From the NCBI GenBank assembly GCA_964448115.1, contig CAYUVA010000020.1:1-64000 (forward strand): a stretch of DNA of 64,000 nucleotides, in the 5' to 3' direction. The notes under the pieces were generated by a model. It did no database searches. It was not told the origin of the DNA and saw only the letters and a program-made list of their open reading frames with translations. Position 1 is the first letter of the stretch. Every line of letters begins with the position of its first letter. Both the position numbers and the translations under genes were made by a program. Positions 1-64,000 of the stretch are shown here, piece by piece. The stretch comes from an uncultured bacterium. GTDB lineage: Bacteria; CAYUVA01.

Positions 1-150
1 CTATGTATCCTCCTGGAGGTAGTTACGGAGATCCATGGTTTGATTGCATGAATAGCAGTTGCAAAAGTTCGCTCCGCTTGGTAGTATATACTATAAGATC
101 ATTTTGAGCGTATATTATTGCATGATCGGCGATGAAGAACATAACCTGAG

Positions 151-450
151 ATGAAAAAACTTGGTGAAATAAAGAGAATACTTCGAGAGAACAAAAAGCT
201 ACTTGAAGAAAAATTTAACATTAAGGAAATAGGCATATTCGGATCATATATTTCGGGCAATACCAACGAACAAAGTGATGTTGATCTTCTTGTTTCATTC
301 TTTGATGACGATAAAATTAGTCTGCTTGATTTCATAAAAATTGAGTCATATCTAAGCGACCTATTGGGCGTAAAAGTCGATTTAGTAGAAAAATCAACCC
401 TGAAACCTCGTATCGGAACTAATATACTTAAGCAGGTTGAATATCTATGA
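151..450 (+). CDS. mntA: Minimal nucleotidyltransferase (MNT) antitoxin
   Basis: 99 aa; GS-x10-DxD motif (FGSYISGNTNEQSDVD); overlaps the downstream HEPN gene (ATGA). Confidence 0.9.
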   Translation: MKKLGEIKRILRENKKLLEEKFNIKEIGIFGSYISGNTNEQSDVDLLVSFFDDDKISLLDFIKIESYLSDLLGVKVDLVEKSTLKPRIGTNILKQVEYL

Positions 451-797
451 AAAGAGATTTTTTAGACTACCTTGCGGATATTATAGAAGCAATGAAGAAT
501 GTCAATGTTTTCATTAAGGATTTAACTTATAATGATTTCATAAATGACACGAAATCTATTTATGCTGTTACAAGAGCTATAGAAATAATCGGTGAAGCAT
601 CAAAGAAAATTCCTGATAACATCAGGAGTCAGAATCCAGAAGTTCCCTGGAAAGAGATGTCTGGGATGCGGGATAAGCTGATACATGAATACTTTGGAGT
701 CAACCTTCGAAGGGTATGGCTTACAGCAACACGGGATGTCCCTACCATTCTGCCTATGATAGAAGATTTGCTAGAGGATTTAATTGATGACTCATAG
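447..797 (+). CDS. hepT: HEPN/DUF86 RNase toxin (type VII TA)
   Basis: 116 aa; R-x4-H-x-Y motif (RDKLIHEY), IIGEA and PEVPWK segments; paired with MNT. Confidence 0.9.
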   Translation: MKRDFLDYLADIIEAMKNVNVFIKDLTYNDFINDTKSIYAVTRAIEIIGEASKKIPDNIRSQNPEVPWKEMSGMRDKLIHEYFGVNLRRVWLTATRDVPTILPMIEDLLEDLIDDS

Positions 798-917
798 CTA
801 TTTTTTTCTAGCTGGGGTAGCAGGGACATCGATATCGCCGTGTGGTATCGTGCTTACGGCAGGGCGATAGGCTGGGGGAATGCTGGGGCTGGTTATCGCT
901 AGCCGATGCCCAGTGGA

Positions 918-1778
918 TTACTTCAACATGAATTTGGCTTCCTTACTGTTTGGACGCCTGGATAGAACCTCTTTCCAGATCTGCCGTGCCTTATCTTTTT
1001 CGCCCTGTTTGAATAATCTATATGCGATATCATTCTTTACCGCTCCCCAACTATCTCGGCATCTTGGGCAGCGATCCCAGAACTTGGTCCAAAGCCTTAA
1101 TGCATCCTGTGTTTTTCCCAGGTTTACATATACCCAGCCAAGTCTATAGGCAGCCTCATCATTATCGGGATCGAATTTTAAAGCCCACAAATACTCGTTT
1201 TTTGCCTCATCGAGCCTTTCCATGGTTTCATAGGCTTTTGCTATGCGTAAGTGTACCTTGGGATTTGAGAAATCTCTACCGACCACCTTCTCAAAGGCAG
1301 CTTTTGCTTGTTCATACTGGTGAAGAATGCTGTGCATAACCCCAAGTAGATAGAAGCCGTCTATGAAGTCAGGCTGTACCTCTGTCATCTGTTTGATTTC
1401 CTCGAGTGCGTCCTTAAGTTTGCCTTGTTCGATGAAAATAAGCGCACTATTTCTTCTTGCTGATATATCCTTTGGAGCCTTCTCTTTAGCTATCCTGAAG
1501 GCTTTGAGTGCTTTATCATCATCCTCAAGACGCATATAGATCTCACCAAGCAGGATGTATGTATCAGCTAATTCAGGGTCGGTCTTGATTGCCTTAGCGC
1601 AGAGCTTCTTCGCCTTCTCAAGCATTTTCAGGCGCTCCTTGCCAGATGCCTTGTCTGACTGCTGTTTCAGCCTATCAGCCTCCAACAGGTACGAGGAAGC
1701 CTTTTTTCCCCAGGCTAAGGAACCAGCTATGCAGAGTATCGATAGAATGATTACCGCTTGAATCACTTTATTTTTCAT
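918..1778 (-). CDS. Exported tetratricopeptide-repeat protein
   Basis: N-terminal signal-like hydrophobic stretch; multiple TPR-like helix pairs (e.g. ADTYILLGEIY, AAYRLGWVY). Confidence 0.85.
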   Translation of the reverse strand: MKNKVIQAVIILSILCIAGSLAWGKKASSYLLEADRLKQQSDKASGKERLKMLEKAKKLCAKAIKTDPELADTYILLGEIYMRLEDDDKALKAFRIAKEKAPKDISARRNSALIFIEQGKLKDALEEIKQMTEVQPDFIDGFYLLGVMHSILHQYEQAKAAFEKVVGRDFSNPKVHLRIAKAYETMERLDEAKNEYLWALKFDPDNDEAAYRLGWVYVNLGKTQDALRLWTKFWDRCPRCRDSWGAVKNDIAYRLFKQGEKDKARQIWKEVLSRRPNSKEAKFMLK

Positions 1779-2580
1779 CTTTCACCATCACCTTTTCCAA
1801 GCCTTTGAAGATAGCTTGTGCAGCCTGCTGTCTAAATTTACCACTAGAAAGCAGCTTTTCGTCTCTGGGATTGGATATATACCCGATCTCCAGCAACACT
1901 GCTGGCATTCGCGTCTCCCTAAGCACCAAAAAATTCGCCTTTTGTGGCTTTCGCGGTTTGATGTCCAGGTTTTTGCTCAAGCCATCAAAGAACACCCTGG
2001 CGAAATGCTCACTCATATCCCAGTAATATCTGCGTTCAAAGGTTCTAAGCAAAAGCTCAGAGGTGGTTAAATTGGGAGCGATCTTGAAAAAGTCAATATC
2101 TTTTGCCACCTCATTTTCCTTTATCGCCAGTAATTGCGCCTCGCGCTTGCCTGGATCCTCAGTAAATGAATAGGTCTCCATACCGCTTGCTCTTGGATCT
2201 GTCCATGCATTTATATGTATGCTCAAAAAAAGATCCGCATTATACCGATCAGCGATCAATACACGCTTGCTTAGATCGACAAAGTAGTCCCCTTTGCGAG
2301 TCAGGTAAACCTCAACACCCTCATCCTCTAATATTTTGGCAAGCTTCAAAGCTATATCCAGTGCTACATCCTTTTCCTTTAGACCACTTTTTCCCACAGC
2401 TCCAAAGTCATCGCCGCCATGTCCTGGATCCAGGATCACCTTCTGTATCCTGTATGTATAATCGTCCTGACCATAGGCTAGGTAAAGTAGGAAAGAAAAT
2501 AGTGCTATTGTCCAAATCATAACCATTGGGAGGTTATTCATTTGCGTTCCATCCTTCAGAGATAATAACTTGGTAAGCAT
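1768..2580 (-). CDS. N-acetylmuramoyl-L-alanine amidase (Amidase_3)
   Basis: DPGHGG, EK, SIHIN and LLEIGY zinc-amidase motifs; hydrophobic N-terminus; start may be slightly downstream. Confidence 0.92.
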   Translation of the reverse strand: MLTKLLSLKDGTQMNNLPMVMIWTIALFSFLLYLAYGQDDYTYRIQKVILDPGHGGDDFGAVGKSGLKEKDVALDIALKLAKILEDEGVEVYLTRKGDYFVDLSKRVLIADRYNADLFLSIHINAWTDPRASGMETYSFTEDPGKREAQLLAIKENEVAKDIDFFKIAPNLTTSELLLRTFERRYYWDMSEHFARVFFDGLSKNLDIKPRKPQKANFLVLRETRMPAVLLEIGYISNPRDEKLLSSGKFRQQAAQAIFKGLEKVMVKDEK

Positions 2581-2585
2581 CTTTT

Positions 2586-3917
2586 CTATCCCTTGAAGAC
2601 GGATCTTCTTTTCTTAAGGAGTAATAACAACTCCTCTTGTATTGCTTGCCTAATTATCTGGCTGAGGTCGCTTGCATGCCCCAACTCACTATTGCTAATG
2701 TCTGCTTCATCTGGTGGCATCACGACCTTCCTGAAGGAGATAGTCCACTTGGAGGGTAGGGGGACAAATGCGATCGGCGTTGGCAGTAAGATGAATGAAG
2801 GTACCACCGGCAGAAAAGGTAATCCCAGCAATCGACCTGGAAGGGTTAGGCTGGATAATATCGGATAGGTCTCCTCGCTTCCTATAACCGCTGTGGGAAC
2901 GATGCCAATTCGTTTTTCCAGTGCAAGATTAAACAGGTAATAGTCCTTGAATGCCTGTACCGTGTACCTTTTCTTGTATGATTTCTTACTTCCTTCATAT
3001 CCCTCGGGAAAGGCTATCACCGTCATCTGATCCTCTAAAACTCGCTTTGTGTTATGGTAACAGCTTAGAACCTGACCAGTACGGGAAAGATAGGTGCTGA
3101 GAAAGGGTAGCTTAAAGTACACAGGAGATACTAGAATCCTTAGATTGTCTGCATCGTATCCATTTTTTAATAGAGCCATCTTGATCATGGCACCATCCCA
3201 AGGGATTATTCCAGCGTGATTTGCCAGGAACATGACCCTGTCATCCTTTGGTATATTCTCCACGCCGATTACCTGGCAGCGAAAATAGACCGTGAACATG
3301 AAATCGAAGAATGGTTGCCACCACTTGAAGATCATGGGATCATATCCGAAACGATCGGTCCGATAATCACCTCTTGAGCGAATGTAAACCTGTTGTGTAT
3401 ATCTATATACCTCCAGCAGGATCAATCTCATTAGCTTGATCAAAGTTTTCGGCTTGAGATCCAGCTTGAAGGGAGTTAGCAGCCTGGTAAGTTCATCCCA
3501 GAAACCTTCTCGGCTCTTGTCCATCTCCTTTTTATCATCGCTTTGTGCTAGCTCGCTATTCGTCCTTTCCTCGATCCTCTGATCAATCGTGTCAGCTACT
3601 TCAGCGGGCATCTCGGTTTGTTCGTCGGTGGTGCTGCTGCCGCGAGACTGCAACTCCCGAAGCTCGGAAAGCATAGCATCCACATCCCTATCACTTAGAA
3701 TTGTCTTAGTATCGTCCAACTTACCCTCAGGCTGTATGACTTTGGTCGATCTTTTTTGAGCTTTCTTTTTCGCAATCGTGTCCTTTCCGCTTACTTTCGG
3801 CTCATCAGGGGGAGTGATTACCAGGTCTTCAGGGGGGATTCTTATCTTAAAGGAAGCTGCCTTTTTCTTCTTGCTGAAGGGGTCTGTACCCAGTACATCA
3901 TCGTCTGACTTAGACAA
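2586..3917 (-). CDS. PlsC-like lysophospholipid acyltransferase with long charged N-terminal extension
   Basis: NHAG-x-x-PWD and FPEG motifs in the C-terminal domain; first ~140 aa are low-complexity and charged. Confidence 0.85.
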
Positions 3918-4674
3918 TCGCCAACACCTCCCTTGCCAGATGGCGCATCATCTTGGCGCCAGAAGATCGAGGTGCATAATGGAAGACAGCTTTACCGTGA
4001 CTCTGTGCCTCGTCCAGTTTGACATTGAACCTTATCACCGTCTTTGCCAGCTTTTCCTTGAAGTGCGCCTTGAGCTTTCTAAGTACCGCATCGGCAAGCT
4101 TGGTCGGACGATAGAATGTCGCTGCCACCAGAGATAGGCGTGGTTTTGATCGACCAAATTCCCCTCGAACCTGTTTGATGGTAAGCTCCACCTCGGCAGA
4201 GCCATCCATTGCCAGATAGGTTAAAGGCACTGGAACGATAACATCATCGGCGGCGTTTAGAATGTTCAAAGTAAGCAATCCAAGCGATGGCGGGGCATCT
4301 ATTATCACATAATCGAAGCCATGTATCTTTTGTAAAAGCTGTAGCAGTAAAAAGTACTTAACCTCATCGGCAGCTATGACTTCGGGCAGGCGACTCAAGT
4401 CCTTGCCGGCTGGAATGATGCTCAGGTTGTCAATATAGGTCGGTGTCAATCTATCACCAGGGTTTTCAGATCGAGCAAGTAGCATGTCCATCATGGTCAG
4501 TTTTGCATCTTCAGCAGTTATCCCCAATGATTTACCTGCCTGACCTTGAGGGTCCATGTCGCAAAGCAGTACCTTGAATTTTGCGTCCTCTGCAAAATAG
4601 GCGGCTAGATTTACGGCGATAGTTGTTTTGCCCGCTCCCCCCTTCTCGTTTACTATGGCGATGATCTTAGTCAA
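3910..4674 (-). CDS. ParA/Soj-family ATPase (orphan, no adjacent parB)
   Basis: Deviant Walker [18 protein letters not shown] and C-terminal [11 protein letters not shown]. Confidence 0.92.
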
Positions 4675-4679
4675 TGATC

Positions 4680-5771
4680 TTATGCTCCCCAGAAACCCTC
4701 TTCGTCATCCTCATCGAGGTCGCCGGTTTTCTCCTTCATTGCCGACTGGATGCGCTCCTCGATATATTTATAGATAGGCTCCTGCGTGGAGACATCGGGG
4801 ACAATCAGTTCCTCGTCTTTTTTCTCAATATATCTAGAAACCCGGGAGTTTTCTACGAAGTCAGCAAGTGCCTCCTCGGAGCTGAATCTCGCCTGGAACT
4901 TGAGTACTTCCTTAGCCTTTGTGGGATCAGCACAACAGACATACTTAAGATAATTCATAAATGCGCCGGGGAAATCAGATATTCTAAGCATCCACAGGGT
5001 ATCCAATACCATATTGCTCAAGGGACTGGGGATGGGGATCGCTACCTGCCCATTCATTCGGATAGCCTTGGATAAAGGAACAGCGCCATCCCCGACGATG
5101 TTGAAGGCGCCTGAATGATCTGATTCCACAGCCAGCATAAGAGCTTCGATCATATCCTGCTCATGAAGAAACTGCATCATGGGGTCGAAGCCAAGGTTGG
5201 TTATTATATAGGGACGACGAAACATGTTTACAAAGTAAGAATTATAGTTGACTCCCAGCACAGGTGCATGTCTCAGGATGGTAACCGTTATCTGTGGATT
5301 CTTTGCCTTGAATTGCCTGGCAAGCTTTTCAACCTCGACCTTATCAGCCATGAAGGGAAAGCCTCTCGGCGCTTTCAAGGGGAAATCCTCGGGGATGAAG
5401 TTCGGATTGGTAGCTGATGCTCCATAGACGAATGTCGGAGAGGGTATTATTATCTTCTTCACATTGCCAGCCTGGCAGGCGCTGAACATCCTTATGGTGC
5501 CGATGACATCGACCTCGTGAGCATAAGAGGCGTTATGCCTTGGATTTTTCATGCGAGCGAGGTGGACCATACAATCGATCTTATTTTCCTTTATAATCTC
5601 TGGAATGCGTGGATGCCGGATATCAGCCTTGATAAACTCGACTTTCTTGAAGCTGACAGTCGGCTCGGCAACATCGATAGCCAACACCTTGCGGAAGCGA
5701 CTATCGCCATCGAGCAGCTCCACCAAGTGTTTGCCAACCTCTCCAGCGGCACCTGTAACCACGATATTCAT
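4680..5771 (-). CDS. NAD-dependent epimerase/dehydratase (extended SDR)
   Basis: TGAAGEVG Rossmann motif, VHLA, QFLHEQD, FNIVG; acidic C-terminal tail. Confidence 0.88.
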
Positions 5772-5928
5772 TACAATATACTTGTGTCCTCAAGGGTGGT
5801 TGAGCATAAGCCTAAACGCCTTAACATCCCGTGCTTTTTACAAGCATATCCTTGTTGTTAACATTAACAGGAAAAGCTGACTTATTCAACAGCTTCCCTG
5901 TCAAGAGAAGTAATATCCTGATCTCTAA

Positions 5929-7059
5929 TTAGATTAGCAGGTGTTCACCATCTTTTATGATTATCTTTTCATCGCCATTTTGATATGTAGCCTTGAGAGT
6001 TGGCTTAAAGACGATATAATCCTCGTGGAAAGACACCTTTACCGGACCTCCGAAGGAACTATTGTCGCCGAATGCTATATGAATTGTGCCCAAGATCTTC
6101 TCGGTTTCCAGGATATTGTCCGCACGCGATGCCTTTTCGTTTGTGCCAATGCCAAGCTCGGCAACATTCTGTGCCTGGGGCATCTTTTTAAACATGTCCC
6201 TTAGCCGATCAACAGTGGGACCGCTCCCCTCAATCTTTGTACAGTAGCCATCCTCAACATGAAATGTAACCGGCTCGGTGAACTTGCAGGTCGGACCGTA
6301 CTCGGCGACCAGCTTCCCTTGTGCGGTACCATGCTTCGGTGCGGTGAAGCTCTCGCCGGCGGGAAGATTACCAAAATCCCCCGGCTCATGGAATAATCCA
6401 GTATCCGCCTCCCAGAGATCCTCCTCGATCTCCATGGTCAGATGAGTGCCGTTGGGGGCTGATATGGTAATGAGCGATGTTCCTTTGAGCGCTTGTATCA
6501 GCTTCAGGCATCTTTCCTTCACCTTGTTCCAGTCAGCAAGCATCGGTCCCTGCATCATCGCCGGATCGAACAAGGGCATGCTTGCATAGCGTACTCCCCC
6601 GAACTCGGTGAGCAGATACCGGAAGCTGGTATGGGTAGTCGAATAGTTTGCCAGGGCAATAACGATATTAGGGATCTGTTCTCCATACCTTGAGATCGTA
6701 TCCTTCAGGATGTTAAGCTGCTGACGCTGTATCCTCTTTTCGAGCAGTGCATCGAAGTCTATAACCTTGGAGAACTCTTCTATCGCAGCCTCTGAGAACG
6801 CAGCCTTCCAGGCATCCAGGGGTGGCTCTGCGCCTCCGCAGCCGGTTGCGGGGTAAATTACCAGCTTCACCGCAGCGAAGCTATTGCAGTGATCGGCTAG
6901 CTTCTCGGTAAGTTCAAGAACTTCCTGGCGACGCCGTCTGTCTGCATCGTTCAACTGCTCGCCGGGTTGAATTCGATCCGCTAAAAAGAGGATTCGTTCA
7001 CCGGTTTTATACCCCATGTTGGTAAAGAGGATGCTTTCGGCTATGGTAGCTATATCCAT
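5929..7059 (-). CDS. Aminopeptidase, M29/leucyl aminopeptidase-like
   Basis: GNLPAGE, AELGIGTN, EKILGTIHIAFGDN and H-x-D metal-binding motifs. Confidence 0.85.
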   Translation of the reverse strand: MDIATIAESILFTNMGYKTGERILFLADRIQPGEQLNDADRRRRQEVLELTEKLADHCNSFAAVKLVIYPATGCGGAEPPLDAWKAAFSEAAIEEFSKVIDFDALLEKRIQRQQLNILKDTISRYGEQIPNIVIALANYSTTHTSFRYLLTEFGGVRYASMPLFDPAMMQGPMLADWNKVKERCLKLIQALKGTSLITISAPNGTHLTMEIEEDLWEADTGLFHEPGDFGNLPAGESFTAPKHGTAQGKLVAEYGPTCKFTEPVTFHVEDGYCTKIEGSGPTVDRLRDMFKKMPQAQNVAELGIGTNEKASRADNILETEKILGTIHIAFGDNSSFGGPVKVSFHEDYIVFKPTLKATYQNGDEKIIIKDGEHLLI

Positions 7060-7719
7060 CTATCTAATCTCCTTTTTATTTTTGCCGAATCGCCAGGTCG
7101 CGCTTAGCTCGCCTAACGGTCCGGTTATGAGCAACTTAATCTGATCGGTTTGTTCATCGATATGCCTCTTTCCATTGGTCTTATCGATTGCATCAAAGGT
7201 TACCCGGTAAATATCCCTCCAGGCGGTAAAGAATGGGAAATACCTATCCTTAAAGGCTTTGGGCATTTTATACTTTACGATTTTTCTAGCCGGTAATCTC
7301 ATTGAATCATCTATCAACAGGTAAATTTTCCATTCACAATTTGGCTCATCAAGCTCGCCCCATTCTTCCATCCCCGGGTAAAAGCCGACCAGAAAACTCT
7401 CCTTTTCCTTGAATTTCTCTTCGGCTACTGCTCTGCGAGCCTTCATTTGTTCAACTTCCAGCTTATAATAACCAGCCTCCTCCACGAGCAAAGCCCCTGT
7501 GTATTCCCAGCTCTCATACACGATATCCATCCTTAGTTCATAGATCCCATAGATCATGCTCGCTGAACGACGATACTTTTGGATAGCTTCCCTCAGTGTC
7601 ATCGGTTGCCTCAAAGCTGCACCAGGCTCGGAATATTGAATGAAATGGTTTGATGCGCATGACATTACTAGGCAGAATACTCCCGTGATAATAAGCATTA
7701 TATGTATTCTTTCTCTCAT
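7060..7719 (-). CDS. Hypothetical lipoprotein
   Basis: Hydrophobic N-terminus ending in lipobox-like VMSC; coupled to lolA and the peptidase. Confidence 0.65.
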   Translation of the reverse strand: MRERIHIMLIITGVFCLVMSCASNHFIQYSEPGAALRQPMTLREAIQKYRRSASMIYGIYELRMDIVYESWEYTGALLVEEAGYYKLEVEQMKARRAVAEEKFKEKESFLVGFYPGMEEWGELDEPNCEWKIYLLIDDSMRLPARKIVKYKMPKAFKDRYFPFFTAWRDIYRVTFDAIDKTNGKRHIDEQTDQIKLLITGPLGELSATWRFGKNKKEIR

Positions 7720-8441
7720 CTTATCTCCTTGGGGTTGATCCTCTCACCATTGAAATCGTAAATGGTTGCGTTGTCTGGTGGTTTGAACTTAAACATATCC
7801 TGCTTAGCATTTTTCATATCATAAGTTTCCATGTTATCAATATAAATTGTGGTCTTCGCTTCCATCGCATCTTCGATGACAAAGCCCTCAAGGCGAATAT
7901 GGGGAATATTGAAATTTAGTTGCAATGCACTCAGGTTAGGATACCTGGTTTTAGGCTCAAGGATAATCCTGAACAGGGTTTGGTTATTATCGTATCTGCT
8001 CTCTTTTATATCAAATTTCCCGGTTACCTGCTCATAGCCCTGGGACAAGGCTGTTATTAGGTCAGGAAAGTGTGAGTCCTGCACTGGTTCGGTGAAGACT
8101 TGCCTGTCCTTTGGGATGTACATCCATATCCGCTTTCCATCGCAGATTACAAGCTGCTTCTTAGGCTCGGTGTACTCCCATCGCAACAGTAGTGGAGCGC
8201 TGATATACAACTTACCCTTACTTATCTCCACCTCGCCGATCATCGGATTTATTGATTCCTGCCTGAAGTTGCTCTTATGACTGCCTAGCTGCCTTAGGTA
8301 GCCAAGACACTTCCTTATTATCTCCTCATCGTTCTTTGGATTAGCCATGGGTGTATATGTTTCAGATAGGGCGTGTAATGGAACCAGTGGCAACAAATTT
8401 GCAATAGTAACTATGAAGATATGTAAAAGTAATTTACTCAT
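7716..8441 (-). CDS. lolA: Outer-membrane lipoprotein carrier LolA
   Basis: Signal peptide; FRQE, LRWEY-x-EP, DGKRIWMY and FKFKPP LolA signatures. Confidence 0.82.
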   Translation of the reverse strand: MSKLLLHIFIVTIANLLPLVPLHALSETYTPMANPKNDEEIIRKCLGYLRQLGSHKSNFRQESINPMIGEVEISKGKLYISAPLLLRWEYTEPKKQLVICDGKRIWMYIPKDRQVFTEPVQDSHFPDLITALSQGYEQVTGKFDIKESRYDNNQTLFRIILEPKTRYPNLSALQLNFNIPHIRLEGFVIEDAMEAKTTIYIDNMETYDMKNAKQDMFKFKPPDNATIYDFNGERINPKEIR

Positions 8442-8545
8442 TTTCAGTTTTTTCAGTTTCAGAAGCTAACACGAGATCAGTTTATAGTCAATTTTTTTAC
8501 CGGAGCGCCTGCTATATAAGCTGCCAGGCAAAGCGATGGACACCC

Positions 8546-10840
8546 TTAAGAAAGCACATTGATATCTTTGATCTTCTTTTTTCCAAAAGGCTTGACTAGA
8601 AGCAGGATCGCTGGAAGCAGCACCATAGAGGCGATCAACCCGAAGAGCAGAGTCATCCCGGTGAGTAATCCGAAGTAAATGGTTGGTCTGAATGATGCAA
8701 AGATGAGCACGCAGAATCCCAGGACCAAGATGGTTGATGTAAAGAAAATAGCCCTACCGACCGATGAGCTTGTTCGAGGGATGGATGCCTTATAGTCCTT
8801 GTTCACCACCAACTCGCGATTGTATCTCACCATGTAATGTATTGTATTATCGACCGTAATTCCGATTGCCACGGCTGCGATCATTACGGTTGCTACATCG
8901 AGTGGCACATGAGTCAGCCCCATAATGGCTAGTGTCATTGCAATGGGAAGCACATTGGGAATCATTGCTATAGCGCCTAGCTTAATGGATCTGAATAGCA
9001 CGGAAAGCAAGATGAAGATGATACCGAATGCTATAAGAAAGGAGCGAATTTGGCTTTGGATTATCATCTGATCGAGCTGCACGAACATCTTTGAGGTACC
9101 GGTCAACTGGGCGGACCTGTATTCTTTGAAGTTTTCATCGATATATTGCTGAATCTTATGGATGTTTTCGGTTGCCATCTTGGAGCCGATCGTCTTTGCC
9201 CATGCGGTAATTCTGACCGTCGAGTAATCAGAGCTGATGTACCTGAATAGCTCCTCTCCACCGGAAAGCTCATACAAGAAAAGGTACTGTGCGACCTCGC
9301 TCCTGGTGTCCGGTATGCGATAGTGCCGGGGATCGTCTGCATGAAGGCTTTGGTTGATCAGCTTCAGGTAATCGAGTATAGAATAAACCTTACTGGTATT
9401 GGAGAAGGTATATATATACTCAGTTAAGCCCTCCACTTTTCGCAAAAATTCAGGATCTTTGGCGAAATCAGGCTCATCTTCGATGATAATCTCCAGGTTG
9501 ACTACTCCGCTAATGTTTTCTTCCAAGAAGTTATATGCATTCCTTATGGGATGCCCTTTTTTAAAAAATTCGAGCACGAATGTATGAGCCTGCAGCCTTG
9601 AGATCCCGAATCCTGCAACTATAGCCAATAATATCGATATTACGACGATCTTTCTGGGATTTCGTTTACAAAAATTGCCAGAGGCTGTTAAAATCCTGGT
9701 CAGTAGTCCCCTATCTACTCTTTTTATAAATCCAGTTTCCGGTGCTTTTAAGAGATAAAGAAATATCGGCAACAACACTATAGTGAAAATAAATGCCATC
9801 ATAACCCCAAAGGCTGCCAGCAATCCCATGGTCCTGATCGGCACGATATGACTGCTGATAAAAGAGCTGAAACCTATACCAGTAGTCAGGCTTGTAAAGA
9901 GACAGGGCAAGAACATCGCCTTTATTGACAGTATAATGGCATCATACTTTTTTGCCCCGCCAGCAAGCTCCTCAAAATAATGGGTGATTATATGTACCGA
10001 GTCGGCAATGCCGATGACCACCATGATAGCCGGCAGGATGCTTATGACGATGTTAAATGGTAGATCTAAAATTGCAAACAATCCCATTGTGTAAACATTT
10101 GCAAGTAAAATGACGGTGAAGGGAAGTACCACAGTAGTGATGCGCCTATAAACAAAAATGAGAATTAAAAAAACTACAAAAAACTGTAGTGGAAGGAATA
10201 TCAAGGTATCCTTAGTGGATGAACGATCAAAGAGAACATCCAGGGCAATACCTCCGCCCAGATGCAGCTTATATTTATGACTATGCTCCTGGATCACCTC
10301 CCAGGCTGCATCATATAACACCTTCATCTGATCGACATTCAGCTTAGGGACTCGAAGGACTATCATGGTTGTCTTGCCATCCTGGGATATGAGGTTGCCC
10401 ACATATAGTTGCCTTGATAAGGCTATCTGACGGATCTTCGATAGCTCTGATGCTTCAGTAGGTATATCAGCTATTAAAGGCTCTATGCTAATTCCCTCAG
10501 CGGTTCCAATAATATTTTCCACATTGGTCAGGCTGATAACCTCCAGGACATGGGGAAGTTTTTCTAATTCCTTGGTCAGCTTCTGAATGAAACTTAACGC
10601 CTGAAAAGTAAAGATATTCTCTGCTTTGAAGGCGACTACAAGCGTCTGGTCCCCCTCGAATTCATCAAGAAACCTCTTATACAATAGAAGCTGCGGGTCA
10701 TCTGGCTCAAACCATACCTCCAAGGTATTATCGACCCTTATATTGGTGATAAGATAGATCAATGGAAGCGAGGTAATAAATATGAAAGCAAGCAAAACAT
10801 AGCGATGTCTTAGTAACCAATGACTAAACCTGTCTAACAT
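8546..10840 (-). CDS. MMPL/RND-family lipid exporter
   Basis: Two repeats of TM + periplasmic loop + TM bundle; GIADSVH and GITVDNTIH motifs; start placed at the ATG with an AAGGA RBS (ORF track starts at 10888). Confidence 0.9.
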   Translation of the reverse strand: MLDRFSHWLLRHRYVLLAFIFITSLPLIYLITNIRVDNTLEVWFEPDDPQLLLYKRFLDEFEGDQTLVVAFKAENIFTFQALSFIQKLTKELEKLPHVLEVISLTNVENIIGTAEGISIEPLIADIPTEASELSKIRQIALSRQLYVGNLISQDGKTTMIVLRVPKLNVDQMKVLYDAAWEVIQEHSHKYKLHLGGGIALDVLFDRSSTKDTLIFLPLQFFVVFLILIFVYRRITTVVLPFTVILLANVYTMGLFAILDLPFNIVISILPAIMVVIGIADSVHIITHYFEELAGGAKKYDAIILSIKAMFLPCLFTSLTTGIGFSSFISSHIVPIRTMGLLAAFGVMMAFIFTIVLLPIFLYLLKAPETGFIKRVDRGLLTRILTASGNFCKRNPRKIVVISILLAIVAGFGISRLQAHTFVLEFFKKGHPIRNAYNFLEENISGVVNLEIIIEDEPDFAKDPEFLRKVEGLTEYIYTFSNTSKVYSILDYLKLINQSLHADDPRHYRIPDTRSEVAQYLFLYELSGGEELFRYISSDYSTVRITAWAKTIGSKMATENIHKIQQYIDENFKEYRSAQLTGTSKMFVQLDQMIIQSQIRSFLIAFGIIFILLSVLFRSIKLGAIAMIPNVLPIAMTLAIMGLTHVPLDVATVMIAAVAIGITVDNTIHYMVRYNRELVVNKDYKASIPRTSSSVGRAIFFTSTILVLGFCVLIFASFRPTIYFGLLTGMTLLFGLIASMVLLPAILLLVKPFGKKKIKDINVLS

Positions 10841-11103
10841 CGCTTTCCTTGTGCCCTTAACAAAAGATCTTGACGCTGCATTCTGCAATCACACATATTG
10901 TTCCTCTGCATCGGTGAATTATCACAAGCAATCATTCTAACTCTACCTGATATTAAAGACAAGTTAAAATGAAAATTGTGCTTGTAATTCTCGAGCATAT
11001 TGCCTACAATGAAAGCTAACATAACAGGCAGGCTGTCGTAATGATGGTCGGCACTATTGAAGCGAGACATTGTTCAAACGCCAAGACTAAAGGGGGAACA
11101 AAA

Positions 11104-11799
11104 ATGGTTAAGCTTTTCGGAGACGATAAATCAGATCCGACAAAGGACAAGGATAAGGACAAGGATAAAGATAGGAAAAAGGAACAAAGACCGATCCCGA
11201 AACCAGAGGTTGGCAGCCGCTATTCACCAGAACCTAAACCCTATAAGCCCACCAGTGAACCTTATCCAAAGCCTGAAAAACATGGCTTTATCAAGGAAGA
11301 TGATAAGGCTATAAAGGACATGCAGCAAACATCAAAGATGAGATCAGGAACCGTCATCGGCAAGGGAGTGATCATCAAAGGAGAGATTGCTGGCAGCGAG
11401 GATATTGAGGTCCTAGGAAGGATTGAGGGGAGCATCTCCTTTAAAAATAACCTCACCGTCGGCGAGGGCGGAACCGTCAAAGCGGATATCTCAGCTAACG
11501 AGGTGATCATATCTGGAAATGTGGTCGGCAATGTAACTGCATCAACCCGATTCGAGCTTACCGCTACCGGGCGCATGGAAGGGGATATACGCTCTCCTAA
11601 GGTCGCCATCGCAAACGGCGCATTATTTCATGGTAAGATCGATATGAGAAAGCCTGGTGAACCGCTCCCGCCCGACCTGCAGGCAAAGGAAGACTCGAAA
11701 GGTGTTAGCGCACAAGAGCCTTCGCAATCCAGCAAACCTCAAGCCGATAAGCCAGGAGATCTTAAGAAACCAACCGAGACAGAAAAACCGAAAAATTGA
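11104..11799 (+). CDS. Bactofilin (polymer-forming cytoskeletal protein)
   Basis: TVIGKGVIIKGEI...GALFHGKIDM beta-helix domain with P/K/D-rich tails; AGGGGG RBS before ATG 11104. Confidence 0.9.
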   Translation: MVKLFGDDKSDPTKDKDKDKDKDRKKEQRPIPKPEVGSRYSPEPKPYKPTSEPYPKPEKHGFIKEDDKAIKDMQQTSKMRSGTVIGKGVIIKGEIAGSEDIEVLGRIEGSISFKNNLTVGEGGTVKADISANEVIISGNVVGNVTASTRFELTATGRMEGDIRSPKVAIANGALFHGKIDMRKPGEPLPPDLQAKEDSKGVSAQEPSQSSKPQADKPGDLKKPTETEKPKN

Positions 11800-11879
11800 C
11801 CAAAGACCAAAGGTCGTTATTCAAGGCACTCTGGGGGAAAAAATAGATCATCCCTCATGGTTAATGCCTTGCAGATCAG

Positions 11880-12761
11880 ATGAACCGAATTTATCAACAC
11901 CGGGGTTGGCACTATATTTTCAGGGGTAACAATCAGACTGTAGGCTTGCACAGGATCGCTTCCCCCGGCGAGAATATACTAGAGTTTATTGGATTGGATT
12001 ACCTCGTTTTAGAGCCTGAGCAAACTTACTGTGAGGAGCCAAAGGGACAGGAGGTCGCTATCGTAGTGCTCTCCGGGGACGGTAGCTTCGAGAGCAAAGA
12101 TATAGTGGCTGACTTCAAGGGAAGAATAAGCGTCTTCGATGGCAAGGCGGACACCCTTTATACATGCTCTCCATTCAAGGTAAAAGCAAAAACTACCCTT
12201 CGTTTAGCCATTGCTAGGGCTTTAATACCCCCTGGCAGCCATGCGCCCGCGGACTTCATCTCAAAAGAGAGAGTCTCCAGGGAATACCGCGGCATTGATG
12301 GCTTCAATCGCAGGCATGTGGACGATATTATAAAGCCCACCTATCCAAATATAAGAATGATTCTCGGAGAGACCTTCAATCACCCGGCAAACTGGTCATC
12401 ATATCCACCCCATAAACATGATGAAGATATCGTATCTGATGGAAAGGTAATTGAACAGAAACTGGAAGAGATCTACTTCTATCAGTTCGACCCACCAGGC
12501 GGTTTCGGCTTACAGGCTGTTTATTCCAGACATGATCAGGATGCTTTTGAGAAAAGGGATTGCTACCTCGTTGCGCAAAATGATGCTGTGATTTTGCCCT
12601 ATGGATATCACCCTGTATCTGTTCCTCCTGGAATAAAAGGATATTACCTGTGGATACTAGCCTCAGACAAGATAGGCAGCGAACGCCCCCCTAAGCTCAC
12701 CCCCAACGATGATCCAGCATATAATGGCTTGTGCCTGAGAAGGAAAGACGAGGATCGGTAG
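11880..12761 (+). CDS. iolB: 5-deoxy-glucuronate isomerase (IolB/KduI family)
   Basis: NWSSYPPHKHD, LEEIYFY and GYHPV motifs. Confidence 0.88.
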   Translation: MNRIYQHRGWHYIFRGNNQTVGLHRIASPGENILEFIGLDYLVLEPEQTYCEEPKGQEVAIVVLSGDGSFESKDIVADFKGRISVFDGKADTLYTCSPFKVKAKTTLRLAIARALIPPGSHAPADFISKERVSREYRGIDGFNRRHVDDIIKPTYPNIRMILGETFNHPANWSSYPPHKHDEDIVSDGKVIEQKLEEIYFYQFDPPGGFGLQAVYSRHDQDAFEKRDCYLVAQNDAVILPYGYHPVSVPPGIKGYYLWILASDKIGSERPPKLTPNDDPAYNGLCLRRKDEDR

Positions 12762-12797
12762 AGAACCTCGGATATAATACAAACAGCAGGCAATAAG

Positions 12798-14711
12798 ATG
12801 AAACCATCCATTGGCATGCAGATCGCATGGTGCCTTTTTCTGCTGGCTCATCTTTGTCTTTATCTTTGTGCAATGGCGCCGGGGATAGTTGCCGAAGGGG
12901 ATTCCGGCGAGTTAGTTACCGCCATCCATACATTAGGCATACCTCATCCACCTGGGTACAGCACTTATATCCAGCTCGGTTTAGCTGGAACGCTTTTGGT
13001 TGCTAATCCTAATCCACTCTCAGCCATCCTCGGAGTCGCTACTATCTCGATCCTTTATTTCATTACCAGAAGCCTAATCAAAAGCCGTTATATCGCCCTT
13101 TTCACCGCATCTTTATTCGGAATAAGCCCCCGCTTTATTACTCAGTGTTGCTTATGCGAGGTTTACACCGCTTTATTGCTTGTATTCGCAGCCATGTTAT
13201 GGATAGTGCTACTACAGGTTCAAAGATTTACAACAAAAAGGCTGTATTTGTTTGCATTGTTCTGGGGCTTGGGTATTGGGATCCACCCTACCATCCCGGT
13301 GGTCGGTATTTTGCTATTTGGATTTATGCACCTAGCAGCCGACGAGAGAACTACCAGGCTTAAGATTCTGACCATATCTATTTTATTCTTGATGCTAGGG
13401 ATTTCAGTCGATCTTTACCTGCCAATCAGGTCGCAGCAGTTGCCTTTGCTCAACCTCTATCAACCTGCCGATTTTTCGGGCTTCTTTAAGCTGATAACCT
13501 TGCAAGGCTCTGCCGGTGTCAATCCTGGTATCTCCTCTCACCTTCCTGCCCAGGTGGCATCTGTAGGGGCGGACCTGGTTGACCAATTCACTATACCCTT
13601 TTTCCTGATCGGTATTATCGGTATCTGGCACCTGGTTGGTTATCAGCCAAGAGTGAAGGTTGTTTTGCTACTTGGTCTATGGCTGATTTTAAGCCTTGGT
13701 TTCATCATTTTGACAAACTTTTCTCCTGGATCTAACCAGGAATATCAATATCGAGTCTTCTTCCTGCCATCATATTTTGTTTTTTCGATTTTTATTGCCA
13801 TTGGACTTAAGGGGTTGTGGGGAATGATGCATAAACTAGCCAAAGAGAAGAAGGAAGGCGGAAGCAAATTGCATCATGGAGCCTCGGTTGCCATCCTATC
13901 GATTCTTTTCATGTTGCTTGTATTCCTGGCAGTCCAGCGTTATCCCAGTCTTGACAAGAGCAATAACTACATAAGCTACGATTACGGTAAGAACATTCTG
14001 CACAATCTCCCCAACAACTCGATCATATTTACAAGCGGCGACAATAGTTCCTTTCCCTTGATTTATCACCAGTTTGTTGAAAGGCGAGGTCAAAGCAGGG
14101 CTACCATTTTTCGAGGTTTCTTAGCTAAGCCCTGGTATTGCAAAGAGCTGGCTCGCCTGTATCCTTTCTTGGATATCGACCATAAGGGGGATGATATGGT
14201 CTCCTTAGTACAAAAGAACATTGCCCGCTTGAGATGTTATACAGACTCAACGCACCAGCCAGTCAGATTGGCTGAGAAATTCAGGCTGGTGCCTAACGGG
14301 TTTCTATACATGATATTCCCTAAATATGAGAAGGACATGGTACCGAAGATTCATCAGCTTCCTTATCTGCGCGGGATCTTGGATGGCAGCATCCCCTTGG
14401 ATAATCGCGAACAGACAATGGTGGCAACTTATGCTGAAGGAAGGCTTTATTACGGCGGTTATCTGCTTAATCGAGGTCGATTGAAAGAGGCAATCGAAGC
14501 TTTCCTAGATGGTCTTCGTTTTCCAGTCTATACAATTGAGCTGAATTATCACATCAATCGGCAGCTTCGATGCAGCCTTGCCTGGGCGCTGTATTTAGGG
14601 GGGAATGAGCTAGAAGCCCGAAAGCTGCTCGTATCGGTTCTTTCCGAGGCGCCGAGGCATACACTGGCGCGGGAATTGCTAAATAAAATCGAGGTGAATA
14701 ATCAGCTATAA
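12798..14711 (+). CDS. DUF2723 / TMEM260-like GT-C membrane glycosyltransferase with C-terminal TPR-like region
   Basis: GDSGEL...LGIPHPPGY, EVY, YLPIRS and GDN-x-x-FPL motifs; many TM helices. Confidence 0.85.
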   Translation: MKPSIGMQIAWCLFLLAHLCLYLCAMAPGIVAEGDSGELVTAIHTLGIPHPPGYSTYIQLGLAGTLLVANPNPLSAILGVATISILYFITRSLIKSRYIALFTASLFGISPRFITQCCLCEVYTALLLVFAAMLWIVLLQVQRFTTKRLYLFALFWGLGIGIHPTIPVVGILLFGFMHLAADERTTRLKILTISILFLMLGISVDLYLPIRSQQLPLLNLYQPADFSGFFKLITLQGSAGVNPGISSHLPAQVASVGADLVDQFTIPFFLIGIIGIWHLVGYQPRVKVVLLLGLWLILSLGFIILTNFSPGSNQEYQYRVFFLPSYFVFSIFIAIGLKGLWGMMHKLAKEKKEGGSKLHHGASVAILSILFMLLVFLAVQRYPSLDKSNNYISYDYGKNILHNLPNNSIIFTSGDNSSFPLIYHQFVERRGQSRATIFRGFLAKPWYCKELARLYPFLDIDHKGDDMVSLVQKNIARLRCYTDSTHQPVRLAEKFRLVPNGFLYMIFPKYEKDMVPKIHQLPYLRGILDGSIPLDNREQTMVATYAEGRLYYGGYLLNRGRLKEAIEAFLDGLRFPVYTIELNYHINRQLRCSLAWALYLGGNELEARKLLVSVLSEAPRHTLARELLNKIEVNNQL

Positions 14712-16478
14712 TCTGAATTTCCGATAAAGCCTTTTTTTCGTGTCCATGTTCTCAATAACCATACATGCAGGACATGTTTTACAAATGCCTGGAATAATTT
14801 TGCGGGTAAATTGTTGTCTTATGCTAGTCAATTCCTCGCCGAGCCAGGTCTCCATCAAGGTTTTATCTTTTATATTTGAAAGATAATCGGTTGATGTGAT
14901 GATATGGCAAGGAGCAGCGGTTCCATCCGCATTAATAATAAAACATAAGAAGGCAAAAAAACAAAATAGATCTTCTTTTTTGAAAAAAGTCTCAATAAAA
15001 TTCTTCTCATTAAATATATCTTTGCTGAGTAAAATCGGATTGCTAATAATATAGTTTAAATTATGTGATATTTTATATTTGTCTAACATCTTTCTTACCT
15101 TCTTCGCAAGTTTTATCCAATGGTTTAACTCATCTTTATCTAGCAATAAATTAATATTAGAAATATCAGAACACGGGATAAATTTTATGTCAACAAATCC
15201 ATATTGCTTGGCAAAATCGACCAATTCAATCATATCCATCCAGTTAAAGCTCGTTAAAACATAATCCATAAATAACTGCGGATATTTGCTGTTGTTTGCT
15301 TTTTTCAGGTTGTTAAGCGTTTTCATGTTTGTGATGATCTTCTCCAAGCATCCCTCTTGCCCACGCAGTTTATCATGCTTTTGGGGCAATGGATCATCAA
15401 TGCTGAAGTAGAGCATATCCCATGCGCTTTTCACCAGCAACTCGCTAATATTCTTGGTTAAAAGGGTTCCGTTGGTAGTTAGGCTCCCTTTAAGCCCCAG
15501 TTTTTTTACTTCTTTGATGATCGGTAATGTAACATTCGGAACACAGAGGGGTTCACCGCCGCCGGATATATGAATATAGCGGGTGCCAATATTTGCTGCA
15601 TCTCTCACTATCTCAAGCCATTTATCAAGGGGTAGTTCAAAATCTGGTTTCTCAACTGTATGATTGCAAAAAACACACTTCAGATTGCAAATCATCGTAG
15701 GTTTGAGAGTTATCTCGTGGGGAGGAAACGGAAAGCCCCGGCTAAGTTGATTAATAGCCACTTTTTGAAATGAGATCTCATACAAATCATAAAAGGATGG
15801 AGGAATGTTAAGTATTTTTTTTATAATTCCCCATATCGATTCTTTTATTTTTTCTAATAAATTCCTAATAAATATTTCCATTTTATCTTTTTTGTTCTTT
15901 AAGAACACATTTATTTTATTATAAAGGAGTTTTGTTTTATAATAAATGTAATTTCTAATATTGTAATATCTGTTTTTAATTGTGATCATGATGTTTTGAT
16001 ATGTAATTTCAATACATATCAAAATATTTTTCAACGGATTAAAAACAATCTTTATAAAAATATTGACAGAATGATCAATGAGGGCATTTAATTTACATAT
16101 TACCTTGTTAATAAAATATTGAATTAGACCTTGAAAAAAATCAGAATATGAACCATCTTTCATCAATTGATATCTTCTATTTCCTTTAAGAACAAGGCTT
16201 AATAATATCCATAATGGTCCATAATACATTATAAATATCCTGTTAAATGTAATTTTTCTCAACGATAGAACAGTACTTAGCATTTGTATAAGGTTATTCC
16301 TAGAATTGCTAAATAAATAGTATATATGGTTTGAATAATTATCAATATTCAATTTATTTTGTAACTTGGATTTTAAAAGAACATGCAGTTCCCCCGCTGC
16401 TGATAGTTTCTCAAATGCATCCTTGAAAAGTGGTTGATCCGAAATATCGCTGCATAGAAACAGGTCTTTCTTCAACAC
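14706..16478 (-). CDS. Radical SAM protein with SPASM/Twitch domain and long AT-rich N-terminal extension
   Basis: CNLKCVFC, SGGGEP, TTNG; C-terminal C...APC...CKTC. Confidence 0.88.
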   Translation of the reverse strand: MLKKDLFLCSDISDQPLFKDAFEKLSAAGELHVLLKSKLQNKLNIDNYSNHIYYLFSNSRNNLIQMLSTVLSLRKITFNRIFIMYYGPLWILLSLVLKGNRRYQLMKDGSYSDFFQGLIQYFINKVICKLNALIDHSVNIFIKIVFNPLKNILICIEITYQNIMITIKNRYYNIRNYIYYKTKLLYNKINVFLKNKKDKMEIFIRNLLEKIKESIWGIIKKILNIPPSFYDLYEISFQKVAINQLSRGFPFPPHEITLKPTMICNLKCVFCNHTVEKPDFELPLDKWLEIVRDAANIGTRYIHISGGGEPLCVPNVTLPIIKEVKKLGLKGSLTTNGTLLTKNISELLVKSAWDMLYFSIDDPLPQKHDKLRGQEGCLEKIITNMKTLNNLKKANNSKYPQLFMDYVLTSFNWMDMIELVDFAKQYGFVDIKFIPCSDISNINLLLDKDELNHWIKLAKKVRKMLDKYKISHNLNYIISNPILLSKDIFNEKNFIETFFKKEDLFCFFAFLCFIINADGTAAPCHIITSTDYLSNIKDKTLMETWLGEELTSIRQQFTRKIIPGICKTCPACMVIENMDTKKRLYRKFRL

Positions 16479-16705
16479 TTATCAACTCCGTATTTCATGA
16501 TCATCAACCCTTTTAAGACTAGTCAATTATCAGTCTTTTGTAAAGCAGTGGCAGCATCTTGGAAGGCAGTTCTTACAAGGAATGATTCCGCAGCCTTCTA
16601 TGGGATGTCAAAGCTCATTGGTGCTGGTAAACTTGCAACAAAAGGACCTATCATCTACATAGCTTCTTCTTTACAATTATTTGTTGGCATAACTTATAAA
16701 ATGAG

Positions 16706-18463
16706 TTATAAAACAAGCTTTGAACCAAGATTCTGCGGATGCATCAGGAAGCTCATCTCTCGGCGCACATAGATATCGAAACCGCTAATATTGTTCCTGC
16801 GCACATAGTGCTTGATGATCACATCCCAAAGCGATGGATAAAGCCGCATCGGATATGCTCCGTAGCCGAAGTAATCAGCAGTGGATGAATCGACTATCAC
16901 CTTCGGCTTATTAGTGTTCAGATCCTCTATGAGAAGCGGCATGGCTGTGGGGATTATCGTATTAGGGTCATCGCGTGCGCCGCAGGTGTGGGGGGTCATA
17001 AAATCTGTGAAGGTAAAACGAGTCCCCGGTTTTCGCTGAGCATAGTAATAAACCTGACTGAAAAATCCCCAGATAAATATAGTATCATCAGGAGTGGTTA
17101 TTTTTCGTATATACTCTCCTATTATTTGCTCTTTGGACTTGGGGAGATTAGCACCAAATAGGAAATTTTTATAATCATAGTATATTCTGGGAGCTTTAAT
17201 GCTTTTTAAGAGTGAATGCTTTTCCTCCACAAACTTCATCTTATAAAGCTGTGGAGCATCTACCAGGCTCATCGAAGGCTCTTTCTTGGAGATGGTGCTT
17301 CGACTTGGAAATCGCCAGGTAGCGAGACATACACCAAAAATAACAAAGAATACTACTATAGGCTTGTGCATCCTGCCTAATGTATGAAAGCTATTTTGAG
17401 TAAATAGATACTGTGATGCAAAGGCGCCACACAGTATAGCCAGCACGGGCAACAATTGATAAAAATAATGCCCGAAGAATCGCTTCCCTACCGCTACACC
17501 TGCCAGGCAGGTTATAAACCATAGAAAAAGATAGATATACCTCGCCTTGATATCGTAGTTTTTGCTCTTTGCCAGAAGGCATGGAGAGCGTAATACCAGC
17601 CAGCCTATACCCATCAGCCAGAAGATGATGTTGGGCAGGATCAGCTCCCAGGCGCGCTGGGCGAAATAAGATAGCGCTGTTGACCAGGCGACGCCGCCTA
17701 CATACTTGAAATTGACGCTATAATTCAAGAATACCATCATCCTAAAAGCGCCATGGACTATAAAATAAATTGATATTACCATGAAAGATGCAGCAGCGCC
17801 GAGTATAGCTAGCATCCCTTTGCGTAGCGCATCCTTTAATGCCAGCGACCTCAAGTTATAAAGCCACCCAAAGATGAAGAATATAGCTACGCCTCCTAGA
17901 TTGAATAGCGCCACCTGCTTGAAGTGCATGGAAAATCCTATAAAAGCCCCAGATAAAATGATCATCCAGTCTTTATCCCTTATCCACCCGATCCAACCTG
18001 TCCACAGCGCCAGCACCAGGAAAGCCGTCATCCACATCTCAGTGTTGGAGGCGTGAAACTCGTTGATATAAAAGGTGTTTGCAATGATGGAAAAGATAAA
18101 AGCTGACAAATAACCAGCCTTGCGATCGAAAATCCCCCACCCTGCCCGATAACAAAGATAAGACACAAAAACCAGCCACAACAGGGTGATAAGATGCACG
18201 GCGAGCATATCAATGCCGAAGATCTTATAGATAAGTGCATAAACATAAAAGATCCCTGCCGGGTGTCGTTCCCAGGCATCTTTATATACTACCTCTCCAT
18301 CTAGGATCTGAACCGCTATGGCAGAATAGACCGATTCATCGATGCTCAAGAATACCTCCTCGATGTATGGTAGTCGATAAAATATGAAGATAAGCAGAAT
18401 ACCAATCCAAAACAAGTAACTCGAAAATTTATGCATTTTTGTAAGCATTAGGACGCTCACCAA
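16706..18463 (-). CDS. ArnT/PMT-like (GT39/GT83) GT-C glycosyltransferase
   Basis: IDESVY, Y-x-D-x-W-x-x-HP-x-G, NTE, FKQ and RFFGHYF motifs; multiple TM helices; periplasmic C-terminal domain. Confidence 0.85.
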   Translation of the reverse strand: MVSVLMLTKMHKFSSYLFWIGILLIFIFYRLPYIEEVFLSIDESVYSAIAVQILDGEVVYKDAWERHPAGIFYVYALIYKIFGIDMLAVHLITLLWLVFVSYLCYRAGWGIFDRKAGYLSAFIFSIIANTFYINEFHASNTEMWMTAFLVLALWTGWIGWIRDKDWMIILSGAFIGFSMHFKQVALFNLGGVAIFFIFGWLYNLRSLALKDALRKGMLAILGAAASFMVISIYFIVHGAFRMMVFLNYSVNFKYVGGVAWSTALSYFAQRAWELILPNIIFWLMGIGWLVLRSPCLLAKSKNYDIKARYIYLFLWFITCLAGVAVGKRFFGHYFYQLLPVLAILCGAFASQYLFTQNSFHTLGRMHKPIVVFFVIFGVCLATWRFPSRSTISKKEPSMSLVDAPQLYKMKFVEEKHSLLKSIKAPRIYYDYKNFLFGANLPKSKEQIIGEYIRKITTPDDTIFIWGFFSQVYYYAQRKPGTRFTFTDFMTPHTCGARDDPNTIIPTAMPLLIEDLNTNKPKVIVDSSTADYFGYGAYPMRLYPSLWDVIIKHYVRRNNISGFDIYVRREMSFLMHPQNLGSKLVL

Positions 18464-18509
18464 TTTAGACTAGAGATGCAAATTTGTCTAGCAACCTTAT
18501 ATTTGATTA

Positions 18510-19475
18510 TCACTCTTGCCTTTTTGCCTTGGGGTGAGCGCTGTCGTATATCTCAAGCAACTTCTGGGTGGATAAATGGGTATATATCTGTGTCGAGGAT
18601 AGATTAGAATGTCCAAGCAGTTTAGATATAGCAAGCAAATCCGCTCCATTATCCAGGAGGTGAGTGGCAAAGGTATGCCTAAGAATATGCGGGGTTACAT
18701 GCTTTGGGATGCCGGCAAGCAATGCAACTTTATCTATAATCCTGGCTATACTTCGTGTCGTTAGCCGACCGCCAGATTGATTCAAGATCAATGCTTTACT
18801 ATTGATATTATCGCTTTTTCCTTTCGCAATCAGTAAGCGAAGCAATTCGGAGCGTTCATTTAGGTAACTGTCAACGATATTGACAGTATAATCGTTTATG
18901 AATACCCATCGTTCTTTTTTCCTTTTTCCATGTATCAAGATTTTCTTCCCGCTAAGATCTAGATCCTCTATATCGATACCATTTAGTTCGCTGACTCTGA
19001 TCCCTGATGCATAAAAAAGCTCTACAATGGCGAGATTGCGTGCTCCTGCAAAGCCCTTGCCTTTTATGCTGCGCAATAAGTGCAACACCTCGTCAATGGA
19101 GAGATACTTGGGTATGCGGCGGGGTTGCTTGGGAGTTATTAGAGCCTTGGAGGGATTCGAGTTTATTATCCCGCTCTTCATCAAGTAGTTGAAAAGCCCT
19201 CGAATCGAGCTGAGCTTCCTAGCAATGCTCTTTTTGGAAAGTTGCTCTAGGCTCAATTGTGCCAGATACCCGCGCAATATAAGGCGATCGATCTTTTCTA
19301 TCTCGATTATAATCTCGCCATCAACAGCCTTTACAGCAAAACCCTTTTCTACAAGATAATCACAGAATTGCTTAAGATCGCTTAGATAGTTGCGCAGGGT
19401 ATGCTGCGAGGCATTTTTCTCAACCTGGAGATACCGCTTGAAGTCGTTTATGTGTTTCAAGATATCGCTATTCAT
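18510..19475 (-). CDS. xerC: Tyrosine recombinase XerC
   Basis: S-x-HT-x-RNY-x-x-DL N-terminus; catalytic R (GIRVSE), K, HILRH, LGH, TQIYTH; ends AHPKA. Confidence 0.9.
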   Translation of the reverse strand: MNSDILKHINDFKRYLQVEKNASQHTLRNYLSDLKQFCDYLVEKGFAVKAVDGEIIIEIEKIDRLILRGYLAQLSLEQLSKKSIARKLSSIRGLFNYLMKSGIINSNPSKALITPKQPRRIPKYLSIDEVLHLLRSIKGKGFAGARNLAIVELFYASGIRVSELNGIDIEDLDLSGKKILIHGKRKKERWVFINDYTVNIVDSYLNERSELLRLLIAKGKSDNINSKALILNQSGGRLTTRSIARIIDKVALLAGIPKHVTPHILRHTFATHLLDNGADLLAISKLLGHSNLSSTQIYTHLSTQKLLEIYDSAHPKAKRQE

Positions 19476-19626
19476 CGAATATGATCATCAATTATACCTT
19501 GCCTGGGGTCGATGATCAAAAAAGGCTTGAGGACCAAGGGTTGTTTAAATACAATGGCACAAAGGCACGAAGGGGAAGTTATACCATGGTATCGTGGCAT
19601 GAAAAAATATCATAACTTTACTTCTT

Positions 19627-19684
19627 CTTTGCGTCTTTGCGTCTTTGCGTGATTCTCCTTTCTTCTTTGCGTCTTTGCGTGAGG
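19627..19684. repeat. CTTTGCGT octamer repeat element (3 units + GATTCTCC + spacer + 2 units + GAGG)
   Basis: Units at 19627-19650 and 19665-19680; same architecture at 35097-35168. Confidence 0.9.
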
Positions 19685-19796
19685 TTCTCAGTATGCTTCT
19701 GTTTGCAAATAAAAGTATCTTGTGGTAGATATTCAGCGTCAAATATTGAAAAAGCTGATATCGCAATGATAGAGAATAACAACAGGGCAAAAAATA

Positions 19797-21086
19797 ATGA
19801 CTGAAATATCAAAAAACAAAGACCCTATATTAAAAAAAATCCCCATTGATCCCCCAAAAAACAAGCTGCTTTTTATTGCTGATGCCAATTTTTTGGCTCA
19901 TGTATCAAGAACTCTTGAAATCGCAAAGGTGCTTCACTCCTTTGGTTATGATATCGAGTTTGCTGGTGACGGTAAATTCACCGATTTGCCCAAGAAGTAT
20001 GGCTTCAAGGTGCACTATGTGCTTACTGTTGACAAAGAGACCACTTTGAATCTAGCCAAAAAGGCATTAGCAGTCGATATGAAGTGGTGGAAGAATATAA
20101 TTTTTGATTCTATAGATTCTGACCTGGCTGTTATAGATAAAGTAAAGCCTTCGGCGGTCATTGGCGATATGCACTGGACACTGAAAGCAGCAGCATATAA
20201 GTGCCAACTTCCTTACATCTCTATTGTGAATACCCACTGGACTAAGTACTACAATGCGCCGATTCGCGCCCTACACGATCACATTACGACCAGGATGCTT
20301 GGTAAACGACTGGCTGAGGCTGTTTTGCCGCTGCTCAAGGCTTTCTCCATGAGCTACTTCGCAACCCCGTACAGAAAATGGAGAAAATTGAATAAATTCG
20401 ATGATCTAAGGGTCAATTCGCTGTTCGATGTTATGGAAGGGGATTTGACAATTCTGGCTGATATACCGGAGGTTTTCCCGGTCAATGGTATGTCCGATAC
20501 GGTACAACATGTGGGACCGATACTCTGGGAATCGACTGGGGAGATACCTGGGTGGCTCGATGGGTTAAACCCCGGGTTGCCAACCATCTACATCACCATG
20601 GGAAGCACAGGCATAATCAATATATTGAAGGTCTCAGTCGAGACATTTGCCGATAAGCCTTACAATGTAATAGCTACCATCGGCGAGCTTGAGTTTGATA
20701 AACCGTTTCCAGCAAACTTCTATGTAACCAAGTACGCTCCTGGATTGCCAATCCTTGAGCGCAGCGATATCACTATCAATCACGCCGGCAATGGTTCCAT
20801 CCTCCAAGCGCTGACCGCTGGTGTGCCTATTATTGCCGTTCCCACCCATGTTGACCAGGAGATCAATGCTCAGCGCATCGATGACCTTGGACTGGGCATA
20901 GTCATCCCCGAAAAAGAGCTTACCCCACAAAGGCTAGAAGCTGGGGTGAGGAAGGTGCTGAATGATGATTCTTATGGCAAGAATGTAGCAGATATTGCAC
21001 AAGCGATCTCCAATTATGAAGGTCCGGTAGCAGCCGCTCGCCTTATACACGAATTCGTGCAGACAGGGAAAGTTAAGAGTCGATAA
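19797..21086 (+). CDS. GT1 (UDP-glycosyltransferase, MGT-like)
   Basis: N-terminal AHVSR His; C-terminal signature HAGNGS...GVP...DQEINA. Confidence 0.88.
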   Translation: MTEISKNKDPILKKIPIDPPKNKLLFIADANFLAHVSRTLEIAKVLHSFGYDIEFAGDGKFTDLPKKYGFKVHYVLTVDKETTLNLAKKALAVDMKWWKNIIFDSIDSDLAVIDKVKPSAVIGDMHWTLKAAAYKCQLPYISIVNTHWTKYYNAPIRALHDHITTRMLGKRLAEAVLPLLKAFSMSYFATPYRKWRKLNKFDDLRVNSLFDVMEGDLTILADIPEVFPVNGMSDTVQHVGPILWESTGEIPGWLDGLNPGLPTIYITMGSTGIINILKVSVETFADKPYNVIATIGELEFDKPFPANFYVTKYAPGLPILERSDITINHAGNGSILQALTAGVPIIAVPTHVDQEINAQRIDDLGLGIVIPEKELTPQRLEAGVRKVLNDDSYGKNVADIAQAISNYEGPVAAARLIHEFVQTGKVKSR

Positions 21087-21116
21087 ATTCGGATGATATG
21101 CGCTAAGGAGCGATAA

Positions 21117-21914
21117 TTGAGCAAGCTCTCCAAGTTCATCCATGTCGATACCAATGAGAGAGCCATTCCCTTTGGCTTGGGGCAGCGGGTGCAGTATGAA
21201 TCCTACCTGGCAGTAAAAAACCGCATCAACGATGTGGTTTACAAGCTCATCGATCTTCAGGCGCTCAAGGATTATATGGATGCATGCGGTAATGGCGCTA
21301 ACAGTCGGCTGACTTATGCGGTGCTTTTCATAAAAGCAATAGCGGAAGCGCTGAAGAAATATCCGCGCATTCACTATATGAAGCGCTTTAATCGAATTAT
21401 CGTTCCATCAACGATTGATATCGGGGTATCGGTTTATTCTGAGGAGGCGCTAAGTCCGGTGGTGGTAATAAGAGATGCTGGCAACAAGGATGTTTACAGC
21501 ATTGCCGAGGAACTCAGGGAGTTAACCAAACAAGCTCGTGCGCAAGAAAAGGAGGACCTGGAGTTCTATGGCAAGTTCGCCCGCCTGCTTCCGCTCGGTT
21601 TCTTTCGCAGAGCCATTCTAAGGCTTCTTTTACGCAGCCAGCGCTTCGCTCGCTCCCTGGTCGGCACTTTCCAGCTTAGCACCATGCACACCATGGATAT
21701 CGACTTCGGCATCACCTCAGCCTGCGTTACCACGCTTTTAATCATTGGCGGTATGCGTCAGCGTCCGATGGTTGTTGAAGGGCAGGTTATGCCCCGAACT
21801 TCGGCTTATTTTATGCTCCATGCCAATCACGGCATCATGCCCGGCAAGTACTTATCCGATTTTCTGGGAGAGCTGCAACGAATCCTCCATAAACCAGAGG
21901 AGTTGCTTCCTTGA
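21117..21914 (+). CDS. Stand-alone 2-oxoacid dehydrogenase E2-like acyltransferase catalytic domain
   Basis: FIKAIAEAL, DIGVSV, PVVVIRDA, GTFQLS and RPMVVEG segments; no lipoyl domain; HxxxDG reads HGIMPG; TTG start uncertain. Confidence 0.75.
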   Translation: MSKLSKFIHVDTNERAIPFGLGQRVQYESYLAVKNRINDVVYKLIDLQALKDYMDACGNGANSRLTYAVLFIKAIAEALKKYPRIHYMKRFNRIIVPSTIDIGVSVYSEEALSPVVVIRDAGNKDVYSIAEELRELTKQARAQEKEDLEFYGKFARLLPLGFFRRAILRLLLRSQRFARSLVGTFQLSTMHTMDIDFGITSACVTTLLIIGGMRQRPMVVEGQVMPRTSAYFMLHANHGIMPGKYLSDFLGELQRILHKPEELLP

Positions 21915-23071
21915 TGCTCTCTGCGGTACTTGCCCTGATCATCATCCTGGTGCTGAAGATAGGCTCTTTTTTGCTGCTTGCCTGGGTTGCGGAGCGAGTT
22001 CCGAGGCTCAATGCCGATACTTATGAGAAGCCACCCAATGAGCAGCCATTCATAAGCATCATCATCCCAGCCAGGAACGAACAGAAGAACATAGAGCGGG
22101 TGGCGCGCTCATGCATCGAGCAGCAGTATGATAATTACGAGATAATCGTGGTCGATGATCACTCGACCGATGATACCCATATTATTCTGGAAAGGTTGCG
22201 CCTAAAGAGCGACAAACTCAAGGTTATAGTCCCCCCGGAACTGCCCCCTGGATGGCTGGGCAAGAATCACGCTTTACATAATGGTGCTTTGGCTGCAAAG
22301 GGCGACTTTCTACTCTTCATCGATGCTGATACAAAGCTTCATCCAGCTTGCCTGATGCAGGTGAGCAATTACATGGTGGAGAAGAAGCCTGATCTGCTAA
22401 CCATCATACCGACCTTGGTCAACATCAGCTTCTGGGAGCGAATCATCCAACCCTGTATTATGAAGCTGATCCTGCTTTGGTTCCCCGGCAATCTGGTAAA
22501 TGAGCCAAAGAGCAAGGTCGCCTCGGCTAATGGACCCTTTCTTCTTTTTAAGAAAAGGTCATATTGGAGCATCGGGGGGCATGAAGCGCTCAAGGACGAT
22601 ATCGTCGAGGATCTCTCCCTTGCCAAAAGGTTAAAGCGCGCCGGGATGAATATAGCCTATATCAATGCGCCAGAGCTTCAGACCCTGCGCATGTACGATA
22701 GCCTGGTGGGCATCGTTCGGGGATGGAGAAAGAATTTCTATACCGGGCTGGAGAGAAATCCATTCCTGGCTGTGATTGCAATAGTGGGCATCTTTTTTAT
22801 GTTCGTTTATCCGTTTTTTGCTTTTCTTTATGGGCTTGGCGCGATGTTTCTGCATAACATCGGCGCGGTGCTCATACTTGCTGGATGCATATTGTTCGTT
22901 GATCGGATCACTGATAAACGACTACGAAAATTCTATAATTTGAAGCCCTGTCCGTTGTACCTGCAATTCTTGGGGTACTCGATTATTGTTGGGATCATCA
23001 TAAGCTCGGCGCTTGCCTGGTACACCAAGAGTGAGGTCGCCTGGAAGCAGCGCGGATGCAAGGTGAAATGA
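21911..23071 (+). CDS. Membrane GT2 glycosyltransferase (CrtQ/HpnB-like)
   Basis: IIIPARNE, DDHSTD, PPGWLGK, FIDAD, VED, RMY and GWRKN; N- and C-terminal TM helices. Confidence 0.88.
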   Translation: MMLSAVLALIIILVLKIGSFLLLAWVAERVPRLNADTYEKPPNEQPFISIIIPARNEQKNIERVARSCIEQQYDNYEIIVVDDHSTDDTHIILERLRLKSDKLKVIVPPELPPGWLGKNHALHNGALAAKGDFLLFIDADTKLHPACLMQVSNYMVEKKPDLLTIIPTLVNISFWERIIQPCIMKLILLWFPGNLVNEPKSKVASANGPFLLFKKRSYWSIGGHEALKDDIVEDLSLAKRLKRAGMNIAYINAPELQTLRMYDSLVGIVRGWRKNFYTGLERNPFLAVIAIVGIFFMFVYPFFAFLYGLGAMFLHNIGAVLILAGCILFVDRITDKRLRKFYNLKPCPLYLQFLGYSIIVGIIISSALAWYTKSEVAWKQRGCKVK

Positions 23072-24327
23072 GGCGCCTTGAATCGATGAAGGGATATATC
23101 TTAAGATCAAAACAAGCACTTCCACCGACCGATGAAAAGGTGGCTGAGGCTATGGTTGCCAACATGACCCTGCTCGACTACCAGAAGGGCATACTAAGGC
23201 GCCACTGCGAGCAAGTACAAGTCATCGATAATGCAAGCGAAATCGACTCTTTCCCCTGTATTATCATCGAGGGCAACCTGTTCTTCAGCGAACATATTAT
23301 AAACAAGTTCATCCGCAAGGCGAAAAAGCAGGGAAGTAATTCCAGACTGGCGCATAAGATGACCTCGCTGCATTCCGATTATCTCTGCCTCCAGGACCTT
23401 CAGCGCATCGAACAACAGGGAGACCAAGTGCTTCTGTTTGCCGTTTATTACATAATCAAGGCTGCTGGAGAGGTCTCTCTGGATAGCTGCGAGCCTCTAC
23501 TTGTCAAGGTCAATGAGCGCACCGTTGAGCCGGCGATGCTCAACCGTCTGATGCCGCAAGGACAAACGCTCAAGATCGGAATAAGCCGCCAGGTCATATT
23601 CCAGATCAACCATTGGCACCACCTGGTCATAGCCAATGTCTATTATTGTTTTCTGTTCTGGATGCGCTTCACTATAGGACGTATATTGCGCTATTTATGG
23701 TGGACCCTAACCTCCTTCAGCTTCAACAAGTGGAATATAATCCGCCGCTTCAAGTTCATCGGCAAAAACTGCGACATCCATCCCGATGCCCGCATCGAGT
23801 TATCGGTCATCGGCGATAATGTGCGCATAGCAAAGGGGGTGTATGTTTTAGGCAGCATCATCGGAGACGATGTAACCCTGGACTTGAATACCGATGTGCG
23901 CTTTTCGGTGATCGGTAATAAATGCTCATCTGGCTTGGAGAGCTTCGTCGGTATGAGCGTGCTTTACCCGGGGACTTACATCTCGATGCCTGGTGTCCAG
24001 CTTTCGCTACTTGGCAGAAACACCTTCAGTGCAGGGAATAACTGGTACATCGACCTCAAGTTCAAATCGCTGGTCAAGGTGTGGCACCAGGGCAAGCGGG
24101 TTCAATTGAAAACGAACAACATGGGGGTTGCAGTGGGGAATGATTGCGTTATCGGTCTGGGGAATATTATCGAGTCTGGTATTGAGATCCCCAGCGGAAC
24201 CTTTCTGGTCGCCAATCCGGGTGTTATGCTGCGTGGAGATCTGAGCGACATACCCAAGGATATAGCTGTCTATGTTGAGGATGGCGTGATCAAGCCGCTG
24301 AAACGACCGCCTAAGAAGGATGAATAG
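23068..24327 (+). CDS. Left-handed beta-helix (hexapeptide repeat) protein, putative acyltransferase
   Basis: C-terminal IGKNCDIH, IGDNVRIA, IGDDVTLD and VGNDCVIG repeats; ATG overlaps the upstream stop. Confidence 0.7.
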   Translation: MRRLESMKGYILRSKQALPPTDEKVAEAMVANMTLLDYQKGILRRHCEQVQVIDNASEIDSFPCIIIEGNLFFSEHIINKFIRKAKKQGSNSRLAHKMTSLHSDYLCLQDLQRIEQQGDQVLLFAVYYIIKAAGEVSLDSCEPLLVKVNERTVEPAMLNRLMPQGQTLKIGISRQVIFQINHWHHLVIANVYYCFLFWMRFTIGRILRYLWWTLTSFSFNKWNIIRRFKFIGKNCDIHPDARIELSVIGDNVRIAKGVYVLGSIIGDDVTLDLNTDVRFSVIGNKCSSGLESFVGMSVLYPGTYISMPGVQLSLLGRNTFSAGNNWYIDLKFKSLVKVWHQGKRVQLKTNNMGVAVGNDCVIGLGNIIESGIEIPSGTFLVANPGVMLRGDLSDIPKDIAVYVEDGVIKPLKRPPKKDE

Positions 24328-24940
24328 TGCTCTCAATAAAAGCAAACCGCCGCATGGTCTCAAGGCAAGGCAGCTTTGGCGCGCCAGGTTCATTCACGAC
24401 AAGCTAAAGGACTACCTCCCCGCAGAGTATCTCGATTTCGGGTGCGGCAACGGCGCGATCACCTACCAGGGGAGAGAGCTGGGTTACCAGGCTTATGGCG
24501 TGGATGTGGATGCAAACCTGCTGTTCTCCATTCCCATGGTGGTCTATGATGGTAAACGATTGCCCTTTGCTGATAATGCTTATGAGGGAGCTATTGCTCT
24601 GTTCGTGCTGCATCACACACCTGATGTGGAGGCATCGCTAGCCGAGCTGGCGCGAGTAACCAAGCAAAGGCTGATTATCATCGAGGATGTCTGGGAGAAT
24701 TGGTGGCAGAAGTTCTTCTTGTATTTTTTTCACCATCTGTTCGATCTTTTTATGTTAATATTAAACAAGCTCAGGTTCACGAGCTGGAAAGTGAGCGCGA
24801 AACTTAATTTCAGGGACGAAAATGGCTGGATTCAAACCTTTGAGAGAATGGGCTTAAAGGTTGCAAAAGTAATCCCCCTGACCTTTCTTTCCTGGATTCC
24901 CATAAGGCACAAGGTATTTATAGTGGATGTTGATGGATAA
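24320..24940 (+). CDS. Class I SAM-dependent methyltransferase
   Basis: LDFGCGNG, GVDVD, LPFADN, VLHH and ELARV motifs. Confidence 0.88.
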   Translation: MNSALNKSKPPHGLKARQLWRARFIHDKLKDYLPAEYLDFGCGNGAITYQGRELGYQAYGVDVDANLLFSIPMVVYDGKRLPFADNAYEGAIALFVLHHTPDVEASLAELARVTKQRLIIIEDVWENWWQKFFLYFFHHLFDLFMLILNKLRFTSWKVSAKLNFRDENGWIQTFERMGLKVAKVIPLTFLSWIPIRHKVFIVDVDG

Positions 24941-25014
24941 TAGAAACGATCTGATATGAGTTGTATCATTTTTTAACTCGCAATCCTCTAGTGCCTATGA
25001 TATGATAAACGATC

Positions 25015-25893
25015 GTGAAAATGAATGATGATGTAGCAAAATTCATCAAGATGCACGGATTGGGGAATGACTATATCTTCATCCCTAGAGGAACTGGCTG
25101 CACGGATATTGAACCTCGACTGGTACGGATGCTAAGCGATAGGCATACCGGTATAGGCGGGGATGGTGTCGTTCTCTTCGGCTATAGTACGGATCCTTCT
25201 GCTGATATCTTCATGATCATCTACAATTCTGATGGTTCAAGGGCTTCCATGTGCGGAAATGCCTTAAGATGCCTTGCCAGGTATCATTTTATAAGAGTCG
25301 ATAACCGAAAATCTGAGTTATACATAAAAGTTGGCCATCGAACCTGTAAGGCATATCGAGATCAAGATGATCCTCAAGCAGAGATTGTACATGTAATAAT
25401 CGGCAAGCCGAGTTACATTGCCCAAGATATCCCACTGAGCAATGATGCCCCCCAGGAAGATCCACTCAAACTTAAGATCGATGACTCGCTTGTCTTTGAG
25501 ATAACCACTGTTAGCATGGGGAATCCGCATGCGGTTATCTTCGTTGATGATCTGTCATCTGTAGATCTAGCTCTACATGGCAAATTTATCGAGAATCATG
25601 GCTGGTTTTTAGACAAAGCCAATGTCGGATTCATAGAAATACGCAATGCCCATCACATAAAAGCTCGCATCTGGGAGCGTGGGGCAGGAGCAACCCTGGC
25701 TTGTGGGAGTGGAGCTTGCGCTGCCGTTGCCGCTGGCGTGAAAAGGGGATTGCTAAAACCCCCTGTAACCGTGGAGATGACTAAAGGAAATCTTGAGATA
25801 GATATAAATGAAAACGGTGAGGTCATAATGTCCGGACCCGCCACTATAGTATGCGAGGGAACCATTTATCCTGAATTTCTGGAAGCTGTATGA
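25015..25893 (+). CDS. dapF: Diaminopimelate epimerase
   Basis: KMHGLGND, MCGN, MGNPH and WERGAGATLACGSG; alternative start at ATG 25021. Confidence 0.96.
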   Translation: MKMNDDVAKFIKMHGLGNDYIFIPRGTGCTDIEPRLVRMLSDRHTGIGGDGVVLFGYSTDPSADIFMIIYNSDGSRASMCGNALRCLARYHFIRVDNRKSELYIKVGHRTCKAYRDQDDPQAEIVHVIIGKPSYIAQDIPLSNDAPQEDPLKLKIDDSLVFEITTVSMGNPHAVIFVDDLSSVDLALHGKFIENHGWFLDKANVGFIEIRNAHHIKARIWERGAGATLACGSGACAAVAAGVKRGLLKPPVTVEMTKGNLEIDINENGEVIMSGPATIVCEGTIYPEFLEAV

Positions 25894-26357
25894 GAAAATG
25901 GGAGGAGGTAGTAGCCACTGGACTTTACAGCGGATACTCCCCTGTTGCTCCCGGCACCGTTGGGACCCTTTTCGCAATACCCTTATTCCTGCTGGTCAAC
26001 CTTATATTACCAGATGATACACTATGGTACCTGCTTTTGATCGGGCTGCTCTTTTGTATGGGAGTGAATGTCTCTGAGAGTTTTGAGAGGGTTTATCATA
26101 AAAAAGATCCCGCTCCGGTTGTGATTGATGAGATAGTTGGATTCCTCGTAACCATGATGTTTGTCAAGATAAGCCTTACATCAATAGCGCTAGGCTTCAT
26201 ATTGTTCAGGTTCTTTGATATCGCAAAGATACCGCCGGGGAGATACTTTGATAAAAAAAAGAAAAGTGGCGGATTCAATATAATGATGGATGATATCGTA
26301 GCAGGTATATATGCATGTATTTCTTTACATATAATCCTTAAGTTAATTAATCTATAA
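25890..26357 (+). CDS. pgpA: Phosphatidylglycerophosphatase A
   Basis: APGTVGT, DP-x-x-VVIDE, FRFFDIAK and MMDDIVAG motifs. Confidence 0.95.
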   Translation: MRKWEEVVATGLYSGYSPVAPGTVGTLFAIPLFLLVNLILPDDTLWYLLLIGLLFCMGVNVSESFERVYHKKDPAPVVIDEIVGFLVTMMFVKISLTSIALGFILFRFFDIAKIPPGRYFDKKKKSGGFNIMMDDIVAGIYACISLHIILKLINL

Positions 26358-26363
26358 CTTGGT

Positions 26364-27605
26364 ATGAAAGCAAAGATACTGACCATTGGTACAGAGTTAA
26401 CTCGGGGAGGGCTTGAAAATACTAACTCCATTTACCTTGCCCGTAAACTGACCGAGATGGGATTGATAGTCAGCCAGATCATAACCGTCCCCGATAATAA
26501 GAAAGCCCTGGAGATCGCCTTTCGACAGGCAGCCGCTGATGCTAAGATAGTCATCGCAACCGGAGGGCTAGGCGCTACCGATAATGATATTACCAAGGAA
26601 GGATTCTGCGCTGCATTTAACGAAAGGTTGCTTCTTTATCGCAACCTCTTGGAGGAGATAAAAGAAAAGCTAAAGAAAAGAGAGAGTCCATTCACCTCGC
26701 TCTATGAAAAACAAGCTTACCTCCCAGAGAACGCTAAGGTGCTTCGCAATCCGCTAGGTCTCGCATTCGGTTGGGCGTATTATACGAGGAAAACCCAGCT
26801 TTATATCCTTCCTGGTCTGCCGATGGAGATGCAGTACATATTCGAAACCTCGGTGCAACCGGAGATCCTCTCCATGCCACGAACCATAAAAGAGTTGACC
26901 AGGGTAGTTCGAACTATAGGAGTTCCAGAGGCGTTTATCCAGGAAAATATAGGCAAAGAAAAACTCACCAACGAATTTGTCAATATACGACTCCAAGCCC
27001 ATTTTGCTGGCGTGGATGTAGCTGTTACATTAACCGGCAAACCCTCTGAGCAACTTGCAGAGCCTATGGAGCTTATTGTACGAAAATTGCAAAGCATCTT
27101 AGGGATAAATATTTATGGCTATAATAATGATACCTTGCATGGCGTCCTGGGAAAGGCTCTCATCGAGAAAAACTTGACCCTGTCGGTTGCAGAATCGTTC
27201 ACCGGTGGAAAGGTGATGGATTTAATTACTGATATACCAGGCAGCAGCGAATACTTCATGGAAGGCAAGGTTACTTACTCCAATGCAGCCAAGATTAGCG
27301 AGCTTGGAGTTGATGAGGATACCATCAAAAGATATGGCGCAGTCTCCGCTGATGTGGCTAAAGATATGGCGGATGGTATTCGCAAAAGAAGCGGTACCGA
27401 TATAGGCATTAGCACTACTGGCATCGCGGGACCGACTGGAGCAACGCCCATGAAACCAGTGGGATTGGTATTCGTTGGCTACTCAGATGAGCGAGGAAAT
27501 GATGCTGTAAAATACATTCTTTCTGGAGACCGTAATGCGGTAAAGACTAAAGGCGCCTACCTTGCACTCGATATTGCCAGGAGGCATATAATTGGAAAAA
27601 AATAA
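26364..27605 (+). CDS. cinA: Competence/damage-inducible protein CinA (MoCF-like + PncC domains)
   Basis: IGTEL, TGGLG-x-T-x-x-DIT, AESFTGG, GAVS and TGIAGP-x-G motifs. Confidence 0.94.
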   Translation: MKAKILTIGTELTRGGLENTNSIYLARKLTEMGLIVSQIITVPDNKKALEIAFRQAAADAKIVIATGGLGATDNDITKEGFCAAFNERLLLYRNLLEEIKEKLKKRESPFTSLYEKQAYLPENAKVLRNPLGLAFGWAYYTRKTQLYILPGLPMEMQYIFETSVQPEILSMPRTIKELTRVVRTIGVPEAFIQENIGKEKLTNEFVNIRLQAHFAGVDVAVTLTGKPSEQLAEPMELIVRKLQSILGINIYGYNNDTLHGVLGKALIEKNLTLSVAESFTGGKVMDLITDIPGSSEYFMEGKVTYSNAAKISELGVDEDTIKRYGAVSADVAKDMADGIRKRSGTDIGISTTGIAGPTGATPMKPVGLVFVGYSDERGNDAVKYILSGDRNAVKTKGAYLALDIARRHIIGKK

Positions 27606-28176
27606 AGACCATAAGAGCACTATCCGCTGTTTCATCGCGATAAATCTCCCCAGGGAGCTAAAGGAACATATCCACGCATCAATAAAAGATATTAAGGCTA
27701 TCGGGCATGGAATAAAGTGGGTCGATAAGGAAAATCTGCATATCACGGTCAAGTTTTTAGGAGATGTAAATACTGCTAATATTGAGAGAATCTCCAATAC
27801 CCTGGCGGATGTTGCTGGCAAGACAGCGGCATTTGAGCTAAGGATCGATCACTTTGGCGTCTTCCCCAGCGAGAGGAAGCCGCGGGTCCTGTGGGTGGGA
27901 TGTGAAAACGAAGAACCTTATATTAGGCTGGCAGGCTCGGTAGATGAAGCACTTTCGAGGCTTGGATTTGAGATGGAAAAAAAGAAACCCACCGCTCATG
28001 TTACCATCGCCAGATGCAAATTCCCTAAAGAGGCTACCGATGTTGTTCAAAGACTAAGCTCGAAAAGCTTCCAACCCATCAACCTATTCGTAGATTCGGT
28101 ACAACTAATGAGAAGCACACTCACGCCCAAAGGGGCGATATACGAGATCATATCCTCATACAAACTGAAAGCATAG
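27592..28176 (+). CDS. thpR: RNA 2',3'-cyclic phosphodiesterase (2H family)
   Basis: Two HxT motifs (LHITV, AHVTI), RCFIAI and PRVLWVG; follows cinA. Confidence 0.92.
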   Translation: MEKNKDHKSTIRCFIAINLPRELKEHIHASIKDIKAIGHGIKWVDKENLHITVKFLGDVNTANIERISNTLADVAGKTAAFELRIDHFGVFPSERKPRVLWVGCENEEPYIRLAGSVDEALSRLGFEMEKKKPTAHVTIARCKFPKEATDVVQRLSSKSFQPINLFVDSVQLMRSTLTPKGAIYEIISSYKLKA

Positions 28177-28305
28177 ATAAATCAACTCATCCAATACCGA
28201 CCCCTAGCACAAAGATGTTATTGAAAAAAATTTCATTAGGACTTGCTTTTTAAAACTAATGTATTATATTATTAGTAGCACTGGAAAAGTGAAGGGGAAA
28301 GGATT

Positions 28306-29151
28306 ATGTATGAAAATAGGCATAATAGGTATTGGCTGTTCAGCCTTTGCATGTGTCTGCTTTTAAGTATTTCTGCAAGCACTTTGGAACTCAGGAGACC
28401 GCAACCCGCCCTATCATTCGCCTACCAGGCTTCAGATTGCCTGAACATGGCAGCGATGCAAGCCAAAGACTCCGGGGATGACTGCGATGGTATAGATCTG
28501 GTCGTAGTTGGAAATACCTTATACATGACCCACTATAATGCCGAGTATAACTGCTGCGCTGATATGGTCGTTCATTATCAACTTCAGGGTAATATCATCA
28601 AGTTCATCGAGGTGGAGACCTTTGGCGAGTACGGTCCCTGCGAATGCCTCTGCATGTTCGAGCTTAGCGCCCAGCTCGGTGGATTATCATCAGGGGATTA
28701 TATTGTGAAGGTGCAAGACCAATACGGCTACTGCTACTGCACAAAGGAGATCCATATTTCCAATCTCAAGCTCAAAGGGCGCTTTGCACGAGTGAGCTAT
28801 CTGCAGAGCGGATGCCTTCCAATGGGCAAGGGCGATGATATGTCCCTCAAGTGCGTCAACTGGGAGCAGACCTGTGATAACTTCGAGTTCATCTCCAACG
28901 GAAGCACACTTGACATCATTCACCGTTGCGCCTTCTATAATTGCTGCGCCATTTTAGTGCCCCAAGTCTCAGTGGATGGCTACACCATCACCGTGGTAGA
29001 ACTGGAGACCTTTGACGAGATGGGACCCTGCTACTGCATGTGTTTCTTCAATTTTACCACTAGCATAAGGTACCTAAATCCAGGCGTTTACACGGTAACT
29101 ATCATGAACCAGCAGGGTGAGGTATATTGCCAGGCAGAGGTGGAGATGTAG
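28306..29151 (+). CDS. Secreted Cys-rich protein with two tandem homologous domains
   Basis: Signal-like N-terminus; both halves contain H-x-x-A-x-YNCCA and ETF-x-E-x-GPC-x-C-x-C; purine-rich RBS. Confidence 0.8.
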   Translation: MYENRHNRYWLFSLCMCLLLSISASTLELRRPQPALSFAYQASDCLNMAAMQAKDSGDDCDGIDLVVVGNTLYMTHYNAEYNCCADMVVHYQLQGNIIKFIEVETFGEYGPCECLCMFELSAQLGGLSSGDYIVKVQDQYGYCYCTKEIHISNLKLKGRFARVSYLQSGCLPMGKGDDMSLKCVNWEQTCDNFEFISNGSTLDIIHRCAFYNCCAILVPQVSVDGYTITVVELETFDEMGPCYCMCFFNFTTSIRYLNPGVYTVTIMNQQGEVYCQAEVEM

Positions 29152-29284
29152 AGGGAGGATTAGATTCCCTAACAAAGAGGCTTTTTATTAAGACCGCGGA
29201 TCAAGAGGCTAGCTAAGGAACTATTCTCAAGCCTGATTTGTTTAGCCCTAATTAACAAGTTAATGCTTCCATGATGTTCTCAAA

Positions 29285-29510
29285 GTCCTGTCCGAAATAT
29301 TCTGTAATTTCATTATACTGATGAGCATATACATCATTCAATCTCGCATTTCAAGGGGTAATTTCTTCTTGGTTATGCTCTATACGAAGGATACCATTCA
29401 TCGTTGAGAAAGCCCCTGCGAGCTTTAGATGAGGAACTTGTAGTTCCAGAGCTCCTACACGGGTCTTCAATCTTCTTGGCTTATAGCCATTTCGATAGCC
29501 TTGTCGAGAT
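29285..29510 (-). mobile_element. IS256-family transposase remnant
   Basis: Minus strand encodes QGYRNGYKPRRLKTRVGALELQVP, typical of IS256 transposase N-termini; no full ORF; an end-like sequence near 29285-29310 is a weaker inference. Confidence 0.7.
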
Positions 29511-29535
29511 TTGCTGGGTTCATACTTCAAATACC

Positions 29536-29560
29536 GGATTCCCGCCTGCACGGGAATGAC
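29536..29560. repeat. REP/dRS3-like palindrome ATTCCC-N8-GGGAAT
   Basis: GG-ATTCCCG-CCTGCA-CGGGAAT-GAC, with 7-bp perfect arms. Confidence 0.8.
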
Positions 29561-29606
29561 AAGAAGTGGAGCCAGATGCTTCGAGTTTTTGATAAGAAAC
29601 CTTTTT

Positions 29607-29633
29607 CTTTGCGTCTTCATCGCTTTGCGTGAT
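29607..29633. repeat. Degenerate copy of the CTTTGCGT octamer element
   Basis: CTTTGCGT-CTTCATCG-CTTTGCGT-GAT. Confidence 0.75.
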
Positions 29634-29660
29634 ACAATCTTTCCTCAAAACAGCAGCCTG

Positions 29661-31724
29661 GTGAGCAAAATAGGGAATAAATCGCACCATCCAATCTGGG
29701 CGATGGTTATCTTCTTGCTTTTCTTCATGCTCTACTCGTACACCTTGTCCCCAGATATTTGCTACTATGACTTCGGGGATATCGTCAGTGCAAGCCATTA
29801 TCTTGGGATAGCACATCCCTCTGGTTATCCACAGTATGTTACGCTGAGCCGGATCTTCCACCTGCTTCCTTTAGGGAGCATCGCCTACCGAAACAGCCTA
29901 TTTACCGCGCTTATAGGCTCGATTGCAGTTATGTTATTTTTCATTTTGCTGCTATCGGAGAAACTAGGGTTTTATTGTTCTCTCTTCGGCGCTTTTTTGC
30001 TTGGATTCTCGGTCAATGTCTGGGAGCTATGCAACTCGGCTGAGATATACTCGCTGGCATTATTTTATGTTATCGCCCTATTGTTTATTTACACAAGGAT
30101 GCGCCAAGGGGAAGCAGGTTCTTTTCGCACCTGGCTATTTCTATGTTTTGTCGCTGGTTTATTCGTTGCTCATCACCTAATGAGCGCACTAGCCATCGGC
30201 GCTATCGGCTTTACCATGATAATAATGAAGGAATACCATTTCAGACTCAAGGGGTTCTTTCTCGGCTTATTATATTTTATTCTCGGCGCTTCAAGTTATC
30301 TGTTCGTGCCCATAAGGGCATCGTTGGATATCCTTTATAACTGGGGTAAGCCGGACACTCTCAAGAGCGTCATCTACCATTATCTTGCCCGGCAGTACCA
30401 GGGGCGGATGTTCGAGCTGAGCATATTCAAGATAAAGCAGATGCTCTTTTTCGGAGTGGAACTTCTAGCGCGACAATGGGGTGTCCTGGTTATTATTTTA
30501 GCTTTTTTAGGTCTGTTAAAGTTTGCCTGCTCCCATCGTCTTTTAAAGATGCTTTTAATATTTAGCAATGCTGTATTTTTGCTTTATGTGATCGATCCCT
30601 CCTTTTTCATACCAGCCTACCTAGTACTTTCCTGGCTGGCTGCGGATGCTATGCGAGGTATAAGCGATCTCAAGACTGTAAGCTCAAACAAAATCCTGGG
30701 CAAGATGTTGATGGTCGGGATGTTGCTGCTTTTATTAGGAACAGGAATTCGCTCATATCTTATAGCCGATAAGCGAGGCAACTACCTACCTTCAATTCTC
30801 CTAAGGCAAACTTTCTATAGTCTTCCGCCCGGCTCGATTGTTCTCACCTCGACTGATGATATCGGCTTCAACGCGTGGTATCTCACCTTGGTAGAGCGCG
30901 CATTACCTTCCATTGTGCACATCCACAAGCCGGCGCTGAGCTGGCGGGGGTATGTTGATGTGCTCAGGTCGCAGTATCCTGGTCTTCTTGAGCGATTAAG
31001 CCAGATAAACCCAAAGAATCAAGCTGATACTGACAGCGCTTTGGCATTCTTGAGATTAGTCGAGGAGGCTTATGTTGGACAGAGGGCTATTTTCATAGAG
31101 CCAGATCCAGATGGGATCGATCCCCCAGCCCACAAAATGCTCCCTCATGGAGTGCTTTATCGGTTGGCTGCCCCTGAAATGGGGGATGCCGAGTCTGCCA
31201 TGCGAAGGCTGCATATCCTGCATGAAATGATGAGCGCCAGTCCCTATTTCGAGAACGATCGTGATGCCAAGAGAAACATTGCCCTTGGATATATAAATCT
31301 GGGAAACTACTATTGCGAGTTGAACTTATGCCATTATGCGGAGTCAGCCTACCGCCGTGCCCTTGAGATCGATCCTGATAATGAGCAGATCTATAACAAG
31401 CTCGGCATGATGGCATTTCAAGCAGCCGATATGGCAAGGGCTAGGGCAGCATTCAGCGAGGCGATTCGATTATCCCCACGATTCATCGACGCAAGGCTGA
31501 ACCTTGCTATAACTTACCATCAGACCGGGCATCTCAAGGCAGCAAAACAGCTATATGAGTCGATATTGTCCATAGAGCCTGGGCACCTTCAAGCGCTGAA
31601 TAACCTGGCAGCGATTTATCTGCAACTAGGAGACCGGCAAAGGGCAAGATATCATGCTGCAAGGGCACTCGATATCGACCCGGACTACCAGCCGGCAGCA
31701 AAACTACTGGAGGAGTTGGAATGA
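29661..31724 (+). CDS. DUF2723 / TMEM260-like GT-C glycosyltransferase with C-terminal TPR array
   Basis: DFGD...LGIAHPSGYP, AEIY, PIRA and NWGKP; several C-terminal TPRs. Start is probably GTG 29661 or ATG 29703; the ORF-track extension to 29511 reads through repeats. Confidence 0.85.
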   Translation: MSKIGNKSHHPIWAMVIFLLFFMLYSYTLSPDICYYDFGDIVSASHYLGIAHPSGYPQYVTLSRIFHLLPLGSIAYRNSLFTALIGSIAVMLFFILLLSEKLGFYCSLFGAFLLGFSVNVWELCNSAEIYSLALFYVIALLFIYTRMRQGEAGSFRTWLFLCFVAGLFVAHHLMSALAIGAIGFTMIIMKEYHFRLKGFFLGLLYFILGASSYLFVPIRASLDILYNWGKPDTLKSVIYHYLARQYQGRMFELSIFKIKQMLFFGVELLARQWGVLVIILAFLGLLKFACSHRLLKMLLIFSNAVFLLYVIDPSFFIPAYLVLSWLAADAMRGISDLKTVSSNKILGKMLMVGMLLLLLGTGIRSYLIADKRGNYLPSILLRQTFYSLPPGSIVLTSTDDIGFNAWYLTLVERALPSIVHIHKPALSWRGYVDVLRSQYPGLLERLSQINPKNQADTDSALAFLRLVEEAYVGQRAIFIEPDPDGIDPPAHKMLPHGVLYRLAAPEMGDAESAMRRLHILHEMMSASPYFENDRDAKRNIALGYINLGNYYCELNLCHYAESAYRRALEIDPDNEQIYNKLGMMAFQAADMARARAAFSEAIRLSPRFIDARLNLAITYHQTGHLKAAKQLYESILSIEPGHLQALNNLAAIYLQLGDRQRARYHAARALDIDPDYQPAAKLLEELE

Positions 31725-31864
31725 TCCCTTTGCTATTTAATAAGTTTGATCTTATCAATCTGAACAAATATTATCGTGGTTGCTTAACTTTGTTGAGATA
31801 GTCGATTTCGTACTGAGTCAAAGTTTAGAACTCGCGAACAAGAAACCAGGATGATAAAAGCTAA

Positions 31865-32155
31865 ATGGATGCGAGAACTAAAAGGATGCTGAGGCTTGCG
31901 GTCATCGCACTGGTGATCTTTTCGCTCGCATTCATCTATTATCATAATTCCAGTGTTCAATATCACCAGATGCAGGATGAGCTTCAGCAACTAAAAAAGG
32001 AGATCGAGGAGCTAAGGGCACAGAACGAACGACTATCCAAGTGGATCGAGTCCTTCAAGAACGATCCCCACTTGCTGGAAAAGGCTGCCCGAGAAGACCT
32101 CGATATGGTAAAAGAGGGCGAGATTATCATCAAGTTCGATACAGAGGCGAAATGA
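31865..32155 (+). CDS. ftsB: Septum formation initiator FtsB/DivIC
   Basis: Single TM, coiled coil, LEKAAREDLDMVKEGEIII motif. Confidence 0.85.
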   Translation: MDARTKRMLRLAVIALVIFSLAFIYYHNSSVQYHQMQDELQQLKKEIEELRAQNERLSKWIESFKNDPHLLEKAAREDLDMVKEGEIIIKFDTEAK

Positions 32156-32745
32156 AAACGATGCCCAAACCCCAAGCCTTCAAAGGCGGTTACTTCTTTG
32201 CACTCGATGGCGCAAGCGGATCAGGGAAATCCTCGATAATGCAAGCCCTTGTAAAAATGATGCCAGATAAACTTCGCTTGATACACCGCTATACGACCAG
32301 GAAAAGGCGACCATCAGATGCCGAGGAGGAATATATCTTCATCAGCCAGGATGAATACAAGAAAATGGTCACCGGGGGAAGGTTCATCGAGCACCGCGAG
32401 TACCTGTTCGGAATGAGCTACGGAACGGTCATCGATGAGGTAAGAAGCATAATCGACAGCGGTCAGAATGCGATCGGGATCATCAACCTGGGCAACGGAA
32501 GAATTGTAAAAGAGCGACTACCGGAAGCGGTTACCATTTTCCTCGAGGTTCCAGCAGAGATGATCGAGCGCAGACTTCGCAAAAGGGGAACACACACACA
32601 GGAGCAGATCCAGGAGCGGGTGGGGAACGCTAGAAAAGCCATGAATTATGCTTCTCACTATGACCATATCGTTAAGAACCTGGATGGGAAGCTCAATGAG
32701 GCGATCAACCAGGTTAAGGAAATAATCGCCTCTTATATAAGTTAA
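32152..32745 (+). CDS. gmk: Guanylate kinase
   Basis: GASGSGKS P-loop, YTTR-x-x-R, YGT and RLRKRGT; ATG overlaps the ftsB stop. Confidence 0.88.
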   Translation: MKTMPKPQAFKGGYFFALDGASGSGKSSIMQALVKMMPDKLRLIHRYTTRKRRPSDAEEEYIFISQDEYKKMVTGGRFIEHREYLFGMSYGTVIDEVRSIIDSGQNAIGIINLGNGRIVKERLPEAVTIFLEVPAEMIERRLRKRGTHTQEQIQERVGNARKAMNYASHYDHIVKNLDGKLNEAINQVKEIIASYIS

Positions 32746-32751
32746 GCGTGT

Positions 32752-34350
32752 TTGGCGTTGGATAGGTTAAAATCAGCATCGATCAAGGTCTTTTTTATCC
32801 TTCTGATTTTAACCGTGATTCTTCGAGTACCCTATCTGGCTATCCCCTTTTTCTGTATCGATGAGGGGGTCTATGCCACCGCAGCCAGGGAGGTACTGCG
32901 CGGGGAGAGACTCTACACCGACCTGTGGCTGCATAAGCCGCCGGGTATCGTTTACATCTATGCCCTTATATTTCTTGTTAAAGATAGCATGACAGCGGTT
33001 CACCTTTTCACCGCGCTGTGGAGCTTTGCCACTTCGATTGCTATCTACCGGGCTATGAGGCTGCTAAGCGACCACCAATCGAGCCTTTTAGCAGCCATTT
33101 TCTATGCTTTCTTCAGCACAAGTTACCTGCCCAGGGATATGCAGGCGGCGAATACGGAGCTTTTCATGGTATTGCCTTTGGTGTTGAGCTTCGGCTTTTT
33201 AGTGGTCGGCATGAAGCGTCAGAGGCTTGGTTATCTCTTTTCAGCCGGACTGTTTTGCTCGCTGGGCATGATCTTCAAGCAGCCGGCTTTGTTCGTGGCA
33301 GTGGCTTTTATCATGGCAATCATCTTGCATTATAGGAAACAAGAGACAATCAATAAATGCATCCTAGCATTGGTCACTTATTGCATCGGCATCATGGTTC
33401 CCCTGGTGGTGCTCATTCTGTGGGCATACAAATCGGGGAGCTTGGGTGATATGCTGCGGCTGGTGGTGGGCTACAACCTTGGTTATGTGAGCGACATCCA
33501 CCCCTTGCAGTATCTTTATCGCGCCTATGATATCAGCATCCGGTTCTTTGGCTATAATTTTCTGCTGCTTTGGCTAGCGCTGGTATGGTTGTTCGCCTCC
33601 AAGCCCGCCAAAGAGGATGATAAAGAAAATGGCAGACTACTGCTTCTTTTTTTACTTGGCAGCCTTCTAGGCACTGCCTCCGGCAACCGTTTCTTTGGGC
33701 ACTACTTCATCCAGAGCCTTCCCGCGCTCTGTATGGTAGCAGCGGTGGCGTTGAGCAGCCTCTTCACTAACATCCAACGCATTGAGAATGGTTTGATATG
33801 CAAGTCATTGTGTGGCTCCCTTATCATACTGGTTGTGCTCGGCTTCATCATACCCTTCCAGCGCTTCCATGGCTATGGGATGATAGACAGCCTGGGACGG
33901 TTGCTCGAAGGTGAAGGAGCATCGCCACTGGTTAGGGAGATCGCAAGCAAACCTCACGATGCCAGTCTGGCTGAGCTGGTTAAGAGTATAACCGAGCCGG
34001 GGGATAAGATCTTTATCTGGGGTTTTTACCCGCAGTTGTACTACCTAAGCGGTCGGCGCCCGGCAAGCAGGTTCATCTTCTGCAACTTCCTTACCGGACT
34101 ACAGCCCGGCTCAGCAGCTTTCTTCGAGGGCCGCGATACAAGCGAATACATAGTAACTGGAAGCCGGGAGCTACTGATGGAGGATCTTGGCAAAAACCGG
34201 CCACGGGTGATAATCGACACCGCACCAGCCGATTACTGGGGCTACAGCAGGTACCCGATAGACAAGTATTGGCAGCTAAACGCCTTTATTGCAAAGGATT
34301 ATCGGCTCTATGCAACCGTGGAGGGCTTTGCCATCTACCAGCGCTGGTAG
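32752..34350 (+). CDS. ArnT/PMT-like GT-C glycosyltransferase (paralogue of 16706-18463)
   Basis: IDEGVY, YTDLWLHKPPG, NTE, FKQP, RFFGHYF and IFIWGF motifs shared with the other copy. Confidence 0.87.
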   Translation: MALDRLKSASIKVFFILLILTVILRVPYLAIPFFCIDEGVYATAAREVLRGERLYTDLWLHKPPGIVYIYALIFLVKDSMTAVHLFTALWSFATSIAIYRAMRLLSDHQSSLLAAIFYAFFSTSYLPRDMQAANTELFMVLPLVLSFGFLVVGMKRQRLGYLFSAGLFCSLGMIFKQPALFVAVAFIMAIILHYRKQETINKCILALVTYCIGIMVPLVVLILWAYKSGSLGDMLRLVVGYNLGYVSDIHPLQYLYRAYDISIRFFGYNFLLLWLALVWLFASKPAKEDDKENGRLLLLFLLGSLLGTASGNRFFGHYFIQSLPALCMVAAVALSSLFTNIQRIENGLICKSLCGSLIILVVLGFIIPFQRFHGYGMIDSLGRLLEGEGASPLVREIASKPHDASLAELVKSITEPGDKIFIWGFYPQLYYLSGRRPASRFIFCNFLTGLQPGSAAFFEGRDTSEYIVTGSRELLMEDLGKNRPRVIIDTAPADYWGYSRYPIDKYWQLNAFIAKDYRLYATVEGFAIYQRW

Positions 34351-34371
34351 CCTCGACCAGGTCTGAAGCAG

Positions 34372-35409
34372 CTAGAAGTTACTGAACCACAATTTGCGCA
34401 ATAAATCCAGGCACACCTGTCGATATTGCTTCCGTGCGGGCAGATGGGGTCTGAAAAATGAAGCCAGGTAGCGGTAAAACAGGCTCAGCGCTCCGAGAAT
34501 ATATAGCGCACATCTGCTCGGCAGCCTGTTGTGCTTGGCAAAGTATCGATACAGGCTGATGTAGCGGTGAAAGAGCCTGGTATGGCTTGTTTCATCTGTA
34601 GCTCCGCCGACCTGGTGCTCGATGACCACTGAAGGGACAAAAACGGTCTTGAAGCCCTCCCTGCGCAGCCGATAACATAGATCAACCTCCTCGTAGTAGA
34701 GGAAGAAATCCTCATCAAAGCCGCCGACCCTATCAAAGGCATCCCTTCTGACCAGCAGGAAAGCGCCGGTTAGGTAATCGACCACCTCAGCTTTGCCTGC
34801 GATCGGCTTGTACTGGGCAAATATGGCTGCCAGCGATGAACGAATTAGCCTAGCCAGGCGGGTATTCCCCTTTGGCACCAGCCCCTTGAGATCGAATAAA
34901 AAGGGGATGACTCGAAGGATGGTGGGGAATGAGCCTCTGCTCGGTTGCAGGCTGCCATCGGGATCGACCAGCATAGCACCAGCAGCGCCGATGCTATCAT
35001 CGCTATAAAGAATCTCAAGTATTGATGTGATGTTTCCTTTTCTATGCTTGATATCTGGATTGACAAAGAGCAATAGCTCTTCACAAGCCGATTCCTCTTT
35101 GCGTTCTTTGCGTCTTTGCGTGATTCTCCATCCTTCTTCCTCATCCATCTTTGCGTCTTTGCGTGAGGCTGTCCTGGCGCCGATGTTGCAAGCCTTTGCA
35201 AAGCCGAGGTTCTTATCGTTGAAGACAAGCTCCACATCCTTTAATTCATTGAGTTTTTCTTTGTCATCGGCTGTGGAGTCATTATCGATAATGATAATCT
35301 GGTGCTCGAAACCATCGCATAGCCGGTGGATCGCCTCCAGGCAGCCGGGGAGGTAGTCAGCCGAGTTGTAATTGACAATTATCGCCGACATTTTCAGGTT
35401 TTCATCCAT
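34372..35409 (-). CDS. GT2 glycosyltransferase (WbbL-like) carrying an in-frame repeat insertion
   Basis: IIVNYNS, NLGFAKACNIG, FVNPD, GAFLLVRR and GGFDEDFFLYYEEVDLC motifs. Confidence 0.92.
   Translation of the reverse strand: MDENLKMSAIIVNYNSADYLPGCLEAIHRLCDGFEHQIIIIDNDSTADDKEKLNELKDVELVFNDKNLGFAKACNIGARTASRKDAKMDEEEGWRITQRRKERKEESACEELLLFVNPDIKHRKGNITSILEILYSDDSIGAAGAMLVDPDGSLQPSRGSFPTILRVIPFLFDLKGLVPKGNTRLARLIRSSLAAIFAQYKPIAGKAEVVDYLTGAFLLVRRDAFDRVGGFDEDFFLYYEEVDLCYRLRREGFKTVFVPSVVIEHQVGGATDETSHTRLFHRYISLYRYFAKHNRLPSRCALYILGALSLFYRYLASFFRPHLPARKQYRQVCLDLLRKLWFSNF
35097..35168. repeat. CTTTGCGT octamer element inside the GT2 coding sequence
   Basis: 3 units + GATTCTCC + spacer + 2 units + GAGG, as at 19627-19684. 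Confidence 0.9.
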
Positions 35410-35414
35410 TCTTT

Positions 35415-35440
35415 CTTTGTGTCTTTGTGCCTTGGTGGTT
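35415..35440. repeat. Related octamer repeat (CTTTGTGT-CTTTGTGC-CTTGGTGG)
   Basis: Fills most of the 34-bp gap between two co-oriented genes. Confidence 0.7.
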
Positions 35441-35443
35441 TTT

Positions 35444-37486
35444 CTATGGTCTCATATCTGACATCATCCCCTCGATGCCCTGGATCATCCTTTTGGCTTG
35501 CTCCTTATCGCTGCTGTACTTAAGTAGTTGCACCGCGTATTCTCTTGCCAGGTCGAGCTTGCCGGTTCGGATAAGCAGATTGACCAGATGATAGAGGATA
35601 TCTACTCGGTCCGGTTTTAGTTCCAATCCCTTCTGGAATATATCGATGGCGGTGAACAATTCGCCGAGTATTTCATAAGTCATGGCTAGATTAAAGTAAA
35701 GGTCGGCTATTTCAGGATAAAGCTCTACTGCATGTTTGAAGTACTTGAGCGATTGGTGAGGTCTGTCGAGAACGCCTGAAAAAATACCCATGAAATTCAG
35801 ATATACATACGATTCATTGTCGTGCTCGAATGCCCGCTCAAGCTCCTCCATATATAGATGGACATTTTGCTTGTTTACGGCTGCGAGGTTTATGACTAAT
35901 GGATTAAGATAACGGTACTCGAATCGGTCGATTATTTCATGGTAAGGTTCTTGGCGACGCAGGTAAATGAGGCATCGGTCATCGAAGTAAACCAATGCGA
36001 AGCGAGCCGATTCGACTATCCCTCTATGTATGCCTATCTCACCAGATGCCTCGGACTTGGGATATTTCAAGAAGAAGCACTCGATATCGTACTTGGTTAA
36101 CAGATAGTAAATCCCTCTCACTCCATTTGAGCTTTCCAGGTAGTCAGCGAGCATCTCTTCTCCATAGAACATGACCCTGCCATCGATGAAAACCTTTATT
36201 TCTGGATATAAATTATAGAGCAGATAACCGCCAAACTCGTATGAATTAAAGATCAGCGGCTTAAGGTTATTTGCTCTAAGAAACTCGATCCCCTGTTTAG
36301 GGACTTGAGTAGTAATCCCCAAAATCCCATTCTCTTCCAGATGTTCTATAAAAGGCTTTGCGGCAAAGCTAGCAATTATTATCATCAGGATAATCGATAC
36401 CGACCATTGTGACTTTCTCGCATATCTTTCTCCCCTTTCTCTCCCCAAGAGGGCAAAGATCTGATCCATTACAATGCTGGCAGCCACACAAACAAAAGGG
36501 CACAAACACAAGCCGAATATGACCACCATGCGCTGACTGCGCCAGAACGGGTATGCTAATGCTATGAAAAGAAGCAGGTAGTTTATCTGCCTTAGCCTCT
36601 CAGGTCCGTTAAGACCGAACCTGGCAACCAAATAGATTAGCAATCCTAATGCAAGGATAAAAAATCCGAGAAGTTGCATGAAATAGGCATCCCACAGCTT
36701 GAATCCCCAGGTAGGCAGCCACTCGTAGATAACCGATAAGACCAGCTTGCCGGCGGTGAACTTGAAAGGAAACAACAGAGCCTTGTAACTAAAAGGATTT
36801 ACAAGGCTACAAAATAGGGATATCACGAAAATTATCGCCATTGTTATAAAGCCTTTTCTGAATATGCTTTTTCTCTTTTGCTGGTCGATGATCGAAGCAA
36901 TGGCAAACGAAATGCACCAGCTTCCCTGGATAAAAAGCCCTATAATATGTCCGCCATGCAAGTTTACCCACAGGATGGTCAAAATAGGCAATAGATATAT
37001 AGAATTGCTAGGGATTTTCAGGATAGTTGAGGATAAAACGAATAAATAGATGCTAATAAACAGGTAGGTGAAAAGATAGGGACGCAGATCCATGAAGATC
37101 CTTGAATAATGAAAGACAAAAGCGATAAAAAAGGCTGCTCCTGGTGGCGAAGCCCCCATCCGCAACCCGGTGAGATAAAGCAACAATGCAGTAGCTATGA
37201 GTAAGGATAACTTGAAGAGATTAAGCAGATAAAATCCTCCCCAGTTATGCAACAGGTAGAATATGATCTGGCTAGCCCACTGGTGATTGAGCCAAGGCTG
37301 TCCATTCTTGGTATGAGAGAAGACATCGGTAGTGAGAATCTTTCCCTGTGATACCATTACCTCCCCGCTTTTAAGGTGCAGCCAGAAATCAGGATCAGAG
37401 ATGGGATATACCGTAAGCATGGCTACTGCTATACACAGTATTAGTCCACCGGTCATTGACCATGATTTGCTATTATCTTTTCTCAA
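35444..37486 (-). CDS. Polytopic membrane protein (GT-C-like) with C-terminal TPRs
   Basis: DPDFWLHL-x-x-G, RP, LWVNLHGG, EW-x-P, GGYL and FIDGR motifs; TPRs at the C-terminus. Confidence 0.75.
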   Translation of the reverse strand: MRKDNSKSWSMTGGLILCIAVAMLTVYPISDPDFWLHLKSGEVMVSQGKILTTDVFSHTKNGQPWLNHQWASQIIFYLLHNWGGFYLLNLFKLSLLIATALLLYLTGLRMGASPPGAAFFIAFVFHYSRIFMDLRPYLFTYLFISIYLFVLSSTILKIPSNSIYLLPILTILWVNLHGGHIIGLFIQGSWCISFAIASIIDQQKRKSIFRKGFITMAIIFVISLFCSLVNPFSYKALLFPFKFTAGKLVLSVIYEWLPTWGFKLWDAYFMQLLGFFILALGLLIYLVARFGLNGPERLRQINYLLLFIALAYPFWRSQRMVVIFGLCLCPFVCVAASIVMDQIFALLGRERGERYARKSQWSVSIILMIIIASFAAKPFIEHLEENGILGITTQVPKQGIEFLRANNLKPLIFNSYEFGGYLLYNLYPEIKVFIDGRVMFYGEEMLADYLESSNGVRGIYYLLTKYDIECFFLKYPKSEASGEIGIHRGIVESARFALVYFDDRCLIYLRRQEPYHEIIDRFEYRYLNPLVINLAAVNKQNVHLYMEELERAFEHDNESYVYLNFMGIFSGVLDRPHQSLKYFKHAVELYPEIADLYFNLAMTYEILGELFTAIDIFQKGLELKPDRVDILYHLVNLLIRTGKLDLAREYAVQLLKYSSDKEQAKRMIQGIEGMMSDMRP

Positions 37487-37660
37487 TCATCGATTCCAAG
37501 GACAGCAAAAAGGTCATTAGCCCCTATTTTCCGCCAATTCAGTAATATCAATTCACCATATCGGTTGCAACTTTATAGCCCTTTTCATTTTATAAATGAA
37601 TGTGTATTATCTAGAACATAGAGGTAAAAAAAAAGAGTTTGAAACGGATTGGAAGGAAAA

Positions 37661-39805
37661 ATGGCTGCGATAAGACCCAGCAAAAAAGACTATGAGAAGG
37701 CAGATGAGCACCTCAAAGAGCATGGATTACTCGATGGTCGATACACCGACTTCGAGCAATTGGGCAGAGGTGGCTTCGGCATGGTTTTCAAGGCTCATGA
37801 TAATAAACTCAATCGAGATATCGCAGTAAAGTTCATCTTGGGGGGGCTGGATGAGAAGGTTCGAATGGAGATCGAGTCCCTGGCTCGTCTTACCGGAAAT
37901 CCTCACATAACCCACATTTTCGATGCCTTTACCATCGCACCGGGGGAGATCGGACTCGATCCCGCGACCTGGGGCGAAGACAGTTTTCGAGAACGATCTG
38001 ATCTCGAGGATATCTTGGAATCGAATGTAACTGTACTTACACTTGAGCTTGTGGTTGGTCAATCGATGAGAAGAAAATTGATAGCGAATAAAAATAATAA
38101 ATTACGACATGATCCCAGGAAAGCAGCGGAATATATGCTTCAGACCTGCATAGGCATGGATTGGGCTCATATAAATAAAATTATACATCGAGATATCAAG
38201 CCGGATAACTTACTTATTGCCATTTTCAAAGATAAATCCCAATTACAACCATACATATCCACGATATATACCGAGACTATCAAGATCACCGACTTCGGAT
38301 TGGCAAAACTCAATGTAACTCAGCTCGAATATCATTCGGTGTCTGGTACACTTCAATACATGGCTCCGGAGGTAATACTCAACGGGATCAGCAATGAACG
38401 CACTGATATTTATTCCATTGGCATTGTCTTGTATGAACTTCTGGAGAATAAGCGCCCTATCCAGAAAGCAGATGGTTATGAGGAGGCTATGTCGCGCGCG
38501 GGGAAAGAAATTTTTTTACCTGAATCATATCCACGAGCGTTACGAGATATAGTACACAAGGCTTGCCATCCAGATCCCGACCAGAGATATAGCACCTGTA
38601 TGGAAATGGCTGTAGAGCTTAAGGAGTTCATCAGGCCGAGAGCCCAAGTGCAGATCGATCTGCAATCGATACATAAGACCATCTTGAAGGAGATCCTGCT
38701 TAATCGATGGCAAAAGGGAAAGCTCACTGAAGAGGACCGCAGGGATATCCAAGAATTCAAGCATGAATACAACATAAAGACCGCTATCGCTCGCCAGATT
38801 GAGACAGAGGTAAAAAAGGATCTCAATATCGTCACCGAGATGTCCGCCTTTGATGAGATAACCAGTGAAGAGGCATCCCCGATTGGCAAGCAGATTGAGG
38901 GCGCATTGGATCGACTTAAAAGTATATCAGAAAAGGTACCGAGAAAAGCTCGGCAAAACTATAGGAGTCTAACCTTTTTAGCAATCTTAGTCGTCATTGC
39001 TAGTGTGATCGCTTATTGGATTTTACATAAAGATGTAAGCGCTATAAAAAGTGAAGATCGCTTCTCCAATATGCTTGGCATGGAGTTTGTTCTTATCCCA
39101 GAGGGTCGCTTCCAGATGGGATCTCCTGTCTCGGAACCGGGACGCACCGATGCAGAGATGCTGCACTATGTAGAGATCTCGAAGCCTTTCTATATGCAAA
39201 CCACCGAGGTAACTCAAAGACAATGGGCGGAGGTTATGAAGGAGAATCCGTCCAAGTTCAAGGATAATGACCGTCCTGTGGAAAATGTCTCCTGGGAGAA
39301 GGTGCAGCTTTTCATCGAAAATCTAAATAACATCGATACACAGCATAAATATAGCCTTCCAACCGAGGCACAATGGGAATATGCCTGCCGAGCACACACA
39401 TCATCACCGTTCAATCATGGCGCATGTAAAGACTATACAAGAGATAATATACTATGCCAGGTAAGTTGCCTAGAGGATTACGCCTGGTTCTGTGGTAATG
39501 CTGGAGAAAAGACTCATCCGGTAGCACAAAAGAAGCCAAATACATGGGGGCTTTATGACATGCACGGAAATGTCTGGGAATGGTGTTATGACTACAAGGA
39601 AGATTATCCGACAGAGGACCTAGTGATAGATCCGAGCGGACCCCAAAGCGGAACACACAGGGTGATACGGGGAGGGGCATTTTACAGCCATGCATTTGCA
39701 TGTCGGTCTGCTTATAGGTTCTTCATGCTTCCTGATGAGGCTATGGAAGGCGTGGGGTTCAGGTTGATATGCACCCTGGATAAGGCATCAACTCCAAGTC
39801 AATGA
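37661..39805 (+). CDS. Hanks-type Ser/Thr kinase with TM helix and extracellular FGE-sulfatase (SUMF1-like) domain
   Basis: GRGGFG, AVK, HRDIKPDN, DFG and YMAPE; one TM; TEVT, LPTEAQWEYACRA, GLYDMHGNVWEW, RGG and GFRL. Confidence 0.93.
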   Translation: MAAIRPSKKDYEKADEHLKEHGLLDGRYTDFEQLGRGGFGMVFKAHDNKLNRDIAVKFILGGLDEKVRMEIESLARLTGNPHITHIFDAFTIAPGEIGLDPATWGEDSFRERSDLEDILESNVTVLTLELVVGQSMRRKLIANKNNKLRHDPRKAAEYMLQTCIGMDWAHINKIIHRDIKPDNLLIAIFKDKSQLQPYISTIYTETIKITDFGLAKLNVTQLEYHSVSGTLQYMAPEVILNGISNERTDIYSIGIVLYELLENKRPIQKADGYEEAMSRAGKEIFLPESYPRALRDIVHKACHPDPDQRYSTCMEMAVELKEFIRPRAQVQIDLQSIHKTILKEILLNRWQKGKLTEEDRRDIQEFKHEYNIKTAIARQIETEVKKDLNIVTEMSAFDEITSEEASPIGKQIEGALDRLKSISEKVPRKARQNYRSLTFLAILVVIASVIAYWILHKDVSAIKSEDRFSNMLGMEFVLIPEGRFQMGSPVSEPGRTDAEMLHYVEISKPFYMQTTEVTQRQWAEVMKENPSKFKDNDRPVENVSWEKVQLFIENLNNIDTQHKYSLPTEAQWEYACRAHTSSPFNHGACKDYTRDNILCQVSCLEDYAWFCGNAGEKTHPVAQKKPNTWGLYDMHGNVWEWCYDYKEDYPTEDLVIDPSGPQSGTHRVIRGGAFYSHAFACRSAYRFFMLPDEAMEGVGFRLICTLDKASTPSQ

Positions 39806-39816
39806 CATCTGGCTAA

Positions 39817-41211
39817 TCATAAATGAGGCAAATCCTCAAGCTCTTTTTTCGCCTTTATGAACCGGGGGTCGAGTTTCAGCGCTTCAAGGAATTCATCTTT
39901 GGCTCTCGGATAGATTTTAGCTGCCTTATATACGATGCCAAGGTGATAGTGATGGAGAGGATTGCCAGCCTCTGCCTCGATAGCTTGTGCTCCAGCTACC
40001 ACTGCCTTTCTTAGGTTTCGGCCGGTCTTTGCCAGGACATAAGCAAGGTAGCTTTGATACAAGGGATTCTTGGGGTCATACTGTATGGCGACCTGGATAC
40101 CAGTAAGCGCGTGTGCATAGTCCTTGTTGTTTATCGCCTCCAAAGCCCTCTTGAACCTTAGCTTTGCCAGCGATTTAAGATCGATCCTTCCCGAGCTCTC
40201 TTCTTTTAGTTTTTTATGTCTCTTGAGGTTGGTTAGTGCATCCTTGGCTAGTAGTGATGACCTGTAAAGAAATCCGATCGCCTTGGCGATATTTTTATCT
40301 TGAAATTGTTTCCAGCCATTTAAACAGAGTATGTCTGCTTGCTTGATTCGTTTTTCATCATCGGCATTCAATTCTCTTCGTATCGATTCGGTATCCTCGT
40401 CGCGTAGAAATTTATTATAGATCTTTAGAACTCTAATGAAGTTATCTCTCCCCTTTTCCAATTCTCCATTTTTTAGATCTTTCATGGCTTTTATCGACCA
40501 GTTTAATATGTTAATAAGATACTCTATTGAGTTCTTGAAATCTGCCTTGAACTCCTCTTTAGTCTCGAAGAACTCCTTGGCAATGCGCTGCATATTCTTA
40601 TCTCGCTTTATTGGGGATGGCTCCTTCTTGGAGTTTTCTAAATCATTGATCTCATCGCTTTTGAACTTCTTGAATTCATGAGACTCGAACCTATCAAAGA
40701 TGTCCTTGTAGCTATCGCTGGAGGGTTCCGATTTTTTCTTTTCCTTCTGCATCTCGGTCCAGATGAATTCGTTGGTTTCGCCGGTGGGATTATGATACTT
40801 AGGTTCTATTCCAAGGTCTTTTAGGTCTTGTTCAAAGTTTTTGGTTGCACGAGAGATAGGTTCCTGGTCCTTAGAATCAGTTGGTGTCTCAATTCCTCCA
40901 TCGGTCAAATCAAGGTCTAAATATAGTTCTTCCTTGTCTTCGGGAGCTTCGCCTTCAGCAGCGGATTCGGCTTCCTCCATCTCCTTTTGCCACTTGAGGT
41001 ACTGGTCGTATCGCTTGCGGTTCTTATCGTCGATTAAGAACTGATAGGCATCATAGACCTCATAGAACTTTTGTCCAGGTACCGAGCCGGTCTTCATCTC
41101 CCTCTGGTACTTCATGGATAGACGCGTAAAAGCCTGGCGGATCTCCTTCTTAGTAGCTTTTGGGTTAACTCCAAGAATCTTGTAATAGTTTGGGTACCGG
41201 TTCTCAGGCAT
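39817..41211 (-). CDS. J-like domain (no HPD) + acidic linker + TPR protein
   Basis: NYYKILGV...EIRQAF...AYQFL...RKRYD; HPD position reads YQRE; C-terminal TPRs. Confidence 0.8.
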   Translation of the reverse strand: MPENRYPNYYKILGVNPKATKKEIRQAFTRLSMKYQREMKTGSVPGQKFYEVYDAYQFLIDDKNRKRYDQYLKWQKEMEEAESAAEGEAPEDKEELYLDLDLTDGGIETPTDSKDQEPISRATKNFEQDLKDLGIEPKYHNPTGETNEFIWTEMQKEKKKSEPSSDSYKDIFDRFESHEFKKFKSDEINDLENSKKEPSPIKRDKNMQRIAKEFFETKEEFKADFKNSIEYLINILNWSIKAMKDLKNGELEKGRDNFIRVLKIYNKFLRDEDTESIRRELNADDEKRIKQADILCLNGWKQFQDKNIAKAIGFLYRSSLLAKDALTNLKRHKKLKEESSGRIDLKSLAKLRFKRALEAINNKDYAHALTGIQVAIQYDPKNPLYQSYLAYVLAKTGRNLRKAVVAGAQAIEAEAGNPLHHYHLGIVYKAAKIYPRAKDEFLEALKLDPRFIKAKKELEDLPHL

Positions 41212-41212
41212 C

Positions 41213-43483
41213 TCACTTCACCTCTTTCTTGAGATGTTCTTTAATCTCGTTTATAAATTTGAATCCGCTCACCTGGCTCAGCAATGATTTATCCATTCTT
41301 TGAAATACGAGTCTGCTGGGCATCGGTTTCAGCATCGGGGGCATGATGGCGATGATATGTATATCTGCTGTTACCGTGTTATCCTTGAGGAGCTTGATCA
41401 CCTCATAACGATTATTCTCTCTTATCTGATCTAGAGATACCAGGAAAAGATCTGGCTGTCTGGCGAGCATCTGCTCTATAGCATGTCTCATATCGGAAGT
41501 TAGGCGCAAGGTGATCACCTTCTCCTCGCAGATCTCATTAAGTGTTTGTTTGATCTGATCATCCTCGGCGAGCAGTAGGATATCAAGGTCGCCAAAGTCC
41601 TTGAACAGTTCCACCAGCATCTCATCGAACTCTTGCCTGATTCTATCTAGATTATCCAAAAAGATATAGTTTTCCAGACCGAGCGAGAACTCGCCATCCT
41701 GGTCTTCGGTCAGGTTAATTAAGGAAGAAACGATTATCTCGCCTGATTTTTTATCAGCCAGCATCTTGGGGATGACCTCCCTAAGGTCGATATTTTTTGA
41801 AAGTATATTAAGGTAATATGAAGCCTCCTTGAAGTGATTGGCATATTCGAGCAACTTTTGTGGACTTTCAACCGAGATGGGGACCAGATCCAACTCAGTT
41901 GCCATTTTTTCCAATTGGAGGCGCACAATGGGATCGTCCTCGACCACAATGAACTTATTGCGGTATCTCTCCGAGTCGCCGGCTTCCATCCTGGCGAATT
42001 GCGGGTACTTGAGCATCGGTATCTCGAAGTAAAATTCGGTCCATTGCTCTGGCTCGCTATTTACCTTGAGCTGGGCGCGGTGCAAGCGAAGGATGTTATC
42101 CACCGTCTTTAGTGAAAGGGTCTGTCCTTGAGTGATGTAATCAATATCGCTGCTTAGGTTGAAGATATTCTGAAGCTCCTCATCGGTTAATGCCTCACCC
42201 TCATGTCTGATGCCCAGATAAACGAAATCATCCATATTATGCGCATTCACTTGGATTGTGCTCAAAGGCTTGCTGTATCTCAAGGCATTGCGCATCAGGT
42301 TAAACAGCACAAGTATGACTAGCTGTTCATCGCCGAGTATCGGTTTCAGTTCCTTGTCAATATTCGGTGTGAAGGTCAGATTGAGTTTCTCAGCCATCCC
42401 CTCTAAGCCCCTGATTGTGCGGTAGATCAGTTTCTCAAGATGGAGTATGTCCCAGTTGAGCTTAAACTTCTCCTTCAGGTTGGTCAGGGTGTTCATCATA
42501 TCGGTGTTGTATATCTCCAACTGATCAACCAAATTGGAGACTGGCAGATATATCTTCTTCCACAGATCAGGATCTTGTGAAAGTATGATATCAAAGGTGT
42601 TTTTTATATCATTTATCGCATCATTGCTTTGCTTGAGCAGGTTCTCCAAAAAGACATTAACCAGGACATTTTCCTCCTTTCGGAAGGTGTATTCCCTAAG
42701 CGCAATGGAGAAGCCTACCAGCTCTTCATCAGCCTCCACTCTCGACATGGTTACCTCGATCATGTAATTGCCATAAGGCACCTTGAATAATATCGGCTCC
42801 GTATAAGTCGGTGCAGAGATTATGTCCAGGTTTCTTTTCAGCTCCTTTTGAGCACTGAGCAGCTCAAGTTCGGTGATCTGTTTTCCTAACCAGTCCTCGG
42901 CATCTATTTTAAGCAGCTTTTCAGCCACCGAATTGATGTAGTTTATTCTTAGGCTCTTATCACTGACCATAATACCGATATTGAGGCTGTTTATGATGCT
43001 TTGGTACCAGCGGATATATTCAAGTAGCTTGCGGGAGTGCATGTGCAAGTCTTCGTTTCCCTGCTCCATAACTAGTTCGTTTGCCTGAGGTGCAGCCTGA
43101 CCGGAAAGCTTACTGTGGATGAAATCTATGGTAGCCTCCGGGTTGCTGCTGCTTTTAATTATTATCTGGTCTTGATCGTACTCCAATTGTTTAAAGATCC
43201 ATCTTAGGTCTTCCTCATCAAGAAAGTAGGTCAGATAGTATATTTTACTCTTGGCTAACTTTTCATTCTTGGAGATGAAATTATGTATGGTAAAGCCTTC
43301 GGTAATGGGGATGATAAGGTTAAGGATGCAGAAGTCTGGCTTGAAGTCTTGCAGCACCTGTATGGCATCGTATCCGCTGGAGACGGTCTGTACCTTATAC
43401 CCAGCCTTGCTGAGTTTCTGGTCAAGTTGCTCACAGAATCGCTTATCATCGTCTATGATTAGAACCTGTCTTTTCTGTATCAT
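41213..43483 (-). CDS. Degenerate hybrid sensor protein: REC-PAS-(HisKA)-HATPase-REC-REC pseudokinase
   Basis: Receiver, PAS and HATPase folds are recognisable (N-box NLMRNALRYS); phospho-acceptor residues and G-boxes are substituted. Confidence 0.82.
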   Translation of the reverse strand: MIQKRQVLIIDDDKRFCEQLDQKLSKAGYKVQTVSSGYDAIQVLQDFKPDFCILNLIIPITEGFTIHNFISKNEKLAKSKIYYLTYFLDEEDLRWIFKQLEYDQDQIIIKSSSNPEATIDFIHSKLSGQAAPQANELVMEQGNEDLHMHSRKLLEYIRWYQSIINSLNIGIMVSDKSLRINYINSVAEKLLKIDAEDWLGKQITELELLSAQKELKRNLDIISAPTYTEPILFKVPYGNYMIEVTMSRVEADEELVGFSIALREYTFRKEENVLVNVFLENLLKQSNDAINDIKNTFDIILSQDPDLWKKIYLPVSNLVDQLEIYNTDMMNTLTNLKEKFKLNWDILHLEKLIYRTIRGLEGMAEKLNLTFTPNIDKELKPILGDEQLVILVLFNLMRNALRYSKPLSTIQVNAHNMDDFVYLGIRHEGEALTDEELQNIFNLSSDIDYITQGQTLSLKTVDNILRLHRAQLKVNSEPEQWTEFYFEIPMLKYPQFARMEAGDSERYRNKFIVVEDDPIVRLQLEKMATELDLVPISVESPQKLLEYANHFKEASYYLNILSKNIDLREVIPKMLADKKSGEIIVSSLINLTEDQDGEFSLGLENYIFLDNLDRIRQEFDEMLVELFKDFGDLDILLLAEDDQIKQTLNEICEEKVITLRLTSDMRHAIEQMLARQPDLFLVSLDQIRENNRYEVIKLLKDNTVTADIHIIAIMPPMLKPMPSRLVFQRMDKSLLSQVSGFKFINEIKEHLKKEVK

Positions 43484-43521
43484 ATTAGCTCCTGCCTTCC
43501 TTACAATCCGTCCGAGTGTCT

Positions 43522-43561
43522 AGTTCCCTTATATATAAATATATATAATGAAGGTTGTCAA
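43522..43561 (-). promoter_or_regulatory. Putative sigma70 promoter of the pseudokinase operon
   Basis: Minus-strand TTGACA followed ~17 bp later by an AT-rich -10-like tract within the near-palindrome TTATATATAAATATATATAA. Confidence 0.4.
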
Positions 43562-43709
43562 TTATTTATATTTCTCTTTCCAACCTGCCTTGGAAGCGTT
43601 TTCTTGCTTCTTCGAGTAATAGGATATTATAAACGCATATCTTTGTCAAAGTCATATCGCCTTCTTTTATATATAGTTATCCCATGGAGACATTTATGTA
43701 AGATATTTT

Positions 43710-45269
43710 TTATCGTCGCTCTATCTCCCATTGCACCAACCTGTCAGCCTCCAGCCTGATTCGGAGAATCTGCTTATCGGTGAAGATCTCCAAGATCTTA
43801 TAACCATCATGCTCGGAAAGTTCCTGAGGTAGAGTGAATATTTGTTGTATCTCCTCAAGGGTCGGTTTCATCTCAAGGATATCGGTCTGATAGGTATTAA
43901 AATCTGCGCTCCACTCCGAGAAGGCATAGCGAACTTTGCCATCCTTAAGCAGAAATACTATCAGGATAAAAATGTCCTCAAAGACCCATTTTTGGTCGAA
44001 CAAGGTTATCCGAGGATTGTCATAGTAGGAATATTTCTTATCCGGCTCGCCGGCGAAGTATGCTAGTTGCTGCTCGGTCAATCTCAGCCTCATTGGTATC
44101 TTGAAATCGAAATTGACAATGTCTCCTGGATATCGAATAAATAAAGGTTGTCTGTCCAGATAGAAAAGCTTCACAATAGTATCTCTGACCTTGAATCGAT
44201 AAAGATAAAAGACAGCTTCATCGGTGGAGATCTCCTTTATTACGCTTTTCTCCAGTGGCTCATCGAAGATGTCCTCGAGCACAGATATGAAGTCTATATC
44301 GCTTGGATCATGGATCTTGGCATTCAAGGGATCTATATAACCATCAAAACGATCGTCAAGCATATCGTTTTGGGTTATGTAATGCATTATATTCAAGGTT
44401 ATCAGGCAATATCCTAGCAGGTTTGGGTGCCCATCCCAGAACATGACCAGATCGCGATATTGGTCAAAGAACAGCCCAAACAGTGGGCGATTATCAATAA
44501 CGGTCAGGTTGCTATCCATCAATGCCCTGTGTAGGGGGATCAGTTGATTGAACTCCCTAGTAGGCGGATATGTTAAAAAAAGAACTTGGAAACCATTTGT
44601 AATCCCCAACTCATTCATCTTGCCAAAGTCATACCTAGCTACGCGATACTGCGCTTCATCGCTGGTGAGCAGCGTCTTGTATTCGCTATGACTCCACTCT
44701 CGGGTGAACCACTGTATATCATCTCGGTACCTGAGGTACTTCAATGCCCTGAAGATCCTGAGATTTTCAATCACCGACTGGATCTTTACAAAGATCCAGT
44801 GCTCCAGCCTTTTAGGCGGATAGAGCTTGAATAAGTTGGAGTTATAGAAGTTATGGATATTATTTTTACCTGCAAAAACTATGACCAGCTCTGGCACCTG
44901 GATATCAACCTTCTGCTTGAGTCTTCTCAACACCTGGCTCGAATTCCAAGAGGGCATGCCGAAGTTCTTGATGATATACTTTCTCCCCGTGGTGCTGTAC
45001 TTGTTCAGCAGATTGGATAGTTGTTCAGCTATGCTCATTCCTCGCGGCGCACCCATCCCATAGGCGTGCGAATCCCCCAGCAAGTAGATAAGATACTCCC
45101 CTTGCCGCTTCCTTTGTGCCCTCGATTCCGGAAGCCTGCTTATATAGAAAAAGGCGAGAAAACGAAGCGAAAGCTCACAAAGAACAAGCAGATACAGCGT
45201 AAACAACCCTATCTTGAGCAATCTGCGCAGAATGCCCTTTTTCTTCGTTTTATCCCTAGCTGTCATCAA
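43710..45269 (-). CDS. Membrane-anchored SGNH/GDSL hydrolase-family protein with extra C-terminal domain
   Basis: N-terminal TM; GDS (LGDSHAYG), G-x-N (GKNN) and DGHPN blocks. Confidence 0.8.
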   Translation of the reverse strand: MMTARDKTKKKGILRRLLKIGLFTLYLLVLCELSLRFLAFFYISRLPESRAQRKRQGEYLIYLLGDSHAYGMGAPRGMSIAEQLSNLLNKYSTTGRKYIIKNFGMPSWNSSQVLRRLKQKVDIQVPELVIVFAGKNNIHNFYNSNLFKLYPPKRLEHWIFVKIQSVIENLRIFRALKYLRYRDDIQWFTREWSHSEYKTLLTSDEAQYRVARYDFGKMNELGITNGFQVLFLTYPPTREFNQLIPLHRALMDSNLTVIDNRPLFGLFFDQYRDLVMFWDGHPNLLGYCLITLNIMHYITQNDMLDDRFDGYIDPLNAKIHDPSDIDFISVLEDIFDEPLEKSVIKEISTDEAVFYLYRFKVRDTIVKLFYLDRQPLFIRYPGDIVNFDFKIPMRLRLTEQQLAYFAGEPDKKYSYYDNPRITLFDQKWVFEDIFILIVFLLKDGKVRYAFSEWSADFNTYQTDILEMKPTLEEIQQIFTLPQELSEHDGYKILEIFTDKQILRIRLEADRLVQWEIERR

Positions 45270-45368
45270 ACCTACATTTCCTGTTGAATAAACGATCCAA
45301 GGCGTAATACTATCTCTGTGTTTAATTAATCAAGATAAAAGTATATCATTGAAGCGGTATTTGACCAA

Positions 45369-46700
45369 ATGGGTTGGATCTTCTGGAAAAAACGGGAATT
45401 CAAGAACATAAAGCACAGCCGGGATTACTTCCGCTGGGATGAGCGCCACCACCAGCCGCATACCGACATGGGAAAGCTGGGCAAGCTGTGGGAGGGGAGA
45501 AAAGACCTGGCTGCATACCTTGAGCTTGCAAGGCTGATAAAAAAGGATTGGGGCAATATAACCGCCGCAGTTGCCGACAATTCGCGCATAGCCACTGAGC
45601 ATAACCTCACAATCAAAGACCTGTCCGGCGTGGGCATAACCCCGATCGATAGATACTTGCAGCAGATCGTGGAGGGAATAGAAACACTTGGGATAACAAA
45701 TGTCCTGGTGCGCATGTACCGCTGGGAGGCTGATCGGCTAGCTCGCTATAAGCCATTGCTCGAAGCGTTGTCAGCATTGGGGTGCGATATCACCATATCA
45801 TGCATACAGGATCGCCAAGCGGTACTCAAACCACGGGTCTTCGGTGAATTCTTCAGGGCGCTGATCGATGCTTTCGGCGACAAGTGCTATCGTTTCGAGA
45901 TCGGTCATGCCCCTAATCGAAAGAAGTGGGGATGCTGGGTTTATGATGAGTATCTCCCTTTGTTCAACGAGGCGGCAAAGGTCGCTAGAGAGAATGCCGA
46001 CCGCAAGGTCAAGCTGTTGGCTCCTGCGGTTATTGATTTCGAGTATTATTTCACTTACGGCATTCTTAGGCATCTCAGCCCCGGCGAGTTGGATGCTGTT
46101 ACCCATCTCCTCTATGTCGATCGTCGCGGGATGCCTGAAAATAAGCAGTATTTTCGCTTTGACCTCATGGAGAAACTGCATCTGCTGAGGAGCATCTGTA
46201 ATGCTGCCGGCTTCGAGCATCCCCTGTGGATAACCGAGATGAACTGGCCGGTCAAGGCGCCCCGCCAGTATTCCCCGGCAGATCCGAGACTCCAGATTAA
46301 CGAGGAGTTATCTGCTGCATATCTGCTGCGATATCTCCTGATCGCCTGGGCGAGCGGTTATGTTGACAAAGTTTTCTGGTGGCAATTGATCAGCAAGGGA
46401 GTTGGTCTTATGGACGACCACAATGGCGCTTTTAGAAGGCGACCAGCATTTAGCATCTTAAGGCATCTCATGCATACCCTAAAGGATGCTCGCCCGGTTA
46501 CATATCGCCGAGATGGCAAAGAACATGTCGTTATCATCGAGCACCCCAGTTACGGAAGATGTGAGATATGCTGGCTTACCAAAGGGGTGAAGCTGTTGGA
46601 AGCCAGGCATTACAAGAAGGTAATTGAGCTGGTTCCCAGAAAAGAGACTGATGAAAAAATCGATAGCCTGTGTGAGCGACCTATTTTATTAATACCGTGA
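45369..46700 (+). CDS. Glycoside hydrolase-like TIM-barrel protein (clan GH-A-like)
   Basis: WITEMNW nucleophile-like strand, LLYVDRRG-x-PE and VFWWQL; acid/base region reads HAPN. Confidence 0.6.
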   Translation: MGWIFWKKREFKNIKHSRDYFRWDERHHQPHTDMGKLGKLWEGRKDLAAYLELARLIKKDWGNITAAVADNSRIATEHNLTIKDLSGVGITPIDRYLQQIVEGIETLGITNVLVRMYRWEADRLARYKPLLEALSALGCDITISCIQDRQAVLKPRVFGEFFRALIDAFGDKCYRFEIGHAPNRKKWGCWVYDEYLPLFNEAAKVARENADRKVKLLAPAVIDFEYYFTYGILRHLSPGELDAVTHLLYVDRRGMPENKQYFRFDLMEKLHLLRSICNAAGFEHPLWITEMNWPVKAPRQYSPADPRLQINEELSAAYLLRYLLIAWASGYVDKVFWWQLISKGVGLMDDHNGAFRRRPAFSILRHLMHTLKDARPVTYRRDGKEHVVIIEHPSYGRCEICWLTKGVKLLEARHYKKVIELVPRKETDEKIDSLCERPILLIP

Positions 46701-46771
46701 TCACGCCGCCTGATCGCAAATAGGAAAAAGAAACCACTGTTATGGCAAAAGCTATTGCTCAATTATGTCCC

Positions 46772-49207
46772 CTAAAATCGTATCCATCCGCCAAGCATTG
46801 GAATGATGGGCAGGTTGTAAATGGTCTCCTTCTTTGGCTCTATTCCTTCCTGCGGGTCGCCGGCATCGTAGTCCCAACCGTAGATATTGCGTTGGTTGAG
46901 CACATTCAGAATATCAATATAAGCACCCACCACCATTCGCGGATAAACCCATTGTTTTGCAAGCTTTACATCCAGGCAACTGTAAGTCGGCGTTCGTGCA
47001 GAGTTTATGGCTCCGTAGTCCGACACCCATTCTATTCCGCCTTGCTCGCCGCTGTTCTCCTCCAGGTGCCAGCCGACAACTGGTGTATATGGCTTGCCGG
47101 TATGGTACTGGTACTTGGCTGATAGCATCCACTTTCTGCCCAGGTCGAAGTTCATCACCGCACACAGGGTATGCCTTTGATCTTGCCTTGGATAGTACCA
47201 CTTGGGATTGCCAGTAAGCTCCGTGTTATTCAATGGATTGTGGCGGCGAGTGTATCCGTAACTGTATGATAACCATCCATCGAACCATTTAGAGGGTCTC
47301 TTTTGCCAAAATAGTTCTAAACCATAGGCATATCCATTCCCGGCATTCTGAAAAGGTTTGCCATCTGCGACTGCTTGGATCAGATCCTCCTCGTTGTCTG
47401 GATTGACGATAAGCTCATCCATATGTTTGTAGTAGCCCTCGATGCGAACGACATGGTCTGCCAGCAGCTTGCGTTCCCAGCCGAGTACATAGTGTATCGC
47501 CTCCTGAGAGCCTAAGTTGGGATTACCGAAGCCTTGTGCTGTCTGCAGGATATTCATGGGAAACTCCCGGTAAATACCCCAGCCAGCACTAATGGTGCCC
47601 GGGTAACCGAGATCATACTTCATGTTGATGCGCGGGCTTAAAATAAACTCCTTTGTCTCACCCCAATAATCCGCCCTGAAGCCATAGATTAGGGATACTT
47701 TTTTATTAAGCAGGCTGCAATTGTCCTGGATGAAGAATCCATGCTCCATAGCATCCAGGTCCCGCGGAACCTCGATCTTATCGAAGTTCTCATTACCCCA
47801 GTTCTCGCTGCCAGGGATATGGGTGCGGAAGTCATTTATAAGGCTTTGCAGGTCGAGCATATAATAACCGCTTTGAATACCTAGCTTTATATGGTGATTT
47901 CTTGGCAGTATATTGTAATCAATAGATATGTGCGCCAGGTCGAAATTGAGGGCAACACCATAAGGGTCGGTTCCGCTGACCGATCCCTTGGTATCCTCTG
48001 TCGAGTAGCTAAATGAGCTTTGCAGATAGGTGGTCGTCGCTGGTATCCACTTCCAGATCAGATTTGCATAGTTTCTTCTGTCCTCGAAGAAAACCTTTCC
48101 TGGCTTTTCATCCGGCTGGTTGGGGTCGGTATATTCCTCTATTTTCAATCCGTCCTTAGCGGTTAATACCTCGAATATAAGCTCGTGGTCGCCTTTGGAG
48201 CCGAGGCTGAAGCGCGCCAGGTAATCGCCATAATAGGGCACCATTATGTCCTTATTGTCTTTGCTATAGTACTTCAGGAAGTAGTCGATATAGCTCCTTC
48301 TAGCTCCGATAATATAGCTCCCCTTGCGATCGAACAGTGGACCCTCAAGAGTAAGGTCGGCGCTAATAAAGCTGATATCAGCTCGTCCCTTGAAGCGATA
48401 AAGGCTGCCGTTTCGATAGGTAACATCGATGACTCCAGAGAGCACCGGCGGGTACTGGGGTGGGAATGCCCCGGAGTAAAAATCTACCTTGTCTATTAGC
48501 TCTGTGTTGAATATAGTGATGAATCCGCCGAGATGATAGGGATTGAAAAGAGGCATCCGGTTGAGCATGAGCGCGGTCTCGTCAACATCCCCCCCTCGAA
48601 TGTACATAATAGAACTAAAGTCTCCCGAGCTTACCACGCCGGGGAAGGTCTGTATGGTCCTGGTTACATCGCCGAAGGATCCGGCAGTGCGGTCTATGTT
48701 TTCAGGGTTTATGATAAGCGAGCTGACCACCGGCTCATCGTTTATCATCTCATCTATCCGTGCCGTAACAGTTACCTGCTCTCGGTAGCGCCCGTCTAAC
48801 TCGTAAGGGCATTCAAGGAGGATCATCAGCCGGCGTCCGTTGATAATTCGCTCAGATATCTTAATTCCCGATACATGATAATCATTACACAGCCCATGTG
48901 AGATGGTCAGGTCGTAATAGCCTGCCGGCAAGTTCTCTATGCTGAACTCGCCCTTAAGGTCGGTTAGGGCTGCCACCTGGTCGATCACGAGACCAGCCAT
49001 GCTCAAGTTAAGGTCTTGAGGGGTTTCATCAGAGGGCTTAAAGCCAGTTATCGTAACCGTGCAGTCGAAAAGCGGCACCTTGTTATGTTTGGCGATCACC
49101 CTGCCGTGTATGCTTTGCCACTTAGATGCTGCTGTAACTGTGGCAATCCAGCATAAAAGCACTCCCAAGAGCAAATGCACCATGTAGTTTCTTTCATTCA
49201 TCTGCAT
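46772..49207 (-). CDS. TonB-dependent receptor with N-terminal carboxypeptidase-regulatory-like domain
   Basis: Signal peptide; plug (PGV...YIRGG...NPYHLGG); beta-barrel; C-terminal Phe. Confidence 0.9.
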   Translation of the reverse strand: MQMNERNYMVHLLLGVLLCWIATVTAASKWQSIHGRVIAKHNKVPLFDCTVTITGFKPSDETPQDLNLSMAGLVIDQVAALTDLKGEFSIENLPAGYYDLTISHGLCNDYHVSGIKISERIINGRRLMILLECPYELDGRYREQVTVTARIDEMINDEPVVSSLIINPENIDRTAGSFGDVTRTIQTFPGVVSSGDFSSIMYIRGGDVDETALMLNRMPLFNPYHLGGFITIFNTELIDKVDFYSGAFPPQYPPVLSGVIDVTYRNGSLYRFKGRADISFISADLTLEGPLFDRKGSYIIGARRSYIDYFLKYYSKDNKDIMVPYYGDYLARFSLGSKGDHELIFEVLTAKDGLKIEEYTDPNQPDEKPGKVFFEDRRNYANLIWKWIPATTTYLQSSFSYSTEDTKGSVSGTDPYGVALNFDLAHISIDYNILPRNHHIKLGIQSGYYMLDLQSLINDFRTHIPGSENWGNENFDKIEVPRDLDAMEHGFFIQDNCSLLNKKVSLIYGFRADYWGETKEFILSPRINMKYDLGYPGTISAGWGIYREFPMNILQTAQGFGNPNLGSQEAIHYVLGWERKLLADHVVRIEGYYKHMDELIVNPDNEEDLIQAVADGKPFQNAGNGYAYGLELFWQKRPSKWFDGWLSYSYGYTRRHNPLNNTELTGNPKWYYPRQDQRHTLCAVMNFDLGRKWMLSAKYQYHTGKPYTPVVGWHLEENSGEQGGIEWVSDYGAINSARTPTYSCLDVKLAKQWVYPRMVVGAYIDILNVLNQRNIYGWDYDAGDPQEGIEPKKETIYNLPIIPMLGGWIRF

Positions 49208-49297
49208 TTGTAGGTTGCAACCTTTTATTCTAGCATTTATAGGGAATGTCTTTCAAAGAGTGGATCTTGCTAATATGATAAGTTACTCTATACGCCT

Positions 49298-51751
49298 ATG
49301 AAACGCTCGCAGCCGACTTTTTTAGAATACCTGGGGCTTTTTTTGGTCTGCTTGAGCACCCTTATGTTGGAGCTGGCTTTGACCAGGATATTCTCTGTGG
49401 TCTTATGGTATCACTTTGCCTTCATGATCGTCTCGGTAGCCCTGATGGGCTTAGCTGCCGGTGGCTTGGTGGTCTATTTAAGGTTTTCGAGGGAAGAAAT
49501 CAACCTTCCCAGCTTTGCTTTGAAGTTTACAGCGCTTAGCGCTTTCAGCATCCTGGGAGTCATGTTCTTTCTGCTCAACCTCAGGGGCATCCCAACCATC
49601 TCAGCGGCCGGTTTTTTGCTCATGATGCTGGTTTATAGCCTGGTAGCTATCCCATTTTTCCTAAATGGCATGGTTATAGCTGCCATCATCGCCTCTTATC
49701 CATTAAATGTAAGCAAGCTGTATTTTGCCGATCTGTTGGGCGCAGGTATTGGTTGTATGGTCTTGATACCGATTTTGAATCAATTTGGAGGCGTCAATAC
49801 CATCTATTTCATCTGCCTGGTCCTGCTAGTTGCTTCCTTTGCATTCGCCTCTGGGATCTCGGCAAAAAAGGCTCTTCTCCCCGCGGGATTCTTCGCCTTC
49901 ATGTTCATTCTGATGCTTGGCAACGATGCTATAGGTCTTCTCAAGATAAGATACCTCAAGGGGGAGTCCGAGGCGACTAACTTTGGGACACCTTTGATAC
50001 AGAAATGGAACTCGTTCTCCCGAATAGCGGTTTATCCTTGGACTTCAGGGCTTTCATCGACCAATAGGGATAGCCCGCGGCTGGATATCAGCAAGGGCGT
50101 AGAACGGGACAGGTTCATAACCTGGGCTTTGAGCGAGCGTTATAGTGGATATTTGCCTGCTCAGCTCGCTATGAACATAGATGGGGCTGCAAATACCATG
50201 ATAAACCGCTTCAGTGGCGATATCCACGAGATGGAGTACGCCCTGTACGAGGTTACCGCCTTTGGATACTATTTGACCACTGAGCCTTTTGTTTTGATTA
50301 TCGGTCCCGGTGGAGGTCCGGATGTGTTGGCTGCCCTGCGATTCAATGCTTCCAAGATAACCTGCGTAGAGCTTAATCCGATAATATACGAGCTGGTCAA
50401 TGAAGTTTATGGCGATTTCAGCGGTCATCTATACTCGCATCCTAAAATCAACGCAATGGTCGCCGAAGGGAGAAACTTCCTTGAGCGCACCTCGGATACT
50501 TATGACTTTATCCACATCTCGCTGGTCGATACCTGGGCTGCAACCGCTGCCGGAGCATACACCCTCTCTGAGAATACCCTATATACCAGCGAGGCATTTT
50601 CTTCATATTGGGAAAGGCTCACCGACAACGGTATCCTATCCATCAGCCGCTATGTCTTCGATCCCCCACGCCAGACGCTTAGGCTTTTATCCTTGGCTTT
50701 ATCGCTACTTGAGCAGAAAGGGATACGCAATCCACAGGATCACCTGGTGATCTTCCAGCATGAGCAGATCGGCACCTTTTTACTTTGCAAATCCCCATTC
50801 AGCAAGCAGCAGGTAACCTTCATGAGACAAAGAGCCGGCGAACTTGGCTTCAAGGTGAGGCTGCTGCCCGATACCAGGTTAGCTAATGAGTTCAACGATC
50901 TTTTATACAGTAAGAACAGGCAGCGGTTTTATGCTGCCTATCCCTTTGATATCACCCCGTGCAGCGATGATAAGCCGTTTTTCTTCAATATGCTGCGCCC
51001 CAAGGATTTCCTGGGCGTGCTATTCAAGAGTCCCGGGGGGCAGCAGTTCAACTACGATGCAGTGTTTACCCTGATGGCTGTGCTCGTTATCTCATTTATC
51101 TACGCTATTTTATTGGCAACTCTTCCCTTTACACTGAGCAATGGTAGTGATTCAGGGGTTATCAGCGGGCAACTTCGTTTAATGCTTTATTATGCAGGTA
51201 TAGGCTTGGGATTTATCTTCGTGGAGATATATTTATTGCAGAAGTTGATCTTACTTTTAGGGCATCCGGTGTACTCGCTATCGGTGGTCTTGTTCTCGAT
51301 GCTCATATCGAGCGGACTGGGCAGTCGGGTTACATCTTCAGTAACCCCCGGCAAGGCGGCTTGCCTGGTAAAGATACCTTTATTGATCATCGTATTGCTT
51401 CTCATTTTATATACATGTCTCATCCCCTTTATCCAGGAAGCCTTCATAGGCAGTCCTTTATGTCTAAGGATAGCGATCTGTTTGGTGATTATTTCGATGG
51501 TCGGCTTTTTCATGGGTATGCCTTTTCCATTGGGCATCAAGATAGCCTCGCAGGGTAATTCGAGCATGATTCCTTACCTATGGGCAATAAACGGCGCATT
51601 TAGTGTTTTCGGCTCGGTGGCGGCATTTGCCCTTGCCATGAGTTTCGGTTTCAGCAGTGTCTTATACCTGTCGATAGTTATTTATTTAACTGCAATGCTG
51701 ATAAGCCTTGCTTTGTCCCCCAGCAAGACAGCCGTAGATGGCATTAATTGA
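49298..51751 (+). CDS. Membrane-embedded spermidine synthase-like / SAM-dependent transferase
   Basis: TM bundles flanking a soluble domain with IIGPGGGPD, VELNP, EGR and DDKPFF. Confidence 0.85.
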   Translation: MKRSQPTFLEYLGLFLVCLSTLMLELALTRIFSVVLWYHFAFMIVSVALMGLAAGGLVVYLRFSREEINLPSFALKFTALSAFSILGVMFFLLNLRGIPTISAAGFLLMMLVYSLVAIPFFLNGMVIAAIIASYPLNVSKLYFADLLGAGIGCMVLIPILNQFGGVNTIYFICLVLLVASFAFASGISAKKALLPAGFFAFMFILMLGNDAIGLLKIRYLKGESEATNFGTPLIQKWNSFSRIAVYPWTSGLSSTNRDSPRLDISKGVERDRFITWALSERYSGYLPAQLAMNIDGAANTMINRFSGDIHEMEYALYEVTAFGYYLTTEPFVLIIGPGGGPDVLAALRFNASKITCVELNPIIYELVNEVYGDFSGHLYSHPKINAMVAEGRNFLERTSDTYDFIHISLVDTWAATAAGAYTLSENTLYTSEAFSSYWERLTDNGILSISRYVFDPPRQTLRLLSLALSLLEQKGIRNPQDHLVIFQHEQIGTFLLCKSPFSKQQVTFMRQRAGELGFKVRLLPDTRLANEFNDLLYSKNRQRFYAAYPFDITPCSDDKPFFFNMLRPKDFLGVLFKSPGGQQFNYDAVFTLMAVLVISFIYAILLATLPFTLSNGSDSGVISGQLRLMLYYAGIGLGFIFVEIYLLQKLILLLGHPVYSLSVVLFSMLISSGLGSRVTSSVTPGKAACLVKIPLLIIVLLLILYTCLIPFIQEAFIGSPLCLRIAICLVIISMVGFFMGMPFPLGIKIASQGNSSMIPYLWAINGAFSVFGSVAAFALAMSFGFSSVLYLSIVIYLTAMLISLALSPSKTAVDGIN

Positions 51752-51814
51752 TATTATTTGAAAAAGAGATTATGTATGGTAATTATAATAATAGATATAA
51801 AAATCGGTTAGGGT

Positions 51815-53017
51815 ATGAGTCCAAAGAACAAGGATTGCATTGAGCTTTCAATAATCATCCCCAATTTTCAGTCTTCGGATCTGCTTAACGATCTTATTAA
51901 CTCCATATTATCCTCGAAATTGAGCGTCTCTTTTGAGATTAATGTTGTAAATCATGGCTATATCGACGATCTAGAGCGATGTAGAGCCAAATTTACAAAG
52001 GTGAAGTACATGAATACCGGTACAATTCATGGTTATGCCAAGCCATGCAATATCGGCTGGCGTGCAAGCTGTGGAAAGTATCTATTATTCTTAAATGCGG
52101 ATACTATTATAGAGCCTGGGACAATCAATGATATGGTTTCAGAGCTAGATAAGCATCCTGGGTGGGGAATTATAGCGCCTAGAACCAAGGTTTACCATAA
52201 GGATATGGATCTTTTTGTAACTTATATAGAAGCCCCGAGTCCGATAGAGATAGCGCTTGACCATACATTTTTTTCTAAAATAGGGGGAATCTTTCCAATG
52301 GTAAGAAAAACCTGGAGGAATTACCTGTCAAAATTGGGCGAAGATGGCACTCCCATAAGCGTGCCTTCTGTATGTGGAGCGATAATGATGGTTCGCAGAT
52401 CAATGTTCGAGGCATTAGGAGGTTTTTGCGAGGACTTCATTTCCGGCTATGATGATATTGATCTATGCAGCAGGGCAAAGAAGCATGGATATGATGTTAT
52501 CCTATTACCGAACCTGGAAGCATTTCATTACTGTGCAAGGATCAGAAGGAGGTTCTATGGCAAAGATCCGAGCAGTGAATTCTGGAGGAGTCAGAATAAC
52601 ATGCATCTTAAATATATTCATAACAATTACGGATATATACCGTATTTACTGCTTAAACTATTCTTAAGATTAAATGATATTTTCATCGATATTTTTAATG
52701 ATTCGAGGGGAGCAAGAAATACTAATCTATATTACTTAAAGGATCTTGTCCCTCTAGAGTCGATCATTTTATCTTGGCATGATGAAGCTAAAAAAGATAT
52801 AAATAAGTTTATACTTGAGATATCACACTCCAGGTTATTTTATTCCAAAATGCACACCATAATAGAAGATAAACAATTTGAAATGAATCGAGAACTACTT
52901 GAGGGCATGCTACCTAAAAGGTACTACTGGCGAGTATTCGGAATGATTAATAACCGACCGATTTTAAAGCCAATCAAGGTTGGCTGGTTCTTTCCTTATA
53001 AAAAAGAAAGTGCTTAA
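51815..53017 (+). CDS. GT2 glycosyltransferase with extra C-terminal beta-sandwich-like domain
   Basis: SIIIPN, GYAKPCNIG, FLNAD, GAIMMVRR and GGF...DDIDLC; tail with LSW...YYWRV. Confidence 0.85.
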   Translation: MSPKNKDCIELSIIIPNFQSSDLLNDLINSILSSKLSVSFEINVVNHGYIDDLERCRAKFTKVKYMNTGTIHGYAKPCNIGWRASCGKYLLFLNADTIIEPGTINDMVSELDKHPGWGIIAPRTKVYHKDMDLFVTYIEAPSPIEIALDHTFFSKIGGIFPMVRKTWRNYLSKLGEDGTPISVPSVCGAIMMVRRSMFEALGGFCEDFISGYDDIDLCSRAKKHGYDVILLPNLEAFHYCARIRRRFYGKDPSSEFWRSQNNMHLKYIHNNYGYIPYLLLKLFLRLNDIFIDIFNDSRGARNTNLYYLKDLVPLESIILSWHDEAKKDINKFILEISHSRLFYSKMHTIIEDKQFEMNRELLEGMLPKRYYWRVFGMINNRPILKPIKVGWFFPYKKESA

Positions 53018-53020
53018 AAA

Positions 53021-54193
53021 ATGAATAAAATTGCAATTGAAAAGCTAAAAAGGGGGCTAAGTAAGCCCCAGATCATCAAGAATAAAATCAAGCAGAGGTT
53101 TAAATTCCTGGGTTTGGACTATAGGTGGGGCAAGGGCTATTCCTTTTTACCCACAGTGATATTTCATTCTCCGACGCTAAGGTGCAATATCAGTTGCATT
53201 TACTGCAATATTCCCCAGGAGTCACAAAGGGTTAGAATAGATGGTGCCCGGCACTACGCTGAGGAGCTAGAGTGGGAAAAAATGGATCAGGTTTTGGAGA
53301 ATTATTCCTTTTTCAAGCCGAATGTGAATATCAGCGGAGGAGAACCATTGCTTTATCCACATATAATAAAGATGCTTAGAAAACTGGCATTAGAGAAGAA
53401 TTTATGCGTCAATCTCTCGACAAACGGTGTTCTCCTTGCTGATATTGCAGACGAAATACTGAACAGCGGCATTACCAGTTTAATAATATCCATTGATGGC
53501 ATCGGCGAACAACATGATAAGGCAACCATGAAGGGAACCTTTGGTAGAGTCATGAATGGCATTGACCGCGTTAAAATACTTTTAAGCCGTAGCAATGGAT
53601 TGTATCTCAACCTGGTTAGTATTTCGGTAATAAACCAACATAATTATATGAATCTACTTGAACTAGTAAAAGAGCTTCATAAGATGGGATTCAAAAAGAT
53701 TCAGCTTCATCATCGAGGTTTTGATCAGGGATATCTAGTTGAAAAACACAATCGAGTTTATGATGATCCTTTGCTTTACAAGGGATGGATACATGGCGGA
53801 ATCACAGCAGAGGAGCAAAATAAGCTGATAGATGTTGATATTCTATATCACAATCTAAGGGAGGTTGAAAGATTTGCTGAGGCAAAAGGGATTTATTTGA
53901 ACATTGTACCCAATCTGACTAAAGAGGTGATGGAAAGGTTATATCAAGAGCCTAGCCAACTTAAACCAATAGGGAATGGTTGCAAGATTCTATGGCATGT
54001 GGCTTATATAATGCCCAACGGACAAGTATTTCCCTCCCTTTGGTGTTTTTTCCACCCGCTTGGGTCACTTTTAGAATCGAGGTTTTGTAAAATTTGGAAC
54101 AATGAGGAATATCGTAAAATTCGGCGTTATCTTGTGAAAGAGGGTTATTTTGATATCTGTGGTGTTTGTCTAATCTCTCACGGCGCCTGTTAA
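53021..54193 (+). CDS. Radical SAM protein with SPASM/Twitch domain
   Basis: CNISCIYC, SGGEP, STNG, ISIDG; C-terminal C...C...CGVC. Confidence 0.9.
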   Translation: MNKIAIEKLKRGLSKPQIIKNKIKQRFKFLGLDYRWGKGYSFLPTVIFHSPTLRCNISCIYCNIPQESQRVRIDGARHYAEELEWEKMDQVLENYSFFKPNVNISGGEPLLYPHIIKMLRKLALEKNLCVNLSTNGVLLADIADEILNSGITSLIISIDGIGEQHDKATMKGTFGRVMNGIDRVKILLSRSNGLYLNLVSISVINQHNYMNLLELVKELHKMGFKKIQLHHRGFDQGYLVEKHNRVYDDPLLYKGWIHGGITAEEQNKLIDVDILYHNLREVERFAEAKGIYLNIVPNLTKEVMERLYQEPSQLKPIGNGCKILWHVAYIMPNGQVFPSLWCFFHPLGSLLESRFCKIWNNEEYRKIRRYLVKEGYFDICGVCLISHGAC

Positions 54194-54209
54194 TAAAGGT
54201 ACAATCATA

Positions 54210-55718
54210 ATGCGAATTATATTCATCTGCTGGGGAACTAGCTTAACGCAACTTGGTTCAAGATATTTGTCATCAGTGGCAAAACTGCATGGACATACCT
54301 CGACCATACTTTTTATACCCAAAACAGGAAAAGGATTACTAGAGTTGGTAGAGCATGAAATTATCCTAAAGTTCATAAAGGATTGGGAACCTGATCTTAT
54401 AGCATTTTCAGTGCTTACATTACATTTTGAGAGCTGTCGAAACCTTTGTAATTATCTGCGTAACTATTTGGATATTCCTATTATCTGGGGAGGAGTTTGT
54501 CCCACCTTGAATCCAGAGCTTTGTATCCCTTGTGCGGATGCTGTTTTTATTGGTGAAGGTGAGATTCCGCTTGAAAAGTCTATTCAAGCCTTGCAGGGAA
54601 ATTTGAATATAAAAGATGTCCCCAATATAGTTTACATGCGGGATCAGACTCCTGTATATAATGCCCTATATCCACCTCCCCACATAGATGACCTTCCTTT
54701 TCCAGATTATGATTCTCCGAGTCATTACATTCTTATGGATCGAGTAGTTAATCGCTTGAGTCTTGAAATAGAAAAGTATTTCGTGCCATTGAACATGAAT
54801 GCACACTATATAATGAGCAGTCGAGGATGCTTGTACAATTGTAATTACTGCATGGGACATATTCAAAACAATAAATTGAAAGCTGGTTACAGAGCTCGCT
54901 CCATTGAATCAATGCTCAAGGAAATGAAGTTGATAAAGCAAATGCGTCCTCAGATCAAGTATTTCGGTATAGTGGATGAATTCATTCTTCACCGAGGAGC
55001 TGAATGGGCAAAAACATTTAAAGATATATATAGAAAAGAGGTTGGTTTACCATTTTCTGCATATATGGCAATCAAAAATGTGGATGTAGAGGGATTGGAT
55101 CTGATGATAGAGGCTGGATGTTATGGAATAACCCTGACCATAGGATGTATATCTGACAGAATAAACAAGGATATCTTCCAGCGTCCGGTGGAAATATCTC
55201 AAGTAGAAAAACTTATCGAGATCATAAATAAACGCCGAGATAAAATACATTATCTTTGTATAGATTACCTTACGGATAATCCTTTCGAGAATGTGCAAGA
55301 TAAAAAGAAAATGATTCAAACCCTATTAACAGTAAAACGACCATTTAGAACTGTACGAATAAATTTGATGTTCTATGAAGGCATGAGGATTGTTGAACAG
55401 GCAAAGGCACATCGTATTTCAGATATCGATACCCGCATTCAGGCAACCTTTAATCGTACCATCTTTGATGACCAAAAGGATACATTCTCACGGATGCTTC
55501 TGGTTTTACCTAAATCTCCCCATTTTATTGCCAAATTGCTGGCTGGCACCTATGGAAGCAGATTGGGAGATATTCTAATACATATTTATTACCCTGTCTG
55601 GAGGATTATTGGCGGTTTAATAAGAAGATCAAGATGGCATACTTTAAGGATTTATAATATCTTTAAGCCGTTTTCACTCGATTCCCAAAAAGACATAACC
55701 TTATCGCATTGGTTTTGA
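54210..55718 (+). CDS. Cobalamin-binding radical SAM protein
   Basis: IIWGGVCPT and GEGE B12-domain motifs; SRGCLYNCNYC. Confidence 0.9.
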   Translation: MRIIFICWGTSLTQLGSRYLSSVAKLHGHTSTILFIPKTGKGLLELVEHEIILKFIKDWEPDLIAFSVLTLHFESCRNLCNYLRNYLDIPIIWGGVCPTLNPELCIPCADAVFIGEGEIPLEKSIQALQGNLNIKDVPNIVYMRDQTPVYNALYPPPHIDDLPFPDYDSPSHYILMDRVVNRLSLEIEKYFVPLNMNAHYIMSSRGCLYNCNYCMGHIQNNKLKAGYRARSIESMLKEMKLIKQMRPQIKYFGIVDEFILHRGAEWAKTFKDIYRKEVGLPFSAYMAIKNVDVEGLDLMIEAGCYGITLTIGCISDRINKDIFQRPVEISQVEKLIEIINKRRDKIHYLCIDYLTDNPFENVQDKKKMIQTLLTVKRPFRTVRINLMFYEGMRIVEQAKAHRISDIDTRIQATFNRTIFDDQKDTFSRMLLVLPKSPHFIAKLLAGTYGSRLGDILIHIYYPVWRIIGGLIRRSRWHTLRIYNIFKPFSLDSQKDITLSHWF

Positions 55719-55724
55719 TAGTTA

Positions 55725-56858
55725 TTAAACATAATCCTCGAAAAGCCATCTTCTCCCACATTCTGGACAGCGATGCATCCCCATTTCAAGTATTTTCTGA
55801 TTGAGGGTGGGTAACATCTTTTTGCTCCAAATATCGACCAAATTATCCTCCAAAATATTACCCCATATTATATTCAAATTATCACAACAAGTTCCCACAT
55901 CTCCATTATGATGGATATAAATATATTCAATAGGACTATCCTGATACAGTCGTAACTTGATGTTCTTTGACCTCCAATATGGCAGCTTCCTTTTAATTTT
56001 ATTTATAATTAACTTATGGAACCTTGGTCCAAGCTGCTGTGATTTACATATAAATCTATTATATACTTGTATATAAATGTCCTTCTTGGATGTGTAAAAA
56101 GAATTAAGATATATCAACTGATTTATGTATTTAGGTCTAAACGATCTGTATTTGGCTGGATAGTTGTTGTCAAGTAATTTGGGAAAGCTAAGGTTCACGC
56201 CCAATTTCCTTGCCAGTTTTACCGCCTGTGAAATAGCATCAAAGGTCTCCTCTTGTGAAGGATGGCTTAAGGTTTCATCGCTGAATTCAGTGCGTCTAAA
56301 ATATGTGATGGTTACCTTTTCCACATTGTATCGATGTGCCAATGCAACGAGCTTGGGGGCTTGATCTATATTGATATTCATCCCAACCATATTGAACCAC
56401 AGCTTAGGATAATCGATTCCCATGGTTAGCTTTTTGTTTTTTATAATTTCTATTTTATGAAGAATCTCACTAAGTTGGGAAGGGTGTCTTATCCGCTGGT
56501 AAAGACCATCCTCTGCTGCATCTAATGAGATGGTAAGGAAATCTAGCCTGATGTCTAGCAGTTTATCTATCAACTGCTCATCAAGCATGGTGCCATTGGT
56601 ATATATTCTTAAAGATAATCCATGTCGTTTTATCTTGGTAAGAAAATCGATAGTATTGGGATTTAAGAAAGGCTCTCCCGTACCAACAATGACAATCTCG
56701 TAAAGATAGGGGAATACTGGGAGCAGCCTATTGAATACCTCTGGGGTCATCATTCCCTTTTTTATCTTGGGATCTGGATTAGGGCACATCGGACAGTTTA
56801 AATTACAGATGCTTGAGGGATCGAGCATCATCCTCTTGGGAAAAAATAGATCTTGCAT
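55725..56858 (-). CDS. Radical SAM protein with SPASM/Twitch domain
   Basis: CNLNCPMC, GTGEP, TNG, ISLD; NGDVGTCC...CPEC. Start placed at ATG 56858 (AAGGA RBS), just after the pfkA stop. Confidence 0.88.
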   Translation of the reverse strand: MQDLFFPKRMMLDPSSICNLNCPMCPNPDPKIKKGMMTPEVFNRLLPVFPYLYEIVIVGTGEPFLNPNTIDFLTKIKRHGLSLRIYTNGTMLDEQLIDKLLDIRLDFLTISLDAAEDGLYQRIRHPSQLSEILHKIEIIKNKKLTMGIDYPKLWFNMVGMNINIDQAPKLVALAHRYNVEKVTITYFRRTEFSDETLSHPSQEETFDAISQAVKLARKLGVNLSFPKLLDNNYPAKYRSFRPKYINQLIYLNSFYTSKKDIYIQVYNRFICKSQQLGPRFHKLIINKIKRKLPYWRSKNIKLRLYQDSPIEYIYIHHNGDVGTCCDNLNIIWGNILEDNLVDIWSKKMLPTLNQKILEMGMHRCPECGRRWLFEDYV

Positions 56859-56874
56859 ATCCTTTTTCGTCTGG

Positions 56875-57897
56875 CTAGCCGAAGAAGATCTCGGCTGCGT
56901 TATATATGTCGAAGTCGAGCTTGCGAGGAGCCTTGCTGGCGTGATGCAGCGAGACAGAGTCATACTTGCCCCCGCGAAAAACAACACACTTGCCGAACTC
57001 TCTATCCTGCACCATCTGCACCGCCTTAAGCCCGAACATGGTGCCGAGCTGCCTGTCGAAGGGCGATGGAGTGCCAGCGCGCTGGAGATAACCGAGCACG
57101 GTTACCTTGGTCTCAATATCGATGCGTTGTCTTATCTCGCCGGCAATGATATGGCTTATCCCTTCCAATGCCTTTCTTTTGCTTGATCTCTCCATTTCAT
57201 CCCTGAAGTCTTTTACGCCCGGTGGAGGCTTGATCCCCTCTGCGACCACAACGATGCTGAACCGCTTGGTATGGTGTCTTTTTTGCAACATGATAGCCAA
57301 CTGCTCGATGTCATAAGGTACCTCTGGAATGAGAATACAATCTGCACCACCAGTGAGTCCACCCACCATAGCCAGCCAGCCGCTGTGGCGACCCATGACC
57401 TCCACTATCATACAGCGATGATGAGAGGCAGCAGTACTGTGCAGCATATCGAGAGAATTAGCAACCACATGCACAGCGGTATCAAAGCCGACTGCATAGT
57501 CGGTGCCGGCAACATCGTTGTCGATTGTTTTAGGGATGCCCACGATTGGCAAGCCAATTTGAAATGCATCGTTAGCAATTCCCAAAGTGCCATTCCCACC
57601 AACACAGATAAGTGCATCCAGCTCCAAAGCCTCGAAGCCGGCTCTAACCTTATTACCATCGGGATCATCGGCAAAGGGATCGAACCTGGAGGTATTAAGT
57701 ATAGTGCCCCCACTGAACAATATCCCAGAGGCATCCTTAGGGTGCAATTGCCTGCCAGCTAAATTAACTAACCCCTCCCAGCCGTCATAAATGCCGAACA
57801 CTTCATGACCACGAGGCAAGGCAGACTTGACCACCGCCCTGATCACTGCATTCAGTCCGCTACAATCGCCACCACCGGTCAAAATACCTATCTTCAT
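56875..57897 (-). CDS. pfkA: 6-phosphofructokinase
   Basis: TGGGD-x-x-GLNA, GGTIL-x-TSR, GGNGT, PKTIDND, EVMGR and LGYLQR motifs. Confidence 0.95.
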   Translation of the reverse strand: MKIGILTGGGDCSGLNAVIRAVVKSALPRGHEVFGIYDGWEGLVNLAGRQLHPKDASGILFSGGTILNTSRFDPFADDPDGNKVRAGFEALELDALICVGGNGTLGIANDAFQIGLPIVGIPKTIDNDVAGTDYAVGFDTAVHVVANSLDMLHSTAASHHRCMIVEVMGRHSGWLAMVGGLTGGADCILIPEVPYDIEQLAIMLQKRHHTKRFSIVVVAEGIKPPPGVKDFRDEMERSSKRKALEGISHIIAGEIRQRIDIETKVTVLGYLQRAGTPSPFDRQLGTMFGLKAVQMVQDREFGKCVVFRGGKYDSVSLHHASKAPRKLDFDIYNAAEIFFG

Positions 57898-57899
57898 TA

Positions 57900-57986
57900 T
57901 TGTCTAGTTGATTCGTTTCTGGTTGATTTGTTTTTTTTTTAATATGTTTCTAGTTAGTTGGTTGTCTTGTTAGTCTGTTTCCAGTT
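57900..57986. repeat. Phased GTTTCYRGTT repeats with a T10 tract upstream of pfkA
   Basis: Copies start at 57915, 57946 and 57977, with a degenerate copy at 57900. Confidence 0.7.
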
Positions 57987-58005
57987 TATGCTGCCAGTTA
58001 AGACC

Positions 58006-58899
58006 TTATCCATCAAAGACCGTTACCATGTTCCTGCCTGCTGCCTTTGAGCGATAAAGCGCCTGGTCAGCATGAATAATTAGCGTGTCAACCGAGTTTA
58101 TCTTCTTGGTGAAGGAAGCTACTCCGATGCTAACCATGACTTTCATCTCATCGTTATCAGAGAATTTATAGCTCTCTATATACTTCCTTAACTTCTCCGC
58201 CACGAAGTGCGCCTCGTTGCTTGCGGTCTCCGGCAGGGCTACAACGAACTCCTCGCCGCCGTAACGGCACGCAATATCATGCTTGCGCAGCTTCTTGATC
58301 AGAATCTTGCCCAACTCTTTCAAGACCTTGTCCCCGACGGCATGACCGTAAGTATCGTTTATGTCCTTGAAGTGATCGATATCTATCATCAAGATGGATA
58401 GCTCTCGCTGGTATCTTCTGGCTCTATATAGCTCCTTCTCCAGTTCCTCAAGGAAATGCTGACGGTTATGAAGACCGGTGAGATCATCGGTGGTAGCCCG
58501 GCTGTAGATCTTGTCCTGGTAGGAGATCTCGACCCTATCGCGGTGCAAAAATTGCAGGATGGTATTGCCCATCAATATCTTGTCTTCGTTCTTGAGCAGT
58601 CTCTTGTTAACCTTGTTGTTGTTTACGAAGGTACCGTTGGTGCTGTCCAGGTCAAATATATAGTATCGCTCATTGCCCTTTTTATCCTTGCTTTTAACTA
58701 TCTGGCAGTGGGTTCTGGACATCATCCTGTCCAGAATCTGTATATCGCAGTTATCGCCGCGACCGATGATGGTGTGATCCTTCTCGATCACGTACTCCTT
58801 GCCGATACTCGGTCCCCCAAGCGTAATCAGTACCACTCGTTCCTTGTCCAAGGAGAGTTTCGAGTACGGTATCTTTTGGGTGGATTCTTTCTCAACCAT
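58006..58899 (-). CDS. FHA-GGDEF diguanylate cyclase
   Basis: FHA motifs GR, SRTH and STNGT; GGEEF active site with RKHD I-site. Confidence 0.94.
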   Translation of the reverse strand: MVEKESTQKIPYSKLSLDKERVVLITLGGPSIGKEYVIEKDHTIIGRGDNCDIQILDRMMSRTHCQIVKSKDKKGNERYYIFDLDSTNGTFVNNNKVNKRLLKNEDKILMGNTILQFLHRDRVEISYQDKIYSRATTDDLTGLHNRQHFLEELEKELYRARRYQRELSILMIDIDHFKDINDTYGHAVGDKVLKELGKILIKKLRKHDIACRYGGEEFVVALPETASNEAHFVAEKLRKYIESYKFSDNDEMKVMVSIGVASFTKKINSVDTLIIHADQALYRSKAAGRNMVTVFDG

Positions 58900-58951
58900 A
58901 TACAGGTACTATATCACATTAAAATCGAAATCTGAATATATCTTAGACAGA

Positions 58952-59728
58952 TTATTGCAGGAATGCCTTGAACCCCTCGATTGTTGGTGGGATAAGCTTC
59001 TTGTGAGCCTGGAGCTTTTCTAGCAAGGTGGGATCTTCATCAATAGCCTTAAGCCACATATCCAGAATATCGGTTCCCGCTGGCTTCGGCTCAAGTTTAC
59101 CGCAGACTACGCTAGCTTGGAACGAGGTCATTCCGGCATCTTTGGCTGCCAGGAAATTCTCGGCAGCTATCTTGCCAAAATCGAAGGCATCGATGTTCAC
59201 CCGCTGCACCTTTTCTCCCTTAGCCTTAAACAGCAGCATAATAAATTTCTTCATGACCTGCTCATCCAGTGGAAGGCGCTTGCTGGCTGCACCGATCATG
59301 ACCATGTTTTGAGCCTTGCCGCTGCCTGCCTTGCGAGCAAGGTCTTCCGAGTTGACTAAAATATGATTTTTAAGGCTCTCAAGTTTATCGATTATCTCCT
59401 CGAGCTGCGGGTAGTCGGGTATATTCACATAGGGATTGGAGCTGGCTACAATTATCCCGTCATAGCTAAGATATCCTACATATCTAAGCGTCTCCAACGG
59501 CTCTACGCTCAAGATCATATCTGCCGATCCGGCGGGAACCAGGTCGCTGAATATCTGCTTATCCGAGATTCGTATATGCGAGCTGACTGCACCGCCTCGC
59601 TGAGCCATCCCATGAACCTCGGACTGCTTGAAGTTATACCCCATGCTCATCGCCGAGTTGTCTATGATAAACGAAATGGAAAGTATCCCTTGTCCACCGA
59701 CTCCGCAGGTGATAATATCGTACTTCAT
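58952..59728 (-). CDS. iorB: Indolepyruvate:ferredoxin oxidoreductase beta subunit
   Basis: GVGGQGIL and SEVHGMAQRGG motifs. Confidence 0.93.
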   Translation of the reverse strand: MKYDIITCGVGGQGILSISFIIDNSAMSMGYNFKQSEVHGMAQRGGAVSSHIRISDKQIFSDLVPAGSADMILSVEPLETLRYVGYLSYDGIIVASSNPYVNIPDYPQLEEIIDKLESLKNHILVNSEDLARKAGSGKAQNMVMIGAASKRLPLDEQVMKKFIMLLFKAKGEKVQRVNIDAFDFGKIAAENFLAAKDAGMTSFQASVVCGKLEPKPAGTDILDMWLKAIDEDPTLLEKLQAHKKLIPPTIEGFKAFLQ

Positions 59729-59743
59729 CGAGTTTCCCCCTAT

Positions 59744-61324
59744 CTACTTCTTGCGAGCGGTTTGGATGCACTCTCTTTGAGGTATTATCACCGATAATCC
59801 CTCGTATTCCAACTCTTCCTTGAATACCTTGACATTCTCCAGGTGATGCCTTCGGTGCGGATAGATGACCCGGATATGCTTCTCATCCACGCCCAGTCCT
59901 TTGATAAGATTTATCAATCCTTGGCCGCTGGTCAAGGTTGGTTGTCCGCCGGTCATGGCTACTGTTCCGTTATCCATGATCACCAATGTCATGGGGGTAT
60001 TCTCCTGTACAGCCCCGATTAGCGGAGTTATCCCGGAGTGTCCGAAGGTTGAGTCGCCGATCACCGCTGCCACATGTTTCATCCCCGCATCGGCAGCCCC
60101 CTTAGCCATGCTGACGCTAGCGCCCATGTCAACGCAACTTGAGATTGCACTAAAAGGAGGATAAAAGCCTAGGGTATAGCAGCCTATGTCGCTGAAGGCG
60201 GTCTTTACACCAAGCTCGTTCATCGCTTCCTTGAGCGCATGGAATGCGTCTATGTGTCCGCAACCAACGCACAATTGAGGTGGCCTGGCCGGAAGCCCCT
60301 TAGGTACAGCAACAGTCGGCTTTGATTCGATGCCCAAGGCTACCTTGACCAGGTCGGGATTCAACTCTCCAGTCAAGGGTAGATGACCGCTTAACTTGCC
60401 GATAACCTTCTTGGTTCCTAGCACACCATTCAGATTTCGCTCAATGAATGGATATCCATCCTCGACCACCAGTATCCCCTCGACCTGGCTGGCAAACCTG
60501 CGGATAAGCTCAACCGGCAGTGGATACATCCCGATTTTCAGGTAAGGTGGCAGCTCATTCTCCATGACCGCCTCCCTGAAATAGTTATAGCCGACGCCGC
60601 TGGCGATAACGCCCAGCTTCCTATTCGCTGACTCTAGATGCATCATGTTCAACGGTGAATTCTCCGAGGCTTGCAGGAGACGAGGTTGCTTTTCTATCAG
60701 TATGGAGTACTGAACCCTGGCATTGGTGGGCAGCAGTGTCCACCTGGCGAAGTTCTGCGAGGGATCAAGGATATTCTGCGGCATTCTGGTTTGAGTAACC
60801 ACATTCGCCCTGCTATGGGCGAGCCTGGTAACCAGTCGCACCATGACTGGCAGCTCCAGTTCCTGGGACAACTGATATGCCAGGTAGGTCATGTCATAGG
60901 CTTCCTGCTGGTTGGAAGGCTCAAAGCATGGTATCTGGGCCAAGTGAGCGTAGTACCGTGAGTCCTGCTCGTTCTGGCTGGAGTGCATGCCGGGGTCATC
61001 TGCAACTGCCAGCACCAATCCCCCTCTAGTACCGGTTATTGCTGAGTTCATGAAGGGGTCTGCTGCCACATTCAGTCCGACATGCTTCATGTTGACCAGC
61101 GCCTTTTTGCCGGCAAAGGACATGCCGAGTGCTTCCTCGTAGGCGACCTTCTCGTTTGCAGACCATTGTGCATGTATATCAAGTTTGTTTCTCTTGGCGT
61201 AAGACTCGACGAACTCGAAGATCTCGGTAGCCGGCGTACCCGGGTAAGAGAATACGCCACTCAATCCGGCATCGATCGCTCCCAGTCCAACCGCCTCGTC
61301 TCCAAGAAGTATTTCCTGTCCCAT
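59744..61324 (-). CDS. iorA: Indolepyruvate:ferredoxin oxidoreductase alpha subunit
   Basis: YPGTP, MKHVGLNVAAD, SSQNEQD, RPP-x-LC-x-GC-x-H, DIGCY and GDSTF motifs. Confidence 0.95.
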   Translation of the reverse strand: MGQEILLGDEAVGLGAIDAGLSGVFSYPGTPATEIFEFVESYAKRNKLDIHAQWSANEKVAYEEALGMSFAGKKALVNMKHVGLNVAADPFMNSAITGTRGGLVLAVADDPGMHSSQNEQDSRYYAHLAQIPCFEPSNQQEAYDMTYLAYQLSQELELPVMVRLVTRLAHSRANVVTQTRMPQNILDPSQNFARWTLLPTNARVQYSILIEKQPRLLQASENSPLNMMHLESANRKLGVIASGVGYNYFREAVMENELPPYLKIGMYPLPVELIRRFASQVEGILVVEDGYPFIERNLNGVLGTKKVIGKLSGHLPLTGELNPDLVKVALGIESKPTVAVPKGLPARPPQLCVGCGHIDAFHALKEAMNELGVKTAFSDIGCYTLGFYPPFSAISSCVDMGASVSMAKGAADAGMKHVAAVIGDSTFGHSGITPLIGAVQENTPMTLVIMDNGTVAMTGGQPTLTSGQGLINLIKGLGVDEKHIRVIYPHRRHHLENVKVFKEELEYEGLSVIIPQRECIQTARKK

Positions 61325-61579
61325 ATCTAGTCTCGCTTGGTTAACAGATCTAGTTTAACAAAACTAAAGCATATTTTACCGTAACTTAACTCAAGGTGAT
61401 ATTAGTAAGTGAGGTTCTATTTGTCAATCGAAGTCATGTCCGAGATCTTCTGTTATCTTGTTATCCTGGAAGCAACACATATTATCCTAATTCAAGACGA
61501 AAATTTCAGATACTGTTTCCTTTGCCTTCTGCCCTAAAACTACACCTTGCTATGGGCGGTAGAAAAAGTCTAGTGCATC

Positions 61580-61608
61580 TGGACGGGAAAAAGATAATAT
61601 GATATAGA
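61580..61608 (+). promoter_or_regulatory. Possible sigma70 promoter upstream of tRNA-Arg
   Basis: TGGACG-N17-TATAGA with an extended -10 TG. Confidence 0.35.
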
Positions 61609-61752
61609 GATATCTCGCTTAAAGATGTTGTTAGATGTGCACCGATGCACTTGAGTGTCTTGGTTGAACCCAGAGACTCGCTGGACACTGAGGGATACCA
61701 AGAGAAATAACAGCACTAGCGAAGATCTGTACCTGATTGACATTTGTTGCTT

Positions 61753-61826
61753 GCGCCAGTAGCTCAACTGGATAGAGCAACGGACTTCGAATCCGTAGGT
61801 CGCAGGTTCGAATCCTGCCTGGCGTA
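61753..61826 (+). tRNA. tRNA-Arg (anticodon TCG), CCA not encoded
   Basis: Acceptor GCGCCAG/CTGGCGT, D arm GCTC/GAGC, anticodon stem ACGGA/TCCGT with loop CTTCGAA, T arm GCAGG-TTCGAAT-CCTGC. Confidence 0.97.
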
Positions 61827-61975
61827 TGATAATCAAAAGCACCGTGTATTGGGGATCCGAGCGCCACCTAGGTTACAGGAGGGTGATAAAACATATCTAT
61901 CTATATGTAAGCAGTCTCCGTATTTTTGCTCTACCGGTTACTGCATCGTTGCCCTTTTGGGAGCTTTATGACACA

Positions 61976-62671
61976 ATGAGATACATGATGATTTATTTGG
62001 CGAGCGACAGCATTGGGAAGGCGATAATGGAGGTTATCAAGACCCGGCTGTCATCCATGGGCGTTCAAATCGAGGATCTCGGTGCGTTTGCAAGCGGACT
62101 CGAGGCACTCAGCGCCTTGGGAGCAAAACTCGCAGACTCCGATGGAGCAAAGGCTATGCTTATCGCCAAGGAGGGCTGTGGGCTTTCAATAATTGCCAAT
62201 CGAGGATCTCATATCCGAGCGGTCAATGCGAGCGAGCAAAGATATGTTGATGATGGCTGCTGCCATTATGGAGTGAATCTTGTCATCCTCGACCCTCAGT
62301 ACCTGGGCATTAAGCTAATTATCGATCTAGCTGTAGCTTTTTGTGATCTAAAAAGCTGTTTTGGTAATACGATCACCTCAAGATACTTGGCAAAGGAAGA
62401 ACAAAAAGGAAGGGATGTCAATCCTTATACATCAGCTAACGCTCAGAAGCATATCGCAGAACCTTCATCATTACCCTCAAGGGAGGCTGCCTTCGAGCGG
62501 GAGATCTATCACGCTCAAAATGGAGAGCTGATCTCAGAGGTTAAAGTACGCGATTTGGCTCACAAGGGGATAAAAGAGATAAGAATCGGCAAGGTGATAA
62601 TCATAACGCCAGCAGCGAAGGATCTGTTGAAGGAAAAAAATATAAAGCTTATAAAAGATAATACCGATTGA
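61976..62671 (+). CDS. Degenerate RpiB/LacAB-family domain fused to a small C-terminal ITPAAKD domain
   Basis: IYLASD, G-x-G-x-SI-x-AN...IRAV and H-x-x-VN pattern of RpiB; start placed at ATG 61976 because the track start abuts the tRNA. Confidence 0.7.
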   Translation: MRYMMIYLASDSIGKAIMEVIKTRLSSMGVQIEDLGAFASGLEALSALGAKLADSDGAKAMLIAKEGCGLSIIANRGSHIRAVNASEQRYVDDGCCHYGVNLVILDPQYLGIKLIIDLAVAFCDLKSCFGNTITSRYLAKEEQKGRDVNPYTSANAQKHIAEPSSLPSREAAFEREIYHAQNGELISEVKVRDLAHKGIKEIRIGKVIIITPAAKDLLKEKNIKLIKDNTD

Positions 62672-62687
62672 TGATGGGGATCTTATC

Positions 62688-62897
62688 ATGCGCCTCACCT
62701 GTGGACAGATCGTTGCAGAATATCTGATTCAGGCTAAGGATCCTTATATAATTGGCATTGCAGGTCACGGATGCCTGGGGCTGATCGATGCTCTTGATTG
62801 CGGCAGACCAGCGCTGTTAGAGATACTGGTCAATAGACAGTATCCCTACAGCGGCAGCCCCGCAGTAGGCTGGTGGGATGTACCCATCCCAACTTAA
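62688..62897 (+). pseudogene. iolD: Internally deleted IolD-like thiamine-diphosphate enzyme
   Basis: N-terminus MRLTCGQIVAEYL...GIAGHG joined directly to C-terminus GRPALLEI...GWWDVP in only 69 aa. Confidence 0.72.
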
Positions 62898-63041
62898 GCA
62901 ACTGCTATCGACAACCGCAGCGCCTACCAGGTAAAGAATTTCTCCCCCACGATAAGGGAGGCGAACCTCCTTGGTAATGCAATAATACCCGGATATGGAT
63001 CGCACTTGTTGGTTCAGCTCACAGTGAATATACTCGCGCAC
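62895..63041 (-). pseudogene. Probable 3'-truncated hypothetical gene
   Basis: GTG 8 nt after the oxidoreductase stop; protein-like REYIHCEL...KEVRLPYRGGEILYLVGAAVVDSSC, then runs into antisense iolD remnant. Confidence 0.45.
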
Positions 63042-63049
63042 TGGTATTA

Positions 63050-64000
63050 TCAAAGCCGTATCTTGATATCGGAGACCGGGTAGCTGACGCAGGCGTGGAT
63101 ATAGCCACATGCCCGATCAGCCTGTCTGATTTTTGCCTGCGGTGCAATGAAAACCTGACCATCGAGGAGCTTCACCCGACAAACACTGCACTCCCCGCAG
63201 CGACAGCCAGGGTTTGCTATCAAACCATTACGCTCCAGGGAATTGAGCAGAGGCTCCTTTGCCTTGACTGGGAATGAGCCGCCCTGAACAATGCTTACCG
63301 TAAAGGTGGTATCATCATTGATCTTTTTAGGGAAGCCGGGGACTAAGCCTATATCAGCCGGCGGTCCATATAACTCTCTTTTGATTTTATATTCAGGGAC
63401 TCCCAGTTTCTCTAGCTCCGGCAGGACATGATCATACATGGCAGCGGGACCGCAAAGATAGAACGTCTTGCCTTTAACATCCCCGATGCGCTTTTTTATA
63501 ATCTCAGCGCTGATGTAGCCCTTATTTCCCCTGTATCCATCAGGCGGTTCAGAGACCACCAGAGCATACTTGAAGGTCTTGATTCGCCGGTTCAGCAATG
63601 CCAGTTCCTTGCCGAAGATGACATCATCCTTGAGGCGGCATCCATAGATAAGGTCGATATTCAAGTGCTGGTTAGTGGCAAGCATCCATCGTATCATGCT
63701 CATAAAAGGTGTGATTCCGCTTCCCCCGGCGATAAATACCAGGTCTTTGCCATCTATTAATGGCTCGTAATAAAAGTGTCCAAAGGGACCGCTAGCATCG
63801 ACTTTGTCTCCGACCTTGAGGTTCTCAAGCAGGTATGGAGCTACGAAGCCTCCCGGATTATCTTTGATGGTAATATCGAGATAATCTACTGCTGGAGGGG
63901 ATGAAATGCTATAAGCCCTGCTGGTATGGACATCTTTTATCTGAAGGAAGATTTCTATGTACTGACCGGGACGAAATGGTGGTAATTCGGGTTGATCGAT
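63050..64000 (-). CDS. FAD/NAD(P)-binding oxidoreductase with C-terminal 2Fe-2S ferredoxin (5' end outside window)
   Basis: Frame open to the window edge: PFRPGQY, RAYSISS, AGGSGITP, YLCGP and CRCGECSVC...C. Confidence 0.92.
   Translation of the reverse strand: MDQPELPPFRPGQYIEIFLQIKDVHTSRAYSISSPPAVDYLDITIKDNPGGFVAPYLLENLKVGDKVDASGPFGHFYYEPLIDGKDLVFIAGGSGITPFMSMIRWMLATNQHLNIDLIYGCRLKDDVIFGKELALLNRRIKTFKYALVVSEPPDGYRGNKGYISAEIIKKRIGDVKGKTFYLCGPAAMYDHVLPELEKLGVPEYKIKRELYGPPADIGLVPGFPKKINDDTTFTVSIVQGGSFPVKAKEPLLNSLERNGLIANPGCRCGECSVCRVKLLDGQVFIAPQAKIRQADRACGYIHACVSYPVSDIKIRL

Follow-up and report, generated by a model that had tools for sequence, protein, structure and literature searches.

DivL of Caulobacter (PDB 4q20) combines PAS, DHp and CA domains, has a tyrosine at the site of the phospho-accepting histidine and no receiver domains, and acts through protein contacts. 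It has been described as a repurposed kinase (PMC4211667). ShkA, a hybrid kinase of the same organism (PDB 6qrj), is active and has a true terminal receiver; behind its DHp-CA core stand first a pseudo-receiver and next a second receiver, and c-di-GMP is reported to bind the central pseudo-receiver (PMC7010744). Aspartate-less receivers of the FrzS type keep the receiver fold without the aspartate and are described as working by interaction (PMC1974792; PMC12632262); the latter source puts pseudo-receivers at about 6% of bacterial receivers and domains without the aspartate at 2.0% of PF00072, and treats pseudo-receivers and pseudo-kinases as known to function without phosphotransfer. On the co-chaperone side, uncharacterised small J-TPR proteins and PATAN(DUF4388)-J-TPR proteins share a layout in which a J domain is combined with C-terminal TPRs. 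Two eukaryotic proteins have related parts: P58IPK/DNAJC3, which combines TPRs with a J domain and inhibits protein kinases by binding them, and Pam16, a J fold without the HPD motif that acts as a regulator. In E. coli, over-expression of DjlA is reported to trigger the Rcs phosphorelay by weakening the IgaA-RcsD interaction (PMC11709261), a case of a J-domain co-chaperone of DnaK acting on a phosphorelay via protein contacts.

The window, by which we mean the whole 64,000-nt stretch of DNA analysed here, comes from an uncultured and almost unsampled host lineage. On its minus strand, the P0001 gene (41213..43483) encodes a 756-aa degenerate hybrid histidine kinase of REC-PAS-DHp-CA-REC-REC architecture (ORF, Pfam, and an AF2 model searched with Foldseek), and the P0002 gene (39817..41211) encodes a 464-aa protein made of a J-like domain, a charged linker and C-terminal TPRs (ORF, translation, Pfam). 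As the sequence-only reading had it, the second gene starts 1 nt after the stop codon of the first: the junction reads TGA-G-ATG, and with AGGAG ahead of the P0001 ATG and GAGGTG ahead of that of P0002, this arrangement indicates that the two genes are translationally coupled. An AT-rich intergenic region of 226 nt lies 5’ of P0001 on the same strand (43484..43709) and contains, besides the AGGAG ribosome-binding site, two pairs of sigma-70-like hexamers, TTGACA-17-TATCCT and ATGACT-18-TATAAT, which are consensus matches only; it is the likely, putative promoter of the operon.

Both frames had been noted as free of stops and frameshifts, and indeed neither the 756 codons of P0001 nor the 464 of P0002 contain an internal stop, as compared with 56-63 stops per 756 codons (about 8%) in the off-frames. 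In codon usage both genes resemble the rest of the genome (62nd percentile for P0001, 23rd for P0002). Given this off-frame stop load against none in frame, together with the genome-typical codon usage, the open frames are not due to chance. GC3 is 0.575 in P0001 and 0.506 in P0002, against a gene GC of 0.44. In read data, contigs assembled from the probable source sample were identical to the window, and a run from another study yielded two very short pieces, one of 167 nt identical to the window and one of 196 nt with 11 differences, of which five are listed and three of those fall at third codon positions; these pieces are far too short to judge selection or habitat by.

The N-terminal receiver of P0001 (REC1, residues 7-112; 43148..43465, minus strand; Pfam Response_reg 4e-17, supported by alignments) scores 62.8 bits against a Pfam cut-off of 30.2 for PF00072, indicating a receiver fold. 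It retains four out of the active site's five residues, namely the DD pair (D12/D13), T85 and K110, and the fifth, the phospho-accepting aspartate, is replaced by N55 (codon 43319-43321), which aligns with the Asp of PDLIVLD in a T. maritima response regulator (PDB 3dge_C) and whose column holds Asp in 4/4 aligned relatives. With DD, T and K present and D changed to N, REC1 agrees with the definition of an aspartate-less or pseudo-receiver as given in PMC12632262. A PAS domain follows (residues 160-259; 42707..43006, minus strand; Pfam PAS 1.5e-8) and then a DHp-like helical hairpin (residues 268-337; 42473..42682, minus strand), seen as two long helices in the model and by alignment, in which K284 (codon 42632-42634) occupies the H-box His column of the canonical VSHE and which contains no histidine at all. 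Pfam finds no HisKA match in P0001, and the DHp stretch gives none even at E<=10; the phospho-accepting His that defines histidine kinases, present as [ST]H[ED] in 128/132 canonical cores, is thus lacking.

The CA domain (HATPase_c-like, residues 344-492; 42008..42454, minus strand) was recognised by Pfam HATPase_c (1.7e-12, residues 384-490) and by alignments to HK853, ThkA and SrrB. The N-box asparagines N395 and N399, aligned with HK853 and canonical relatives, are kept, in line with a HATPase_c fold, and leave some nucleotide binding possible. The nucleotide-binding boxes themselves are degenerate: G1 reads HEGEA (427-431) where HK853 has DNGIG, and G2 reads GQTLSL (453-458) where HK853 has GTGLGL, as compared with DxGxG in 131/132 and the G2 pattern in 130/132 canonical cores. 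These changes suggest a loss of ATP binding. Residues 405-412 carry KPLSTIQV, a motif of the degenerate family.

At the C terminus, a REC2-like domain (residues 509-630; 41594..41959, minus strand) was placed by alignment, Pfam (E 0.12, 13 bits), models and a Foldseek match to PleD, and a REC3-like domain (residues 633-756; 41216..41587, minus strand) by alignment, Pfam (Response_reg E 0.013, 16 bits; PDE8A_N E 0.011) and models. Their sequence likeness to receivers is weak, the predicted models show the (beta-alpha)5 pattern, and the best fold match is the tandem-REC protein PleD (Foldseek E 1.5e-4, for a low-confidence model of pLDDT 57), so that we regard both only weakly as receiver-like folds. 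The phospho-Asp columns, Asp in canonical relatives, hold N559 in REC2, which also lacks the conserved Lys, and S683 in REC3, where M714 stands in the Thr column. The phospho-accepting Asp of PF00072 is therefore absent from all three receivers (N55, N559 and S683).

HMM alignments matched Response_reg, HATPase_c and DnaJ and left HisKA unmatched, and together with the residue alignments they bore out every substitution that had been read from the letters of P0001: Asn in REC1 and REC2, Ser in REC3, an H-box without His, and the altered G1 and G2. The accompanying claim that the two proteins consist entirely of catalytically dead domains stands for the catalytic sites but was overstated, because PAS and TPR are non-catalytic domains; the N-box and the remaining REC1 residues are also kept. 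The AF2 model of P0001 matches WalK, VicK, YF1, ThkA, ShkA and DivL in Foldseek, with kinase matches at E 1e-22 to 1e-12. DivL (rank 35, E 8e-13) shares the PAS, DHp and CA domains and the replaced phospho-His; P0001, unlike DivL, has Lys at that site, carries three REC-like domains devoid of the Asp and is encoded next to a J-like gene. ShkA (rank 23) has the order of DHp-CA, pseudo-receiver and second receiver in common with P0001, in which, however, the His, the G1 and G2 boxes and each of the three Asp sites are gone. As compared with FrzS-type proteins, P0001 has three aspartate-less domains in one protein with a dead kinase core.

The product of the downstream gene had been described as a J-like domain with a replaced HPD followed by TPRs, and this description proved accurate. 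The J-like domain of P0002 (residues 8-69; 41005..41190, minus strand; Pfam DnaJ 2e-13) scores 50.6 bits against a cut-off of 27.8 over profile positions 1-63, as expected for a J-domain fold, and Q36-R37-E38 (41098-41106) stands where HPD sits in the HPD-bearing paralogue P0171 and in three outside relatives (P0172, P0173 and P0178, all with HPD). The TPR region (about residues 338-460; 39832..40200, minus strand), identified by Pfam TPR (about 354-451) and alignments, corresponds by homology to the TPRs of the 221-aa paralogues, which lack the charged linker of ~250 aa between the J domain and the TPRs. The profile of a bacterial J-TPR family aligns with P0002 at its two ends (positions 4-93 and 66-209), placing it in that family. 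The uncharacterised J-TPR and PATAN-J-TPR proteins are homologous to both ends as well; P0002 differs from them in the QRE, the ~250-aa insertion and the PAS/HK-like upstream gene. P58IPK/DNAJC3 and Pam16 are eukaryotic, with a different domain order, and their likeness to P0002 is one of shared domains. DjlA differs in being membrane-anchored, with a working J domain but lacking TPRs, and its gene does not lie next to that of its target.

Three times in this genome, a J-TPR gene starts within 7 nt of the end of a PAS/HK-like gene. Besides the pair in the window, the P0015 and P0016 genes overlap by 7 nt (contig C42), and the P0021 and P0171 genes are separated by a 6-nt gap (C27). The J motif reads HKK in P0016 and is an intact HPD in P0171; P0015 has lost the His but not the Asp of REC1 and of REC3, and shows two Pfam REC stretches. 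Against the P0001/P0015 alignment, P0021 reaches an hhalign probability of only 7%, a weak match, and BLASTP gives a collinear alignment at E 0.003, so that its family membership rests mainly on that collinear alignment, the PLS motif and gene context. The threefold occurrence of the same pairing indicates that the two kinds of gene are functionally linked. The genome also has two full Hsp70 (DnaK) genes.

Outside this genome, J-TPR proteins were present in 46/101 genomes of one phylum and in 43/400 other genomes of a broad sample. HPD is kept in 58/59 of the J-TPR loci read and in all three relatives from the protein search, indicating that the two pairs in which the kinase-like gene bears REC domains have lost it secondarily. 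PATAN fusion was seen in 4/4 J-TPR proteins tested. Upstream of 12 stand-alone J-TPR loci we found TPR, permease or PMT-like genes, with a ~320-aa TPR gene ahead of the J-TPR gene in 9/12, and a PAS/HK-like gene beside it in none (0/12). At a Thermodesulfovibrionia locus with a close relative of P0172, the upstream ORF (249 aa) has no family match or kinase likeness. Conversely, only 1/80 hybrid-kinase loci had any J ORF, DnaJ-sized and on the opposite strand. Linkage of the two gene kinds, which the sequence-only reading had taken as a check on itself, is thus seen in all three pairs of this genome and not at these outside loci. In a narrow look at the literature, no published description of such a pair turned up.

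P0001 descends from an enzyme of an ordinary kind. An exhaustive profile search of 1.84 billion proteins returned no orthologue of P0001 and only one further degenerate relative, P0025, plus canonical kinases with this six-domain arrangement and of comparable length (P0036, 788 aa; P0095, 771 aa), whose existence indicates that P0001 derives from an ordinary cytoplasmic hybrid kinase, REC-PAS-HisKA-HATPase-REC-REC. Word-based searches found P0001 itself only and, with P0016, itself and one weak match; 40 'relatives' of the genome are related at the domain level only, and a genome scan with the three-protein alignment gave generic REC matches only. P0025, found on a Logan contig of 3770 bp, has a dead ATP site and retains the H-box His as well as the Asp of REC1 and of REC3; its locus was not found in a metagenome scan, and a genome scan gave only an unrelated REC match. 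Within this partly degenerate family, the window copy is thus the one that has lost most. Close orthologues with the catalytic residues, together with neutral evolution of this copy, would have told against the sequence-only reading; some sites are indeed kept in relatives (the REC1 and REC3 Asp of P0015 and P0025, and the His of P0025).

The motif PLS[TE][ILV] follows the N-box in 4/4 degenerate proteins as compared with 0/132 canonical cores, and the four cluster in a tree (SH-aLRT 97), although the branches brought together there are long and the cluster may be artefactual. This common motif and grouping point to one origin of the degenerate form and indicate that the degenerate state is old, with the ORFs still intact. 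Identity among P0001, P0015 and P0025 is 27-37% in REC1, 23-33% in the linker and PAS, 7-16% in the DHp and 18-22% in the CA domain, as compared with 34% (DHp) and 40% (CA) for a canonical pair. The PAS domain and its preceding helix are among the better-conserved parts of the family. Because the DHp, CA, REC2 and REC3 regions have diverged so far between paralogues (7-22% identity), part of P0001 may be drifting.

Since the pairing recurs three times, we favour, at about an even chance, the reading that P0001 and P0002 form a working non-enzymatic signalling pair, descended from known kinds of parts and serving as a DnaK-independent adaptor or competitor; a phosphorylation-independent role, as a sensor and adaptor, is, we infer, the natural one. 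On this reading, P0001 would have lost autophosphorylation and every phospho-acceptor site of the ancestral hybrid kinase; the remaining constraint would lie on the N-terminal REC and PAS input part, and the DHp/CA/REC-like rest would serve as a dimeric scaffold. P0002, which descends from the small J-TPR proteins, a widespread family of DnaK co-chaperones, keeps the J fold and the peptide-binding TPR part, and would no longer activate DnaK because HPD is lost. The two proteins would be produced together, their genes being translationally coupled, and would most likely interact. In the ancestral form, as in the third pair with its intact HPD, a PAS/HK-like protein would give the J-TPR protein target or signal dependence for DnaK recruitment; in the window pair this link to DnaK would be cut, leaving a DnaK-independent adaptor or a competitor of the active paralogues.

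It is unlikely, but the strongest of the alternatives, that P0001 instead keeps a small-molecule or decoy role, its CA domain or pseudo-receiver binding a nucleotide or its REC1 docking competitively on the kinase of P0015. The kept N-box and a REC1 altered only from Asp to Asn would suit such a role, as would the presence of full-length ShkA, whose pseudo-receiver is reported to bind c-di-GMP (PMC7010744), among the fold matches; a cognate kinase probably exists, because P0015 keeps the REC1 and REC3 Asp and shows two Pfam REC stretches. However, P0001 has a His in place of the adenine-contacting Asp of G1, its G2 is degenerate, no ligand-binding motif was identified in the protein, and an identity of 27% between the two REC1 domains is low for a common partner kinase. 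Markedly less probable is a redundant duplicate that is being lost, in which catalytic residues went first and stops have not yet hit the frames. It would account for the window pair being the most stripped of three, for the very low conservation of DHp, CA, REC2 and REC3, for the missing orthologue in the searches made, and for an insertion in P0002 that the shorter paralogues lack; against it stand the 756 + 464 stop-free codons, the GC3 values and ordinary codon usage, the intact ribosome-binding sites and coupled junction, and a degenerate state that must be long-persisting because it is common to relatives only about 20% identical.

Least probable of all is the proposal of the sequence-only reading, in which Ser/Thr phosphorylation would set the state of a scaffold or polarity module. 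The candidate kinase gene (37649-39805; Pkinase and FGE-sulfatase domains by Pfam) ends 11 nt from the P0002 stop, and S683 occupies a former Asp site, both in favour of this proposal. It is convergent with P0002, however, and hence not co-transcribed with the pair, and 0/18 kinase-like ORFs in the genome share a contig with either of the other two pairs, which speaks against control by this kinase; nor does anything point to polar localisation.

The non-enzymatic pair favoured here belongs to a natural series, from canonical hybrid kinases through P0025 (His and two Asp) and P0015 (two Asp, no His) to P0001 (none), and the J-TPR partners in the genome likewise range from an intact HPD to none. 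From this series the order in which sites were lost can be read, and it provides matched active and inactive pairs for experiment. Each kind of component (pseudo-kinase, pseudo-receiver, J-like protein) was already known, and what is new is that a single genome has three such linked pairs; should the pairing reflect binding, two-component-type sensors would be linked to Hsp70 targeting. More speculatively, and with rather little confidence, the PAS/kinase-like proteins might be signal-sensing selector subunits for J-TPR co-chaperones that decide where DnaK goes, the HPD-less pairs being DnaK-blind antagonists or insulated branches, and might form with the PATAN-J-TPR fusions a class of signal-coupled Hsp70 targeting. 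If true, this would constitute a bacterial route from an environmental or metabolic signal to the destination of DnaK.

Both genes lie on the minus strand. The upstream one (41213-43483; 756 codons) encodes P0001, a degenerate hybrid histidine kinase, and the downstream one (39817-41211; 464 codons) encodes P0002, its J-like/TPR partner, the two being separated by the junction TGA-G-ATG. Shine-Dalgarno-like sequences precede both start codons: AGGAG for P0001, and GAGGTG, located within the end of the P0001 gene, for P0002. An AT-rich 226-nt spacer with sigma-70-like hexamers is found 5' of P0001, and upstream of this spacer is a minus-strand GDSL/SGNH esterase-like gene (43710-45269), whose product shows weak similarity to the Leptospira LA_2486 family and ends in ~200 aa without any family match. 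A plus-strand gene (37649-39805) converges on P0002 from downstream, with its stop 11 nt from the P0002 stop; it encodes a Ser/Thr kinase fused to a formylglycine-generating-enzyme-like (FGE-sulfatase) domain, with a predicted membrane stretch between the two.

Pfam detected in P0001 a Response_reg domain (7-112; 4e-17), a PAS domain (160-259) and HATPase_c (384-490; 1.7e-12), and the full-length scan found neither HisKA nor a receiver beyond REC1. In an AlphaFold2 model built from a five-sequence alignment (mean pLDDT 67.8), REC and PAS are followed by a pair of long helices (268-337), then by an alpha/beta domain (344-490) and finally by two more (beta-alpha)5 units. In Foldseek, this model matched PAS-DHp-CA kinases at E 1e-22 to 1e-12, including WalK, VicK (4i5s), YF1 (4gcz), ThkA (3a0r), ShkA (6qrj) and DivL (4q20). 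The last 262 residues, modelled separately at low confidence (pLDDT 57.3), gave the PleD tandem receivers as best match (E 1.5e-4) and also matched DivK, and REC2 and REC3 scanned singly gave Response_reg E values of 0.12 and 0.013. P0002 carries a DnaJ domain (8-69; 2e-13) and TPRs close to its C-terminus.

HMMER alignment to solved structures paired N55 of REC1 with the phospho-Asp of the 3dge regulator (T. maritima), and HMMER alignments set HEGEA opposite DNGIG, and GQTLSL opposite GTGLGL, of HK853. From an exhaustive search came P0036 and P0095, two canonical hybrid kinases that share the layout and size of P0001; Pfam assigns to each of them HisKA, HATPase_c and three stretches of receiver. 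When these were aligned with P0001 and two degenerate relatives (P0015 and P0025, described below), N55, K284, N559 and S683 of P0001 corresponded to D, H, D and D in both. Among 132 canonical kinase cores from the exhaustive search, an SH[ED]-type H-box occurred in 128, DxGxG in 131 and the G2 pattern in 130, and P0001 has none of the three. In P0002, Q36-R37-E38 aligned opposite the HPD tripeptide of four relatives. The substitutions reported for both proteins in the sequence-only reading are therefore correct. Its picture of an operon made up entirely of dead domains needs tempering, however: the N-box (NLMRNA) and most of the REC1 pocket (DD, T85 and K110) survive, and REC2, without the Lys, and REC3, with Met in the Thr column, are weakly identified as receivers.

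Searching the same genome with P0001 revealed a full-length paralogue on another contig (P0015, 772 aa; E 5e-25; contig C42), followed with a 7-nt overlap by the gene of a 221-aa J-like and TPR protein, P0016, in which HKK replaces HPD (pair at L009:7335-10312). P0015 has Asp in REC1 and REC3, Asn in REC2 as in P0001, and Tyr in the His column, and its N-box is lost (five-protein alignment). A third J-TPR gene, encoding the 221-aa P0171 with HPD intact, begins 6 nt after the gene of a 351-aa protein, P0021, on contig C27 (pair at L010:6514-8241). P0021 has no receiver domains; its alignment to P0001 is collinear over the PAS-DHp-CA part (BLASTP E 0.003; weak in hhalign). In this genome, then, each of three PAS/HK-like genes is coupled to a gene for a J-TPR protein. 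J or J-like domains occur in 13 ORFs of the genome (including C6_97872_98480, C2_39263_42679, C18_17738_19585, C23_26824_28356 and C27_52427_53926), and 7 of these lack HPD; so many J-like proteins are unusual for a 4-Mb genome. Two full Hsp70 genes are also present. The J-TPR profile also matched a 652-aa frame on contig C1.

Across 1.84 billion representatives, the exhaustive profile search found full-length matches limited to P0001 and the P0015 cluster. The next match was P0025, a 748-aa protein from a 3770-bp contig in which Pfam detected REC and PAS only; in the five-protein alignment its H-box His is present, as are the Asp of REC1 and that of REC3; REC2 carries Asn, and the N-box, G1 and G2 are all gone. 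The motif PLS[TE][ILV] lies shortly after the N-box position in 4/4 degenerate proteins, as compared with 0/132 canonical cores. In a quick ML tree of 50 of the 136 cores (all four degenerate cores, P0036, P0095 and every third remaining core), a branch with SH-aLRT 97 set the degenerate cores apart; the four have very long branches, and their grouping may reflect long-branch attraction. Identity among P0001, P0015 and P0025 is highest in REC1 (27-37%) and in the linker and PAS (23-33%) and lowest in DHp (7-16%), CA (18-22%) and REC2/REC3 (12-20%), whereas identity between the canonical P0036 and P0095 is 34% for DHp and 40% for CA. In the degenerate family, constraint has thus shifted away from the catalytic core and towards the input end.

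The J-TPR profile retrieved full-length metagenome relatives of 231-240 aa, all with HPD. It had matches in 46/101 genomes from the phylum to which one of these relatives belongs, and in 43/400 further genomes sampled broadly across bacteria. In the phylum sample, the J domain occurred at residue 270-390 of a 480-620-aa frame in 29/30 loci, HPD was present in 30/30, and all four loci that were domain-scanned encode DUF4388(PATAN)-J-TPR fusions. These proteins appear to represent an uncharacterised class of co-chaperones that is widespread and linked to a signalling domain. At loci L120-L148 (phylum of genome G041), J-TPR is usually the C-terminal half and DUF4388 (PATAN) the N-terminal part of 480-620 aa. 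The broad sample has HPD in 28/29 loci; HPD loss is rare across the family, yet present in 2/3 pairs of the window's genome.

The gene upstream of 12 stand-alone J-TPR genes encodes a ~320-aa TPR protein (9/12), a permease (2/12) or a PMT-like protein (1/12), and in 0/12 was it a PAS or kinase-like gene. The ~320-aa all-TPR gene and the stand-alone J-TPR gene form another conserved pair; at nine broad-sample loci (L150-L157 and L159) the latter directly follows, and often overlaps, the former. Near canonical relatives of P0095, a J-domain ORF was found at 1/80 loci, where it is DnaJ-sized and on the opposite strand. Within the loci examined, the pairing with a PAS/HK-like gene, found three times in a single genome, is thus specific to this lineage. 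At L027:5001-5954 (a Thermodesulfovibrionia MAG), a J-TPR frame continues into an inositol monophosphatase-like fragment, probably a frameshift or assembly join.

No orthologue was found, and the 40 nearest genomes compared are related to that of the window at domain level only. Indirect signs favour P0001 and P0002 being maintained genes: their 756 and 464 codons contain no in-frame stops (off-frames, 56-63 and 26-38), GC3 is 0.575 and 0.506 as compared with a gene GC of 0.44, codon usage falls at the 62nd and 23rd percentile among 1766 long ORFs, both start signals are intact, and the degenerate state is common to relatives at about 20% identity. In a second study, a run annotated as hydrothermal vent metagenome contains a 167-nt piece identical to 40119-40285 and a 196-nt piece with 11 differences at 43008-43203; the two pieces hint at a close relative elsewhere, though they are too short to be of further use. 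A contig of run X1 joins window positions 41261 and 42869, skipping 1607 nt; its shorter side has only 24 matching letters with unlike sequence beyond, and chance similarity to the DNA of a different organism is the likeliest explanation.

HisKA kinases require the H-box His together with the ATP lid (G1/G2), receivers require their Asp, and stimulation of Hsp70 by J domains requires HPD. Given the substitutions, P0001 would be incapable of autophosphorylation and of accepting phosphate at the usual sites, and P0002 would be unable to activate DnaK. We infer that the two act through binding: the PAS domain, with REC1, would be the conserved input, the DHp/CA/REC-like remainder a dimeric scaffold, and P0002 its partner. 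The window pair may derive from a module in which the J-TPR protein recruits DnaK, with P0021 and P0171 as its surviving representative, and could serve as an insulated adaptor or as a competitor of its active paralogues. The earlier proposal of a phosphorylation-independent scaffold or polarity module finds partial support; its suggestion of control by the convergent Ser/Thr kinase has no support: the genome holds 18 kinase-like ORFs, and the two contigs with the remaining pairs carry none of them.

A review (PMC12632262) puts pseudo-receivers at about 6% of those in bacteria and reports that 2.0% of PF00072 domains lack Asp and 0.9% of HisKA domains lack His. DivL (PMC4211667), ShkA (PMC7010744) and FrzS (PMC1974792) exemplify how such domains act, and DjlA is described as a J-protein able to act on a phosphorelay (PMC11709261). 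Each part of the system is therefore of a known kind. A limited literature search found nothing relevant on J-TPR/kinase pairing; as far as this and the sequence searches reach, what is new is the fully stripped combination and its triplicate operonic pairing with a J-TPR gene. The main value of the family lies in offering a graded natural series from active to inactive forms, and, further, in a connection that may exist between sensors of the two-component type and co-chaperones of Hsp70.
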